Positions 1 to 64,000 of a stretch of DNA of 64,000 nucleotides are shown here, in pieces (the first letter of the stretch is position 1; each line of letters begins with the position of its first letter). Both the position numbers and the translations under genes were made by a program. The DNA lies in contig NW_027266264.1 of assembly GCF_022045235.1 (NCBI RefSeq), positions 30,070,001 through 30,134,000 of the forward strand, written 5' to 3'. The DNA is from Haliotis cracherodii (lineage: Eukaryota). The notes under the pieces were generated by a model. It ran no database searches, had not been told where the DNA came from, and saw nothing but the letters and a program-made list of their open reading frames with translations.

Positions 1-54
1 TCCCTCGGACTAAATAAAAATGGTCAAATCTAAAGGAACAGGAAACATTGCTAC

Positions 55-175
55 CTGATGAGCTCAAATATATCAGGCTTGTTTTTCTCCCGTATCTTCA
101 TCCGTTCCCGCATAGCCATGATGATGTTGTGCGTCTTGTCCTCCGCTCCGTGCTTGGAGCTCTTCTCGGCCGCCC
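55..175 (-). CDS. unc-13: unc-13 exon after C1 ([41 protein letters not shown])
   Basis: Acceptor tttcag, donor AG|gtagca, 121 nt, phase 1 to 2. Matches the conserved Munc13 C1-C2B linker [14 protein letters not shown]. Confidence 0.96.
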
Positions 176-282
176 CTGAAAGATGACAGTACAGCAGTCC
201 CATACACCATCCCATTCACTTACTTGCACCAAATGTGAGGAAGATATCTCATTAGTTTCTTTATTTTACATGAATCAACCAG

Positions 283-398
283 TATGGGCAACCATTCGGC
301 CAAAAAATACAAAGTTGAAATAATGGACAAAAGTATGCAATAATAGTCAAATATTATGAATAAAGTATTAAATGTTACAAATAAAGGTCGAAATACAA
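283..398 (+). mobile_element. terminal fragment of the MITE family at 30104-30904
   Basis: tatgggcaaccattcggccaaaaaatacaaagttgaaa... matches the left TIR at 30104. Confidence 0.75.
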
Positions 399-412
399 AA
401 GAAAGAGACACC

Positions 413-1967
413 AGTTAAGGGGGCATACTTCATTGACAGCTAACACTGAGTATGGTATGTCTTTGCCAGGTTACAGGGAGGGGGCATACTTCATTGGCAG
501 CTAACACTGAGTATGGTATGTCTTTGTGAGGTTACAGGGAGGGGCATACTTCATTGGCAGTTAACACTGAGCATGGTATGTCTTTGCCAGGTTACAGGGA
601 GGGGGCATACTTCATTGGCAGCTAACACTGAGTATGGTATGTCTTTGCCAGGTTACAGGGAGGGGCATACTTCATTGGCAGTTAACACTGAGTATGGTAT
701 GTCTTTGCGAGGTTACAGGGAGGGGCATACTTCATTGGCAGCTAACACTGAGTATGGTATGTCTTTGCCAGGTTACAGGGAGGGGCATACTTCATTGGCA
801 GCTAACACTGAGTATGGTATGTCTTTGCCAGGTTACAGGGAGGGGCATACTTCATTGGCAGCTAACACTGAGCATGGTATGTCTTTGCCAGGTTACAGAG
901 AGGGGGCATACTTCACTGACAGCTAACACTGAGTATGGTATGTCTTTGCCAGGTTACAGGGAGGGGCATACTTCATTGGCAGCTAACACTGAGTATGGTA
1001 TGTCTTTGCCAGGTTACAGGGAGGGGCATACTTCATTGGCAGTTAACACTGAGTATGGTATGTCTTTGCCAGGTTACAGGGAGGGGCATACTTCATTGGC
1101 AGCTAACACTGAGCATGGTATGTCTTTGCCAGGTTACAGGGAGGGGCATACTTCATTGGCAGCTAACACTGAGCATGGTATGTCTTTGCCAGGTTACAGG
1201 GAGGGGCATACTTCATTGGCAGCTAACACTGAGCATGGTATGTCTTTGCCAGGTTACAGGGAGGGGGCATACTTCACTGACAGCTAACACTGAGTATGGT
1301 ATGTCTTTGTGAGGTTACAGGGAGGGGCATACTTCATTGGCAGTTAACACTGAGTATGGTATGTCTTTGCCAGGTTACAGGGAGGGGCATACTTCATTGG
1401 CAGTTAACACTGAGTATGGTATGTCTTTGTGAGGTTACAGGGAGGGGGCATACTTCATTGACAGCTAACACTGAGTATGGTATGTCTTTGTGAGGTTACA
1501 GGGAGGGGGCATACTTCATTGACAGCTAACACTGAGTATGGTATGTCTTTGTGAGGTTACAGGGAGGGGGCATACTTCATTGACAGTTAACACTGAGCAT
1601 GGTATGTCTTTGTGTGGTCACAGGGAGATGGCATACTTCATTGTGGTTAACACTGAGCATGGTATGTCTTTGTGAGGTTACAGGGAGGGGCATACTTCAT
1701 TGGCAGTTAACACTGAGCATGGTATGTCTTTGTGTGGTTACAGGGAGATGGCATACTTCATTGGCAGTTAACACCGAGTATGGTATGTCTGTGTGAGGTT
1801 ACAGGGAGATGGCATACTTCATTGCGGTTTACACTGAGTATGGTATGTCTTTGTGTGGTTACAGGGAGATGGCATACTTCATTGGCAGTTAACACTGAGT
1901 ATGGTATGTCTTTGTGTGGTCACAGGGAGATGGCATACTTCATTGCGGGTAACACTGAGTATGGTAG
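413..1967. repeat. 60-bp minisatellite, ~26 copies
   Basis: Unit ggggcatacttcattggcagctaacactgagtatggtatgtctttgccaggttacaggga. Confidence 0.97.
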
Positions 1968-1989
1968 GAGTTACATGAAAAGGACTTAC

Positions 1990-2209
1990 TTTGCAGACAG
2001 TCAGCATTGAGCAAGTCTTTGCATTTCTCGTGACATTTGACCCCGCACTCGGTGCACCTCACCCCTTGGCGTGCAAGTCCCCACAGCAGACCTTCACACT
2101 CAAAACAGTATGTCGGTGATGTTGCAGTCCACACAACAAAGTTGTGCGGTGTTGTACTGGAGATGGGGTAAATGAGGGCCTGGAGGGTTTTCTTGTAAAC
2201 ATGCATCTT
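1990..2209 (-). CDS. unc-13: unc-13 C1 (DAG/phorbol ester-binding) domain exon
   Basis: [73 protein letters not shown] is the Munc13 C1 domain. ttacag acceptor, gtaagt donor, 220 nt, phase 0 to 1. Confidence 0.98.
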
Positions 2210-2624
2210 CTGTAAAGTCCAATGTAGATCTTGCATTAGGTTTGAAATGTGTTTGAATAATCAATGACTTCCCAAATACTACCCCATACCAAAGTTGACA
2301 AACAGTTACAACCTTTTACTAGTTTGGAAGCATGGCTACCTTAGAAGTAGAAGGCATTAAGAGCTTTCAGTTGAGTTGTGACATTATCATGCACTATTTC
2401 CTTTGGCTGATTCTAATGAGACATGAAGAATGGATTGTCATTGTTGACATGTTATTTCCAGTGTTATGTGCTCACAGTTATGTCTGTGATGGGGAGAAAA
2501 ACATCAAAACTCTTCAACCCTGAGTATAAGATGACCCCCCTCAAGGTACGAACAACCCGCCTTTCACAGCAATATACGGGATGCAAAACTAACTCCAAAT
2601 TAATTATTGTGTATATTTGCTAGT

Positions 2625-2835
2625 TTATCACACACTCTGTAATATTACAGCTAAATGGGGGTGGAGTGTAAATAATCACACCTGGACAAGACAATCCAGT
2701 GAATAATATTGTGAGCAGCAGTCATTGGGGTATGATGTCACACAATCAGCCAAATAGCCTGACCAGCCAATCAAATAAGGCTCTTCCTATGACCAGCATA
2801 GGTTGCTGGGGAGCGATTCTATCCCAGCATCCCAT
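2625..2835 (-). mobile_element. degenerate copy of interspersed family C
   Basis: tgtaaataatc...ctggacaagacaatccagtga...gttgctg matches the copies at 34519 and 59905. Confidence 0.55.
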
Positions 2836-3000
2836 GGTTTATTGTTTTTGAGCATTATTTCCTTGGCCAAGCATCTTTCTTTTACCATTAGCTTTCTAAG
2901 CATGTTACTTCATGTGGTCAACATGCTTAGAACCATATGGTCCAGGGTACGTTCATTCGGCTAAGTGGTCTGAGGTATTTTGTCCCTTAAGTATGCCAGG

Positions 3001-3289
3001 ATGAGGTGAGGTGAAATTGGGTTTAACGTTGCGTCCAAGATTATTGCACTTATGTAGTGACGTGCATGCACGTGTATGTGTGTGTGTAGCTGCTTGTACT
3101 AGTTCGGACTGATGACACAGTATACTGACTCAGAGCCGACCAGTCCTTGTTTTAGCCCCTTAATGCCGAGCGCCAGACAGGGTAACAACAAGTACCATCT
3201 TTTAACGTCTTTTGGTATGACGCTGCCTGGGATCGAACCCCGGACCTTCCCATGGACGGATGGCCTACCACAAGACCACAGAGGCGGTA
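3001..3289 (-). mobile_element. tRNA-headed SINE, family D
   Basis: B-box gggttcgatccc on the minus strand, core shared with 18545-18680, 9-bp TSD tatgccagg (2992-3000 and 3290-3298). Confidence 0.75.
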
Positions 3290-3376
3290 TATGCCAGGTT
3301 GAACTGGTTGTTCTCCCCAGTTATCATCCTTGGTCAGTCGGAACCCTACCCTTTGCAACTGTGACATGACTAAAAT

Positions 3377-3659
3377 GGGGCATGGGTGGCCCAGTCGTCT
3401 TAAGGCGCCGCGATTCGCTGTGCAGAGTTGCGTCCCCTGGACACAACAGAAACCTATGATTGGGGGTTCGAATCCCGGTTCACCCCAATTTTGTTTCTAG
3501 GTTTGTCAGCACCATACCCGTGCTCGTGGGTTTCACCAAAGTGGTAAACGTCTGAGATCTGCATCACTTCGGGCTTTCCTCCCACATCAAGCTGACACGC
3601 TGTGATATAACTGGAATAATGTTAAAAGCGGCATTAAACCCAACTCACTCACTCACTCA
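3377..3659 (+). mobile_element. tRNA-derived SINE, family A, full length with (actc)n tail
   Basis: A-box tggcccagtcgtc, B-box ggttcgaatccc, TSD cat(g/a)actaaaat. Homologous to 24418, 55641 and 57209. Confidence 0.88.
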
Positions 3660-3743
3660 CATAACTAAAATACTGTACAACTGTTACACCCCACTCACTC
3701 ACTCACACACTTACAGATAAGGTCTCCCGGGCCTTCAACTTAC

Positions 3744-3818
3744 CAGTTCTTCATCATTAAGAGACTGGCGAGCCACCATCGCTGAGGGAACACCAGCATT
3801 TCTCTTGGCTGCCATGCT
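3744..3818 (-). CDS. unc-13: unc-13 exon SMAAKRNAGVPSAMVARQSLNDEEL
   Basis: taacag acceptor, CTG|gtaagt donor, 75 nt, phase 0 to 0. Matches the invertebrate Unc13 pre-C1 segment (KRNAG...LNDEEL). Confidence 0.93.
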
Positions 3819-4309
3819 CTGTTATAACACATATCACATATACAACACATGTCAACTGAACACAACACTGCTGAATCTTGAAAATACCAGTGACAAACAC
3901 TTGCAATGGAAGAAATCTGCAGAGACAATAATATGAAGCTGACATAAATCTCTGGCACTGACATCTTGGTCCCTCAATATTAGTACAATTAAAATCAGCA
4001 GACCCCTCCAGTGAAAGAGCATAGATGCAAATGATGGTCACTGTACATGTTAGGCATGCGGGGGAACCTGTCAGGTCAGATCAATTATTGTCTCTGTTAT
4101 CTAACAAGTCTCATTGGTCTTTGGCAGCAATGGATTAATGAGGATATTTTCAGAGAAATGTAGTTACACATTCTCTTGCTGTTGAAAGCAGTTTTAAAAC
4201 ACTAACTTGGTATATTAAAGAAGAACAAGATAAGATCTAGGTCCATGCATTATAATGCAACACAATGCAATTCAACTTCCACTGAATTAGTCACATTTGT
4301 GAACAGTGA

Positions 4310-4900
4310 CCACTGCCTGTCATTACATAAACAATATTGTTTGTCATTATATAAACAATATTGCCTGTAATTATACAAACAATATTTCCTGTCATTACAT
4401 AAACAATATTGTTTGTCATTATATAACAAGAACTGCCTGTAATCATACAAACAATATTTCCTGTCATTACATAAACAATATTGCCTGTAATTATACAAAC
4501 AATATTGCCTGTCACTGCATAAACAATACTGATTGTTATTACATACATAATATTGTTTGTTATTACATAAACATTATTGCCTGTCATTACATAAACCATA
4601 TTTCGTGTCATTACATAAACAATATCGCCTGTCATTATGTAACAATATTGCCTGTCATTATGTAACAATATTGCCTGTCATTACATAAACAAGACTGCCT
4701 GTCATAACATTAGCAATATTGCCTGTCATAACATAAGCAATATTGCCTGTTATTATATAAACCATATTTCCTGTTCTTATATAAACAATATTGCCTGTCA
4801 TTCGTAAACAATATTGCCTGTTATTATGTAAACAATACTGCCAGTCATTATATATAAAAAATACTTCCTGTCATTATGTAAACAATACTGCCTTCATTAC
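4310..4900. repeat. 24-bp minisatellite
   Basis: Unit aaacaatattgcctgtcattacat. Confidence 0.9.
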
Positions 4901-6989
4901 AGAGCATTCTATGAGATATAAATCCCTGTAATATTCAATGTGTGATCAATTTACCGTGATATGCCACCTGGATGTATACTGTAGGTCCGGGCAACACAGA
5001 GAATATGTTACAGCTAAGCACACAGAGATCAGACAAATATACACATTTATTTACAAGGTATTGACCAGAACGACACTTCACAATGGCCATACTGTCTTTT
5101 ATCAAATCAGGATTATTATTCTTAATTGAATGATGAAAGTTATCTTTAATTTGTTACTCAATAAATAGAAATGAATGTAGATACACAGCTATTGAACACT
5201 CTACTACTAGTTAAAATTAAACTCTACGACAATATCATCTAGTATTTACTTAAAAGTTGTCCAAGGCTGTTGTTTACAAGAACATTTCCCAAAGAGGAAG
5301 GCTGGCTTCCAGTGTAATGCTGTGGTGTTGCCTCTAGAAGGTCTAAACTACACACAGAATGTAGAGAGATATAATCACATTCCTCCCCATGCAGTTGGAA
5401 ACCAAAGTCAAGAAGACATGCTGAGAATAAACTGTCATTCAGTACAAGTTGTTGCAATTGAAATGAGAAATGGAAAAAAATACAAAGGCATAACCTGTAG
5501 AAGGGGCAACAGCTCTAGAACCTAACATAACGTGAGTGATGCTTTTTTGTAACCGTGACGATGCATTAACAGCTTCAGCACCATTATCACACTCCCACAA
5601 CTTCATCCTTTGATAAATATGGCCTCATCTGGCCAATAGCTTAATTGCTTTTCAGTCACGATATATATTTCTTTTTCTTGTTTTTAATGCTGTGATTTAA
5701 CAGGAATACTGTTCACCCAGTTACACCCATCTCACGCACTTATTTTTGAAGACGAATATTTCTCTGCAGCCATGGTAGCATTCTAAGGAATAGAACCAAA
5801 GGCTCCGTATCACATCTCGAAGTCCGAAAAGGGATAGTTTGAAATATTGAATTTACAGGGGTTCATCTAATCAAAATACAATGCTGAATGAATTGTCTTA
5901 CTTTTGTACAAAGTGGTACTAAGTTAAGAGCTTAATCTATTGAGAAACACCACCAGCATGTCGATGCATCCAGGTTCCATCACAGGAAAAAAGTGACGTG
6001 ATATTGTTACAGTACAATCACATCCTAACTACAGGGTTTGGTATTTTGACTGTCATTATTGAAATGAAATGAAAGTAATTATTATTTTTTTTAAGTAAAA
6101 GGTTGTCTTAAATAGTATTGCTTCTTAAATTTGGACATTTAAACTTTACGTTAATGCCTTTGTCAATCAACCAATGGGTGATCAGTGCTGTCTCCTCAAA
6201 CATTTAGTTGATCTAGTTGGAAATATTTAGAAAATGAGTTGGGTCATAACTTTATCGTGTCTGTGAATAACGCTACTGTTATCAAATTGTATATGATTTA
6301 GAATTGCTCGGTACTTTCTATCTACCACTGAATTGGTCATCGTCATAACGGAACCACCTCTGAGTACCTGGCATGCCAAATATAAAAAATAATTTAGCTG
6401 GTGCCACTCTACCATATGCTCAGTGTAGACCTCTAAAGACAACAACTGTACAAGTGAAGGGATATATGTTTCAGAAGTATCTGTTGAAAGAAAATTTTGA
6501 AAAGAAAATAACATTTTCATAAGGAATAACACCATTGTCAGCCATGTTTGCTGGCAAACCACAGTTGTTTTTGTTGACGGTCGTCTTTAAAATATGTTGC
6601 CCTTATCTTGTGAACTTCGTCACAGGAGTGTAGAAGCAGAAAGTGGTGAGGGGTCCAAACATATACCTGAAAGCTCCTCGGTACTTGGAAGTGCTACGTA
6701 TGACAATGACCTATGTTCCCCTCCCTTCTGGTGGTGTTGAGCAGCTAGGGGCCACGTGATGAGTGGCGTGAAGGTGGATAGGTGGGGGAGAGGGAGTGAA
6801 GTTGTGACAGTGATGATGGAGTCTAAAGCTGTTCATGCAAATGTCACACATGGTGGCAGACTAATGTAAGAAAAACTGCCAACACACTCAGGAAAGTACT
6901 AAATTGTTAGGCAAATTGTGTGTTAAAAGTATAATATATGATTGTAAGAGTGCAGACTGTGTACTACCATGACTGGGTATAGCCTTCTC

Positions 6990-7990
6990 CATATACCTAC
7001 ATCAGCTGGTATGTTACCTTCCCCATACCTACATCAGCTGGTATGTTACCCTCCCCGATACCTACATCAGCTGGTATGTTACCTTCCCCATACCTACATC
7101 AGCTGGTATGTTACCCTCCCCGATACCTACATCAGCTGGTATGTTACCCTCCCCGATACCTACATCAACTGGTATGTTACCCTCCCCAATACCTACATCA
7201 GCTGGTATGTTACCCTTTCCAATACCTACATCAGCAGGTGTGCTACCCTCCCCAATACCTACATCAGCTGGTATGTTACCCTTTCCAATACCTACATCAG
7301 CAGGTGTGCTACCCTCCCTAATATCTTTAATACCTGGTATATATTACTCTCCCCAATACCTACATCAGCTGGTATGTTACCCTTCCTGACACCACATCAG
7401 CTGGTATGTTACCCTTCCCAATACCTACATCAGCTGGTATGTTACCCTCCCCGACACCTACATCAGCTGGTATGTTACCCTCCCCAATACCTACATCAGC
7501 TGGTATGTTACCCTCCCCAATATCCACATCAGCTGGTATGTTACCCTCTCAATACCTATGTCAGCTGGTATGTTACCCTCCCCGATACCAACAGCAGCTG
7601 GTTTGTTAACCTCCCCAATACTGACATCAGCTGGTATGTTACCCTCCCTAATACCTATCTCAGCTGGTATATTACCTTCCCCAATACCTACATCAGCTAG
7701 TATGTTTCTGTGATCAATAGCTACATCAGCTGGTATGTTTCTGTGACCAATAGCTACATCAGCTAGTATGTTTCCGTGACCAATAGCTACATCAGCTGGT
7801 ATGTTTCCGTGACCAATAGCTACATCAGCTGGTATGTTACCCACCCTAATACCTTTCTCAGCTGGTATATTACCTTCCCCAATATCTACATTAGCTGGTA
7901 TGTTACCCACCCTAATACCTACCTCATCTGGTATATTACCTTTCCCAATATCTACATCAGCTGGTATGTTTCCGTGACCAATAGCTACAT
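6990..7990. repeat. 33-bp minisatellite
   Basis: Unit cctacatcagctggtatgttaccctccccaata. Confidence 0.93.
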
Positions 7991-9084
7991 AAGATTATAT
8001 GTTATCTCTAACATTAGAAATGTGTTCCTTTCCCAATACCTTCAAGCTAATACCACATTTTAATATTATCTACATACCAACAGGTCTGTGTATATTACCA
8101 ATAACAATAAACTGGTGATTGTCAACTTAGTAACTTTAACCTCCAACCATGGCGTGTGCAACTTTTCAAAACTGACCGTCCATCTGCAAAATGACTGTCG
8201 GGCAGGCGGGTATGTTAAGCACTGCCTAAAGCTGAGATGTAGACTAGATTAGCAGTTCTCTGCGGTTCAGACACAGAAGATCTTTAATATATGTTGCAAT
8301 CCAACATAAATAAGGCTACCTAAAAAAATTGACTGTTTCTTGGGCACATTTTTCTGTAAACTTAGGATGGAGAAAAAAATTACTAAAATATTTTCTATTA
8401 GAAACAAAAGTGATTTGAGAGGAACACATTATATTATTGCCCCACGAAGCATACCAACAAACCCAGCTGGGATACTGTGAGCATAGCATAAAAAAATATG
8501 TTTTATTAACACAATAAATGACTGACGCACAGGATTTAAAGTGACGCACAGACGACAAAAAGCCTTCCTGTATTTTAACGGACTCCACAGCCCAGAAAAC
8601 CGATACTTAACTTAAACTCAGATTCTGGGTCTGACAAACATCCCCTAAACAGTAAACTACAACCACGAAGACTGTAAGCATCAGTTTTAAACCTGGTTGC
8701 CTACAACAAGCTTGACATCACCAATCATAGAAGCATGACAACAGCCCTGAAGCACAACTTCCACACTGAAGCCTGACATCCACTTAAACACATCTTTCTA
8801 CATTGAAGTCTGACAACAGCCCTAAAAAACAACTTAAGAAGCATGACCACATCCCCCAAAATAAACCCATCTACACCTTGAATCCTGACAACCCTTCAAT
8901 CAAGCCTAACACCCAACACTGAGTCCTGACAAGCTTCCCTGTAAAAAGACAACCTTCTATACTGAATATCAACAACCAACCACCTAAGTCTGTCTGATTT
9001 TCTGCATTACAAATGCAGTCTAATACACCTTAAGCCTACCACCCTCCCCCAACACCCCTCGTGCCCAACTAATCATCATCACCT

Positions 9085-10210
9085 CAACATTTAAACCTCA
9101 CGCCTGACCTCCGATGGTGTCCATATTAACGTTTAAACTACGCCAAACCTCCCATGGTGTCCATATTAACATTTAAACCTCATGCCAAAATCTCCCATGG
9201 TGTCCATATTAACGTTTAAACCTACGCCAAACCTCCCACGGTGTCCATATTAACATTTAAACCTCTTGCCAAACCTCCCATGGTATCCATATCTATGTTT
9301 AAACCTCATGCCAAACCTCCCACGATGTCCATATTAACATTTAAACCTCATGCCAAACCTTCCATGGTGTCCATATTAACGTTTAAACCTGACGCCAAAC
9401 CACCGATGGTGTCCATATTAACATTTAAACCTCATGCCAAACCTCCCATGGTGTCCATATTAACATTTAAACCTCACGCCAAACCTCCCATGGTGTCCAT
9501 ATTAACATTAACCCTCACACCTGACCTCCCATGGTATCCATATTAACATTTAAACCTGACGCCAAACCTCCAATGGTGTCCATATTAACATTTAAACCTC
9601 ATGCCAAAACCTCCCATGGTGTCCATACTAACATTTAAACCTGACGCCAAACCTCCAATGGTGTCCATATTAACATTTAAACCTCATGCCAAACCTCCCA
9701 TGGTGTCCATATTAACGTTTAAACTACGCCAAACCTCCCACGGTGTCCATATTAACATTTAAACCTCATGCCAAAACCTCCCATGGTGTCCATATTAACG
9801 TTTAAACCTCATGCCAAACCTCCCACGGTGTCCATATTAACATTTAAACCTCATGCCAAACCTCCCATGGTGTCCATATTAACGTTTAAACTACGCCAAA
9901 CCTCCCATGGTGTCCATATTAACATTTAAACCTCATGCCAAAACCTCCCATGGTGTCCATATTAACATTTAAACCTACGCCAAACCTCCCACGGTGTCCA
10001 TATTAACATTTAAACCTCATGCCAAACCTCCCATGGTATCCATATTTATGTTTAACCCTCACGCCTGACCTCCCATGGTGTCCATATTAACGTTTAAACC
10101 TCACGCCAAACCTCCCATGGTGTCCATATTAACATTTAAACCTCACGCCAAACCTCCAATGGTGTCAATATTAACATTTAACCCTCACGCCTGACCTCCC
10201 ATGGTGTCCA
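9085..10210. repeat. 42-bp minisatellite
   Basis: Unit ccatggtgtccatattaacatttaaacctcatgccaaacctc. Confidence 0.95.
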
Positions 10211-10484
10211 CCTTACCATCAATACCTCATGCGGAACATTCAAAATTCAGGTATAACTACAAACATTCTACAAATGTAACCTTCTTCATTAAACAATTAT
10301 ACTGTCCTTTCAAACGTCCCATTAAATCCTCATTCTCCCACTATGGCTTAACAAATGTTAAACTAAAACCCCATTCTAGCACTCGATATGAACCCTGTAT
10401 TCTCACACTGTAGGGTTAAGAACCACCACACTAAAACAATCTTCAATGGAGCATCACAATCATCCAAGACAAAATTCCCACTCC

Positions 10485-12118
10485 TCAATGAAGCATCACA
10501 ACCACCCCAGCTAACCTTCCATCCTTCAATGAAGACTCACTACCACCCTAGCAAACCTTCCCTCCCTCAATGAAGACTCACTACCATCCTAGCAAACCTT
10601 CCCTCCCTCAATGAAGACTCACTACCATCCCAGCAAACCTTCCCTCCCTCAGTGAAGACTCACTACCATCCTAGCAAACCTTCCCTCCCTCAATGAAGAC
10701 TCACTACCATCCTAGCAAACCTTCCTTCCCTCAATGAAGACTCACTACCATCCTAGCAAACCTTCCTTCCCTCAATGAAGACTCACTACCATCCTAGCAA
10801 ACCTTCCCTCCATCAGTGAAGACTCACTACCACCCTAGCAATCCTTCCCTCCCCATCAGTGAAGACTCACTACCATCCTAGCAAACCTGCCTTCCCTCAA
10901 TGAAGACTCACTACCACCCTAGCAAACCTTCACTCCCTCAATGAAGACTCACTACCATCCTAGCAAACCTTCCCTCCCTCAATGAAGACTAACTACCATC
11001 CTAGCAAACATTTCCTCCCTCATTGAAGACTCACTACCATCCTAGCAAACCTTCCCTCCTTCAATGAAGACTCACTACCATCCTAGCAAATCTTCCCTCG
11101 CTCAATGAAGACTCATAACCATCCCAGCAAATCTTCCTTCCCTCAATGAAGACTCACTACCATCCTAGCAAACCTTCCTTCCCTCAATAAAGACTCACTA
11201 CCATCCTAGCAAACATTCCTTCCCCTCAATGAAGACTCACTACCGTCCTAGCAAACATTCCTTCCCCTCAATGAAGACTAACTACCATCCTAGCAAATCT
11301 TCCTTTCCTCAATGAAGACTCACTACCATCCCAGCAAACCTTCCCTCCCTCAATGAAAACTAACTACCATCCCAGCAAACCTTCCCTCCCTCAGTGAAGA
11401 CTCACTACCATCCTAGCAAACCTTCCTTCCTTCAGTGAAGACTCACTACCATCCTAGCAAACCTTCCTTCCCTCAATGAAGACTCACTACCATCCTAGCA
11501 AATCTTCCCTCCCTCAATGAAGACTCACTACCATCCCAGCAAATCTTCCTTCCCTCAATGAAGACTCACTACCATCCTAGCAAACATTCCTTCCCCTCAA
11601 TGAAGACTCACTACCATCCTAGCAAACATTCCTTCCACTCAATGAAGACTCACAGCCACCCTAGCAAATATTCCTTCCCCTCAATGAAGACTCACAGCCA
11701 CCCCAGCAAACATTCCCTCCCTCAATGAAGACTTCCAACCACCCCAGGAAACATTCCCTTCTTCAATGAAGACTCACAAACCACCCCAGCAAAGCTTCCC
11801 TCCCTCAATGAAGACTCACAAATCACCCCAGCAAAGATTCCCTCCCTCAATGAAGACTCACAGCCACCCTAGCAAAGATCCCCTCCCTCAATGAAGACTC
11901 ACAGCCACCCTAGAAAACATTCCCTCCCTCAATGAAGACTCACTACCATCCCAGCAAACCTTCCCTCCCTCAATGAAGACTCACTACCATCCTAGCAAAC
12001 CTTCCTTCCCTCAATGAAGACCTCAATGAAGACCCACTACCATCCTAGCAAACATTCCCTCCCTCAATGAAGACTCACTACCATCCTAGCAAACCTTCCC
12101 TTCTTCAATGAAGACTCA
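10485..12118. repeat. 41-bp minisatellite
   Basis: Unit tcaatgaagactcactaccatcctagcaaaccttccctccc. Confidence 0.95.
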
Positions 12119-12899
12119 GAACCTTACCTCCCTCCTTGCGTGTCTGCACAGTTGTCACAGTGGATGAAGATTTCAGCACCAACATTCAAAATTCATCATT
12201 TAATAGTCCTAAATCTAAATCATCTATTTCATTCTAAACCACACAAACTCAGGAATGAACTCGAATTCACAAACATCATGCAAAAATCAACTTTATCTAT
12301 ACACATACAGAAACAATCATTTTCCAACTACTTCTCAGTTTACAAATCAAGAGGAGCTATTCCATTGGAAACACTTCTACAGCTGACAAATGTCTAGGGG
12401 ATGTAGCAGCTATTCTGTTCATCATCGTGCATGGTCATGCTAATAAAACAAGGGAGAAAAAACTGGTAACTGAACTGAAAACATCTAGCATCCACTGACG
12501 TGGAGCACATATTTACTTTATTCTTGAGTAGACCAGCTTCTGCTCTCATTACGGTGCGTAACTGCAAGGGAATGCCAGCGTTGTGAATCCCATCAAGCAT
12601 TAAACACAATCATCGTATCAACCTAAAGTCTCTTAAGAGTCTACCTCTCTACTTTCTAGCTACAAACTTTGTACCTGTCTTTTGATCCTCTTGAAAATAC
12701 TTAGGACCTTCAAAATTTGTGTATATATCTGCCGAAGGACAGTGTCAGCAAATCTAGATGTTGACATTTACATTTCAAACCCTTAGGCCCCATGTTCAGA
12801 TCTAGCTGACATCTAGCCTTTCAATCCATTCCCTTGTCTACACATTTATAGATACCTAGCCATCCTCATCCAAGAACCTGGATTCTCATTAGGTTGACG

Positions 12900-13785
12900 T
12901 CTACTCATCCCATCCAAAGACCCGGTCTACACATTGTGTTTACATCTAGCCATCCCATCCATGGACCCTGTCTACACATTGTGTTTACATCTAACCATCT
13001 CACCCATGGACCCTGTCTACACATTGTGTTTACATCTAGCCATCTCACCCATGGACCCTGTCTACACATTGTGTTTACATCTAACCATCTCACCCATGGA
13101 CCCTGTCTACACATTGTGTTTACATCTAGCCATCCCATCCATGGACCCTGTCTACACATTGTGTTTACATCTAGCCATCCCATCCATGGACCCTGTCTAT
13201 ACATTGTGTTTACATCTAGCCATCTCACCCATGGACCCTGTCTACACATTGTGTTTACATCTAGCCATCCCATCCATGGACCCTGTCTACACATTGTGTT
13301 TACATCTAGCCATCTCACCCATGGACCCTGTCTACACATTGTGTTTACATCTAGCCATCCCATCCATGGACCCTGTCTACACATTGTGTTTACATCTAGC
13401 CATCCCATCCATGGACCCTGTCTACACATCATGTTTACATCTAACCATCTTACCCATGGACCCTGTCTTCACATTTTGTTTACATCTAGGCATCCCATCC
13501 ATGGACCCTGTCTACACATCATGTTTACATCTAACCATCTTACCCATGGACCCTGTCTTCACATTTTGTTTACATCTAGCCATCTCTTCCACGGACCCTG
13601 TCTACACATTGCATTTACATCTAGCCACATAACAAAAGACCCTGTCTACACATTTTGATTACATCTAGCCACATAACCACAAACCCTGTCTACACATTGT
13701 GTTTACATCTAGCCACATAACCACAGACCCTGTCTACACATTGTGTTTACATCTAGCCATTAAACCCATGGACCCTCTCTACACA
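12900..13785. repeat. 45-bp minisatellite
   Basis: Unit catggaccctgtctacacattgtgtttacatctagccatcccatc. Confidence 0.95.
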
Positions 13786-14742
13786 CTTAATGGACTGTCT
13801 TGTCTTCTATAGCATGTACTGTATAAGGATATGATTCAGCCTAACTAGGAACACTCCTTATCATGTCTTGGCCAATCAGCATTGTAGTACACAGTCTGTG
13901 TCATGTGTTCAGTGCGCTGATATGCATCAAAACCACTCAAGAATTGATAGTGTGACTACTAATGTATTAATCTCTCTAAATAAAACGCTACATTTGAAGT
14001 AAGACGAAACAGATATTAAGAAATGATAAACAAAATCTGAAGGGGAACTCGCAACAGTTGCAATAATTTCTTTAACCAAATACGTTTGCGTTTTTCGGAT
14101 CTTGTGACACTTTGAAAGCAACTGTGCACATGTCTCATGTGACCTGGACTCCCCTTCAGATCTGGCTCAGTGTAAGACCTATAGTTACAATCAAACTGAG
14201 GGAAAAAAGGAGTCTTCATCATGGTCCTGGAGGCAGATGTACCAATTGCATGGACAACAAAGAAAAGTTAGTTTCTGCCAAAACAGTTACCGTATTCGAC
14301 GTAATAAGCCCCAGGGCGCTCTCAACATTAGAAATAGGGGGCTCTTATTAGAATACTATTTTTGTGAAAAAAACAGAGTAGAAAGAAAAATTTCATGGTT
14401 TCTGCAGACAGCCTGAAATGATTATATACGACAGATATATTTTTTTGGAATTTAATTGCCCATAATTAAGGGTGCATATCACACACTAGTTTGTATTATA
14501 AGCGAATAAATAAGTCTTGTGTACATTGATCAATCAGAAGGGGTGCTAATTGGGATTGTTCACTAACCAATATATTAGCAAGTATCGCTGTGGGCACTTA
14601 TTGGAGCAGGGTGCTTATTACGTCGAATACAGTATTATCATATTTGTGTGTGATGTTTTGGGGTTGTCCAAGCAAAGAGAGATATAATCTGCTCCTTCCA
14701 TGATGGAACTCGGTGTCGGTCCTGGGCCTTGCGGCGGTATAC

Positions 14743-14751
14743 CTTGAGTAC
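14743..14751 (-). CDS. unc-13: unc-13 9-nt microexon encoding VLK
   Basis: Branch CACTAAC, long polypyrimidine tract, cccag|GTACTCAAG|gtatac. Phase 0 to 0, between the IPLVSDL and SMAAKR exons. Confidence 0.75.
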
Positions 14752-15229
14752 CTGGGTACATACAGGAAGAAAAGGAACAAGACTGGGTTAGTGGGCAGTC
14801 GGACATCAACAGTCAGTCAGAGAATCAACTATCAGTGACAGGTCGGCACCTGCCTTGTTTTAAAAGACTGGTCCAGAAAACCAGTGGTGAGAATTGATCC
14901 ATGTTGTCTAGGTACAATGCCACACCATTAGTTAGATAGAGGTATAGTTATACCGGGAGGTCGCCCAACCAAGTGCCACCCATTGTGGCCATTTAATACC
15001 CTTATTAGTAATCTTTTAAATGTAATCCATAGGTACTGGACACTTCGTCTCTGCTGGAAGATGCTCAGGGAAAACCAGACATCGCCTAGCAAGCAATAAG
15101 CCAGTACTGTTGCTATCAAGTTATTAAAATCTACCAACTTTATGGCATCAGTAGAAATAGGCCATTCCAGCAAACTTGAACTCTCATTGAAATAACTATA
15201 CTCATTTACTGAAGTGTCAATATGTTCTG

Positions 15230-15729
15230 CATCTTCCCGAGGCAAGGGAGTTACTGACTATAGAAGTCCAGTTTCCACCCTTGCCGAACTAGACTGGAAT
15301 TTCTGGGCTCGATCATAGCGCCACCAGTGGTTATTACGAGTTGTGTCCCTTCTATGACTCTCCTATTCGCAAATCAGATTCCACCTCTTGGATCACTTGC
15401 ATTTGTTTTATACAAGACAATTTGATTAATAATCAAGATCTATATTGTGACAAAACTGGTCTTACATCACAAAGTGCATCAAATCATGTGAGCACCTTGA
15501 TTAAAAACATGAAAACATTTGGAAAATATCTGCTGACGCTGAGTTGGCAGTGCACATCCTTTGCAAATCTTGCAATCGACCGAAATCTGCACAACAGTTT
15601 ACAAACCGGATCGTACTATGCACAGACCCGTTAGTCCAGCCAAAATATAACACCATAATACCAGCCTAGTTCGGCAAGGGTAGAAACTGGACTTTTAAAG
15701 TCAGTCATCTCACTTGTCTCGGGAAGATG
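15230..15729. mobile_element. 500-bp MITE with ~70-bp TIRs
   Basis: catcttcccgaggcaag...cttgccgaactagactgg (15230-15298) is inverted at 15661-15729. Flanks tatgttctg / tatgtttgt resemble a decayed 8-9 bp TSD. Confidence 0.82.
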
Positions 15730-16067
15730 TATGTTTGTTTTGGTGCAAAATGAGAATGACACCAGGTTACAAGCTAGATACAAGAGTCAGGGGATTTGTA
15801 GATGCATGATCAAAATACTGAAATTGTCTCAGAAAAAAAGAAATCAACAAGTATTAGGAGGCATACAAGTTCAATATATACTCGTTTAACAAGTAATTAT
15901 TCATACAATCATGCCAGTTAATAATTTAGGTTAAATGGTTATGAATACCACTTGAAATTAAATTGTGTATACTGAGATTACACTTCCAGAGCAAAATCCA
16001 TGACCATAGTGTGACGATTCACCAGATGAATTAAAATGTAAATATTGCAGTTGACAGGAAGACTCAC

Positions 16068-16158
16068 CAAGTCACTGACTAGAGGAATGGACTTGCGGCG
16101 AGGCTTAATCTCCGGCATGCTGTCTATGCTGGTGTAGAATGGGTTGTGTTCTGGGGGG
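16068..16158 (-). CDS. unc-13: unc-13 exon PPEHNPFYTSIDSMPEIKPRRKSIPLVSDL
   Basis: tttcag acceptor, TTG|gtgagt donor, 91 nt, phase 2 to 0. Contains the conserved IDSMP..RRKSIPLVS.L motif. Confidence 0.95.
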
Positions 16159-16689
16159 CTGAAACACACACACACAATGAAAGTCACTCCGCGGTCACAT
16201 TCCCTAAAAAATGAGGGTGACCAGTGGCCGAAATTAAGGTTGTTTCTGTGTTCCTTGAGGTATGGTCCTACACATTAATCTAGTGTGCCAAAATTTAAGC
16301 ATTATTAGGGTCAGGACAAAGACTTGACTTTTATCCTCAATTCCAAACACTGGGTGCGTACCAAGTAAATTATTGCAAACATATTGTGAAAGTTTGACAA
16401 ATACATCTACATTCGTCAGTGGATTTCCTTGCTTAACCGTTATTCAGATCATTGTCTGCCAAGTCCTCGATTCATAGATTCATAAACAGACTTGGGAGAC
16501 TATTGCTGTCTGATAACAATTAATGACTCCCATGTGGCTCTTCAAGCAAGGCCTAATTTTAGAAAAGAAAATGAATAATATTTTTTTAATTTGATTCTGA
16601 CGACTGACACTGAAGAATAGCTTGACTATGTCACAGTACAGGACAGACGACATTTCAGGACATCTGGTTGAAGGTTAGAACTAGCTTAC

Positions 16690-16775
16690 CCTCCATTTGC
16701 ATGGTGTGACCAGGAGTATTTGTTGCGATAGTCATCATCACCGTACTCGCCATCGCCCCCCATCAGTGATCCACT
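16690..16775 (-). CDS. unc-13: unc-13 exon SGSLMGGDGEYGDDDYRNKYSWSHHANG, probable first common exon of all isoforms
   Basis: tttcag acceptor, GG|gtaagc donor, 86 nt, phase 0 to 2. Bridges exactly the phase-0 upstream donors and the phase-2 exon at 16158. Confidence 0.85.
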
Positions 16776-18134
16776 CTGAAACAGAAGTTTCGTGTTAAAA
16801 CAGAACCAGAGATCTCAAGTCCAGAAGCTCTCTCTCATCAAATTGATTTGAAGATGTTGAATGTTTTAGATACAAATGACGGCCATGATAATGCCCTCGT
16901 GCAATCCAGACATTGAATATTCTGATATTGAAGGCCGTTGAATGTATTCATCAACATGTACCGGTACTACTATGGTGCAAGATGTCTTCCACAAATTGCC
17001 TTTTTTGATTACTTCTGCTATTTGTGGATGACATGATGGCAGGAAAGTCAGGTGATGGACAGAGTGTCACCAAATAAGCTCACTTGAACCATCGGTCTTA
17101 GTGAGCTAAATACCACCATGATGAATCTCTGGAATAGAGTCTAGGCTTTGTTAGGATTAGTCAAAGGCACTACATAGTCTTCAACAATGGAACATATGAA
17201 GTCGTAGGTGCTACAAAGTTATAAACATTGTCAGGAAAAGAGTTGTAGGTGCTACAAAGTTATCAACATTGTAAGGAATAGAGTCATGTTGCCACAAAGT
17301 TATTAACATTGTAAGGAAAAGTGTCTTGGTGCTACAAAGTTGTCAACATTGTAAGGAATAGAGTTGTATGCTCCGTAAAGTTGCATTTTTAGGGATAGAG
17401 TCGTGTTATCAGCTTAAATACAAATTGAACATATTTGAAATGATAGTAAACAAAGACTATTCATAAATATATTTCAATCAATCATTCATGAATTAGTCAA
17501 GCTGTTATCAACATAGATAACTGACAGAGCGTTCATCCTTGAAGTAGGCCATTCAACAGATTCCTGGTTTACCACACCCGACTTCATGGAGAAATTATTA
17601 ATGATACTTCTTCTGGATTCAATGGTTCCCCTGCATCCTAGACCCAGTAGTGTCGTAAAACACATGAAGCAGTCTCTCCTCTACAGTCACCGCTACAGTC
17701 AATGCTACAGTCAATGCTACAGTGAAGATGAAGGTCACTTTGAGGAGAAAGATTACTGTATATTTTCACCATGTGATACAGACATAGGCAATTATCAGTT
17801 ATTAACAGCACACAAAATTGCACAATAAAACATTTGTAAATGACAATTTGTGCACATGACAACATAATAAGATGGATTTACATGTTAATTAGCACCACCA
17901 TTTTGTGTCCACAGCTACAACTGGATATAACGGTGTTTTCATCACACAAGTACTTAGCTCATCTATAAAAGATCTCAGAACCATGAATCTTTTCGCTGGA
18001 AATGAGATATTCTACATGGACATGGTTGGTCTATATGTTTCACAATGGGAGATGAAATGAGTTTAATGTAACATTCCAGATTATTGCACTGATATACGAA
18101 AATGCACGCAGCTTGGGTTATATACTACCCAGTT

Positions 18135-18266
18135 TGGGGTCGCCTGGTGGTAAAAGCGTTCACTTGTCACGCCGTAGACCCAATGTGTGAAGCCCATTTC
18201 GGGTGTCCCCCACTGTGATATTGCTGTAATATTGCTGAAAGCAGCGTAAAACCATACTCACTCACT
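18135..18266 (+). mobile_element. SINE family B, internally deleted
   Basis: caatgtgtgaagcccattt...gatattgctgtaatattgctgaaagcagcgtaaaaccatactcactcact. Confidence 0.75.
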
Positions 18267-18329
18267 TGCATGATGCCCAGGGAGTTGAGAATGATAAAGG
18301 AGTGCCCAGTGCTCCATTGACCAGGGTAA

Positions 18330-18735
18330 TAATGTTAGCGCTTTGAGTATGCACTTTGTGAATGGAGTCGAGCGCAATAAACAACACACATTATTATTGT
18401 GTGGGTGTGGCTGCCTGTACTAGTCTTGACTAATGATGGCTCTAAGGAGGCAGCCCGCTGACATACCGTGCCACAAGTTAACATGGAAACCCTACTCACA
18501 CATTGTGAAACCAGGTTTATCCCCTTAATGACAAACACAAGATAGGGGAACAACACTCAGACACAGTATACTGACTCCGAGCCAACCAGTCCTTGTTTTA
18601 GCCCCTTAATGCCGAGCGCCAGACAGGGTAACAACGCATACTATCTTAGAACATTTTTTGGTATGACACATTCGGGGTTCAAACCACAGACCTTCCACGC
18701 TCTGGTCAGGTGCTCTATCCACAAGTCCACTGTGG
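18330..18735 (-). mobile_element. SINE family D, longer copy
   Basis: acacagtatactgactccgagccaaccagtccttgttttagccccttaatgccgagcgccagacagggtaacaac is near-identical to 3115-3190. Confidence 0.7.
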
Positions 18736-19719
18736 TAATCATAGGCAGAGATGGTATGCATTTGACTATGCAAACAACCTACAAAAACCAACAGGTTGCT
18801 ACACTCTAGTCGAGAGAGACCCTTGTCTTATGTACCCTGTGTGTAAGCCTACCGTGAGGGTACATGACACCATATGACTGGGGGATTGGTCAACAACAAA
18901 TTTATCTTATTGACATCATTCATACAGATCTGAAATACATTTCCGCAGTTTCACTCAGTTAGCAAAATTAACACTATTCTTGAGTGAAAAACAACACAAA
19001 GCAGACACAACACAAACGAACCAAGTTTCTTTACTCAATGCATTTGGATAAACATCGGTTAATTTTAGAAACTCAATGATACTTATGCAAGATAAGCAAG
19101 ATACCTAAGATGTGCTCCGATTGATTTCTCAGCAGGCTACATGACATTTGTACCCGGCTGTGAGCAGCTACATGGAAAATAATTGCCCAATACTTAACAA
19201 ATCAGAAGCTAGTATTTTATAGTAAGGTGAGATGAATTTCAATGTAAAGACATCAAGCTACTGACATGATGCAGATGTCTTTGCTTCTCCCACTGCCAGA
19301 ATATAACAGTGCTTTGTAGGATACCTCTAGGGCTCAGGTACAATGGGTAATAAAACAGAGGAAATTAAACATGAGCTGTTGAAAGGGCTGGTTTAATAAT
19401 TCACCTGTTAGAGTATACAATGTCTCAATTCTCAATGCTACAGTCAACAGATTCAACAGGGTTAGTTCTTACAACCAAACCAATTCAACAAGAGCCATCC
19501 TCAGCTAGAGTGTATGATTTAAAAGTCCCTTGTAAACTTTTCTAGAACATTCAAACCTCTTCTTAATCAAATAGGCATCAGTTGTTTTGCAACCAATCGA
19601 TTTATCAAATACAAATATCACTATAAATATGTTCTACACATTATGACACTTCACTACCTGACCACATAGAAAATTCATCTCTTTTGACATCACGCAGACA
19701 TTACTGACGTATGTCTTAC

Positions 19720-20187
19720 CTCAACACTATATGCTGCTTCTCGAGACCAAATCCGATGACCTTTTGCATGCTGACACACAGCAACTGTCTTGGTCCTCAT
19801 GAGACGCAACTGAACCGAAGTGTCTGAAGAGTAGCTGGTGGAGTCCTCTGTGTGGGGGACACCTATGTCCTGGCTGCTGGAGCAGCTTCTGCTCGCTGTC
19901 CCATCATCCGTGGAGGACGGAGTCGCCACCTCCTCCTCAATGGCATCACGGTCATCAAGTTTCCTCTTCTGCCACGATGGCCGTGCATGTCGACTAAATG
20001 TTCGTCTCCATGTCTTGGCTTCAAATCTGGCTGAATTTTGCCTGTAAAGATCAAGGCTGGCTGGTCTGCAGGTAAGGTCTTCTTCTTCGACAACATATAC
20101 CCAATCCCCCTCAGTCTTGCTCATCATGGTCGACATACTGCTCTCAGCAGGGTGTATCCTATCCATCATGGCGCCCATGCTGACCAT
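19720..20187 (-). CDS. unc-13: candidate alternative N-terminal coding exon of unc-13 (156 codons, MVSMGAMMDR...AAYSVE)
   Basis: Non-repetitive ORF with an in-frame upstream stop at 20251-20253. Ends at GAG|gtaaga in phase 0, compatible with the acceptor at 16775. Confidence 0.65.
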
Positions 20188-20999
20188 GAATAACTGGCGG
20201 TGAATATCAGCAGCTGTTAGAGATAGCCAAGAGCCATGTTTTATTCGAAGTCACTTGTACAATATGGACTTAGTCTTCGACCTAATGGAGGAAACCCTTG
20301 ATTACATTTTTCTACGTCTTGATCCCTTCAAATAGACACTGGAAAATCTGCTTGCCCTTTAGCCTTGAGGATGTTCCAGATGTTCTGTCTAGGTAACTAT
20401 GATCATGTTCTAAACACACATCATCCTCAGGGTACTTCTTTCAGGTGAATATATCCCAAATGACGGTATCCAGGATTATTCCAAAATTCAGCTATGACAA
20501 GAACAGCAGGAAATCTTTATCAAAACCAAAAGTCTTCCGTTTAAAACAATGGCTGCCTACAATTAGCTCTGCTGTTAACCATCTGAATTACTGACAGTTT
20601 GTGTGATGCAGGGAATATGCTATCATGCATTAATTACTGTCACTTGTATAGCAAGAAAATAACTGTTTGTGACAGATAATCATGCTGTAATTATGAACAG
20701 TGTAATTATGACACAAACATTATTCTGTCTTGTCTGCTCACATTGCTGTGTGTGCCAGGATGAAAGGTCCACTGGTGTGACGATGTATCATGAAGATGAA
20801 CATCAAAACTGTGTGAACATTAGACTACAGGCTGTGTTCAGTAGGACCTTTACGACAGGCTGTGTTCAGTAGGACCTTGATGGTAGGTGTTCAGTAGGAC
20901 CTTGATGGTAAAACTACTTTTAATTGCAAACACAGGCTGTTCAGTATAACCCTGTTGATGGGGGTTGGGGGTGGTGCAATTTGCGTCAACAGCATACAC

Positions 21000-21460
21000 A
21001 GGCTGTTCAGTAGAGCCTTGTTGATTGTGGGCAATTGGTGTCTACAGCAAACACTGGCTGTTCAGTAGAGCCTTGTTGATTGTGGGCAATTGGTGTCTAC
21101 AGCAAACACTGGCTGTTCAGTAGAGCCTTGTTGATTGTGGGCAATTGGTGTCTACAGCAAACACTGGCTGTTCAGTAGAGCCTTGTTGATTGTGGGCAAT
21201 TGGTGTCTACAGCAAACACTGGCTGTTCAGTAGAGCCTTGTTGATTGTGGGCAATTGGTGTCTACAGCAAACACAGGCTGTTCAGTAGAGCCTTGTTGAT
21301 TGTGGGCAATTGGTGTCTACAGCAAACACAGGCTGTTCAGTAGAGCCTTGTTGATTGTGGGCAATTGGTGTCTACAGCAAACACTGGCTGTTCAGTAGAG
21401 CCTTGTTGATTGTGGGCAATTGGTGTCTACAGCAAACACTGGCTATTCAGTAGAGCCCTG
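21000..21460. repeat. 55-bp minisatellite, ~8 near-identical copies
   Basis: Unit ctgttcagtagagccttgttgattgtgggcaattggtgtctacagcaaacactgg. Confidence 0.95.
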
Positions 21461-22989
21461 TTGGTTGTGTCAGCTCATATCCTTTGTTGATGAAAGCAGT
21501 CCAAGCGATTAACGGAGCACACATACATGGTACCAGAACAGAAGATGTGTCAGTCATTAGGATTTTTCACTGCTGTTGGACAATATTTTCACAAATGATG
21601 GTACACAGATTGCACCTCTACCAGAATTGGCAGAAGCCTTAAAATCAACGCGAGTATTATTCTGCAATGTTAACATCTACATGTGTGCCTTTGTGATCCC
21701 CTATGCTGCAGGTATGACACTGCCTATCGTTCATGGAGACATCTAAATGTCACCAGTCGGTGTATCATCTTTTTCTGTATTACTGTAGTTGATGTTGAGA
21801 GAGATGAATGAAGCTTCCACAGGTCACAGTAACAGACACATCACATATTTCCATGGAGAACTGAATCAGTAGTGGCAAAGCTTATCGTCCTCAACTTTTG
21901 AGAATAGTTCATTAATATTTTCATTGAAGTGCTGTTTCCAGATGAGGTATCTCACAATACAACACACTGACCGGTCACCTGGTGGAGTCAACCGATGCCA
22001 CGTTTTGAAGAAAATACAAGAACCTTTGTCTTAATCCATGACTGACAATGAACAGAAGTTTAGTGTTTGTGATTTGCGTCACATATCATTGGCTGCCTCA
22101 GATCGCATTGCAATCATGAATGCCAGTCATGGCAGTCTGTCAGAAGGGTCACATCACTGTCCTCAGCATCTAATCTATTCTAATGACGTTTGCCTGTCCA
22201 TCAACCAATGACACGGACCCCATTAAGCTTGCAACAGTACTGCTGTTATTCCACCAGGCTGACATACGACGCCTGCTTACATTTCGACTCCAGTTTATTG
22301 AAAGATGCCTACGCAAATACTATTTTAAACCCAGGCAATACGATATCTTTTTACAATATCTCCACCAATGGCAGACATTTCTTCCTCTACAACACATTCA
22401 TATTCTTAAATTATTTGATCTAAACTCTGCTATCAAGTTACAGCTTCTAGGATAACTATGGCTGACACTGTGATTACATGCTTGTTGTATTTCATAATTT
22501 GCCTGACAGGAGAATAAGTTAAAGTGGAATAAAATTAAACTTTAAACTGAAAATGCTTTTCATGCTTTGGATGACAAACGTTTGGAAACAAAAACATCCA
22601 AAATACAGTATCTGCGCCCCGTTCCAAAAAGTGCCCCCTGACCCAACTTCTGGACCAAAAAGTATATAATCCTTATAAGCAATCCCTACTTAGACCGAAA
22701 ATTAACATGACTGTGTGTATTTTTGTGTGTATATAATGATTGGTGTTTTTTCAAAAACAGCAGTTTAGAAGGCAGTTTAGATGTAATTACCAAGCAACTA
22801 TTATCCAAAACATTTTAGTTTCGTCGATGTTGGAACTAATTTTAATTAATACCACTCTGACAAACTACTTGATGTTAATGGTTTTATAAGTGCCCCCATT
22901 TCACAATTATCGGAGCACCCTGGGGAGTTTATTACAGTGAGTAAGGCAGATTTATATAGGAAGGGAAGTACCTCCTTCACTTGTGTGTG

Positions 22990-25225
22990 TCAGTACAATG
23001 TGTCTGGAAGGGTTTGTGTGTGTCTAGATGGGGTTGGGTGTGTATTTGGTTTTGTCTGTGTAACATGTCTTGATGGGTTGTATCTGTGTAATGTGTCTGG
23101 AAGGGGTTGTATCTGTATGTATGGGGTTGTGTGTGTCTGTGTTATGTCTCTGGAAGGGGTTGTGTGTGTCTGTAGTTTGACTGGAAGGGGTTGTGTGTGT
23201 CTGGATGGGGTTGTGTGTGTCTGTGTAGTGTGTCTGGATGGGGTTGTGTGTGTCTGGATGAGGTTGTGTGTGTCTGTTTAATGTGTCTGGAAGGGGTTGT
23301 GTGTGTCTGGATGAGGTTGTGTGTATCTGTGTAATGTGTCTGGATGAGGTTGTGTGTGTCTGGATGAGGTTGTGTGTATCTGTGTAGTGTGTCTGGAAGG
23401 GGTTGTGTGTGTCTGGATGGGGTTGTGTGTGTCTGTGTAGTGTGTCTGGAAGGGGTTGTGTGTGTCTGGATGGGGTTGTGTGTATCTGTGTAATGTGTCT
23501 GGATGGGGTTGTGTGTATCTGTCTAATGTGTCTGGAAGGGGTTGTGTGTGTCTGGATGAGGTTGTGTGTATCTGTGTAATATGTCTGGAAGGGGTTGTGT
23601 GCGTCTGGATGGGGTTGTGTGTATCTGTGTAATGTGTCTGGAAGGGGTTGTGTGTATCTGTGTAATGTGTCTTGATGGGGTTGTGTGTGTCTAGATGAGG
23701 TTGTGTGTATCTGTGTAATGTGTCTGGAAGGGGTTGTGTGTGTCTGGAAGGGGTTGTGTGTATCTGTGTAATGTCTCTGGAAGGGGTTGTGTTTCTGAAT
23801 GAGGTTGTGTGTATCTGTGTAATGTGTCTGCAGAGGTTGTGTGTGTCTGGATGAGGTTGTGTGTATCTGTGCAATGTGTCTGGAAGGGGTTTTGTCTATC
23901 TGTGTAATGTGTCTGGAAGGGGCTGTGCGTGTCTGGAAGGGGTTGTGTGTATCTGGATGGGGTTGTGTGTATCTATGTAATGTGTCTGGAAGGGGTTGTG
24001 TGTGTCTGGATGGGGTTGTGTGTATCTGTGTAATGTGTCTGGAAGGGGTTGTGCGTGTCTGGATGGGGTTGTGTGTATCTGGATGGGGTTGTGTGTATCT
24101 ATGTTATGTGTCTGGAAGGGGTTGTGTGTGTCTGGATGGGGTTGCGTGTGTCTGTGTTGTGTGTCTGGAAGGGGTTGTGTGTGTCTGGGTGGGGTTGTGT
24201 GTATCTATGTAATGTGTCTTGAAGGGGTTGTGTGTATTCGGATGGGGTTGTGTGTATCTATGTAATGTGTCTGGAAGGGGTTGTGTGTGTCTGGATGGGG
24301 TTGTGTGTATCTGTGTAATGTGTCTGGAAGGGGTTGTGTGTGTCTGGATGGGGTTGTGTGTATCTGTGTAGTGTATCTGGATGCGGTTGTGTGTATCTGT
24401 GTAATGTGTCTGGATGGTGAGTGAGTGAGTGAGTGAGTGAGTTGGGTTTAACGCCGCTTTTAACAGTATTCCAGTTATATCGCGGCGTGTCAGCTTAATG
24501 TGGGAGGAAAGCCCGAAGTGATGCAGGTCTTAGACGTTTACCACTTCGGTGAAACCCACAAGCACGGGTATGGTGCTGACAAACCTAGAAACATAATTGG
24601 GGCGAACCGTGATTCGAACCCACAATCATAGGTTTCTGGCATGCCCAAGGGACGCAACTCTGCACAGCGAATTGCGGAGCCTTAGACGACTGGGCCACCC
24701 GTGCCCCCGTGTCTGGATGGGGTTGTGTGTATCTATGTAATGTGTCTGGAAGGGGTTGTGTGTGTTTGGATGGGGTTGTGTGTATCTATGTAATGTGTCT
24801 GGAAGGGGTTGTGTGTGTCTGGATGGGGTTGTGTGTATCTGTGTAATGTGTCTGGAAGGGGTTGTGTGTGTCTGGATGGGGTTGTGTGTATCTGTGTAGT
24901 GTGTCTGGATGAGGTTGTGTGTATCTGTGTAATGTGTCTGGATGGGGTTGTGTGTATCTGTGTAATGTGTCTGGAAGGGGTTGTGTGTGTCTGGATGGGG
25001 TTGCGTGTATCTGTGTAATGTGTCTGGAAGGGGTTGTGTGTGTCTGGATGGGGTTGTGTGTATCTGTGTAGTGTGTCTGGATGAGGTTGTGTGTATCTGT
25101 GTAATGTGTCTGGATGGGGTTGTGTGTATCTGGATGGGATTGTGTGTATCTATGTAATGTGTCTGGAAGGGGTTGTGTGTGTCTGGATGGGGTTGTGTGT
25201 ATCTGTGTAATGTGTCTGGATGGGG
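22990..25225. repeat. GT-rich compound minisatellite interrupted by a SINE
   Basis: Modules tgtgtctgga(a/t)ggggttgtgtg and tatctgtgtaa. Confidence 0.93.
24418..24708 (-). mobile_element. SINE family A, full length, inserted in a minisatellite
   Basis: Reverse complement of 3377-3659, (gagt)n tail, 12-bp duplication gtgtctggatgg at 24406-24417 and 24709-24720. Confidence 0.9.
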
Positions 25226-26239
25226 GGTGAGGCAACAGCAGGGTCTGTTTGTGTCTCCTGCAGCCATCTAAACTATGCTCGTTCTTTACTTACATTGTAA
25301 CATCCCTTCTACAGGTGACACTACTCTGTTTGACACACTATGATTCTGGCTGGACTGTACAGAGAGCTATGACTAAAGTACTATAGCTTACTTGTTAGTC
25401 AGCTGTGAGCAACAACCGTCAACCCACGTTGCTAGAACATGAAACCTGTGACATTTAGCACACACAGAAATATCAACAGCGTCTTGAACCAACCAACCCA
25501 GTTGTACTAAAAAGGATGTCTGATCGTATGTTAACATGACAGTGATGTGTTAAGCCTATATTTTATGACACAGATGACTTTAATCAACATAAACCATTGC
25601 TCTGATTATGAATCACTAGAATCTGCCTTGCAGAAGTGAAATAATTGCAAAAGTTTACAAGACTGCTCATCAGTCAATGACAATTAATACTTCTTCTTGT
25701 CTCTCACTAGAAAAAGGAAAGGCAAATACCTTGTCACCTGATGTTCAACAACAGACTAAACAGATTTCCTTTGTCCCCAACGCCCAGACACATGAAAATA
25801 AAATGACAAAACCCTTTTCCTATTCATAAGGAATAGGATTGTACAATTCCGACTATACCATGAGCATGTGTTTATGATTCACTATCAAAAAGCGATGAAA
25901 CAAGGTGTTCGCAAAAATTGAGCATATCCTGCCCCACCAGTGGTACCCATCACAAACACATACAAAGGCAAGTCAATTGTTCAACTGAAAAAACTTGGGA
26001 ACATGTGGTACAAGTCAAAACTGGGAATTGAATCAGACATCATACTTATCACTGAAGTGTCAAACGTGGAAATGTCCTCAGGATGTCATTGCTGTGCTGA
26101 AGAAACATGGCCTAGAGCCTGAGTTGAGTCAGGTGACTATTCCCACACAGCTGGGAAAACATGAGCACAGTCAACAGGTATTGGTTGACCAAACTGCAAC
26201 ACAATGTCTGCAAGGGTATATCTAACAATTGGCTTATGG

Positions 26240-27605
26240 GTATAGCTGTTCAGACTAGTGTGTAGCCTAGAATGTAGCTGTTTAGCCATGGGTATAGGTG
26301 TACAGCCTTGGGTGTAGTTTTGTAGCCCTGGGAACAGCTGAATAGCCTTGGGTGTAGCTGTGATGTAGGGTGTAGATGTGTAGCTGTGAGTACAGCTGTT
26401 TAGCCTTGGGTGTAGGTTGTGTAGCCTAGGGTGTAGCGGTGTAACTGTGTAGCCTTGGGTGTAGCCTAGGGTGTAGCTGTTTGGCCTTGGGTGTAGGTTG
26501 TGTAGTCTTGGGTGTAGCGGTGTAGCTCTTTAGCCTTGGGTGTAGGTTGTGTAGCCTAGGGTGTAGCAGTGTAGCTGTGTAGCCTTGGGTGTAGCCTAGG
26601 GTGTAGCTGTTTAGCCTTGGGTGTAGGTTGTGTAGTCTTGGGTGTAGCGGTGTAGCCTTGGGTGTAACCTAGGGTGTAGCTGTGATGTAGGGTGTAGATG
26701 TGTAGCCGTGAGTACAGCTGTTTAGCCTTGGGTGTAGGTTGTGTAGTCTTGGGTGTAGCGGTGTAGCTCTTTAGCCTTGGGTGTACGTTGTGTAGCCTAG
26801 GGTGTAGCGGTGTAACTGTGTAGCCTTGGGTGTAGCCTAGGGTGTAGCTGTTTGGCCTTGGGTGTAGGTTGTGTAGTCTTGGGTGTAGCGGTGTAGCCTT
26901 GGGTGTAGCCTAGGGTGTAGCTGTGTAGCCTTGGGTGTATGTTGTTTAGCCTAGGGTATAGCTATGTAGCCTAAGGAATAGCAGTGTAGCCTTGGGTGTA
27001 GCTATTTCGCCATGGGTGTAGGTTGTGTAGCCTAGGGTATAGCAGTATAGCAGTGTAGCCTTGGGTGTAGCCTTGGGTGTAGCCTAGGGTGTAGCTGTGT
27101 AGCCTTGGGTGTATGTTGTGTAGCTTTGGGTATAGCGGTACAGCTATGTAGCCTAAGGAATAGCGGTGTAGCTATTTAGCCATGGGTGTAGGTTGTGTAG
27201 CCTAGGGTATAGTGGTGTAGCTGTTTAGCCTTGGGTGTAGGTTGTGTAGCCTTGGGTGTAGGTTGTGTAGCCTTGGGTGTAGGTTGTGTAGCCTTGGGTG
27301 TAGCTGTGTAGCCTTGGGTGTAAGTTGTGTAGCCTAGGGTATAGCAGTGTAGCTATGTAGCCTTGGGTGTAGCTGTTTAGCCATGGGTGTAGGTTGTGTA
27401 GCCTAAGGTATAGCGGTGTAGCTGTATAGCCTTGGGCGTAGGTTGTGTAGCCTTAGGTGTAGAATAGGGTGTTGCTGTTCAGTCTTGGGTGTAGCTGTGT
27501 AGCCTTGGGTGTAGCTATTTAGCCTAGGGTGTAGCTGTTTAGCCTTGGGTGTAGCTGTGTAGCCTAGGGTGTAGCTGTGTAGCCTTGGGTATTACTTTGT
27601 AGCCC
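26240..27605. repeat. compound short-unit satellite
   Basis: Variants of gtgtagccttgg and gtgtagct. Confidence 0.9.
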
Positions 27606-28555
27606 TCCTTTAAGAGGACAAATTGTTAATCTGAAGTGCTGACTCAATCCAATATATAAATCAACATTCCCACCACCAAAATATCAGAATACTACCAGGC
27701 CAGTCCCCTATGAAAAGAACTCAACAGGTTGCTGCAAAAATCACAATCACATAATAAAATTTAGCCTTTATATTGGATCAATATGTCATCCAAACAGGAC
27801 TCATCAATACTTATTCAAACTGTTTTGCCTTATCACATGAAACAACACTTAACAATTGCCTCTTTCAGTAACCATAGCTGAGCTGGTCCACGCCGACTTG
27901 GCCAACCGAGTCCCACTTGAAATAGACAGTGTGGATGAGCATGGTAGGTTACTGCGACAGGAAGGTGAGTAGCCATCAGACCCGCGTGTACCTGTCAGCA
28001 ACAGATGGCTACAGCCCACCCTCCCCAACACCACTCACACTGGCGAGATCACAGCACCCACTCCCCCCTCCCAACACCACGCACACTGGAGATCAATAGC
28101 AAACAACTAACGACTGGCCAATATTGAAATATATCTCCCAGCTGTTGCATATGACGTATAGTCTGAAAGCTCCAAGTGCACATAACAACAAGTATGATTA
28201 ATGTGGTGTTTTGTTTGTAAAGGGCAATGGAGGTATATGGCATCTATCATAAATGCTGACTTGATGCAGACATGAGCTTGTTAGCATTCTCTGGATGAAT
28301 GTTGATCATGAGAAATGTTTCTGTGTTCATCACCAACAGAGACAGGGTATTAGGAAGATTTCAAATTACATCTAAAAGATCATTGAGACTGTTACTAATA
28401 AGGAGGGATGGTGTTGGGTAATGACAGGGATAGGTGGTTGTTTTGGAGAGATGTGGAATAACAGATTTGGGAGGGATAGCATTTGGAGAGAAAGGGGTGG
28501 GGCAAAATAGGGCTGTTACTGTTGGTAGGAAGATATAGGGTGGGGAGATAAGGAT

Positions 28556-28655
28556 GGGTTGGTTGGTTGGTTGGTTAGTTTGCTGTAAAACGCCGCACTC
28601 AGCAATATTCCAGCTATATGACGGCGGTCTGTAAATAATCCAGTGATTGATATCA
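28556..28655 (-). mobile_element. family C tail fragment
   Basis: ggttggtt...aaacgccgcactcagcaatattccagctatatgacggcggtctgtaaataatc. Confidence 0.7.
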
Positions 28656-28669
28656 TGAGGATATGGGGA

Positions 28670-29480
28670 TGGGAGATATAGGGTGGAAATAGGGTGGGGT
28701 TATAGGGTGGGGAGAGATTGGGATGGATGGGGAGATATAGGGTGGGGACATTGGGTGGAGATATTGGGTGGAGATATGGGTCGTGGAGATATAAGGTGGG
28801 GAGAGGCTGTGATGGGTGGGAATATAGGGGTGGGGAGAGATTGGGATGGGTGGGGAGATATAGGTTGGGGATATTGGGTGGAGATATGGGGTGGCGAGAT
28901 ATTGGAATGGGTGAGCATAAAAGGGAGGGGAGAGTTTGAGATAGGTGGGGATATATAGGGTCGGGATTCTGGGTGTAGATATGGGGTGGGAAGATATAGG
29001 GTGGGGAGAGATTGGGATTGGTGGGGATATAGGGTGGGGAGAGATTGGGATGGGTGGTGATAAGGGGAGATAAAGTTAGTGAGTGAGTATGGTTTTACGC
29101 CACTTTTAGCAATATTCCAGCATACTTCCTAGTGGTTGACACCGGAAACTGGCTTCACTCATTGTACACAAGTGGGAAATCGAACTCAGGTGGGGAAATG
29201 GGGGTGGGGGGATATAGGGGTGGGGGGATATAGGGTGGGGAGATATTGGGTGGGGATATAGGGTGGGGAGATATAGGGTGGGGAAATAGGGGTGGGGGGA
29301 TATAGGGTGGGGATATAGGCTGGGCAGATATAGGGTGGGCAGATATAGTGTGGGGAGATATTGGGTGGGGATATAGGGTGGGGAGATATAGGGTGGGGAC
29401 AGATTGGGATAAGGGGAGGACATAGGGATGGTGAGAAATAGGGTGGGCAGATATAGGATGGGGAGATATAGTAATGTGGA
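28670..29480. repeat. G-rich ~15-bp satellite with an embedded family B SINE fragment (29078-29188)
   Basis: Unit ggggagatatagggt. Internal gagtgagtatggttttacgccacttttagcaatattccagc. Confidence 0.85.
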
Positions 29481-30103
29481 GAGATATCCTTTCAGAGTAC
29501 TTAACAAAAATTCTACCATGAATTTGTAATTTACTCGATTCTGATTGGTCAACCAGAGGCTATTAAATCACAATAAATCCCCTCTGATTGAAACAGCTGG
29601 TTTGACAGCCGCATCACTGCGGAAGCGTACATTCATAGAACAGTACTATTTTCAGTCATTGTCGGTAGGCATATTTGAATAATTATATCTGCAATTACAG
29701 GTTACAAAATGCACAGATGCGGTTATTACAATATTCTAAGGATGTGTGGCAATACATTTCGTACAGAAAACATGATAGAAATCAACAAAGAGAATGTATT
29801 TACGTTTTAGAGACAACAGAGAGTTGGGAATTTTGGCACTTTTCTACATACGACTGTGACGTCATATCTTTTGCGTCACAAGGAGTGCTATGACGTCATA
29901 ATGGTGACGCACGATGTAGAGCGAAAGCCTTGCAAAGCTTGCTTTGTTTTCTTTAGGGATGCCCACCTCATGTTAGCTTACCAAGTGGCCGCGCTTATTT
30001 AATTTAGCGCGGTTAGATCTACAGGTAACCTAGTTCTACATTGAAAACACAGTATGTTTATCTCCTAATTTTAAGGGTCAGTCATACATAATGTATATAT
30101 GTG

Positions 30104-30904
30104 TATGGGCGGCCATTCGGTAAAAAAATACAAAGTTGAAAAAAACATATTACGAATAAAGAACTAAATGTTACTACTAAAGGTCAAAATACAATATCAA
30201 TAGTCAAACGTTACGAAAAGATGTCATAAGAAAAGAAAGAACAATTTTTACAAAAGAACATCAGTGAGCACGAAAGGACGATTTCAATAAAGAACGTCAG
30301 TGAGCACGAAAGGACGTTTTCAATAAAGAACGTCAGTGAGAACGAAAGGACATTGACACTAAAGAACGTCAGTTAGCACGAAAGGACGTTGACAATGAAG
30401 AACGCCAGATGGCGCTGCAATTTGTAAAACATTCCGAGTTTAATCGACTTGTTCTGCCGTGTATATGATAACTGCTTGCCGAGGTGCACAATGTATCACT
30501 TCATTCCTCGTGCACTCACCGTCTGACGTCACACATATAAATGTGGATGTAAACAAGCGAAATAAATATGGTTTGAAAACGAACTCTGGCGTCATAGATG
30601 AAGCTCGATTTTCTTATTTATGGCGAGCTATTTTTCCTAACGAATGTGTAAGTTATACATATGCATACAAATCCATTTGGTTTATATATTTGTTCCCTGT
30701 CCTTTCGTGGTCACTGACGTTCTTTCGTACACATTGTTCTTACTTTTCTTATGATGTCTTTTCATAACATTTGACTATCAATATTGTATTTTGACCTTTA
30801 GTACTAGTAGTAACATTTAGTTCTTTATTCGTAATATTTGACCTTAATTGCGTACTTTTGTCCCTTTTTTTAACTTAAATTTTTTGACCGAATGGCCGCC
30901 CATA
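30104..30904. mobile_element. MITE with ~180-200 bp TIRs, TAT..ATA termini and 6-bp TSD (IS3EU-like)
   Basis: tatgggcggccattcggt ... accgaatggccgcccata. tatgtg is duplicated at 30098-30103 and 30905-30910. Internal ~30-bp subterminal repeats. Confidence 0.88.
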
Positions 30905-31238
30905 TATGTGTTCAAGAAAGATAAAAATATTCAAACCTGAGCTGCCACAACCAGTTTGTGTGGTTAAAACCCTGCTCTGACATAAAGATCAAGTGTGGTT
31001 AAAATGGTGACATAAACAGCTGGTATGGTTAAAATCCTGCCGTGATATAAAAATCAGGTGTGGTTCAAACCCTACCTTGACATGTACTACCTATGTACCT
31101 GTTCCATCTACCAGATCTGTGAGCTTAAGACCAACCCCTAGTTAGTCAGTTTCCCGAAGGTAACCATCAGTAGATGAATGTCATCCAATAACCATACAGC
31201 AACCCCTTACACACAACATAAATACACTGTACTGATAC

Positions 31239-31634
31239 CTGTAACTTCTGAGGCCCATTGACTTCCTGCAGGAAGCCCTGATTATATAAGTCACATTCGG
31301 GGTCACTGTCGTGTTCACTGTCGTGTTCACCTGTCCCTCCAGCCGCCCCTTCGTCAACATCTTCCAACTCCCACGACCTGTCATCATTCGCAGACATTGT
31401 TTGGTCAACACTTAACTCAGTTGCTTGTTTTTCAATACGAATCCGCCAGAGTTCCTGCAGAAACAATGGCAAAACGTCCAGAAATGTGCGCTCTTCTTGT
31501 GACTTGTGTTTGAAACTAACGCAATGACTGACCACCTCCGCTGAGTCAGTTGTCACAGACGCATCCCTGTCTTCATCAGTTTCACAGTTTGACTTGTCAC
31601 TTTCTGCAACAATCTTAGCTATCAAACTTCCCAT
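31239..31634 (-). CDS. unc-13: candidate alternative N-terminal coding exon of unc-13 (132 codons, MGSLIAK...GPQKLQ)
   Basis: Kozak context aacaagATGG, acidic non-repetitive ORF, CAG|gtatca phase-0 donor compatible with the acceptor at 16775. Confidence 0.6.
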
Positions 31635-32269
31635 CTTGTTGCTAGGATACCAGTTTGGGTTAGAATTTGTTGCAAAAATAACTTTGTTATTCCTGTAGTG
31701 TTTAGTTGTGGGTCATCGAACAATCTGTTCTTTCACATACGTAGTAGATATTGATAAGCACACAGGTAGTAGATATCATATGTTTGTCAGAACTCACACA
31801 TATGTATCTGTGCTAGGTATCGTAGGTGTTGTCTCCAGCATGATAGTGCTGACTCTTCCCTTGATGAACATTATGTTGTCACTAGCCACTACCATGAGTG
31901 TTCATAGAAAACACACATGTAGTCATTTCTGGGTTACTAAACGCTGAAGAATGCTGACATCATGTCTGCCTGTCTCCACAGGATCTTACTTTGGAGGGAT
32001 TATATCAGATTATATGGCAGATGGCAGTCAATACTTTAAGTTGCATTTGGTTTTCAGTAGTTCTAACCATGTGCTGTAAAGTTCCCCATGAAGTGTTGTG
32101 CCAATGGTTCTGCAGCAACTACTAATACCATCCACATACTCTGCTGTCTACACCGCCTTGATATAACACTGTGTCACCCCCATATTGTGATGTCAACACA
32201 TTCTTTAACAGTGTCCCAATTTTTTGTAAATAAATATTGTGATGCTCTTTGATCTGCTGTTAACACAAG

Positions 32270-33440
32270 TACCCATTTTTCTGCATTCAACACTGTTGCC
32301 CAATGCTCTGCTGTCAACAATGGTGCCCAATGCTCTGCTCTCAACACAGTTTCCCAATGCTCTGCTGTCAACACTGGTGCCCAAAGTCCTGCTTTCAACA
32401 CTGTTGCCCAATGTCCTGCTGTCAACAATGGTGCCTAATGTCCTGCTGTCTGTACTGGTGCCCAATGTCCTGCTTTTAACACTGTTGCCCAATGCTCTGC
32501 TGTCAACAATGGTGCCCAATTTCCTGCTGTCAACATAGTGACCCAATATCCTGCTGTCAACACAGTTGCCCAATGTCCTTCTGTCAACAGTTACCCAATG
32601 TTCTGCTGTCAACACAGTTGCCAAATGTCCTGCTGTCAACACTAGTGCCCGGTGTCCTGCTGTCAACACAGTTACCCAAAGCTCTGCTGTCAACACTGGT
32701 GCCCATTGTCCTGCTGTCAACACTGGTGCCCAATGTTCTCCTGTCAACACAGTTACCAAATGTTCTTCTGTCAACACAGTTGCCCAATGTTCTTCTGTCA
32801 ACACAGTTGCCCAATGTTCTTCTGTAAACAGTTGCCCAATGTTCTCCTGTAAACACAGTTGTCCTATGCACTGCTGTCAACACTGGTGCCCAAAGTTCTT
32901 CTGTCAACACAGTTGCCCAATGTCCTGATGTCAGCACTGGTGCCCAATGTCCTGCTGTCAACACCGTTGCCAAATGTCCTGATGTCAACACTGGTGCCCA
33001 ATATTCTCCTGCCAACACAGTTACCAAATGGTCTTCTGTCAACACAGTTGCCCAATGTTCTGTCAACAGCTGCCCAATGTCCTGCTGTGAACAGTTGCCA
33101 AATGTTCTCCTGTCAACACAGTTGCCCTATGCTCTGCTGTCAACACTGGTGCCCAAAGTTCTTCTGACAACACAGTCACTCAATGTTCTTCTGCCAACAC
33201 TGTTACCCAATGTCCTGCTGTCAACAGTTGCCCAATGTTCTTTTTCAACACAGTTGCCCAATGTCCTGCTGTCAACACAGTCCCCCAATGTTCTTTTGCC
33301 CACACAGTTACCCAATGTCCTGCTGTCAACAGTTGCTCAATGTTCTTCCGTCAACACAGTTGCCCAATGTTCTTCTGTCAACACAGTTACCCAATATTCT
33401 GCCAATCCTTTGTCCCCAAATGTCCTGCCGTCAATGCTGT
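32270..33440. repeat. 27-bp minisatellite
   Basis: Unit ctgctgtcaacacagttgcccaatgtc. Confidence 0.92.
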
Positions 33441-34518
33441 GTCATCAACTCTTCTGCTGTCGACACTCAACTTTCCCTATGTTGGTGTGATCCAGGTCAC
33501 ACAGGTGACAACATAGGTATATTGATTATGACTCTCAGTACTATTCAGCTGACAGATCCATTATGATCCAGGAGGGTTACATGGCCTCAATAGATAACAC
33601 GTTTCAATCTGTTTTTGAAAACTTCAATAGTCATGTAACATTGATACATCCAGTCCAGCAAGAGACCGATTCCCTCCAATTGATACCCAACTGGGACAGT
33701 ACAGAAATCATTACCACCTTTGTGTGTGTCGACAAACAAGGAAATTGAACATATGTATTTCTGGCCAGCTGTTTGCCGACAGCCGGTTTTAATTATTTTT
33801 CACGCCTGATGACTTTGGTGGATATTACCCTAGCTTCAGCTTATGTATGTGTCCATCAATTTAGTGTTACATCCACATCTTTATTAATGATAAATAGTTC
33901 TCCATACATGAAGTACTCTGATACATTTTCTGTATTTGTCACATCTAATTATTTTGGTGACATTTCCAATTACCTATGCATGATTTATGATGACATTCAC
34001 TGATTTGTCATCATGACCCGCCTCCTAGTTTATTTCCTATTGTGTACATTAGATATGATAGGACAGGTGCCTCGTCACACCAGTATGGAAGAGTAACCAT
34101 AACTATTCATCAAACATTAATGAGTTACAAGAACGTCTATACAAGAAGACAGCAAGATGGGTGAGTGAGTATTAGTAATATTAATACATGAACTGCAGTT
34201 ATTTGTAAACAAACGGTAAACCAAACAAACCATTTCTGGAAGTAAAATTAACACAGACGTAAAATGATCTTCACCACAAAAAATTTCCCCCGAGACCATC
34301 TCTTGACAACAGGACTTGTATTAATGTCAGGCAGCATAACTAAGGACAATATTGAATAGCCCACGACAAATTGCCCTCTCTTGAAAACTAATCAATTCAG
34401 TATTTTGAAGAGTTCAGATCAAGTCAGTCTGTCATATTGTTCAGATCAGTGTTCAATAAAATCAGATTTTCAGATCAAGTCAATATTTCCTAGAGTTCAA
34501 ATCAAATCAGAATAGAGA

Positions 34519-34776
34519 TTTGGTTTGGTTTGTTGTTTTACGCCGCACTCAGCAATATTCCAGCTATATGACGGTGGTCTGTAAATAATCGAGCCTGGAC
34601 CAGACAATTCAGTGACTGACATCATGAACATTGATCTACGCAATTGGGATTGATGACATACATCAACCAAGTCAGCGAGCCTCAGCCGTCACTTGATATA
34701 TTGTTTAATGACAAGTAGTCCCGTTAGTCACCTTTTACTGCAAGCATGGGTTGCTGAAGACCTATTCTACCCCGAA
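34519..34776 (-). mobile_element. interspersed SINE-like family C
   Basis: Homologous to 50757-50938, 59905-60150, 28556 and 2625. Shares its 3' tail core with families A and B. Confidence 0.8.
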
Positions 34777-34889
34777 ATTGGAATCAGAATAGAGATCAAA
34801 TCAGTATCCCATAGAGTTCAGATCAAATCAGCATTCCATAGAGTTCCGATTAAATCAGTCGCCCATAGAGTTCCGATAAAATCAGTCTT

Positions 34890-35725
34890 GGACTGTTCTC
34901 CAAGATGACTGCTGAGACTGTTCTCCTAGATGACTGCTGAGACTGTTCTCCTAGATGACTGCTGAGACTGTTCTCCTAGATGACTGCTGAGACTGTTCTC
35001 CAAGATGACTGCTGAGACTGTTCTCCTAGATGACTGCTGAGACTGTTCTCGAATATAACTGCTGAGACTATTCTCCAAGATGACTACTGAGACTGTTCTC
35101 CTAGATGACTGCTGAGACTGTTCTCCAAGATGGCTGCTGAGACTGTTCTCCTAGATGACTGCTGAGACTGTTCTCCAAGATGGCTGCTGAGACTGTTCTC
35201 CAAGATGACTGCTGAGACTGTTCTCCAAGATGGCTGCTGAGACTGTTCTCCTAGATGACTGCTGAGACTGTTCTCCAAGATGACTGCTGAGACTGTTCTC
35301 CAAGATGACTGCTGAGACTGTTCTCCTAGATGACTGCTGAGACTTTTCTCTAAGATGACTGCTAAGACTGTTCTCCTAGATGACTGCTGAGACTGTTCTC
35401 CTAGATGACTACTGAGGCTGTTCTCCTAGATGACTGTTAAGACTGTTCTCCTAGATGACTGCTGAGACTGTTCTCCTAGATGACTGCTGAGACTGTTCTC
35501 TAAGATGACTACTGAGACTGTTCTCCAAGATGACTTCTGAGACTGTTCTCTTAGATGACTGCTGAGACTGTTCTCTAAGATGACTGCTGAGACTGTTCTC
35601 CTAGATGACTGCTGAGACTGTTCTCCTAGATGACTACTGAGACTGTTCTCCTAGATGACTGCTGAGACTGTTCTCCAAGATGACTGCTGAGACTGTTCTC
35701 CAAGATGACTGCTGGGACTGTTCTC
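34890..35725. repeat. 25-bp minisatellite
   Basis: Unit gactgttctcctagatgactgctga. Confidence 0.96.
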
Positions 35726-36006
35726 CTCAAAGGTGACTGTTGAGGCAGACTGAATCTCTGACTCATCGTGACAATAACATGCTCTGATTCATGAAAATTA
35801 TATATGCAGAAATTCTGCAAACAGAAGGGTTTCTGTGACATGGAGAACTACAATAATATTTGAGTGAACATATTAAACCAAGACCCTGCTATGACCACTA
35901 TTTAAATGCAACATGTATGATGGAGGTAGCAGAATAAAAGATATCCATGGAGGTAATGATTAACATTACACAAAATGGGGAGGACAATGGCAAAATGAAC
36001 AGGGAA

Positions 36007-36135
36007 TAAATCAAACTAACCTGATTAAATCAAACTAACCTGATTAAATCAAACTAACCTGATTAAATCAAACTAACCTGATTAAATCAAACTAACCCAA
36101 ATAAATCAAACTAACCTGATTAAATCAAACTAACC
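36007..36135. repeat. 19-bp tandem repeat
   Basis: Unit aaatcaaactaacctgatt. Confidence 0.9.
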
Positions 36136-36509
36136 GGATGCCTCTAGTATATTAGTAACAATACAGAATATGGTTTAAACAATTAGATAACAGGTTTCAC
36201 ACAAGCAATGAAAGGGGAGATAATTAGGAAAGTTCAGCTTCACATGGTTTAAATACTCATGCATTGAGATGACATATGAGGATCCAAGTACAAAAATGTG
36301 ACACATATGTGTACACAACATAGTAAATTTCAGATGATTTACAGGAGCAGCCTAACATTGGCAGCCATTTGGGGCCTGTTAGTCAATCCAGAAACTTCAA
36401 TGTTCAGAGAACAGCGAGAGAAACTTCAAACTTCATAGAACAGGAAGGAGAAATGGCAGTGTTCACACATCAGGGAGGAAAAGTTTCCATGTTCCCACAT
36501 CTGGGAAAA

Positions 36510-37230
36510 AGGAACTTTAATTGTGCACACACAACAGGGAGAGATAAACAAAAATGTCCTCACACAGGGAAGGAGGAACTTTAATTGTGCACACACAACA
36601 GGGAGAGATAAACAAAAATGTCCTCACACAGGGAAGGAGGAACTTTAATTGTGCACACACAACAGGGAGAGATAAACATAAATGTGCTCACATAGGAAAG
36701 GAGGAACTTTAATTGTGCACACACAACAGGGAGAGATAAACATAAATGTGCTCACACAGGGAAGGAGGAACTTTAATTGGGAACTCACAGGGGGAAAGAA
36801 CTTTATTGTTCACACACAGGGAAGAACTTTACTTGTGCACACACAGGGAGGAACTTTAATTGTGCACACATAACAGGGAGAGATAAACATAAATGTCCTC
36901 ACACAGGGAAGGAGGAACTTTAATTGTGCACACACAACAGGGAGAGATAAACATAAATGTCCTCACACAGGGAAGGAGGAACTTTAATTGTGCACACACA
37001 ACAGGGAGAGATAAACATAAATGTGCTCATTTGGAGAAGAAGGAACTTTAATTGTGGACACACAGAGAAAAAGGAACTTCAATTGTGCACGCACAGGGAT
37101 GAACTTTAATTGTGCACACACAGGGAGAAAGGAACTTTAATTGTGCACACACAGGGAGGAAGGCACTCTAATTGTTCACACAATAGGGAGGAAGGAACTT
37201 TAATTGTGCACACACAAGGAGGAAGGAATT
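36510..37230. repeat. ~64-bp (2x32) minisatellite
   Basis: Unit ggaactttaattgtgcacacacaacagggagagataaacataaatgtcctcacacagggaagga. Confidence 0.88.
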
Positions 37231-37819
37231 TTAATGGCAACAGCATGGAGGGGGGGGGGGGGGGAACTGTCAGTAGGTGGGTAGTCCCTGTTACAAACAC
37301 ATGTTCAGTAAGTCTAACTAATGAAAGGAAATCAATACTCCTCTGTAAAGAAACACATTGTTTGCAAGAAGCTGTGTGCAGATGAAATTGATTGTCCCAC
37401 CAGCCACCTGCTAACAGGCTAACATCAATGGCTGAAGCCAGTACTTGAGAGCTTATTGATTCCTCGTTGTCACTTTCCCCAACCAGGATGTTGTCTCCAC
37501 ATAGTACAGGAGAAAAGGAAGATCTAGTTAACAGTAAAAGTATACTCCAGAAACAAATTGAAGTCAGATGACATTCACTGCCACCAAAATCTGAATTACT
37601 GACACATCTCACTGATAATGAATCTGAGGAATCTGTCACACATACATTATTTTCAACAACCTATCATTGTTTCATTAAACAATATTTAAAACAATCAATC
37701 AAAGAGATTTGTTCACAACAATCAGGGAGTCCTTTCATCGTGACATCCAGTTGGGCTTATTAACCAATCAGAGTCCTCCTTTATGACATTCATAAAATCT
37801 TATCAATGTTCTGATATAA

Positions 37820-40800
37820 GATGGTAGTGTTCTGATGTATGTGATATCGCTCAATGGTAGAGTTCGGATGTAAGTGATATCACTCAATGGTAGCGTTCTG
37901 ATGTAAGTGATATCACTCAAAAGTAGAGTTCGGATGTAAGTGATATCACTCAATGGTAGCGTTCTGATGTGAGTGATATCACTCAACGGTAGAGTTCGGA
38001 TGTAAGTGATATCACTCAATGGTAGAGTTCTGATGTAAGTGATATCACTCAATGGTAGCGTTCTGATGTAAGTGATATCACTCAATGGTAGAGTTCTGAT
38101 GTAAGTGATATCACTCAGTGGTAGAGTTCGGATGTAAGTGATATCACTCAATGGTAGCGTTCTGATGTAAGTGATATCACTCAATGGTAGAGTTCTGATG
38201 TAAGTGATAGTAGTATGGTTGAGTTGTGATGTAAGTTATATATGTAGAATGGTCGAGTTCTGATATAAGAGATATCACTCAGAAGTATGGTAGAGTTTTG
38301 ATCTTTGTAAAATCACTCAATGGTAGAGTTCTGATGTAAGTGATAACAGTAGTACGGTAGAGTTCTGATGTAAGTGATAACAGTAGTACAGTAGAGTTCT
38401 GATGTAAGTGATAACAGTAGTACAGTAGAGTTCTGATGTAAGTGATAATAATAGTACAGTAGAGTTCTGATGTACGTGATAACAGTAGTACGGTAGAGTT
38501 CTGATGTAAGTGATAATAGTAGTACAGTAGAGTTCTGATGTAAGTGATAATAGTAGTACGGTAGAGTTCTGATGTAAGTGATAACAGTAGTACAGTAGAG
38601 TTCTGATGTAAGTGATAATAGTAGTACGGTAGAGTTCTGATGTAAGTGATAACAGTAGTACAGTAGAGTTCTGATGTAAGTGATAATAGTAGTACAGTAG
38701 AGTTCTGATGTAAGTGATAATAATAGTACAGTAGAGTTCTGATGTACGTGATAACAGTAGTACGGTAGAGTTCTGATGTAAGTGATAATAGTAGTACAGT
38801 AGAGTTCTGATGTAAGTGATAATAGTAGTACGGTAGAGTTCTGATGTAAGTGATAACAGTAGTACAGTAGAGTTCTGATGTAAGTGATAATAGTAGTACG
38901 GCAGAGTTCTGATGTAAGTGATAACAGTAGTACAGTAGAGTTCTGATGTAAGTGATAATAGTAGTACGGTAGAGTTCTGATGTAAGTGATAATAGTAGTA
39001 CGGTAAAGTTCTGATGTAAGTGATAACAGTAGTACAGTAGAGTTCTGATGTAAGTGATATCACTCAATGGTAGAGTTCTGATGTACGTGATAACAGTAGT
39101 ACCGTAGAGTTCTGATGTAAGTGATAACAGTAGTACGGTAGAGTTCTGATGTAAGTGATAATAGTAGTATGGTAGAGTTCTGATGTAAGTGATAACAGTA
39201 GTACAGTAGAGTTCTGATGTAAGTGATAATAGTAGTACGGTAGAGTTCTGATGTAAGTGATAATAGTAGTACGGTAGAGTTCTGATGTAAGTGATAATAA
39301 TAGTACAGTAGAGTTCTGATGTAAGTGATAACAGTAGTACGGTAGAGTTCTGATGTAAGTGATAACAGTAGTACGGTAGAGTTCTGATGTAAGTGATAAT
39401 AATAGTACAGTAGAGTTCTGATGTACGTGATAACAGTAGTACAGTAGAGTTCTGATGTAAGTGATAACAGTAGTACGGTAGAGTTCTGATGTAAGTGATA
39501 ATAATAGTACAGTAGAGTTCTGATGTAAGTGATAACAGTAGTACAGTAGAGTTCTGATGTAAGTGATAATAGTAGTACGGTAGAGTTCTGATGTAAGTGA
39601 TAACAGTAGTACAGTAGAGTTCTGATGTAAGTGATAATAGTAGTACGGTAGAGTTCTGATGTAAGTGATAATAGTAGTACAGTAGAGTTCTGATGTAAGT
39701 GATAACAGTAGTACAGTAGAGTTCTGATGTAAGTGATAATAGTAGTACGGTAGAGTTCTGATGTAAGTGATAACAGTAGTACAGTAGAGTTCTGATGTAA
39801 GTGATAATAGTAGAACGGTAGAGTTCTGATGTAAGTGATAACAGTAGTATGGTAGTGTTCTGATGTAAGTGATAATAGTAGTATGGTAGAGTTCTGATGT
39901 AAGTGATAATAGTAGTACGGTAGAGTTCTGATGTAAGTGATAATAGTAGTACGGTAGAGTTCTGATGTAAGTGATAACAGTAGTACAGTAGAGTTCTGAT
40001 GTAAGTGATAATAGTAGTACGGTAGAGTTCTGATGTAAGTGATAACAGTAGTACAGTAGAGTTCTGATGTAAGTGATAACAGTAGTACGGTAGAGTTCTG
40101 ATGTAAGTGATAATAGTAGTACGGTAGAGTTCTGATGTAAGTGATAATAGTAGTACGGTAGAGTTCTGATGTAAGTGATAATAATAGTACAGTAGAGTTC
40201 TGATGTAAGTGATAACAGTAGTACGGTAGAGTTCTGATGTAAGTGATAACAGTAGTACGGTAGAGTTCTGATGTAAGTGATAATAATAGTACAGTAGAGT
40301 TCTGATGTAAGTGCTATCAGTAGTATGGTAGAGTTCTGATGTAAGTGATATCACTGGTAGGGTAGAGTTCTGATGTAAGTGATAACAGTAGTACGGTAGA
40401 GTTCTGATGTAAGTGATAACAGTAGTACAGTAGAGTTCTGATGTAAGTGATAATAGTAGTACGGTAGAGTTCTGATGTAAGTGATAACAGTAGTACGGTA
40501 GAGTTCTGATGTAAGTGATAATAATAGTACAGTAGAGTTCTGATGTAAGTGCTATCAGTAGTATGGTAGAGTTCTGATGTAAGTGATATCACTGGTAGGG
40601 TAGAGTTCTGATGTAAGTGATATCACTCAATGGTAGAGTTCTGATGTACGTGATAACAGTAGTACAGTAGAGTTCTGATGTAAGTGATAACAGTAGTACG
40701 GTAGAGTTCTGATGTAAGTGATAATAGTAGTACGGTAGAGTTCTGATGTAAGTGATAATAATAGTACGGTAGAGTTCTGATGTAAGTGCTATCAGTAGTA

Positions 40801-40865
40801 TGGTAGAGTTCTGATGTAAGTGATATCACTGGTAGGGTAGAGTTCTGATGTAAGTGATATCACTT
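37820..40865. repeat. 33/34-bp minisatellite, ~90 copies
   Basis: Unit gtagagttctgatgtaagtgataacagtagtac(a/g), with a 33-bp variant containing atcactcaatg. Confidence 0.97.
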
Positions 40866-41109
40866 AAAGGTTTGGTTCTGATAAACGTACAAGCAACAAA
40901 ACCATTTCAATCATCATAAGAAATATCTGCCAAAAGCAAAGTCAGTTTGTCTAAGTGCACACATGCACTCGCACGCACAAGCACGCACCCATCCACGCGT
41001 GTGTCACATATATGGTGCATCATAGAATATTAGGAACATCTCCATCAAAGGTAAAGTAGCACAGAAGTGAATAAGGACAAAAGCATGCCAGCTGACTACA
41101 CTGACTAAC

Positions 41110-41278
41110 CTCAGTGAGTTGGGTGATGACTCCATCATAGGCCTTGAGCCACAGAACCTGAGCTGTTGATGGCATTTCTTGACTTGTGTTGTTGTATGTT
41201 CCTTCGTAGGAATCATTGCAGTAATCCTGGGTGCTCTGGCGACTCACGTTGGAAGATGACACTCTGCTGTTGACAGGG
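41110..41278 (-). CDS. unc-13: unc-13 exon with calmodulin-binding helix (SPVNSRVSSSNVSRQSTQDY...AQVLWLKAYDGVITQLTE)
   Basis: ttttcag acceptor, GAG|gttagt donor, 169 nt, phase 2 to 0. WLKAYDGVITQLTE parallels the Munc13-1 CaM site WLRAFNKVRMQLQE. Confidence 0.88.
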
Positions 41279-41316
41279 CTGAAAAGACATGTCAGCACAA
41301 TGTGAGGACAAGATAC

Positions 41317-43400
41317 TGTAGGCTATTGTAGAGGTCATAACAACACAGTAGACTATTGTAGAGGCCAGAACAACACAGTAGACTATTGTAGAGGTCATAA
41401 CAACACAGTAGACTATTGTAGAGGCCATAACAACACAGTAGACTATTGTAGAGGCCATTACAACACAGTAGACCATTGTAGATGCCATAACAACACAGAA
41501 GACTATTGTAGAGGCCATAACAACACAGTAGACTATTGTAGAGACCATAACAAAACAGCAGACTATTGTAGAGGCCTCCATAACAACACAGTAGACTATT
41601 GTAGAGGCCATAACAACACAGTATACTATTGTAGAGGCCTCCATAACAACACATTAGGCTATTGTAGATGCCATAACAACACAGTATACTATTGTAGAGG
41701 CCATAACAACACAGTAGACTATTGTAGAGGCCATAACAACACAGCAGACTATTGTAGAGGCCTCCATAACAACACAGTAGACTATTGTAGAGGCCAGAAC
41801 AACACAGTAGACTATTGTAGAGGCCATAACAACACAGTAGACTATTGTAGAGGCCATAACAACACAGTAGACTATTGTAGAGGCCAGAACAACACAGTAG
41901 ATTATTGTAGATGCCATAACAACACAGTAGACTATTGTAGAGGCCATTACAACACAGTAGACTATTGTAGAGGCCAGAACAACACAGCAGACTATTGTAG
42001 AGGCCAGAACAACACAGTAGACTATTGTAGAGGCCATTACAACACAGTAGAGTATTGTAGAGGCCAGAACAACACAGTAGACTATTGTAGAGGCCAGAAC
42101 AACACAGTAGACTATTGTAGAGGCCAGAACAACACAGTAGACTATTGTAGATACCATAACAACACAGTAGACTATTGTAGAGGCCATAACAACACAGTAG
42201 ACTATTGTAGAGGCCAGAACAACACAGTAGACTATCGTAGATGCCATAACAACACAGTATACTGATGTAGAGGTCATACAAATGCAGTAGGTTATTGTAG
42301 AGGTCATACAAACACAGTAGGCTATTGTAGAGGCCATAACAACACAGTAGACTATTGTAGAGGTCATACAAACACAGCAGACTATTGTAGAGGCCCTAAC
42401 AACACAGCAGACTATTGTAGAGGCCAGAACAACACAGCAGACTATTGAAGTGGCCAGAACAACACAGCAGACTATTGTAGAGGCCATAACAACACAGTAG
42501 ACTATTGTAGAGGCCAGAACAACACAGAAGACTATTGTAGATGCCATAACAACATAGAAGACTATTGTACAGGCCATAACAACACAGTAGACTATTGAAG
42601 AGGCCATAACAACACATTAGGCTATTGTAGATGCCATAACAACACAGTAGACTATTGTAGAGGCCATAACAACACAGTAGACTATTGTAGAGGCCATAAC
42701 AACACAGCAGACTATTGTAGAGGCCAGAACAACACAGCAGACTATTGTAGAAGCCTCCATTACAACACAGCAGACTATCGTAGAGGCCATAACAACACAG
42801 CAGACTATTGTAGAGGCCAGAACAACACAGCAGACTATTGTAGAGGCCTCCATAACAACACAGAAGACTATCGTAGATGCTATAACAACACAGTAGACTA
42901 TTGTAGATGCCATAACAACACAGAAGACTATTGTAGAGGCCAGAACAACACAGTAGACTATTGTAGAGGCCATAACAACACAGTATACTATTGTAGAGGC
43001 CATAACAACACATTAGACTATTGTAGAGGCCAGAACAACACAACAGACTATTGTAGAGGCCATAACAACACAGTAGATTATTGTAAAGGCCATAACAACA
43101 CAGTAGACTATTGTAGAGGCCATAACAACACAGTAGACTATTGTAGATGCCATAACAACACATTAGGCTATTGTAGAGGCCCTAACAACACAGTAGACTA
43201 TTGTAGAGGCCATAACAACACAGTAGACTATTGGAGAGGCCTCCATAAGAACACAGCAGACTATTGTAGATGCCATAACAACACAGTAGACTATTGTAGA
43301 GGCCCTAACAACACAGAAGACTATTGTAGAGGCCATAACAACACAGTATACTATTGTAGAGGCCCTAACAACACTGTAGACAGTGTATAGGCAATAACAA
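41317..43400. repeat. 30-bp minisatellite, ~68 copies
   Basis: Unit gactattgtagaggccataacaacacagta. Confidence 0.97.
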
Positions 43401-43979
43401 CATACTGTAGGATATTTAGGAGGCCAATACAACACATTGAGGAAAGATGTAGAGGCCATTTCAAGACAGTAGACTACATCATACTGTTGACCATTGTAGG
43501 GGTCATTAAGACATACTGCAGGCTATTGAACAGGCCATTACAACATGATGTGGAGTTAGGTGAGAGGAACAATCCTGTGACAAATGTGAACTACAAACCA
43601 CACAGACTACATGCCTAGTGACATTACCCATATCCATCAAGGAATAATTTCTGACCAATGTTTTTACAAACATGCATTTTCTACTAACCACAGTCCACAG
43701 TCACAACAATAACTGCAGGCACTTTTCGCTCCATTCCAAAATGTGGCTACCACAAGTTTTCCATACATATTTCCTGAATCTCAGTGAGAGCAAACTGAAG
43801 CCAGATGGAGAACAAATAATTTTCTGGTGTTATTACAATGACCTTTTAACATAATAATGTACAGATTTATGTGTAATTGCCAGGACTAATGGCAACAGGT
43901 TCCGGTCTAACACCAGGCAGTTGATATAAGCTCATAGATACATCATTCTGTCATTCTACATGTCAAGGTTTCAATTTGA

Positions 43980-44290
43980 AACACTGTGTATCTATGTTGG
44001 ATTTCTATATATAACACTGTGTATCTATGTTAGATTTCTATGTATAACATTATGTATCTATGTTGGATTTCTATATATAACACTGTGTATCTATGTTAGA
44101 TTTCTATGTATAACATTATGTATCTGTTAGATTTCTATATATAACACTGTGTATCTATGTAAGATTTCAATGTATAACACTATGTATCTATGTTAGATTT
44201 CTACATATAACACTGTGTATCTATGTTAGATTTCTATATATAACACTGTATCTATGTTAGATTTCTATATATAACACTGTGTATCTATGT
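43980..44290. repeat. ~33-bp AT-rich minisatellite
   Basis: Unit acactgtgtatctatgttagatttctatatata. Confidence 0.9.
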
Positions 44291-45309
44291 TATAGTCTGG
44301 AAGGTAATTGAAGGTACCGACGTTTACTACAACATCTGAAAAACTATTGGACCTACTCCAGTCAAAGTTGGTATGAGATTATTAAACAGTCATACATAAC
44401 TGGATATTACATTTAAAGACAGTCGGTTGATGAATAAAAAATCTGTCTATTTAGCTATCACTATATTGCATCAACAACCAGACCTGTTCGTCACAGGTGG
44501 AACGAGCATTCATTGAAACAGCCATCTGCATAATGCTACCCCTGCGTCACAGGGCCATATGACACAGTTGAACCAATCAACTCAACTCGAAAGGGTGCAC
44601 GGGAATCATGCACGTTGAGACGCCCAACCCCCCACACCACCCACCCGCGGCCGGCTACGTCACTGAGAATAATACATTTAATGCTACATAATAAATATGA
44701 CCTTGATATTTTCTTCAATAATGTCCTTGACATTCTCTTTCATGTGTCCATAATGTTGTCCTAGGTATCTACCCTAGAAAATGTTATATTGTCATATATA
44801 TTGTGTTGATATCAATTGTAAATATTTCTACAGCAGTCTTACTAAGTTTCCCAATGTGATCAAAGTACACCATTTGTTTACAAATTTGTGCCATTTTGGA
44901 ATTGTGTTAAAAATGAAGAATTCTTTTCATTTCATATACATATTCATCTTAACAAAGCCGGCATTAAGGAGTACTAGTATTACATTTAATGTTTATGTCA
45001 ACGTTTGCATTATACATGAGCTCAGCAGTATCTGGTAATGTAAAACTCAAAAAGACATTTTTATGAAACAAAATGTCAACCCTAGGGAATTGGTATCAAC
45101 ATAATTAACATCAACTTCAACTGAACTGTGTGTTTCCAAGCTGTCTTTGTTCAGCTGAAAGCTAAATGTCACCAACAGATCAGCCCTCTACTTAACATAA
45201 GTACCACACTGGCGGGGACAATTACACATGAATAACACTAATGACTACAAGCAGCTGGAAATGGCAAATTATATTTGCTTCACATTAGAAATGTTTAATG
45301 TAATATGCA

Positions 45310-45990
45310 TTGAATTTAATTCCAATAGTCACTGTGTATTTAATTGTATCCCAATAGTCACTGTGTATTGAATGGTATCCCAATAGTCACTGTGTATTTA
45401 ATTGTATCCCAATAGTCACTGGGTATTGAATTGTATCCCAATAGTCACTGGGTATTGAATTGTATCCCTATAGTCACTGTGTATTGAATTGTATCCCAAT
45501 AGTCCCTGGGTATTTAATTGTATCCCAATAGTCACTGGGTATTGAATTGAGTAACTATAGTCACTATGTATTGAATGGTATCCCAATAGTCACTGGGTAT
45601 TGAATCACAATAGTCACTGTATATTGAATCCCAATAGTCACTGTGTATTGAATTGTATCCCAATATTATAGTCACTGTGTATTGAATTGTATAACTATAG
45701 TCACTATGTATTGAATGGTATCCCAATAGTCACTGGGTATTGAATTGTATCCCAATAGTCACTGGGTATTGAATCCCAATAGTCACTGTATATTGAATCC
45801 CAATAGTCACTGTGTATTGAATTGTATCCCAATATTAAAGTCACTGTGTATTGAATTGTATCCCAATAGTCAATGTATTGAATTTAATTCCAATAGCCAC
45901 TGTGTATTAAATTGTATCCCAATAGCCATTATGTATTAAATTGTATCCCAATAGTCACTGTGTATTGAACTGTAACCCAATACAGTCAGT
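45310..45990. repeat. 29-bp minisatellite
   Basis: Unit aatagtcactgtgtattgaattgtatccc. Confidence 0.92.
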
Positions 45991-46614
45991 GAGTATTGCA
46001 ATATATTCCCAGCAAAGTACTTAATCTATCACATACAGTCTAATCTGACAGTACTAATCCCTATTACCCATCCACAAGCCAGTGTTCTGGAGTGCAGGTA
46101 AAGTGAACCGAAGCTGTAGCAAGATTAGCCATCTCCTGTTTAACCTTAATGTCAAATGATGATCGACTACCGTGTCTCCCTCGAGATTATCAACTGAGGT
46201 AGTCTGAAGAAAATAAACTATCATTTGTGACATACTGTGAACATTAAAACCATGTGTGCCATTTGGGTATTTGTTCTACATGGTCTTGCAGAGCGTGAAA
46301 CATACGTAAGTGCAACCTCTCCTCAGACAAGGGTCTTATTACAGTGTGTCACTATGGTCAGAACTTGATTCATCACTGCTGTGGGAGAATAAATATACAC
46401 TGAGAAACAACTAACTATAACTCAGACACAACTGTAGGCTTATGTCCATAACACAATCCCACGGAGTCCAATAAAATCTGTATACACTGCAGGTAATACA
46501 GGTCACGGTACTGTACATGTGCTCTGTGCAAAGTGGGACATCTGGCTGGGGGCTCATGTCTAATTATGTGGTATAATATTTTAACCTAATCCCAACATCT
46601 CACATACCAAACCA

Positions 46615-47200
46615 TAATCTTTGGGCCTCATTTACTAAACTATGATCTTAGGGCCTCACTTTAATACTAAGATGTAAATGTTGGGCCTCATTTACTAAGC
46701 TGTAATCTTAGTGCCTCACTTCAATACTAAGATGTAATCCCTGGGCCTCACTTACTAGGCTATAATCTTTGGGCCTCATTTACTAAGCTATAATCTTAGT
46801 GCCACAGTTCAATACTAAGATGTAATCCTTGGGCCTCATTTACTAAGCTATAATCTTAGTGCCTCAGTTCAATACTAAGATGTAATCTTTGGGCCTCACT
46901 TACTAAGCTGTAATCTTAGTGCCTCACTTTAATACTAAGATGTAATCCTTGGGCTTCACTTACTGAGCTGTAATCTTAGTGCCTCACTTTAATTACTAAG
47001 ACGTAATCCTTGGGTCTCACTTACTAAGCTATAATCTTAGGGCCTCACTTACTAAGTTATAATCTTAGTGCCTCACTTTAATACTAAGATGTAATCCTTG
47101 CGCCTCACTTACTAGGTAAACCCTAGGTCATCACTTTGATACTAAGATGTAATCCTTGCGCCTCACATACTAGGTAAACCCTAGGTCATCACTTTAATAC
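46615..47200. repeat. ~30-bp dimeric minisatellite
   Basis: Alternating gggcctcatttactaagctataatcttagt and gcctcactttaatactaagatgtaatcctt. Confidence 0.85.
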
Positions 47201-47664
47201 TCTGATACATTCCGTGGGTCTTAGTAACAATCACACCACCTCACTAACTGGCTACATACATGGCTTCACTGTAATACTCAGATATATTTTTACATATATG
47301 TCTCAGTTTAGTACTAACACTAGCTAGACTCTCAGTTTAACAGAAAGATATCCTTTCCATGGCCAAAACGCATTTATACATAATGATTTTACGGTTTCAA
47401 AATGCTGATATATTTTTTTCGGGAGAAAGACCAATCCAGGATTAAATGAAATGAAATATGAGTTTACAAAACACCTGATCCTTTTCTAACTGCTGTACTG
47501 GACATTCATTCATGAAACATTTTGTTCAAATTGTTCTGTTTAATCCCAAATTGTTTCTCTCTCGAAAAAACATACCAGCGTTTTGAAAACCACATTTTCA
47601 TAATGTGCAAATACGACCAGGTTGTTCTCTCGAGAAAATATCCTGGCTGTGCCAAGGATATAAT

Positions 47665-49803
47665 TGTAGGGCCTCATTGTAATAGCCAGCTAAAGTCTAG
47701 GGCCTTGTTGTAATAGCCAGCTAAAGTCTAGGGCCTCATTGTAATACCCAGCTAAAGTCTTGGGCCTCATTGTAATACCCAGCTAAAGCCTAGAGTCTCA
47801 TGACGTAATACCCAGCTAAAGTCTAGGGCCTCATTGTAATACCCAGCTAATGTCTAGGGCCTCATGGTAATACCCAGCTAAAGTCTAGGGCCTCATTGTA
47901 ATACCCAGCTAAAGTCTAGGGCCTCATGGTAATACCCAGCTAAAGTCTAGGGCCTCATGGTATACCCAGGTAAAGTCTAGGGCCTCATGGTAATACCCAG
48001 GTTAAGTCTAGGGCCTCATTGTAATACCCAGCTAAAGTCTAGGGCCTCATGGTAATACCCAGCTTAAGTCTAGGGCCTCATGGTAATACCCAGCTTAAGT
48101 CTAGGGCCTCATTGTAATACCCAGCTAAAGTCTAGGGCCTCATGGTAATACCCAGCTAAAGTCTAGGGCTTCATTGTAATACCCAGCTAAAGTCTAGGGC
48201 CTCATAATGTAATACCCAGCTAAAGTCTAGGGCCTCATTGTAATACCCAGCTAAAGTCTAGGGCCTCATGGTAATACCCAGCTTAAGTCTAGGGCCTCAT
48301 GGTAATACCCAGCTTAAGTCTAGGGCCTCATTGTAATACCCAGCTAAAGTCTAGGGCCTCATGGTAATACCCAGCTAAAGTCTAGGGCCTCATTGTAATA
48401 CCCAGCTAAAGTCTAGGGCCTCATAATGTAATACCCAGCTAAAGTCTAGGGCCTCATTGTAATACCCAGCTAAAGTCTAGGGCCTCATGGTAATACCCAG
48501 CTTAAGTCTAGGGCCTCATGGTAATACCCAGCTTAAGTCTAGGGCCTCATTGTAATACCCAGCTAAAGTCTAGGGCCTCATGGTAATACCCAGCTAAAGT
48601 CTAGGGCCTCATTGTAATACCCAGCTAAAGTCTAGGGCCTCATAATGTAATACCCAGCTAAAGTCTAGGGCCTCATTGTAATACCCAGCTAAAGTCTAGG
48701 GCCTCATTGTAATACCCAGGTAACGTCTAGGGCCTCATTGTAATACCCAGGTTAAGTCTAGAGTCTCATAATGTAATACCCAGCTAAAGTCTAGGGCCTT
48801 GTTGTAATACCCAGCTAAAGTCTTGGGCCTCATTGTAATACCCAGCTAAAGTCTAGGGCCTCATGGTAATACCCAGCTAAAGTCTAGGGCCTCATAATGT
48901 AATACCCAGCTAAAGTCTAGGGCCTCATTGTAATACCCAGCTAAAGTCTAGGGCCTCATGGTAATACCCAGCTTAAGTCTAGGGCCTCATGGTAATACCC
49001 AGCTTAAGTCTAGGGCCTCATTGTAATACCCAGCTAAAGTCTAGGGCCTCATGGTAATACCCAGCTAAAGTCTAGGGCCTCATTGTAATACCCAGCTAAA
49101 GTCTAGGGCCTCATAATGTAATACCCAGCTAAAGTCTAGGGCCTCATTGTAATACCCAGCTAAAGTCTAGGGCCTCATTGTAATACCCAGGTAACGTCTA
49201 GGGCCTCATTGTAATACCCAGGTTAAGTCTAGAGTCTCATAATGTAATACCCAGCTAAAGTCTAGGGCCTTGTTGTAATACCCAGCTAAAGTCTTGGGCC
49301 TCATTGTAATACCCAGCTAAAGTCTAGGGCCTCATGGTAATACCCAGCTAAAGTCTAGGGCCTCATTGTAATACCCAGGTAACGTCTAGGGCCTCATTGT
49401 AATACCCAGGTTAAGTCTAGAGTCTCATAATGTAATACCCAGCTAAAGTCTAGGGCCTTGTTGTAATACCCAGCTAAAGTCTTGGGCCTCATTGTAATAC
49501 CCAGCTAAAGCCTAGAGTCTCATAATGTAATACCCAGCTAAAGTCTAGGGCCTTGTTGTAATACCCAGCTAAAGTCTAGGGCGTCATTGTAATACCCAGC
49601 TAAAGTCTGGGGCCTCATTGTAATACCCAGCTAAAGTCTAGGGCCTCATTGTAATACCCAGCTAAAGTCTAGGGCCTCATTGTAATACCCAGCTAAAGTC
49701 TGGGGCCTCATTGTAATACCCAGCTAAAGTCTAGGGCCTCATTGTAATACCCAGCTTAAGTCTAGGGCCTCATTGTAATACCCAGCTTAAGTCTAGGGCC
49801 TCA
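47665..49803. repeat. 31-bp minisatellite with higher-order structure
   Basis: Unit gggcctcattgtaatacccagctaaagtcta. Confidence 0.97.
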
Positions 49804-49811
49804 CTACTGAC

Positions 49812-49871
49812 CTGTAATCCTGGGTGCTCTGTCGGCTCATGTTCATGGAAGAGTTACGACTCATGGCTGGG
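49812..49871 (-). CDS. unc-13: unc-13 60-nt symmetric exon SPAMSRNSSMNMSRQSTQDY, paralogous to the 5' part of the CaM exon
   Basis: cttctttttcag acceptor, CAG|gtcagt donor, phase 2 to 2, open frame. Shares CAGAGCACCCAGGATTAC with exon 41110-41278. Confidence 0.8.
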
Positions 49872-50374
49872 CTGAAAAAGAAGCGTGACTGTGTAGAAAC
49901 TAGGTGACCACAGTCAGAAATATTATCTGGAAACACAAGTGGGTGTTAGCATAAACAATGATCCCAGCAGTTACGGTACAATGACACACAGTTTGTCAGA
50001 TCATAATACTGACAACCTCTACTCCCGGTGGTAGTCAGGTCCGGTGTCCAGCATGGGTAAAGGGGACTTGTTTGCCCCAGCTTCCCTGTGGAAAATTAAA
50101 TATGAGTAGAAACTCACTACTTCTAGTTTCAAAAAGTAAAGAAAATGTGTTCACATTATGCAAATGGTAAGCTTAAATATACTACCTGTGAAGTCTATGA
50201 AAAGGTGCACAAAGATAAAAAAAAGTGAAAAAATATTGGCAAAACGTTTCTCGGACCGCAAGTTGTTTAACAAACCCTAGCTTAACTGTTGTAATCTATT
50301 CATTTAAGAGTTTATCAAACTAAATCAACTTAAGTATTCCCCTTATGAGTGACCCTGTAGCCACTCTGAAGAAG

Positions 50375-50538
50375 TGTGTGAGTGAATATGATTTAACGCC
50401 GCTTTTAGCAATATTCCAGCAATATCACAGTGGGGGGACACCAGAAATGGGCTTCACACATTGTACCCATGTCGGGAATCGAACTCAGGTCTTCTGCGTG
50501 ACGAGCGAACGCTTAACCACTAGGCTACCCGACTGCCC
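50375..50538 (-). mobile_element. tRNA-derived SINE family B, full length
   Basis: Head ggggcagtcgggtagcctagtggttaagcg...gttcgattccc. 14-bp TSD ccactctgaagaag (50361-50374 and 50539-50552). Confidence 0.9.
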
Positions 50539-50756
50539 CCACTCTGAAGAAGATTTCGTTAATACTTCATCTGAATGTCAGAAAAAGGCCCAATAGCAGT
50601 TGCACCCGTACACACTTTAGAGAAACCTATCAAAGATCATATTCATGGCTAAAGTGGGATAAAAACCCATTGGTGTGTGTATGTTTGCGGGGGGGGGGGC
50701 AACTCTTGATACAATTAGAAAAGTGACTGCTACTTGTGCACTCATATATCGTGTTT

Positions 50757-50938
50757 CTTTGTTGTTTAATATCGCACTCAGAAATATTCTAGCGATTTGA
50801 CGACAATCTGTATCGAGTCTGGACCAGACAATCCAGTGAATGACATTATGAGCATCGATCAACGCAATTGGGATACGATGACATACATCAACCAAGGATG
50901 ACCACCCGATCCTGTGAGTCGCCTCTTACTACAAGCAT
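50757..50938 (-). mobile_element. family C copy
   Basis: gagtctggaccagacaatccagtga...cgcaattgggatacgatgacatacatcaaccaag. Confidence 0.75.
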
Positions 50939-51008
50939 CTCATATATCTAATATGAAAAGTTTAAAATGTGGAGCTAACTTCACTACCATAATGCCCAAG
51001 CACACTGA

Positions 51009-52303
51009 ATGAAGGGTGGCTGAAAAGTTCAGAGCCCTATGATGGACTGTGGCCGTGGTGTTGGTTGCTGATTATTTTTGCCAATGATGCATGAGTGAAT
51101 CGTTCCCACTTGTCGGTGTTAAATGTCCTCTAGAGCAGAAACGATGTCATCATCATTTGCATAATGCTTGCCAGTCAGTTCTTTCTTAAAGTTTGAGAAG
51201 AGATGGGAATCTGATGGTGCCAAATCTGGTGAATATCGAGGTGTTCAAGCCACAGTCATGCATTGCAGCCATGGCAGCAACAGACTTTTGCACAGGTTTA
51301 TTGTCCACGTTGGACAGCACACCTTTAGTGACTATTCCATGAGATTTATCCTTGATAACAGATTAGCATAATATTGGCCATTAATGGTCAGACTTTTCGG
51401 GAGGTGGTACACCATCCAGTAGTCAAATGGAAGGCAGGAGATGTAACAGACGTTGCCTTCTTTGGAGAAGGAGACGTTAGATGTTTCCACTGCTTTGACT
51501 TTTAGTCTCTGGATGATAGTGGTGAACCCAAGACATCAATGGTTACAAATCACACAACATATCACCTGGCTCTGCATCAAAATGATGAAATTCTAAGAGG
51601 TGATGAACCTGGTGCCAGAAGCCTTGGAACCTAGCGTGCTGAAACCTGTTATACCCAGTTCATTCCTTAGAATGTTGTCAACTCTCTCAGGAGGAATGCC
51701 TACTGTATTGTGAGTCATTAATCATTCATAATCATATCTAGTATTTTATCAGCATTGTCCTTAGTGGTGGCAGTCGCAGGTCTTCCTGATCTTGGATCAT
51801 CTTCCAGGTTCTCTCTTGCCTTCTCGGTTTGACTTCCCACCTCTTAACAGGGGCAGTGGGGTAGCCTAGTGGTTAAAGCGGTCGCTTGTCATGCCTAAGT
51901 CCCGAGGTCGATTCCCAACATGGGTGCAATGTGTGAAGCCCATTTCTGGTGTCTGTGATATTGCTGGAATATTGGTTAACGAGACGTTAACCCACTCACT
52001 CACTTCCACCTCTTAACAGTGGCAAAGGAAGGAGCATCAGTCCCAAAAGTTGACAACATGTACACATGGATAGCTGTTGGAGTTTACCATTTTTGTTGGA
52101 GATCCTTGACGACAATGCAGTAGATACTTCACAGAAAATTCCCAGTCACTTTGATTCCTACAAAATTATGCTGCCTGGTTGCACACTTGGTTCAAATGCA
52201 GCCTATAAGTATGGTCAGCATTGTACTTAATACATGCAAAGTGTTAAGCGTGTATGATACATCCTTTGCAGTTAGGCTCAGGGAATTTCTGCCTCCGCTC
52301 GTA
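51009..52303 (-). mobile_element. decayed mariner (Tc1/mariner) transposon with a nested SINE
   Basis: Minus-strand translation gives PRYSPDLAPSDSHLFSNFKKELTGKHYANDDDIVSALED (~51125-51242) and LEDDPRSGRP (~51780-51808). Degenerate TIRs near 51009-51037 and 52274-52303. Frames are broken. Confidence 0.88.
51851..52005 (+). mobile_element. SINE family B nested in the mariner
   Basis: 14-bp TSD ccacctcttaacag (51837-51850 and 52006-52019), actcact tail. Confidence 0.9.
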
Positions 52304-53606
52304 CCAGGCACATTCACCCTCACTCATTTATGTATAAGCTCTGAAAGATTTACTTTCAACAAGTACTTGATTAAGGTGGAGTTTTTATTCAAAAATAAAA
52401 TTGTTGCTCCTGATCTGTTTTTAAAATAATCTTTTAAAAACACACCTTTTTGGAAAATATTCCAGTGAGACCGTTAATGATTGTGGACACAATGGATCAA
52501 TAATTACATTTTCAGCAAATTCTTGAGGATGAAGGATTTCCATTTTGGAAATGTTAATTTCTTGAAACTGAGACTGCCCACATAGCAGTTTAGAGAAAGA
52601 GACAAGTGCTAATAGTGGCTGTCATGGTTATCAAAAGTTTCAATCAACACAGCTGACACATCAGGTGGTAACACCTTGGTCAGTGAAGTATGTTATCTAA
52701 GAGTTGTTTCTTCCACAATAAAACACTGCAGGGAGAAAAACCCATGAGGGGTGCAGCCCCGAGTGGTATATTCTCAGTGCAGTCTTTCATTGTATGATAA
52801 ACAATGATCACAAGTTGTTTCCCTCGTATATGTGATATCAACATAATGTACAGCCTCTTTAAGGATGTTGATAAAATGTACAAGCTTTAAAAATATTTAC
52901 CCTCATTTTAATATTGATGACTCCCTGAATACAATCCAACCTAGTAAACATAGGACAAGTACTTTTTATGAATAGATGGTTAAGATTCTCACAATCCTCA
53001 TGTTGATTTTTTGTACCTTTTCTCCTAATACTGATTGCCATATCTCTACCATGTTTGAATGCAATCGTTCACCACTGCTTTGATGTGTGTAGCCTAGCCA
53101 CATCTATGGCGAACAACTTACTTTCCTCTCAAAAATTCAATCGTCCAATATATGACATCATCAAGTTGCGAGCACTTATTCAAATCTCCAGAAATGATGT
53201 CATGACAGAATAATATTTTATCGTGCAATAAACCATGCTTTGTTTTTCATTGTTCTTTGTGATTTATCTGCCTTCTTTCTGCCTCCTTTGAGCTACCTGT
53301 AGTGCCTCCTCAGCCTGCCTATAAATAGAGGGTTGTACCTACAGTGTTTCATTGTGGTTGAAAAGCAGTTACTGCTGAACAACTGCTGGAGCAGGTACAT
53401 GGAAACATGATTTTCTGGGTTCAGGCAACCATTGAGCGTCCTGGCCAGTTTTTGATTGCTCAAAGATGGCACAAAGGTCACAGCCCTGTGTAAAGGTGCC
53501 TTAACTTCTTTTGAGCAGTACATCACACCATGCCTTAATGATATGGGAGGAAATACCAAATTGATGCAGGTCTCAGTCACTGGCCAGAGAACCATCCTGA
53601 CCTCAA

Positions 53607-53925
53607 TCTCCATCAGGAAGACCAAACACACAGTGTATTGACTGATGGAAGAGACACCATCAGGAAGACCAAACACACAGTGTATTGACTGATGGAAGAG
53701 ACACCATCAGGAAGACCAAACAGACAGTGTATTGACTGATGGAAGAGACACCATCAGGAAGACCAAACACACAGTGTATTGACTTGATGGAAGAGACACC
53801 ATCAGGAAGGCCAAACACACAGTGTATTGACTGATGGAAGAGACACCATCAGGAAGGCCAAACACACAGTGTATTGACTGATGGAAGAGACACCATCAGG
53901 AAGACCAAACACACAGTGTATTCAC
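53607..53925. repeat. 47-bp minisatellite, ~7 copies, each with an internal inverted repeat
   Basis: Unit ccatcaggaagaccaaacacacagtgtattgactgatggaagagaca. Confidence 0.92.
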
Positions 53926-54583
53926 TGGAAAATTCTTTTCACATCAGGAACATCAAAACACAATACCATGAAAAACAACATTCTGACAAAACAACAAAAC
54001 TAAGTGTTGTTTAATGCCACAGCCTGTAAATAATTGATGCAGGACAAGGCAAACCAGGGTACTAAAAAACACAATTTTTCTCTCTAAAATTTCCACCGTC
54101 TAAGCCTACATTAATGCCATTAAGGACGTTCAGCATAACTAACACTGATCGTCTTTTGATAAAAAATGTAATAAAGACAAGTTAAAACATGCAGAAGAAA
54201 AAAGGAGAAAAACAGACGACTGGAGGAAATTTGATATATAAAGAGCCCAATCAATCGAAATGGAGTTTCCAGCTCTTTGTATCACAATTCAATTAGACTT
54301 TCAAAATGGATGGCAACTAATTAAAAGAACAAAGATGTACTACATTTGAGGCAAGTCAGTCTGTGAGATGAACGGTGACCTTTAACTACAAATACTGAAG
54401 GAATGTCGTGGTCACCTGAGAAAGCAATAACCTACAAACAAGATGACTACACTGGCTACCTACTGGACACCATAAGCATGGGCAAGTTCACTCAGATCAT
54501 ACCAGTAAGGAGGCGTGGCCTAAGCTGTGTACCCTACTTATGCTGTGACAGCAGTTTACATAAAAGTGCAATCTCATTTAAAG

Positions 54584-55137
54584 AAGATCCTTGTGCTTGC
54601 TACCGTTACAAATACAAGTAGATCTAAAGACCTTCCATTACAAGTCACATCAGAGGCACCTTCTATCGAACCAATAAGAACTTCGCTATCAAGATCACAA
54701 AAGTGAAAGCCCAAATGTGTTTTCTAATCATGCAAACCTAAAAGGCTGACATGTATGCTTTCCAGACAAAAGTCACGGGCGGTACAACTGATCCCGTCAA
54801 AATCATTGTCCCCCTCTCATTTTAATGGGATAAATATTTGAAACAAAACAGACATTACATAACCAATGGGAAGTACTGCTATACAATCTTGGCCATCAAT
54901 TAGACATTCCAGAATTTTCTTTAGTTCAGTTTTCATATTTTGAATCGCAAAGTTTGTGAAAATAGTTCTCAAAGTGTATTCTGAAATGGAAGACACCATA
55001 CAGCTCAAGAAAGCTGCTTTTTGATTGGCAAATGTCAACTTCCTGTCATTTCATTGGTCGGCCAAAGATCGCGAAATGTTGTTCTGATGTGACCTGAAAT
55101 AGGATCTTCATGTAGCAGTAGCCCATACTAAGATCTG
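54584..55137 (-). mobile_element. degenerate TIR element carrying a RecQ-like helicase motif-I fragment
   Basis: LKKILECLIDGQDCIAVLPIGYVMSVLFQI resembles RecQ G.D..AVLPTGYGKSL.FQ. gtcacatcaga at ~54644 is inverted as tctgatgtgac at ~55083. Confidence 0.55.
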
Positions 55138-55640
55138 ATTGAATAAAGGTGCAAAGCCAAAACAACCATTTCAATATACTTATAATATAATATACAATAA
55201 AACAATTCAATAGCAACTTGTTTTACTCAGTTCAGAATGTTGCTACCAATGAGTGTCATATCTAAAGGACATGTGGATGATTAAATCTTTTACTAGTTTT
55301 CCCAGAACAAGGACTAAATGTATCAGCTTCTGTGGTCCCCTAGTTTCAGACAGCAGGTAAAAGCATGCACTGTTTATCATGCAGATGTACTATGTACAGA
55401 CACTACAGGGAGATCTACTGAACTGTGTCGAACAGCTCACCTGGCAGGGCTCATCATACTGAAACAGTGGGAGGTAGAAAACTCATCTAACATTCAAAAC
55501 ATCAACTCCAGTAAGGCTTCACAGTCACACAAAACCAACATTGCTGAACAACTCCAAACATTTCTCACGACCACAAAACAGGGTTTACCATAAGGATAGT
55601 GCCTTGATAGTCCAATTATATTTAGCACAGGAAAGTGGGC

Positions 55641-55914
55641 TTGAGTGAGTGAGTGCGTGAGTTGGGTTTAACGCCGCTTTTAACAGTATTCCAGTTATAT
55701 CGTGGCGTGTCAGCTTAATGTGGGAGGAAAGCCCGAAGTGATACAGGTCTCAGACGTTTACCACTTCGGTGAAACCCACAAGCACGGGTATGGTGCTGAC
55801 AAACCTAGAAACATAATCGGGGCGAACCGGGATTCGAACCCACAATCATAGGTTTCTGGCGTGCCCAAGGGACGCAACTCTGCACAGCGAATCGCGGCGC
55901 CTTAGACGACTGGG
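55641..55914 (-). mobile_element. SINE family A, lacking the extreme 5' end
   Basis: Near-identical to 24418-24694. Confidence 0.9.
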
Positions 55915-55998
55915 ATAAACATTGGTAGGTGTTTAGCAATTACAAGCAAATCTTATTGTAGGGGTTAGAAATGATCATATTACAATCTAACTACTTAC

Positions 55999-56296
55999 CT
56001 GTCGTTAATGAAAGATTGCGGCCGACTGTTGGGTCGACTATTGTAGTACAAGGGTTCTGAGTCGGTGTCACTTCGGCCTGGCTGGTACATGCCGCCATCT
56101 TGGTAGTAGTCCGGTTCCCGCTCAAACCCTCTGTCAAATGAGCGGTCAAACGAGTCAAAGCGAGGGTAGTCGCGATCCTCCCGCAACCTGTAGGGGTGGT
56201 CCGGGTGGCTGCGGTACTGGTGCGCTGATGTGTTGTGCTGGTGTTGTAAGGGGAAGTTGACATCGCTGGTGTAGTCACTGTCCTCAGACATTCCAG
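55999..56296 (-). CDS. unc-13: unc-13 exon [16 protein letters not shown]...[19 protein letters not shown]
   Basis: tttcag acceptor, AG|gtaagt donor, 298 nt, phase 1 to 2. [10 protein letters not shown] and PLYYNSRP motifs typical of invertebrate Unc13 long isoforms. Confidence 0.92.
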
Positions 56297-56327
56297 CTGA
56301 AACCCATTGGACAACAATAGGAAATCC

Positions 56328-57150
56328 ACATCTCAGCCTTAATGTCTGATCGACAGGCGTAGATAGTTAACAAAATAGAAGGTTAACAGGATTTACATCT
56401 CAGGTTTAATGTCTGAATGACAAGAATAGATAGTTAACGGGATCTACATCTCAGGTTTAATGTCTCAATGACAAGAATAGATAGTTAACAGGATCTACAT
56501 CTCAGGTTTAATGTCTGAATGACAAGAATAGATATTTAACGGGATCTACATCTCAGGTTTAATGTCTGAATGACAAGAATAGATAGTTAACGGGATCTAC
56601 ATCTCAGGTTTAATGTCTGAATGACAAGAATAGATAGTTAACGGGATCTACATCTCAGGTTTCATGTCTCAATGACAAGAATAGATAGTTAACGGGATCT
56701 ACATCTCAGGTTTAATGTCTCAATGACAAGAATAGATAGTTAACGGGATCTACATCTCAGGTTTAATGTCTGAATGACAAGAATAGATAGTTAACGGGAT
56801 CTACATCTCAGGTTTAATGTCTCAATGACAAGAATAGATAGTTAACGGGATCTACATCTCAGGTTTAATGTCTGAATGACAAGAATAGATAGTTAACGGG
56901 ATCTACATCTCAGGTTTAATGTCTCAATGACAAGAATAGATAGTTAACAGGATCTACATCTCAGGTTTAATGTCTCAATGACAAGAATAGATAGTTAACG
57001 GGATCTACATCTCAGGTTTAATGTCTGAATGACAAGAATAGATAGTTAACGGGATCTACATCTCAGGTTTCATGTCTGAATGACAAGAATAGATAGTTAA
57101 CAGGATCTACATCTCAGGTTTCATGTATGAGCAACGAGAATAGATAGCTA
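56328..57150. repeat. 51-bp minisatellite
   Basis: Unit acatctcaggtttaatgtctgaatgacaagaatagatagttaacgggatct. Confidence 0.96.
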
Positions 57151-57208
57151 TTAGGATCTATCTTGGACATTATTAGATACAGATAGCCAATATGACACTT
57201 TATTATAA

Positions 57209-57426
57209 CACGTCAACTGGATGTGAGAGGTAAGACCTAAGTGATGCAGGTCTTAATAATGTACCACTTTGGTGAAACCCAAGAGCAAGGCATGGTGCCG
57301 GAAAACCTAGACACATAATCAGGGAAACATCTTGGATTCAAACCCACAAGCATAGATTTCTAGCAAGGGATGCAACTCTGCACCGCAACATGTGCCATAA
57401 TAGATGACTGGTCCACCTGTGTCCCC
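57209..57426 (-). mobile_element. old diverged SINE family A copy
   Basis: taccactttggtgaaaccc...aaacctagacacataatc...gcaactctgcac is colinear with the 55641 copy. Confidence 0.7.
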
Positions 57427-59358
57427 TCCTACACAAAGACGATGGTTGTGTCACGTCACAGATCACACATCACAGATCACGCGTCACAGAATGTGCATCA
57501 CAGATTGCAAGTTACAGTTCGCATGCCACAGATCTCACATGACCATGATCACAGAATGAAAATCATAGTTCACAGATCTCAAATCACAGAATGAACATCA
57601 CTGTTCACACGTCACAGATCACACATTACAGATCGTGCATCACAGTTCGCGTGTCAAAGATCTCACATCACAGAATGAATGCAAAAGTTAACATTCCAGG
57701 AATGAAAGAGGAGTTCACGTAGCAGTTGGGCAACCTCTAAATTAGGTGAAGCAGACAATGTGTCTATGACACCAGTTGAGGGGCCCAGAACCAGTCTGTC
57801 GGTAAACACAAGCAATCACAACAACCTCCACAGTTGCTTCCAATCATGGCATCATCCTTGCTGCCAAGGAACGTATGTCTGCTGTGCAAGACATTCCCTT
57901 CCATCATGGAGGCTAGGAGGTTGACAACACACCATATGCCGAGACTGAAAAATGTGCAAGGGCAGTCTCCAAATTGTCTTAAACACAGTCTCCCAGAAGA
58001 TTTGCTGGTTGAGTCTGTATGGTAATGAATGTGTGGAATTAATAACTGGAGTTAGTTGGTGTGTCTGTGACCATGATGGCCACTGGGCCAGGAGAGTGGT
58101 GAAGCTGACAGGCTTATATTGACCTGTCAAACCACATATAATGGTAATACATAATGGCTGCTGGTACGTGTAGCTTGTTCTGCTGTCAACCAACCGGTAC
58201 TCATCAGTCATTAAATACAATGATATACCACAAAAGACAATGGCTACTCAGCAGTGATGTATATCATAGTGTATCTCCTCAACTGTGTCATGCAACACTA
58301 GCCACATGTGAGACAATCTCTACTGTATCACACAACACTAGTCACATGTGTGTCACTCTCTACTGATATAGCACTTCATTATATATACTCAGTACCAAAG
58401 GGCCTTATGATGTGAATAAATCACCAAAAATATGCTGTATAGATTTCGAAAGTGTTTTGTTTCATATAGAGTAGAAATAAACGTGTTTAAAGCAAAATTG
58501 ACTTTGCCCTAATAACATCCAAAATGAGATGCAGAATAAACATGAACTTGAAGTTTTAGGTGCTTTATCTTTCTTTCATATAGATATATTGGAGAGGCTG
58601 GAAGCAGAAGTATATTGTGGTAATGACAAGATCGCTGATGTAATGACTTCTGCTGTAGGGCTGGGACAGGTAACTCAGATACTCACCCGGGTACACACAG
58701 GACTACCCGGACCCGAGGTAAGTCACGTGATTATATTGTTTAATGTCAAAAATTATTTAGAGCTCTATGGTTACACAATAAGTGACAAATTTCTTTCTGA
58801 CTATGCACACACTCCTTCTGACTTATTATGTTTTCATAATGATATAACTTCAGTCAACATCAGTGTATGCATGACCAGATCGGATTATACATGTATCTAA
58901 ATTTATTTTGTACGGTCAAACGTTTCTCAATCAGACATTTTGTACCTCTCTCTTGAGACCTACAGCGGGTACCCAGGTCGAGTCGGGTAATAGGGGGGGG
59001 GGGGGGGGGGGGGGGGGTACCTGGGTTGTAAATTTGGGAATCGAACCCGGGTCTTCGGTGTGACAAGCGAACACTTTAACCACTAGGCTACCCGAATATC
59101 TAATAAACATACTGAAAAAAAAGTAACAATGTTACTATTGTTTGTGAAACTTTCTGAAAAATGATGTATATTTTAAAGAAATGACGTATCTAATTATCCG
59201 ATTCAAAAGTTAAGTGGTATATTCCCCCTGCACTGCCATTATATTGATGAAGGATTTATTGAATTAAATCAAAGTGTATTATTTTGTTAGCTCCTTCCCT
59301 TATATGTTGACTGTCGATGGACGGAATATCTGGTGAAACATATGATCGATATACTTAC

Positions 59359-59407
59359 ACTGAGAATAGGATGGTGGTCGGCGCGGTTGTTCTTGTAATG
59401 CAAGCAT
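59359..59407 (-). CDS. unc-13: unc-13 exon MLALQEQPRRPPSYSQ
   Basis: caacag acceptor, gtaagt donor, 49 nt, phase 0 to 1. This is exactly the phase needed to join 61407 to 56296. Confidence 0.82.
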
Positions 59408-59904
59408 CTGTTGATGATAAAAGAACAACAAATCTAAATTGCTAAAAGAGGTATTAAGTAACAGATATACATCACAACAGAGTTTTAAATTTATTTATCC
59501 GTGGTTCCTAACACAATAAATATCCCTTGGCCAGGAACATGTGTATGTAATCTGTAATCTGTCACACGTCAATACCTTCCACATGATTACAATGAAGCAA
59601 TACACTATTATCAGGAAGCTGCCTTGTACAGCGATGCCACCGCCATGGTGGCAGTGCGGCAGTGCGGCAGTGTGGCAGTGTGGCAAGTGTGGCAGTGTGG
59701 CAGTGTGGCAGAGTCCGTACTGCATCCAGGTAGAATATTCCCCAGGTGTACAACTGTGACAGTCTCTCACCACCAACCAAAACCATGCATCAATAATTCA
59801 GATTCCCAATTTCCTCAAAGGAACTTAATTTACATTTGTGAAGATTTCAGCATTAATCAGAGTAAGTGGAACCACCTGCTCCAGCATCCATGTTGCTCTA
59901 CTGT

Positions 59905-60150
59905 TGTTGTTGTTGTTTAATGCTGCACTTATCTATACGATGGCAGTATGTAAATAATTGAGTCTGGCCCAGACAATTCAGTGTTTGACATCATGAGCAT
60001 CGATCCATGCAATTGCCTTTCAAGGAGATGCATCAACCAAGTCAGCGAGCCTGACCACCTGATTACATTAGTCACCTCTTGCGACAAGCACAGTCGCCCC
60101 TTATGACAAGCATGGGTTGCTGAAGACCAATTCTAACGAAGATTTTCATG
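59905..60150 (-). mobile_element. family C copy
   Basis: Colinear with 34519-34776, including caagcatgggttgctgaagacc. Confidence 0.78.
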
Positions 60151-60284
60151 TGATGCTCTAACGGTGATATGATGAATGCAATGCAAGATTTGACAACAAA
60201 GAAAAGGTGGTATTCACATGGCATCCATAAGTAATATTAGAATCATAGCTATTAATATTCATGTCACTTAGATGAGAAGATCTA

Positions 60285-61265
60285 GTGAATGGTGAATACG
60301 GGTGAGTGGTGAATACAGGTGAGTAGAAGCACAGGTGAGTGGTGGATGGTGGTGAATACAGGTGGGTGGTGAATACAGGTGAGCAGTGAATACAGGTGAG
60401 TAGTGAATACAGGTGAGTAGTGAATACAGGTGGGTTGTGAATACAGGTGAGTGGTGAATACAGGTGTGGTGGTGAATACAGGTGAGTAGAAGTACAGGAG
60501 GGTGGTAAATAAAGGTGAGTGGTGTATACAGGTGATCAGAAGTACAGGATGGTGGTGAATACAGGTGAGTGGTGAATACAGGTGAGTGGTGAATACAGGT
60601 GAGTGGTGAATACAGGTGAGCAGAAGTACAAGAGGGTGGTGAATACAGGTGGGTGGAAGAACAGGTGAGTGGTGAATACAGGTGGGTGGTGAATACAGGT
60701 GGGTGGTGAATACAGGTGAGTAGTGAATACAGGTTTGGTGGTGAATACAGGTGAGTGGTGAATGCAGGTGAGTGGTGAATACAAGTGGATGGTGATTACA
60801 GATGAGTGGTAAATACAGGTGAGTGGTGAATACAGATGGGTGGTGAATACAGGTGGGTGGTGAATACAGGTGAGTAGTGAATACAGGTTTGGTGGTGAAT
60901 ACAGGTGAGTGGTGAATGCAGGTGAGTGGTGAATACAAGTGGGTGGTTAATACAGGTGAGTGGTGAATGCAGGTGAGTGGTGAATACAGCTGGGTGGTGA
61001 ATACAGGTGAGTAGAAGTACAGGAGGGTGGTGAATACAGGTGGGTGGTGAATACAGGTGGGTGGTGAATACAGGTGGGTGGTGAATACAGGTGAGTAGTG
61101 AATACAGGTGTGGTGGTGAATACAGGTGAGCCGTGAATGCAGGTGAGTGGTGAATACAAGTGGATGGTGATTACAGATGAGTGGTAAATACAGGTGAGTG
61201 GTGAATACAAGTGGGTGGTGAATACAGGTGGGTGGTGAATACAAATGGGTAGTGAATACAGGTAA
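60285..61265. repeat. 17-bp minisatellite
   Basis: Unit ggtgagtggtgaataca. Confidence 0.94.
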
Positions 61266-61406
61266 AGTGAGGAATACAGTTGAGCAGGCAGACAGATTTG
61301 ATCAGCAACTGTGCAAGTGAAATCAGGCAGTACAATCAGCTGGAGATTAGAGGTGGTTGTGATTAAGCAGGTAACAGTGGCTGTGCTAGACAGGTGCAAG
61401 AAGTAC

Positions 61407-61474
61407 CTCTTGGTTCATTGTGTTGAGGACTAAGAGCTTGTTTTGCAACTCAGCGGCCTCTGCCTCAGGCAGAT
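61407..61474 (-). CDS. unc-13: unc-13 exon directly after C2A (DLPEAEAAELQNKLLVLNTMNQE)
   Basis: ttgcag acceptor, GAG|gtactt donor, 68 nt, phase 1 to 0. Resembles Munc13-1 [20 protein letters not shown]. Confidence 0.82.
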
Positions 61475-62322
61475 CTGCAACAACATCTGAAGTCAGTCAA
61501 AGTACAAGGATATATTAGTGATTGCCCTCTCAAAGTATAACACACAAAGCAGTAATACAGGCACTGTAGCTCACATTCATGAGAGTCAAAGTACAAGGAT
61601 ATATTAGTGATTGCCGTTAGAGGTCATACATGCCCTAATGAAGCCTCATAAAGCAGTTATATAGCTACTGAAGCTCCCCTTCTAGTCAATTCACATGTGA
61701 CTACAACTTGAAGGAGAGGTCTTACCCCATACATTGACATCCACATAATGACATGAGGAAAACAGTTTTCAGGAAAGATTACTGAAACTGACATACGTTT
61801 CCACTGACTTTAACAAGTTGAGCCAACAGTAACACAATTGCATTTTTGACTGTACAAACCCTTAAACTTAAAACAAGGGTTTGATATGTCACAGACATTT
61901 AACCATTTTATGAGTGATTCATTCAGTTTTCAATGGATTTACATATCCATAAAACCTAAAAACTGACATCTTGAATCTTTCCAAATGAAAATCCTACACC
62001 ATTTTTTGCAAATAATGAAATGGTAAGTAAAAGAAGATGCTGACACAATGAACATATATATCTGATGTTGCTGTTCTTTAAAATATTTAAAGGGTGCACT
62101 GCAAAAATGTTCTAAATAAACAGTGAGAATGAATATGCCACAAAAAAGATTCAAGAATCTTAAATTCATAGAAGTAACACCCATTATCAAAAGGTTCACG
62201 AATCAAATCGTAAATCATATTTTTTCTCTGAGCTTTCCAATTACCGAGTTCTTTGCACCAATTCAATTCTAATACATCTTCACAACCCCACTGTACACTA
62301 AAACACAATACTACTCAAAAGA

Positions 62323-62485
62323 GTGAGTAAGTATGGTTTTACGCCACTTTTAGTAATATTCCAGCAATATCATTGCGGGTCACACCTGAAATGGGCTTCA
62401 CACATCGTACCCATGTTGGGAATGGAACCCAGGTCTTCGGTGTGACGAGCAAACACTTTAACCACTAGGCTACCCGACTTCCCCG
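62323..62485 (-). mobile_element. SINE family B, full length
   Basis: 12-bp TSD ctactcaaaaga (62311-62322 and 62486-62497). Colinear with the 50375 copy. Confidence 0.9.
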
Positions 62486-62519
62486 CTACTCAAAAGAATT
62501 TAAAGAAAACTCTATAGTT

Positions 62520-64000
62520 AATTTATCATGGCTATGACTGACTAACATGTGACCTATCCTTCTTGTTACATCTTACATAATGGCAGTTCATGTGACCTAT
62601 CTTTCTTGTTACATCTTACATAACGACAGTTCATGTGACCTATCCTTCTTGTTACATCTTACATAACGACAGTTCATGTGACCTATCCTTCTTGTTACAT
62701 CTTACATAATGGCAGTTCATGTGACCTATCCTTCTTGCTACATCTTACATAATGGCAGTTCATGTGACCTATCCTTCTTGTTACATCTTACATAATGACA
62801 GTTCATGTGACCTATCCTTCTTGCTACATCTTACATAACAGCAGTTCATGTGACCTATCTTTCTTGTTACATCTTACATAACGGCAGTTCATGTGACCTA
62901 TCCTTCTTGTTACATTTTACATAATGGCAGTTCATGTGACCTATCCTTCTTGTTACATCTTACATAATGACAGTTCATGTGACCTATCCTTCTTGCTACA
63001 TCTTACATAACGGCAGTTCATGTGACCTATCTTTCTTGTTACATCTTACATAACGGCAGTTCATGTGACCTATCCTTCTTGTTACATTTTACATAATGGC
63101 AGTTCATGTGACCTATCCTTCTTGTTACATCTTACATAATGACAGTTCATGTGACCTATCCTTCTTGCTACATCTTACATAACAGCAGTTCATGTGACCT
63201 ATCTTTCTTGTTACATCTTACATAACGGCAGTTCATGTGACCTATCCTTCTTGTTACATCTTACATAATGGCAGTTCATGTGACCTATCCTTCTTGTTAC
63301 ATCTTACATAACAGCAGTTCATGTGACCTATCTTTCTTGTTACATCTTACATAACGGAAGTTCATGTGACCTATCCTTCTTGTTACATCTTACATAACGG
63401 CAGTTCATGTTACCTATCCTTCTTTGTCACATATTACATAATGGCAGTTCATGTGACCTATCATTTTTTCATTCATCTTACATAATGGCAGTTCATGTGA
63501 CGCTATCCTTCTTGTTACATCTTACATAACGGCAGTTCATGTGATCTATCCTTCTTGTTACATCTTACATAACGGCAGTTCCTGTAAAAAATCCTTCTTG
63601 TTACATCTTACATAACGGCAGTTCATGTGACCTATCCTTCTTGTTACATCTTACATAACAGCAGTTCATGTGACCTATCCTTCTTGTTACATCTTACATA
63701 ACAGCAGTTCATTTGACCTATCCTTCTTGTTACATCTTACATAACGGCAGTTCATGTGACCTATCTTTCTTGTTACATCTTACACAACGGAAGTTCATGT
63801 GACCTATCCTTCTTGTTACATCTTACATAACAGCAGTTCATGTGACCTATCTTTCTTGTTACATCTTACACAACGGAAGTTCATGTGACCTATCCTTCTT
63901 GTTACATCTTACATAACGGCAGTTCATGTGACCAATCCTTCTTGTTACATCTTACATAACGGCAGTTCATGTGACCTATCCTTCTTGTTACATCTTACAT
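62520..64000. repeat. 43-bp minisatellite running off the window edge
   Basis: Unit gttcatgtgacctatccttcttgttacatcttacataacggca. Confidence 0.97.

What the first reader, a model, noticed from the sequence alone, without database searches (positions are those of the whole stretch)
31239..31634. Candidate alternative Unc13 N-terminus starting with a myristoylation-like motif (MGSLIAK)
Seen: strong Kozak ATG, a 132-codon acidic ORF, and a phase-0 donor that fits the common exon at 16775, skipping C2A and the CaM helix. Known: Unc13 genes use alternative N-termini (Drosophila Unc13A/B, C. elegans long/short, ub/bMunc13-2), and N-myristoyltransferase needs Gly2 and favours a small residue at 6 and Lys at 7. 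Inference: a lipid-anchored, RIM-independent Unc13 isoform, which I do not know to be described.
Basis: partly seen in the sequence, partly recalled or inferred. Interest (0 to 1): 0.75.

Follow-up and report, generated by a model that had tools for sequence, protein, structure and literature searches.

The report
Abalone-only extra front exon in Unc13

Summary
The locus is the Unc13 orthologue on the minus strand. New here: in 2 of 3 RNA-like contig sets laid, both from sister species, a contig stops fitting the genome exactly at the predicted donor, 31239. A DNA-like contig reads on into the intron. So the exon is real and its donor is used.

The exon is single-copy. Its only homologue found is a sister-species copy.

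Not shown: the partner of the donor. Exon 16775 fits by phase only.

Against the lipid-anchor idea:
- MGSLIAK fits the published NMT motif, but all three sister species laid, and P0001, have Asp at position 6, which breaks it.
- The substitution pattern looks neutral, 9 nonsynonymous to 2 synonymous.
- In one species the transcript carries 616 or more bases of leader with 19 upstream ATGs.

Verdict: a genus-restricted alternative 5' exon of a known kind. Myristoylation is possible in this species only and is unproven.

The parts
31632..31634 (-). ATG start codon of the candidate ORF, context AACAAGATGG
   Evidence: kept in the sister-species protein P0001
31239..31634 (-). 132-codon acidic ORF (MGSLIAK...PQKLQ). 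Predicted mostly disordered, with one helix at about residues 46-81
   Evidence: single copy; 13 of 20000 shuffles; mean pLDDT 50.3
31237..31238 (-). GT of the phase-0 splice donor (CAG|GTATCA)
   Evidence: Laid parts of X3 record 24 and X4 record 31 end at 31239. X17 record 16 reads through
31635..32250 (-). Transcribed leader upstream of the ATG, collinear with the genome. Covered to 32250 and beyond in organism B and to 31904 in organism C. Holds 19 upstream ATGs, with an in-frame stop at 31715-31713
   Evidence: (records 24, 31, 32)
31303..31335 (.). 12-base tandem repeat inside the ORF (EHDS EHDS). The sister species have one unit fewer
   Evidence: 15 gap letters in records 16, 24 and 31
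16690..16775 (-). Candidate common exon (SGSLMGGDGEYGDDDYRNKYSWSHHANG-). Only phase 0 is open and it ends with 2 bases of a codon. Proposed, not observed, partner of the 31239 donor
   Evidence: No protein evidence found
16068..16158 (-). Next exon (PPEHNPFYTSIDSMPEIKPRRKSIPLVSDL). It needs 2 bases from the exon before, matching exon 16775
   Evidence: Its likeness to Munc13-1 is recalled, not tested
19720..20213 (-). Other ORF-bearing exon candidate (ATG at 20187, phase-0 GTAAGA donor at 19720, possible acceptor AG at 20215-20214). Entered in phase 0 from 20213 it stops after 15 codons
   Evidence: One search found only the window's own ORF
1982..2209 (-). C1-domain exon that identifies the gene as Unc13
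   Evidence: PF00130, 1.2e-14. (5ue8_A, Protein unc-13 homolog A, 1.7e-44)

Best explanation
An alternative 5' exon of the abalone Unc13 gene sits in one of its long introns. It is at least 1 kb long (31239 to beyond 32250). It is transcribed in at least three Haliotis-like species and is spliced at the GT after 31239.

Its last 396 bases form an ATG-initiated, phase-0 ORF of 132 codons for a very acidic, mostly disordered peptide with one helix. The most likely partner is exon 16775-16690. The product would then be an Unc13 isoform in which the long N-terminal region is replaced by this young head, followed by the conserved PFY...RRKSIPLVSDL exon, C1, C2B, MUN and C2C. This would parallel worm UNC-13S, fly Unc13B and bMunc13-2.

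Shown: the ORF, transcription, donor use, single copy, and restriction to close relatives. Inferred: the coding status, the partner exon, the start of translation, and any lipid anchor.

The head matches the NMT motif only in the window's species. A myristoyl anchor, if any, is therefore a species-level novelty and not the exon's conserved function.
For: - Gene identity: the C1 exon matches rat Munc13-1 at 1.7e-44. MUN exons lie at G000:C1:30035529-30057387 on the same strand. C2 exons lie at 30063480 and 30032576.
- Transcription and splicing: X3 record 24 (1139 bases) fits 31239-32250 and has letters left at both ends. X4 record 31 (471 bases) fits 31239-31700 with 18 letters left over. X1 record 8 (281 bases, 0 differences) lies inside the ORF. 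None of these three runs has depth at 30968-31153, whereas X17 record 16 fits 31098-31804 whole.
- X3 and X4 are not whole-genome DNA: they hold 117 and 85 million contig letters against a 1182-million-base genome.
- 16 RNA-like runs of 4 organisms hold part of the exon.
- Coding: 13 of 20000 shuffles of the exon keep 132 or more open codons at the 3' end. P0001 keeps M1, G2 and the frame, with two in-frame indels.
- Phase: the donor is phase 0. Exon 16775 is open only in phase 0, and its end fits exon 16158-16068.
Against: - The junction partner was not seen. Loose-end letters at 31239 were among the 834 rows not printed.
- 'RNA' for X1, X3 and X4 is the tool's guess.
- No purifying selection is visible. 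In X3, 9 of the 11 listed ORF differences are nonsynonymous, giving dN/dS 1.13. The ratio is 0.88 in X4 and 1.01 in X17. Counts are small and shared among the three species, and 7 of X3 record 24's 34 differences were not listed.
- The ORF is no more conserved than its leader: 11 listed differences in 396 bases against 16 in 616.
- 19 upstream ATGs precede the start in the transcript form seen in organism B.
- The only protein found reads through the donor into the intron (P0001).
- No homologue was found outside close relatives.
- Another exon candidate at 20213-19720 lies between the donor and 16775. Entered in phase 0 it would stop after 15 codons.
Confidence: 0.5

Rival explanations
1. A non-coding or unproductive transcript. 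An intronic promoter gives a spliced RNA whose first exon happens to carry a young, neutrally drifting ORF. It joins either an out-of-frame Unc13 exon (for example the acceptor at 20214, giving a stop after 15 codons) or exons of its own. No Unc13 isoform is made.
For: - dN/dS is about 1.
- The ORF is no better conserved than the leader.
- The leader holds 19 upstream ATGs.
- No homologue was found beyond close relatives.
- The protein atlas sees no family-like features: recognition 1266, best score 0.75.
- The exon is seen in 16 RNA-like runs from 8 studies, which is broader than I would expect for a neuron-only isoform. The tissues are unknown.
Against: - An open tail of 132 or more codons occurs in only 13 of 20000 shuffles of this exon.
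- ATG, Gly2 and the frame are kept, with 2 of 2 indels in frame.
- The phase-0 donor fits the only open phase of exon 16775.
- With 11 changes, a moderate constraint cannot be excluded. This is my own arithmetic on the counts.
Confidence: 0.27
2. An internal cassette exon of the long Unc13 isoform and not a first exon. Upstream exons would splice into an acceptor in the 78 open bases before the ATG (for example AG at 31694-31693), and the contigs with the long leader would be intron-retaining forms.
For: - The frame is open for 26 codons upstream of the ATG.
- X4's coverage is broken into two contigs that overlap at 31676-31700.
- The leader looks intron-like, with 19 upstream ATGs.
Against: - X3's contig is collinear with the genome for 616 or more bases above the ATG, at the same contig depth as the ORF. 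The intron below the donor has no depth.
- No contig end falls at 31692.
- No joint was reported in that stretch among the 15 joint rows printed; 110 rows were hidden.
Confidence: 0.1
3. A stand-alone small protein of about 146-155 residues, translated from the unspliced RNA. The ORF runs through the donor to the stop at 31167.
For: The read-through ORF is 155 aa in the window. The only database protein, P0001 (146 aa), has the same read-through tail.
Against: - P0001 comes from a 1483-base contig of unknown kind. The contig that reads through is from the DNA-like run X17.
- The RNA-like contigs of X3 and X4 leave the genome at 31239.
- No family or fold was recognised.
Confidence: 0.05
4. A chance ORF with a chance GT in untranscribed intron.
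For: Shuffled windows give 1.8 open segments of 132 or more codons.
Against: Contigs from three RNA-like runs cover it, and two of them end at the predicted donor.
Confidence: 0.02

Closest known systems
C. elegans UNC-13S (short isoform) versus UNC-13L (Hu et al. 2013, PMC3743133; Zhou et al. 2013, PMC3821175). I saw the search listing and the start of the abstracts only
   Same: One unc-13 gene gives a long form and a short form with a different N-terminus and the same C1-C2B-MUN-C2C core. The abstract of PMC3821175 says the N-termini of the major isoforms contain a C2A domain. The abalone exon lies upstream of the C1 exon on the same strand and could feed the same core.
   Different: There is no sequence likeness to anything outside close relatives. 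The junction to the core was not seen. The exon evolves as if unconstrained.
Drosophila Unc13A and Unc13B N-terminal isoforms (review PMC8762327; listing and abstract start only)
   Same: Isoforms that differ in their N-terminal regions. That they place release sites differently is recalled from the field, not read here.
   Different: The fly isoforms are experimentally established. Here only the exon and its donor are supported.
N-myristoylated proteins fitting the NMT motif M-G-[^DEFRWY]-X-[^DEKR]-[ACGST]-[KR] (Castrec et al., as quoted in 10.1101/2020.08.25.266692; passages read)
   Same: MGSLIAK fits all positions. About 1 in 1030 random ATG starts would fit, and 3 of 1911 ATGs in the window do.
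   Different: Three of three sister species laid, and P0001, have Asp at position 6, which is outside [ACGST]. Translation from this ATG and the lipid itself are untested.

Membership tests
Unc13/Munc13 gene (identity of the locus) | Munc13-type C1 domain | tested here: met
   PF00130 at 1.2e-14. Best solved-structure match is 5ue8_A, Protein unc-13 homolog A, 1.7e-44, nearly identical over 76 residues
Unc13/Munc13 gene (identity of the locus) | MUN domain and C2 domains downstream on the same strand | tested here: met
   9 MUN (PF06292) exon matches at G000:C1:30035529-30057387, minus strand. C2 matches at 30063480-30063641 and 30032576-30032764
Unc13/Munc13 gene (identity of the locus) | N-terminal C2A domain in a long isoform, which the new exon would bypass | tested here: inconclusive
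   The genome-wide PF00168 search listed no match upstream of the window in this locus. I saw none among open segments of the window. C2A is divergent and split into exons, so absence is not shown
Alternative first coding exon of Unc13 | The exon is transcribed | tested here: met
   Contigs of X1, X3 and X4 cover it, and the adjacent intron has no depth. 'RNA' is the tool's guess. Their contig totals are a tenth or less of the genome
Alternative first coding exon of Unc13 | The donor at 31239 is used | tested here: met
   In 2 of 3 RNA-like runs a contig's fit ends exactly at 31239 (X3 record 24, X4 record 31). The DNA-like X17 reads through
Alternative first coding exon of Unc13 | Spliced in frame to a common Unc13 exon | tested here: inconclusive
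   Only phase logic is available. The letters beyond the donor were not printed, and one search found nothing
Alternative first coding exon of Unc13 | Own transcription start, with no exon spliced in from upstream | not testable with these tools
   Contigs cannot show a 5' end. The X3 contig is collinear for 616 or more bases upstream
Alternative first coding exon of Unc13 | The ORF is kept by selection | tested here: inconclusive
   The frame, ATG and Gly2 are kept and 2 of 2 indels are in frame. dN/dS is 0.88-1.26 on 9-12 changes, and 55% of random 12-change sets would leave no stop anyway
N-myristoylated protein (NMT substrate) | Gly at position 2 and a fit to M-G-[^DEFRWY]-X-[^DEKR]-[ACGST]-[KR] | tested here: met
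   MGSLIAK against the motif quoted. Chance fit is 1 in 1030
N-myristoylated protein (NMT substrate) | The motif is kept in relatives | tested here: not met
   Place 31618 G>T, giving Ala6 to Asp, in X3, X4 and X17. P0001 begins MGSLIDK
N-myristoylated protein (NMT substrate) | Translation starts at this ATG and myristate is attached | not testable with these tools
   Needs ribosome profiling, proteomics or click labelling. 19 upstream ATGs in the leader argue for caution

The most novel reading that the evidence does not exclude
In this one abalone species a single Asp-to-Ala (or retained Ala) change at residue 6 gives a young, alternative Unc13 head a complete N-myristoylation signal. The animal would then make a naturally lipid-anchored Unc13 isoform that lacks the long N-terminal region, while its sister species make the same isoform without the anchor. 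That would be a natural experiment on membrane tethering of a vesicle-priming factor.
Probability: 0.18. Interest if true: 0.6.

Novelty: new member of a known kind. Interest (0 to 1): 0.35.

Why it matters
Unc13 proteins set where and how fast synaptic vesicles become release-ready. In worms, flies and mammals, much of that tuning lies in alternative N-termini. A genus-restricted, fast-evolving extra 5' exon in a mollusc Unc13 would show that such heads can arise recently.

If the head is myristoylated in one species and not in its sisters, that would give a natural comparison of tethered and untethered forms. As it stands, the solid result is modest: a real, spliced, lineage-specific exon that annotation would probably miss. 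Its protein-level role is open.

Tried and rejected
- Homology: Pfam found nothing for the ORF. HMMER against 1.84 billion representatives found 1 protein, P0001. The word-indexed search of 5.8 billion clusters, limited to 73-231 aa, found the same 1 of 16 candidates. The ESM Atlas gave best score 0.75 and recognition 1266, so no lead.
- Gene model from proteins: the 19720-20187 exon returned only the window's own ORF, P0002. The open segment around exon 16775 (42 aa, so only 23-73 aa candidates) returned no candidate. Long annotated Unc13 isoforms could not be reached because of the length window. The 50%-cluster library may hide an isoform under another representative.
- Fold: AlphaFold2 on a 2-row alignment gave mean pLDDT 50.3, with helices at 4-14, 46-81 and 112-125. 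This was too weak for a fold search, so none was run. The 46-81 helix has K+R 4 and D+E 7, so I rejected the idea that it is a typical basic calmodulin-binding helix. That is inference.
- Repeat or mobile-element origin: rejected. ORF and leader are single-copy in G000.
- Record coordinates: I tried to read which end of records 24 and 31 hangs over the donor. The convention for minus-strand records is not stated, so the overhang is 28 or 108 letters (X3) and 18 or 0 letters (X4). I left this open.
- Literature on a natural lipidated Unc13: 'unc-13' + 'myristoylation' gave 21 papers, 15 listed. 'Munc13' + 'N-myristoylation' gave 10 papers. 'UNC-13S' + 'myristoyl' gave 0. I saw only titles and abstract starts, and none concerns a lipidated Unc13. 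I recall that artificially membrane-anchored UNC-13S was used in worm work; I did not find it here. (alternative first exon) and searches gave background only. Supplements were not opened.
- Earlier notes of this scan gave only first-reader notes for this window, and the label 'abalone' from other pieces of the genome. One search returned an error (word met in no finding).

Full report
**What is in the sequence.** On the minus strand an ATG at 31634 sits in the context AACAAGATGG. It opens 132 codons (MGSLIAK...NGPQKLQ) that end at 31239, directly before GTATCA. The peptide is very acidic, with D+E 31 and K+R 11. The stop-to-stop frame is 181 codons: 26 codons are open above the ATG and 23 run on into the intron. 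ORF length alone says little, because order-1 shuffles of the window give on average 1.8 open segments of 132 or more codons.

**Where it lies.** The window is G000:C1:30070001-30134000 of a 1.18-Gb genome. Earlier agents of this scan took the genome for an abalone; I did not test that. The ORF at 1940-2236 holds a C1 domain. It is nearly identical over 76 residues to rat Munc13-1 (5ue8_A, 1.7e-44). MUN-domain exons follow on the same strand at C1:30035529-30057387. C2 exons lie at 30063480 and 30032576. The finding therefore lies inside the Unc13 orthologue, upstream of its conserved core and on its coding strand. I did not locate a C2A exon, so 'skips C2A' rests on other animals.

**Is the exon real?** The look-up of sequencing runs listed 22 runs, of which 21 hold part of 31239-31720. 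Sixteen are guessed to be RNA (organisms A-D, 8 studies) and five are of unknown kind (organism E). None is on record as RNA.

I laid four runs on 29480-32250:
- X1 (organism A) has one 281-base contig at 31308-31588 with no difference. Organism A is therefore the window's species or very near it.
- X3 (organism B) record 24, 1139 bases, fits 31239-32250 and has unfitted letters at both ends.
- X4 (organism C) record 31, 471 bases, fits 31239-31700 with 18 letters left over. Record 32 carries on to 31904.
- X17 (organism E) record 16, 698 bases, fits 31098-31804 whole, so it reads straight through the donor.

X1, X3 and X4 have no depth at 30968-31153. X3 and X4 hold 117 and 85 million contig letters against a 1182-million-base genome, while X17 holds 610 million. 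I read X3 and X4 as transcriptomes and X17 as genomic DNA. Two contigs from two species that leave the genome at exactly the predicted GT, while DNA reads through, is what a used splice donor looks like.

**What I could not see.** The convention for minus-strand record coordinates is not stated, so the overhang at the donor is 28 or 108 letters in X3, and 18 or 0 in X4. The partner exon is therefore unknown.

**Sequence logic on the partner:**
- Exon 16775-16690 has a pyrimidine tract and AG in front and GTAAGC behind. It is open only in phase 0.
- It ends with two bases of a codon. The next exon, 16158-16068 (PPEHNPFYTSIDSMPEIKPRRKSIPLVSDL), needs exactly two bases.
- The phase-0 donor at 31239 would fit it. 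So would the phase-0 donor at 19720 of the other ORF-bearing exon.
- That other exon also has a possible acceptor at 20214. Entered in phase 0 there, the frame stops after 15 codons.
- Protein searches meant to show spliced neighbours gave nothing useful.

**Is it coding?**

For:
- Given that the exon is real, only 13 of 20000 dinucleotide shuffles of its 1012 bases leave 132 or more open codons at the 3' end.
- The one homologue, P0001 (146 aa, 92% identical, from a 1483-base Logan contig), keeps Met1, Gly2 and the frame. Its two indels are both in frame: one extra Asp and one EHDS unit fewer.

Against:
- Of the 11 differences listed inside the ORF for X3, 9 change the residue and 2 do not. 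This gives dN/dS 1.13. The ratio is 0.88 for X4 and 1.01 for X17.
- Most of these changes are shared by the three species, so this is essentially one comparison. In addition, 7 of the 34 differences of X3 record 24, 5 of 15 of X4 record 31, and 7 of 22 of X17 record 16 were not listed.
- Listed differences are as dense in the ORF (11 in 396 bases) as in the leader (16 in 616).
- A set of 12 random changes would leave the frame open 55% of the time, so an intact frame is weak evidence at this distance.
- The two silent changes both fall in the stretch 47-81, which P0001 keeps unchanged. That stretch has 2 silent and 1 replacing change against 0 and 8 elsewhere (Fisher p 0.055). This hints at constraint on the one predicted helix.
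- AlphaFold2 gives mean pLDDT 50.3, with a helix at 46-81.
- No family, fold or atlas cluster is recognised.
- ORF and leader are single-copy.

I conclude that a fast-evolving, mostly disordered coding head is more likely than a non-coding exon, but not by a wide margin.

**Start of translation.** The X3 contig is collinear with the genome for at least 616 bases above the ATG, and X4 for 270. That leader holds 19 ATGs with short ORFs of 1-33 codons, and an in-frame stop 26 codons above the start. The good Kozak context is real. 'First AUG' does not hold for the transcript form seen, and contigs cannot show where transcripts begin.

**The lipid anchor.** The NMT recognition motif of Castrec et al. 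is M-G-[^DEFRWY]-X-[^DEKR]-[ACGST]-[KR], as quoted in passages of 10.1101/2020.08.25.266692. MGSLIAK fits it fully. About 1 in 1030 random ATG starts would fit, and 3 of 1911 ATGs in the window do. But place 31618 reads T instead of G in X3, X4 and X17, which turns Ala6 into Asp, and P0001 begins MGSLIDK. Asp is outside the allowed set. The signal is therefore complete only in the window's species. Without an outgroup I cannot say whether it was gained there or lost in the others. A myristoyl anchor cannot be the conserved purpose of this exon. It remains possible as a species-level novelty.

**Comparison with what is known.** Alternative N-termini on a common C1-C2B-MUN-C2C core are the rule in this family: worm UNC-13L and UNC-13S (PMC3743133, PMC3821175; listing and abstract starts only) and fly Unc13A and Unc13B (PMC8762327; listing only). 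The mammalian ub/bMunc13-2 pair is recalled, not checked. If the junction holds, the abalone exon is a further, very young example. My searches for a naturally lipidated Unc13 found none in titles or abstract starts. I did not read those papers, and the library lacks most subscription journals.

**Verdict.** This is a real, genus-restricted alternative 5' exon of Unc13 whose in-frame link to the core is plausible but unseen. Its myristoylation signal is not conserved. I class it as a new member of a known kind, of modest interest.

Noticed in passing
window 19720-20213 (minus strand): A second ORF-bearing exon candidate (ATG at 20187, 156 codons, strong phase-0 GTAAGA donor at 19720). It also fits the phase of exon 16775 and carries a basic stretch, RFEAKTWRRTFSRHARPSWQKRKL. 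The protein search returned only the window's own ORF.
   Followed up: partly
window 29480-30900: Stretch with very high summed contig depth in all four runs (up to 25000 in X17), many 'opposite strands' joints and hundreds of partial contigs. It is probably a family of short inverted-repeat mobile elements in the intron below the exon.
   Followed up: no
window 32253-33434 and 34891-35727: Two long tandem arrays just upstream of the exon's leader: 27-base unit x 43 and 25-base unit x 33.5. The window holds many more arrays, for example 38279-40354 and 41292-43163.
   Followed up: no
window 31303-31335: The ORF contains a 12-base tandem duplication (EHDS EHDS). The sister species carry it once, and they have one extra Asp codon near residue 94.
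   Followed up: yes
G000:C56:20879001-20891053: A second set of MUN-domain exons on another contig, plus strand (6 matches). It is presumably a paralogue of the Munc13-4, BAIAP3 or CAPS kind.
   Followed up: no
window 16068-16158 and 54-215 (minus strand): Exons that read PPEHNPFYTSIDSMPEIKPRRKSIPLVSDL and ...[40 protein letters not shown]. They look like the conserved Unc13 stretches before and after C1. The likeness to Munc13-1 is recalled, not tested.
   Followed up: partly

What the first reader, a model, noticed from the sequence alone, without database searches (positions are those of the whole stretch)
41110..49871. Partial exon duplication creating a cassette copy of the SRQSTQDY motif
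Seen: exon 49812-49871 (SPAMSRNSSMNMSRQSTQDY) aligns without gaps to the first 20 residues of the CaM exon (SPVNSRVSSSNVSRQSTQDY), 8.5 kb away. The acceptor phase is the same and the two share an 18-nt identical core. A GT donor truncates one copy so it is symmetric and skippable. Known: RxxS/T is the CaMKII consensus and RxS a minimal PKA site. Inference: splicing tunes the number of phosphosites next to the CaM helix.
Basis: partly seen in the sequence, partly recalled or inferred. Interest (0 to 1): 0.7.

Follow-up and report, generated by a model that had tools for sequence, protein, structure and literature searches.

The report
Ancient doubled kinase motif in Unc13
The abalone gene for the synaptic release protein Unc13 carries a short motif twice, on two separate exons, a doubling shared across molluscs; the motif is a likely CaMKII phosphorylation site, and its copy number likely changes with the choice of first exon, since no skipping of the extra exon was seen in abalone.

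Summary
The window is abalone unc-13 (minus strand). Exon 49812-49871 (60 nt, phase 2-2) matches the first 60 nt of the calmodulin-helix exon 41110-41278 at 41/60 bases, with an 18-nt identical run. The duplication is old, not an abalone novelty: 154 of 156 long-form proteins from molluscs and one annelid carry both copies, while a brachiopod and a hemichordate carry one. The cassette claim is not supported in abalone: 13 of 13 listed long isoforms and spliced contigs in 7 of 7 runs include the exon. One scallop RefSeq isoform does skip its equivalent. One contig instead joins an alternative, cysteine-rich first exon (43689-43768) straight to the calmodulin exon. This matches published Aplysia unc13B, and further first exons bypass both copies. 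Copy number (2, 1, 0) therefore likely follows promoter choice. The conserved core fits the CaMKII substrate pattern at -5, -3, -2 and +2 but not at -8 or +1, so it is likely an ordinary substrate site; phosphorylation is untested. My searches found no description of the repeat. Verdict: a real, modestly interesting detail of a well-known gene.

The parts
55999..56297 (-). Upstream linker exon of the long (C2A) isoform; donor phase 2
   Evidence: RefSeq mapping; splice sites
55441..55458 (-). 18-nt cassette microexon, phase 2-2, present in 10 and absent in 3 of 13 listed long Haliotis isoforms
49812..49871 (-). Exon A: 60-nt symmetric exon carrying the first motif copy; included in every abalone long form seen
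47667..49803 (.). 31-bp tandem array starting 9 nt past the exon A donor; no trace of further exon homology
43689..43768 (-). Coding part of an alternative first exon (ATG 43768, in-frame stop just upstream, GT donor after 43689), cysteine-rich, spliced to the CaM exon; unc13B type
   Evidence: one contig in run X4; located and read; not among the 15 listed Haliotis RefSeq isoforms
41318..43476 (.). 30-bp tandem array filling most of the intron between that first exon and the CaM exon
41219..41278 (-). First 60 nt of the CaM exon: second motif copy
41110..41278 (-). CaM exon, 169 nt, phase 2 to 0
41110..41151 (-). Predicted calmodulin-binding helix from the anchor Trp (1-5-8-12 hydrophobic pattern)
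31239..31634 (-). Alternative first exon of RefSeq isoform X9; bypasses both copies and the CaM helix
19720..20187 (-). Predicted alternative first exon of unc13C type; would bypass both copies and the CaM helix
   Evidence: open frame and phase-0 donor; similarity to Biomphalaria N-terminus (E 0.005) and to Aplysia unc13C
16690..16775 (-). First exon common to all isoforms

Best explanation
Exon 49812-49871 is a second copy of the motif that opens the calmodulin-helix exon of unc-13, shared across molluscs and included in every abalone long isoform seen, and the motif is likely a CaMKII phosphorylation site whose dose (two, one or none) is likely set by the choice of first exon. Shown: homology, splice phases, inclusion, conservation in gastropods, bivalves and cephalopods, two copies in one annelid, single copies in Lingula and Saccoglossus, and first exons entering between and after the copies. 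Inferred: an ancestral single motif at the start of the CaM exon was duplicated with its acceptor in an early lophotrochozoan or mollusc, the new copy gained a frame-keeping donor, and protein-level selection has kept both. Predicted mechanism: Ca2+/CaM-activated CaMKII phosphorylates the threonine of each copy in the linker between C2A and C1, 27 and 47 residues before the CaM anchor, which would adjust Unc13 activity during repeated firing. The long isoform would have two sites, the short unc13B-type isoform one, and the downstream-start isoforms none.
For: Both copies in 154 of 156 proteins that have the upstream exon and the CaM helix, from 36 of 38 species tallied. Exon A joined to the CaM exon in 7 of 7 runs, 6 studies, 5 organism labels. 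Exon A splice sites are as close to consensus as those of neighbouring exons: donor 8 of 9, 12 of 15 pyrimidines. Synonymous sites look near saturation: 7 of 14 shared residues use the same codon, 5.1 expected, P 0.20; abalone copy B is as close to the copy B of distant locus L001 (42/58 nt) as to its own copy A (40/58). In 22 two-copy representatives, copy B keeps a hydrophobic residue at -5 in 21, Arg at -3 in 21, Gln at -2 in 22, Thr in 21, Asp/Glu at +2 in 20; copy A keeps Arg in 17 and STQD in 22. These are the positions CaMKII favours (PMC9336311). The strict pattern occurs only at these two places in the 1628-residue protein; 0.7% of 20,000 linker shuffles gave one, none gave two. First-exon route: X4 contig, Patella RefSeq X8, Aplysia unc13B numbering leaves only 17 residues before the junction, and PMC9282427 reports four promoter-driven forms.
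Against: Scallop RefSeq X16 skips the equivalent exon (1 of 13 listed) and a Bulinus gene model lacks it, so skipping can occur. Contigs drop rare variants and tissues are unknown, so neuron-specific skipping in abalone is not excluded; 5 of 20 Haliotis cluster members were not listed. The alternative-first-exon junction rests on one contig in 1 of 7 runs, with 30 letters on the CaM side, one short of the tool's bar for a bridge. The motif lacks the -8 basic and +1 hydrophobic residues of high-affinity CaMKII partners and is serine-rich, which that paper says is disfavoured. Copy A has lost the Arg in 5 of 7 bivalves. A single origin is only weakly shown: 15 of 22 first copies and 18 of 22 second copies score closer to their own class, with small margins. 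The 18-nt run is longer than the simple null gives (P 0.009). The core pattern was used to find the copies, which inflates conservation at its fixed positions. No phosphorylation data were found.
Confidence: 0.58

Rival explanations
1. One reading: exon A is a regulated cassette, skipped in some neurons or stages, so splicing tunes the number of phosphosites.
For: Symmetric 60-nt exon, skipping keeps frame; symmetric 27-codon equivalent skipped in scallop X16; this gene has real cassettes nearby (18, 45 and 24 nt).
Against: No skip in 13 of 13 listed Haliotis long isoforms or in 7 of 7 runs, while the neighbouring small cassettes do show both forms in RefSeq; near-consensus splice sites.
Confidence: 0.15
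2. The repeat is a conserved binding motif or a site for another kinase (PKA or PKC on the Ser, an acidophilic kinase), not a CaMKII site.
For: -8 and +1 positions of the full CaMKII consensus are not met; STQD is invariant in copy A even where the Arg is lost; RxxS-type sites are shared by CaMKII, PKA and PKC (PMC4894758).
Against: The best-kept residues of copy B and of the single copies in Lingula and Saccoglossus are those at -5, -3, -2 and +2 relative to the Thr.
Confidence: 0.2
3. The two copies arose more than once, or are kept alike by gene conversion or by a shared nucleotide-level splicing signal.
For: 18-nt identical run, P 0.009 under a codon-usage null; in cephalopods and locus L001 the first copy resembles second copies more than other first copies.
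Against: The test is post hoc and ignores the two-step barrier between serine codon boxes; overall codon identity is not in excess (P 0.20); similar codons recur in L001; Solemya and gastropods share first-copy-specific residues.
Confidence: 0.12

Closest known systems
Aplysia unc13A/B/C and truncated isoforms (PMC9282427)
   Same: One gene, alternative intronic promoters, forms with C2A plus CaM site, CaM site only, and none; same 1-5-8-12 helix; abalone first exons at 43689-43768 and 19720-20187 correspond to B and C types.
   Different: The section and supplement passages read do not mention the doubled motif, its exon structure or a CaMKII site; figures were not seen.
Munc13-1 / ubMunc13-2 calmodulin-binding segment (PDB 2KDU)
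   Same: Top PDB hit of the mollusc profile, aligned at the Trp-anchored helix (E 0.076).
   Different: Weak score; the abalone exon alone finds nothing and its helix has one basic residue against 2-4 in the 23 other representatives.
C. elegans UNC-13L X domain (PMC11991699)
   Same: Unstructured linker between C2A and C1 that holds the CaM site and regulates release.
   Different: That paper says the CaM site is the only known sequence in X; whether nematodes have this motif was not tested.
CaMKII substrate consensus (PMC9336311)
   Same: Hydrophobic -5, Arg -3, Gln -2, acidic +2.
   Different: No basic residue at -8, no hydrophobic +1, serine-rich context: substrate-like, not a tight docking site.
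Tandem exon duplication giving cassette or mutually exclusive exons (general knowledge, recalled)
   Same: Homologous neighbouring exons with the same acceptor phase.
   Different: Both copies are used together in one transcript; the copy is partial and very old.

Membership tests
Unc13/Munc13 | C1 domain followed by C2B and MUN | tested here: met
   Pfam C1_1 at 1967-2260, E 8e-15; window exons match RefSeq unc-13 isoforms letter for letter; those proteins carry PF00168, PF06292, PF00130. C2B and MUN lie outside the window.
Munc13-type CaM-binding site | 1-5-8-(12) hydrophobic anchors | tested here: met
   Trp, Tyr, Val, Leu at 1, 5, 8, 12
Munc13-type CaM-binding site | Hydrophobic residue at 26 and basic character | tested here: inconclusive
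   Tyr falls at 25 (hand count); one basic residue, net charge 0
Munc13-type CaM-binding site | Ca2+/CaM binding | not tested
   No binding prediction or data
Cassette exon | Symmetric, canonical AG/GT ends | tested here: met
   60 nt, phase 2-2
Cassette exon | Skipped transcripts exist in this species | tested here: inconclusive
   0 of 13 listed Haliotis long isoforms and 0 of 7 runs show a skip; contigs cannot show absence
Cassette exon | Skipping in an orthologue | tested here: met
   Mizuhopecten RefSeq X16, 1 of 13 listed; read support not checked
Mutually exclusive duplicated exons | Only one copy per transcript | tested here: not met
   Both copies joined in 7 of 7 runs and 154 of 156 proteins
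CaMKII substrate site | R at -3, hydrophobic -5, Q at -2, acidic +2 | tested here: met
High-affinity CaMKII partner (GluN2B type) | Basic residue at -8 and hydrophobic +1 | tested here: not met
   Ser at -8 and Gln at +1 in both abalone copies; the paper allows that -8 may lie further away
CaMKII substrate site | Phosphorylated by CaMKII | not testable with these tools
   Needs kinase assay or phosphoproteomics

The most novel reading that the evidence does not exclude
Unc13 has carried a CaMKII site just upstream of its calmodulin helix since the bilaterian ancestor; molluscs and annelids doubled it by exon duplication, and alternative promoters deal out 2, 1 or 0 sites, with the one-site isoform swapping the RIM-binding C2A domain for a palmitoylated cysteine-rich tip. 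Unc13 would then be a direct, isoform-dosed presynaptic CaMKII target, testable at Aplysia synapses.
Probability: 0.25. Interest if true: 0.68.

Novelty: new variant of a known kind. Interest (0 to 1): 0.36.

Why it matters
[quoted passage not shown] A motif kept from hemichordate to mollusc and doubled across molluscs gives a precise target for mutation in Aplysia, where unc13 isoforms are already mapped. Until phosphorylation is shown it is an annotation-level result in a well-studied gene.

Tried and rejected
Recent abalone-specific duplication: rejected. Mutually exclusive use: rejected. Third copy: none in six frames of the window or by genome DNA search (low sensitivity). No run was on record as RNA (no RNA holder listed); the contigs were taken as spliced because they stop at the AG and GT ends and continue into other exons. 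Contig depths were not used as inclusion levels. A tblastn of the Patella short N-terminus against the window did not find the abalone first exon, so the two are equivalent by position, not by shown homology. The CaM exon alone found only 3 proteins and no PDB chain. The metagenome scan gave 1 locus from 84 candidate stretches, L001, a spliced sequence, so no genomic splice sites of other species were read directly. No arthropod, nematode or vertebrate protein was recognisable among the named hits of the profile searches; most of the 39 hits are unnamed, so presence in those groups is open. Literature: nine searches; the motif as text gave 0 papers, and figures and most subscription papers are not searched. 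Earlier scan findings: none. No fold or complex prediction was run.
Full report
1. The observation. Both segments are on the minus strand. Exon A runs 49871-49812 (60 nt, phase 2-2, donor CAG|GTCAGT). The CaM exon runs 41278-41110 (169 nt, phase 2-0). They match at 41 of 60 bases without gaps, with an 18-nt identical run; the next best match in the window is 30/60 and 200 shuffles reached at most 35. The introns are unrelated beyond the acceptor.

2. The gene. A C1 domain lies at 1967-2260. The upstream exon finds mollusc unc-13 proteins, and RefSeq Haliotis cracherodii isoforms map onto the window letter for letter. The order in the long form is: linker exon 56297-55999, optional 18-nt microexon 55458-55441, exon A, CaM exon, common exon from 16775. 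The helix at the end of the CaM exon aligns with the Munc13-1 calmodulin peptide as the top PDB hit of a mollusc profile (E 0.076) and with the alignment of PMC9282427 Fig. S14.

3. Age. I tallied 173 named proteins from 37 mollusc species and the annelid Dimorphilus; unnamed fragments, several partial models, and the outgroups were left out, and cluster look-ups list at most 15 members each. Of 156 with both the upstream exon and the CaM helix, 154 carry both copies, in 36 of 38 species. The two exceptions are a Bulinus gene model and scallop isoform X16. Lingula (14 of 14) and the hemichordate Saccoglossus have one clear copy before the helix; Paralvinella's model shows none. Many unnamed open frames begin matching at the same SP residues after unrelated sequence, which suggests the CaM-exon acceptor is old. 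Synonymous sites are near saturation: 7 of 14 shared residues have the same codon, 5.1 expected (P 0.20), and abalone copy B is as like the copy B of distant locus L001 (42/58) as its own copy A (40/58). The 18-nt run itself is somewhat unexpected (P 0.009, post hoc). One origin is likely but weakly shown: 15 of 22 first copies and 18 of 22 second copies score nearer their own class, and cephalopod and L001 first copies look like second copies. The duplication is thus at least as old as the gastropod-bivalve-cephalopod ancestor (Cambrian, recalled), and older if the annelid pair is orthologous.

4. Is it a cassette? In three Haliotis species 13 of 13 listed long isoforms include exon A (15 of 20 cluster members listed), whereas the 18-nt microexon is absent in 3 of 13. 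I laid 7 of the 24 listed runs on the CaM exon (6 studies, 5 organism labels; RNA status is the tool's guess). All 7 have a contig with exon A directly before the CaM exon and none shows the skip junction (for X8 read from the table of pieces, as the loose-end table was cut). Contigs drop rare variants, so low-level or neuron-specific skipping remains possible. Exon A has a donor matching 8 of 9 consensus positions and a strong pyrimidine tract. Against my reading, scallop X16 lacks exactly the equivalent 27 residues, so the exon can be skipped in at least one annotated bivalve isoform.

5. What does change the copy number. Run X4 has a second contig entering the CaM exon. Its loose letters match window 43690-43719 exactly, ending at a GT donor after 43689. 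The frame opens at an ATG at 43768 behind an in-frame stop and encodes 26 residues ending in a cysteine cluster. This is one contig in 1 of 7 runs with 30 letters on the CaM side, so it is a lead with outside support. Patella RefSeq X8 starts with a cysteine-rich peptide joined at the same point. Four unnamed proteins share a short three- or four-cysteine N-terminus before the same point. Aplysia unc13B has its 33-residue CaM segment ending at residue 88, which, with the numbering calibrated on Lingula, leaves 17 residues before the junction, too few for exon A (the Pomacea number in that figure did not fit the calibration). PMC9282427 reports four Aplysia forms from intronic promoters. First exons at 31634-31239 (RefSeq X9) and, predicted, 20187-19720 bypass both copies and the helix. 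So isoforms carry two, one or no copies.

6. Likely function. Among 22 two-copy representatives the second copy keeps hydrophobic -5 (21), Arg -3 (21), Gln -2 (22), Thr (21) and acidic +2 (20); the first keeps Arg in 17, losing it in 5 of 7 bivalves (the search pattern fixes part of the core). PMC9336311 lists these positions as favoured by CaMKII, and adds a basic -8 and hydrophobic +1 for tight binders; both abalone copies lack these two. The strict pattern occurs only at these two places in the protein, and in none of 20,000 linker shuffles twice. I infer an ordinary CaMKII substrate site, 27 and 47 residues before the CaM anchor, in a linker whose deletion raises release in C. elegans (PMC11991699). 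Phosphorylation, its effect, and palmitoylation of the short N-terminus are untested; the parallel with palmitoylated versus domain-bearing first exons of PSD-95 is recalled, not from a call.

7. Known and new. Unc13 isoforms from alternative promoters are known. I found no text description of the doubled motif (0 papers; other searches). Papers seen: PMC9282427, passages, section 13 whole and supplement passages with the Fig. S14 text, no images; PMC9336311, PMC11991699, PMC12184661, PMC4894758 and 10.1101/2025.01.10.632340, passages only; PMC12443042, a term search with no hits; the rest as listings. Supplements of the preprint were not seen. Verdict: real ancient duplication, cassette role not supported in abalone, phosphosite role plausible; new variant of a known kind, interest 0.36.

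Noticed in passing
window 19720-20187 (-): Predicted unc13C-type first exon, not among the 15 listed Haliotis RefSeq isoforms. Its conserved segment, which PMC9282427 guessed to be a divergent CaM site, fits the full CaMKII consensus of PMC9336311 in Biomphalaria, Pomacea and Candidula proteins and in the printed Aplysia segment; abalone meets it except at -8.
   Followed up: partly
window 43689-43768 (-): Cysteine-rich alternative first exon; short cysteine-rich N-termini enter at the same point in Patella and four unnamed proteins, possibly palmitoylation anchors replacing C2A.
   Followed up: partly
window 41110-41166 (-): The abalone CaM helix has lost most basic residues (1 against 2-4 in 23 other representatives) and may bind calmodulin weakly.
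   Followed up: partly
window 55441-55458, 12517-12561, 4955-4978 (-): Three small symmetric cassette exons (18, 45, 24 nt) that vary among RefSeq isoforms.
   Followed up: partly
P0101, P0102, P0107 (Octopus, Argonauta): A further short doubled acidic segment sits between the two motif copies in octopods.
   Followed up: no
P0229: A Dimorphilus-like unnamed open frame has both copies and the helix contiguous and then leaves the protein, suggesting loss of the intron between the copies.
   Followed up: no
whole window: About 27 of 64 kb is intronic minisatellite arrays with many different units, several starting within tens of bases of splice sites.
   Followed up: no
window 51122-51872 (-): Short open frames resembling a broken mariner-type transposase (recalled resemblance).
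   Followed up: no
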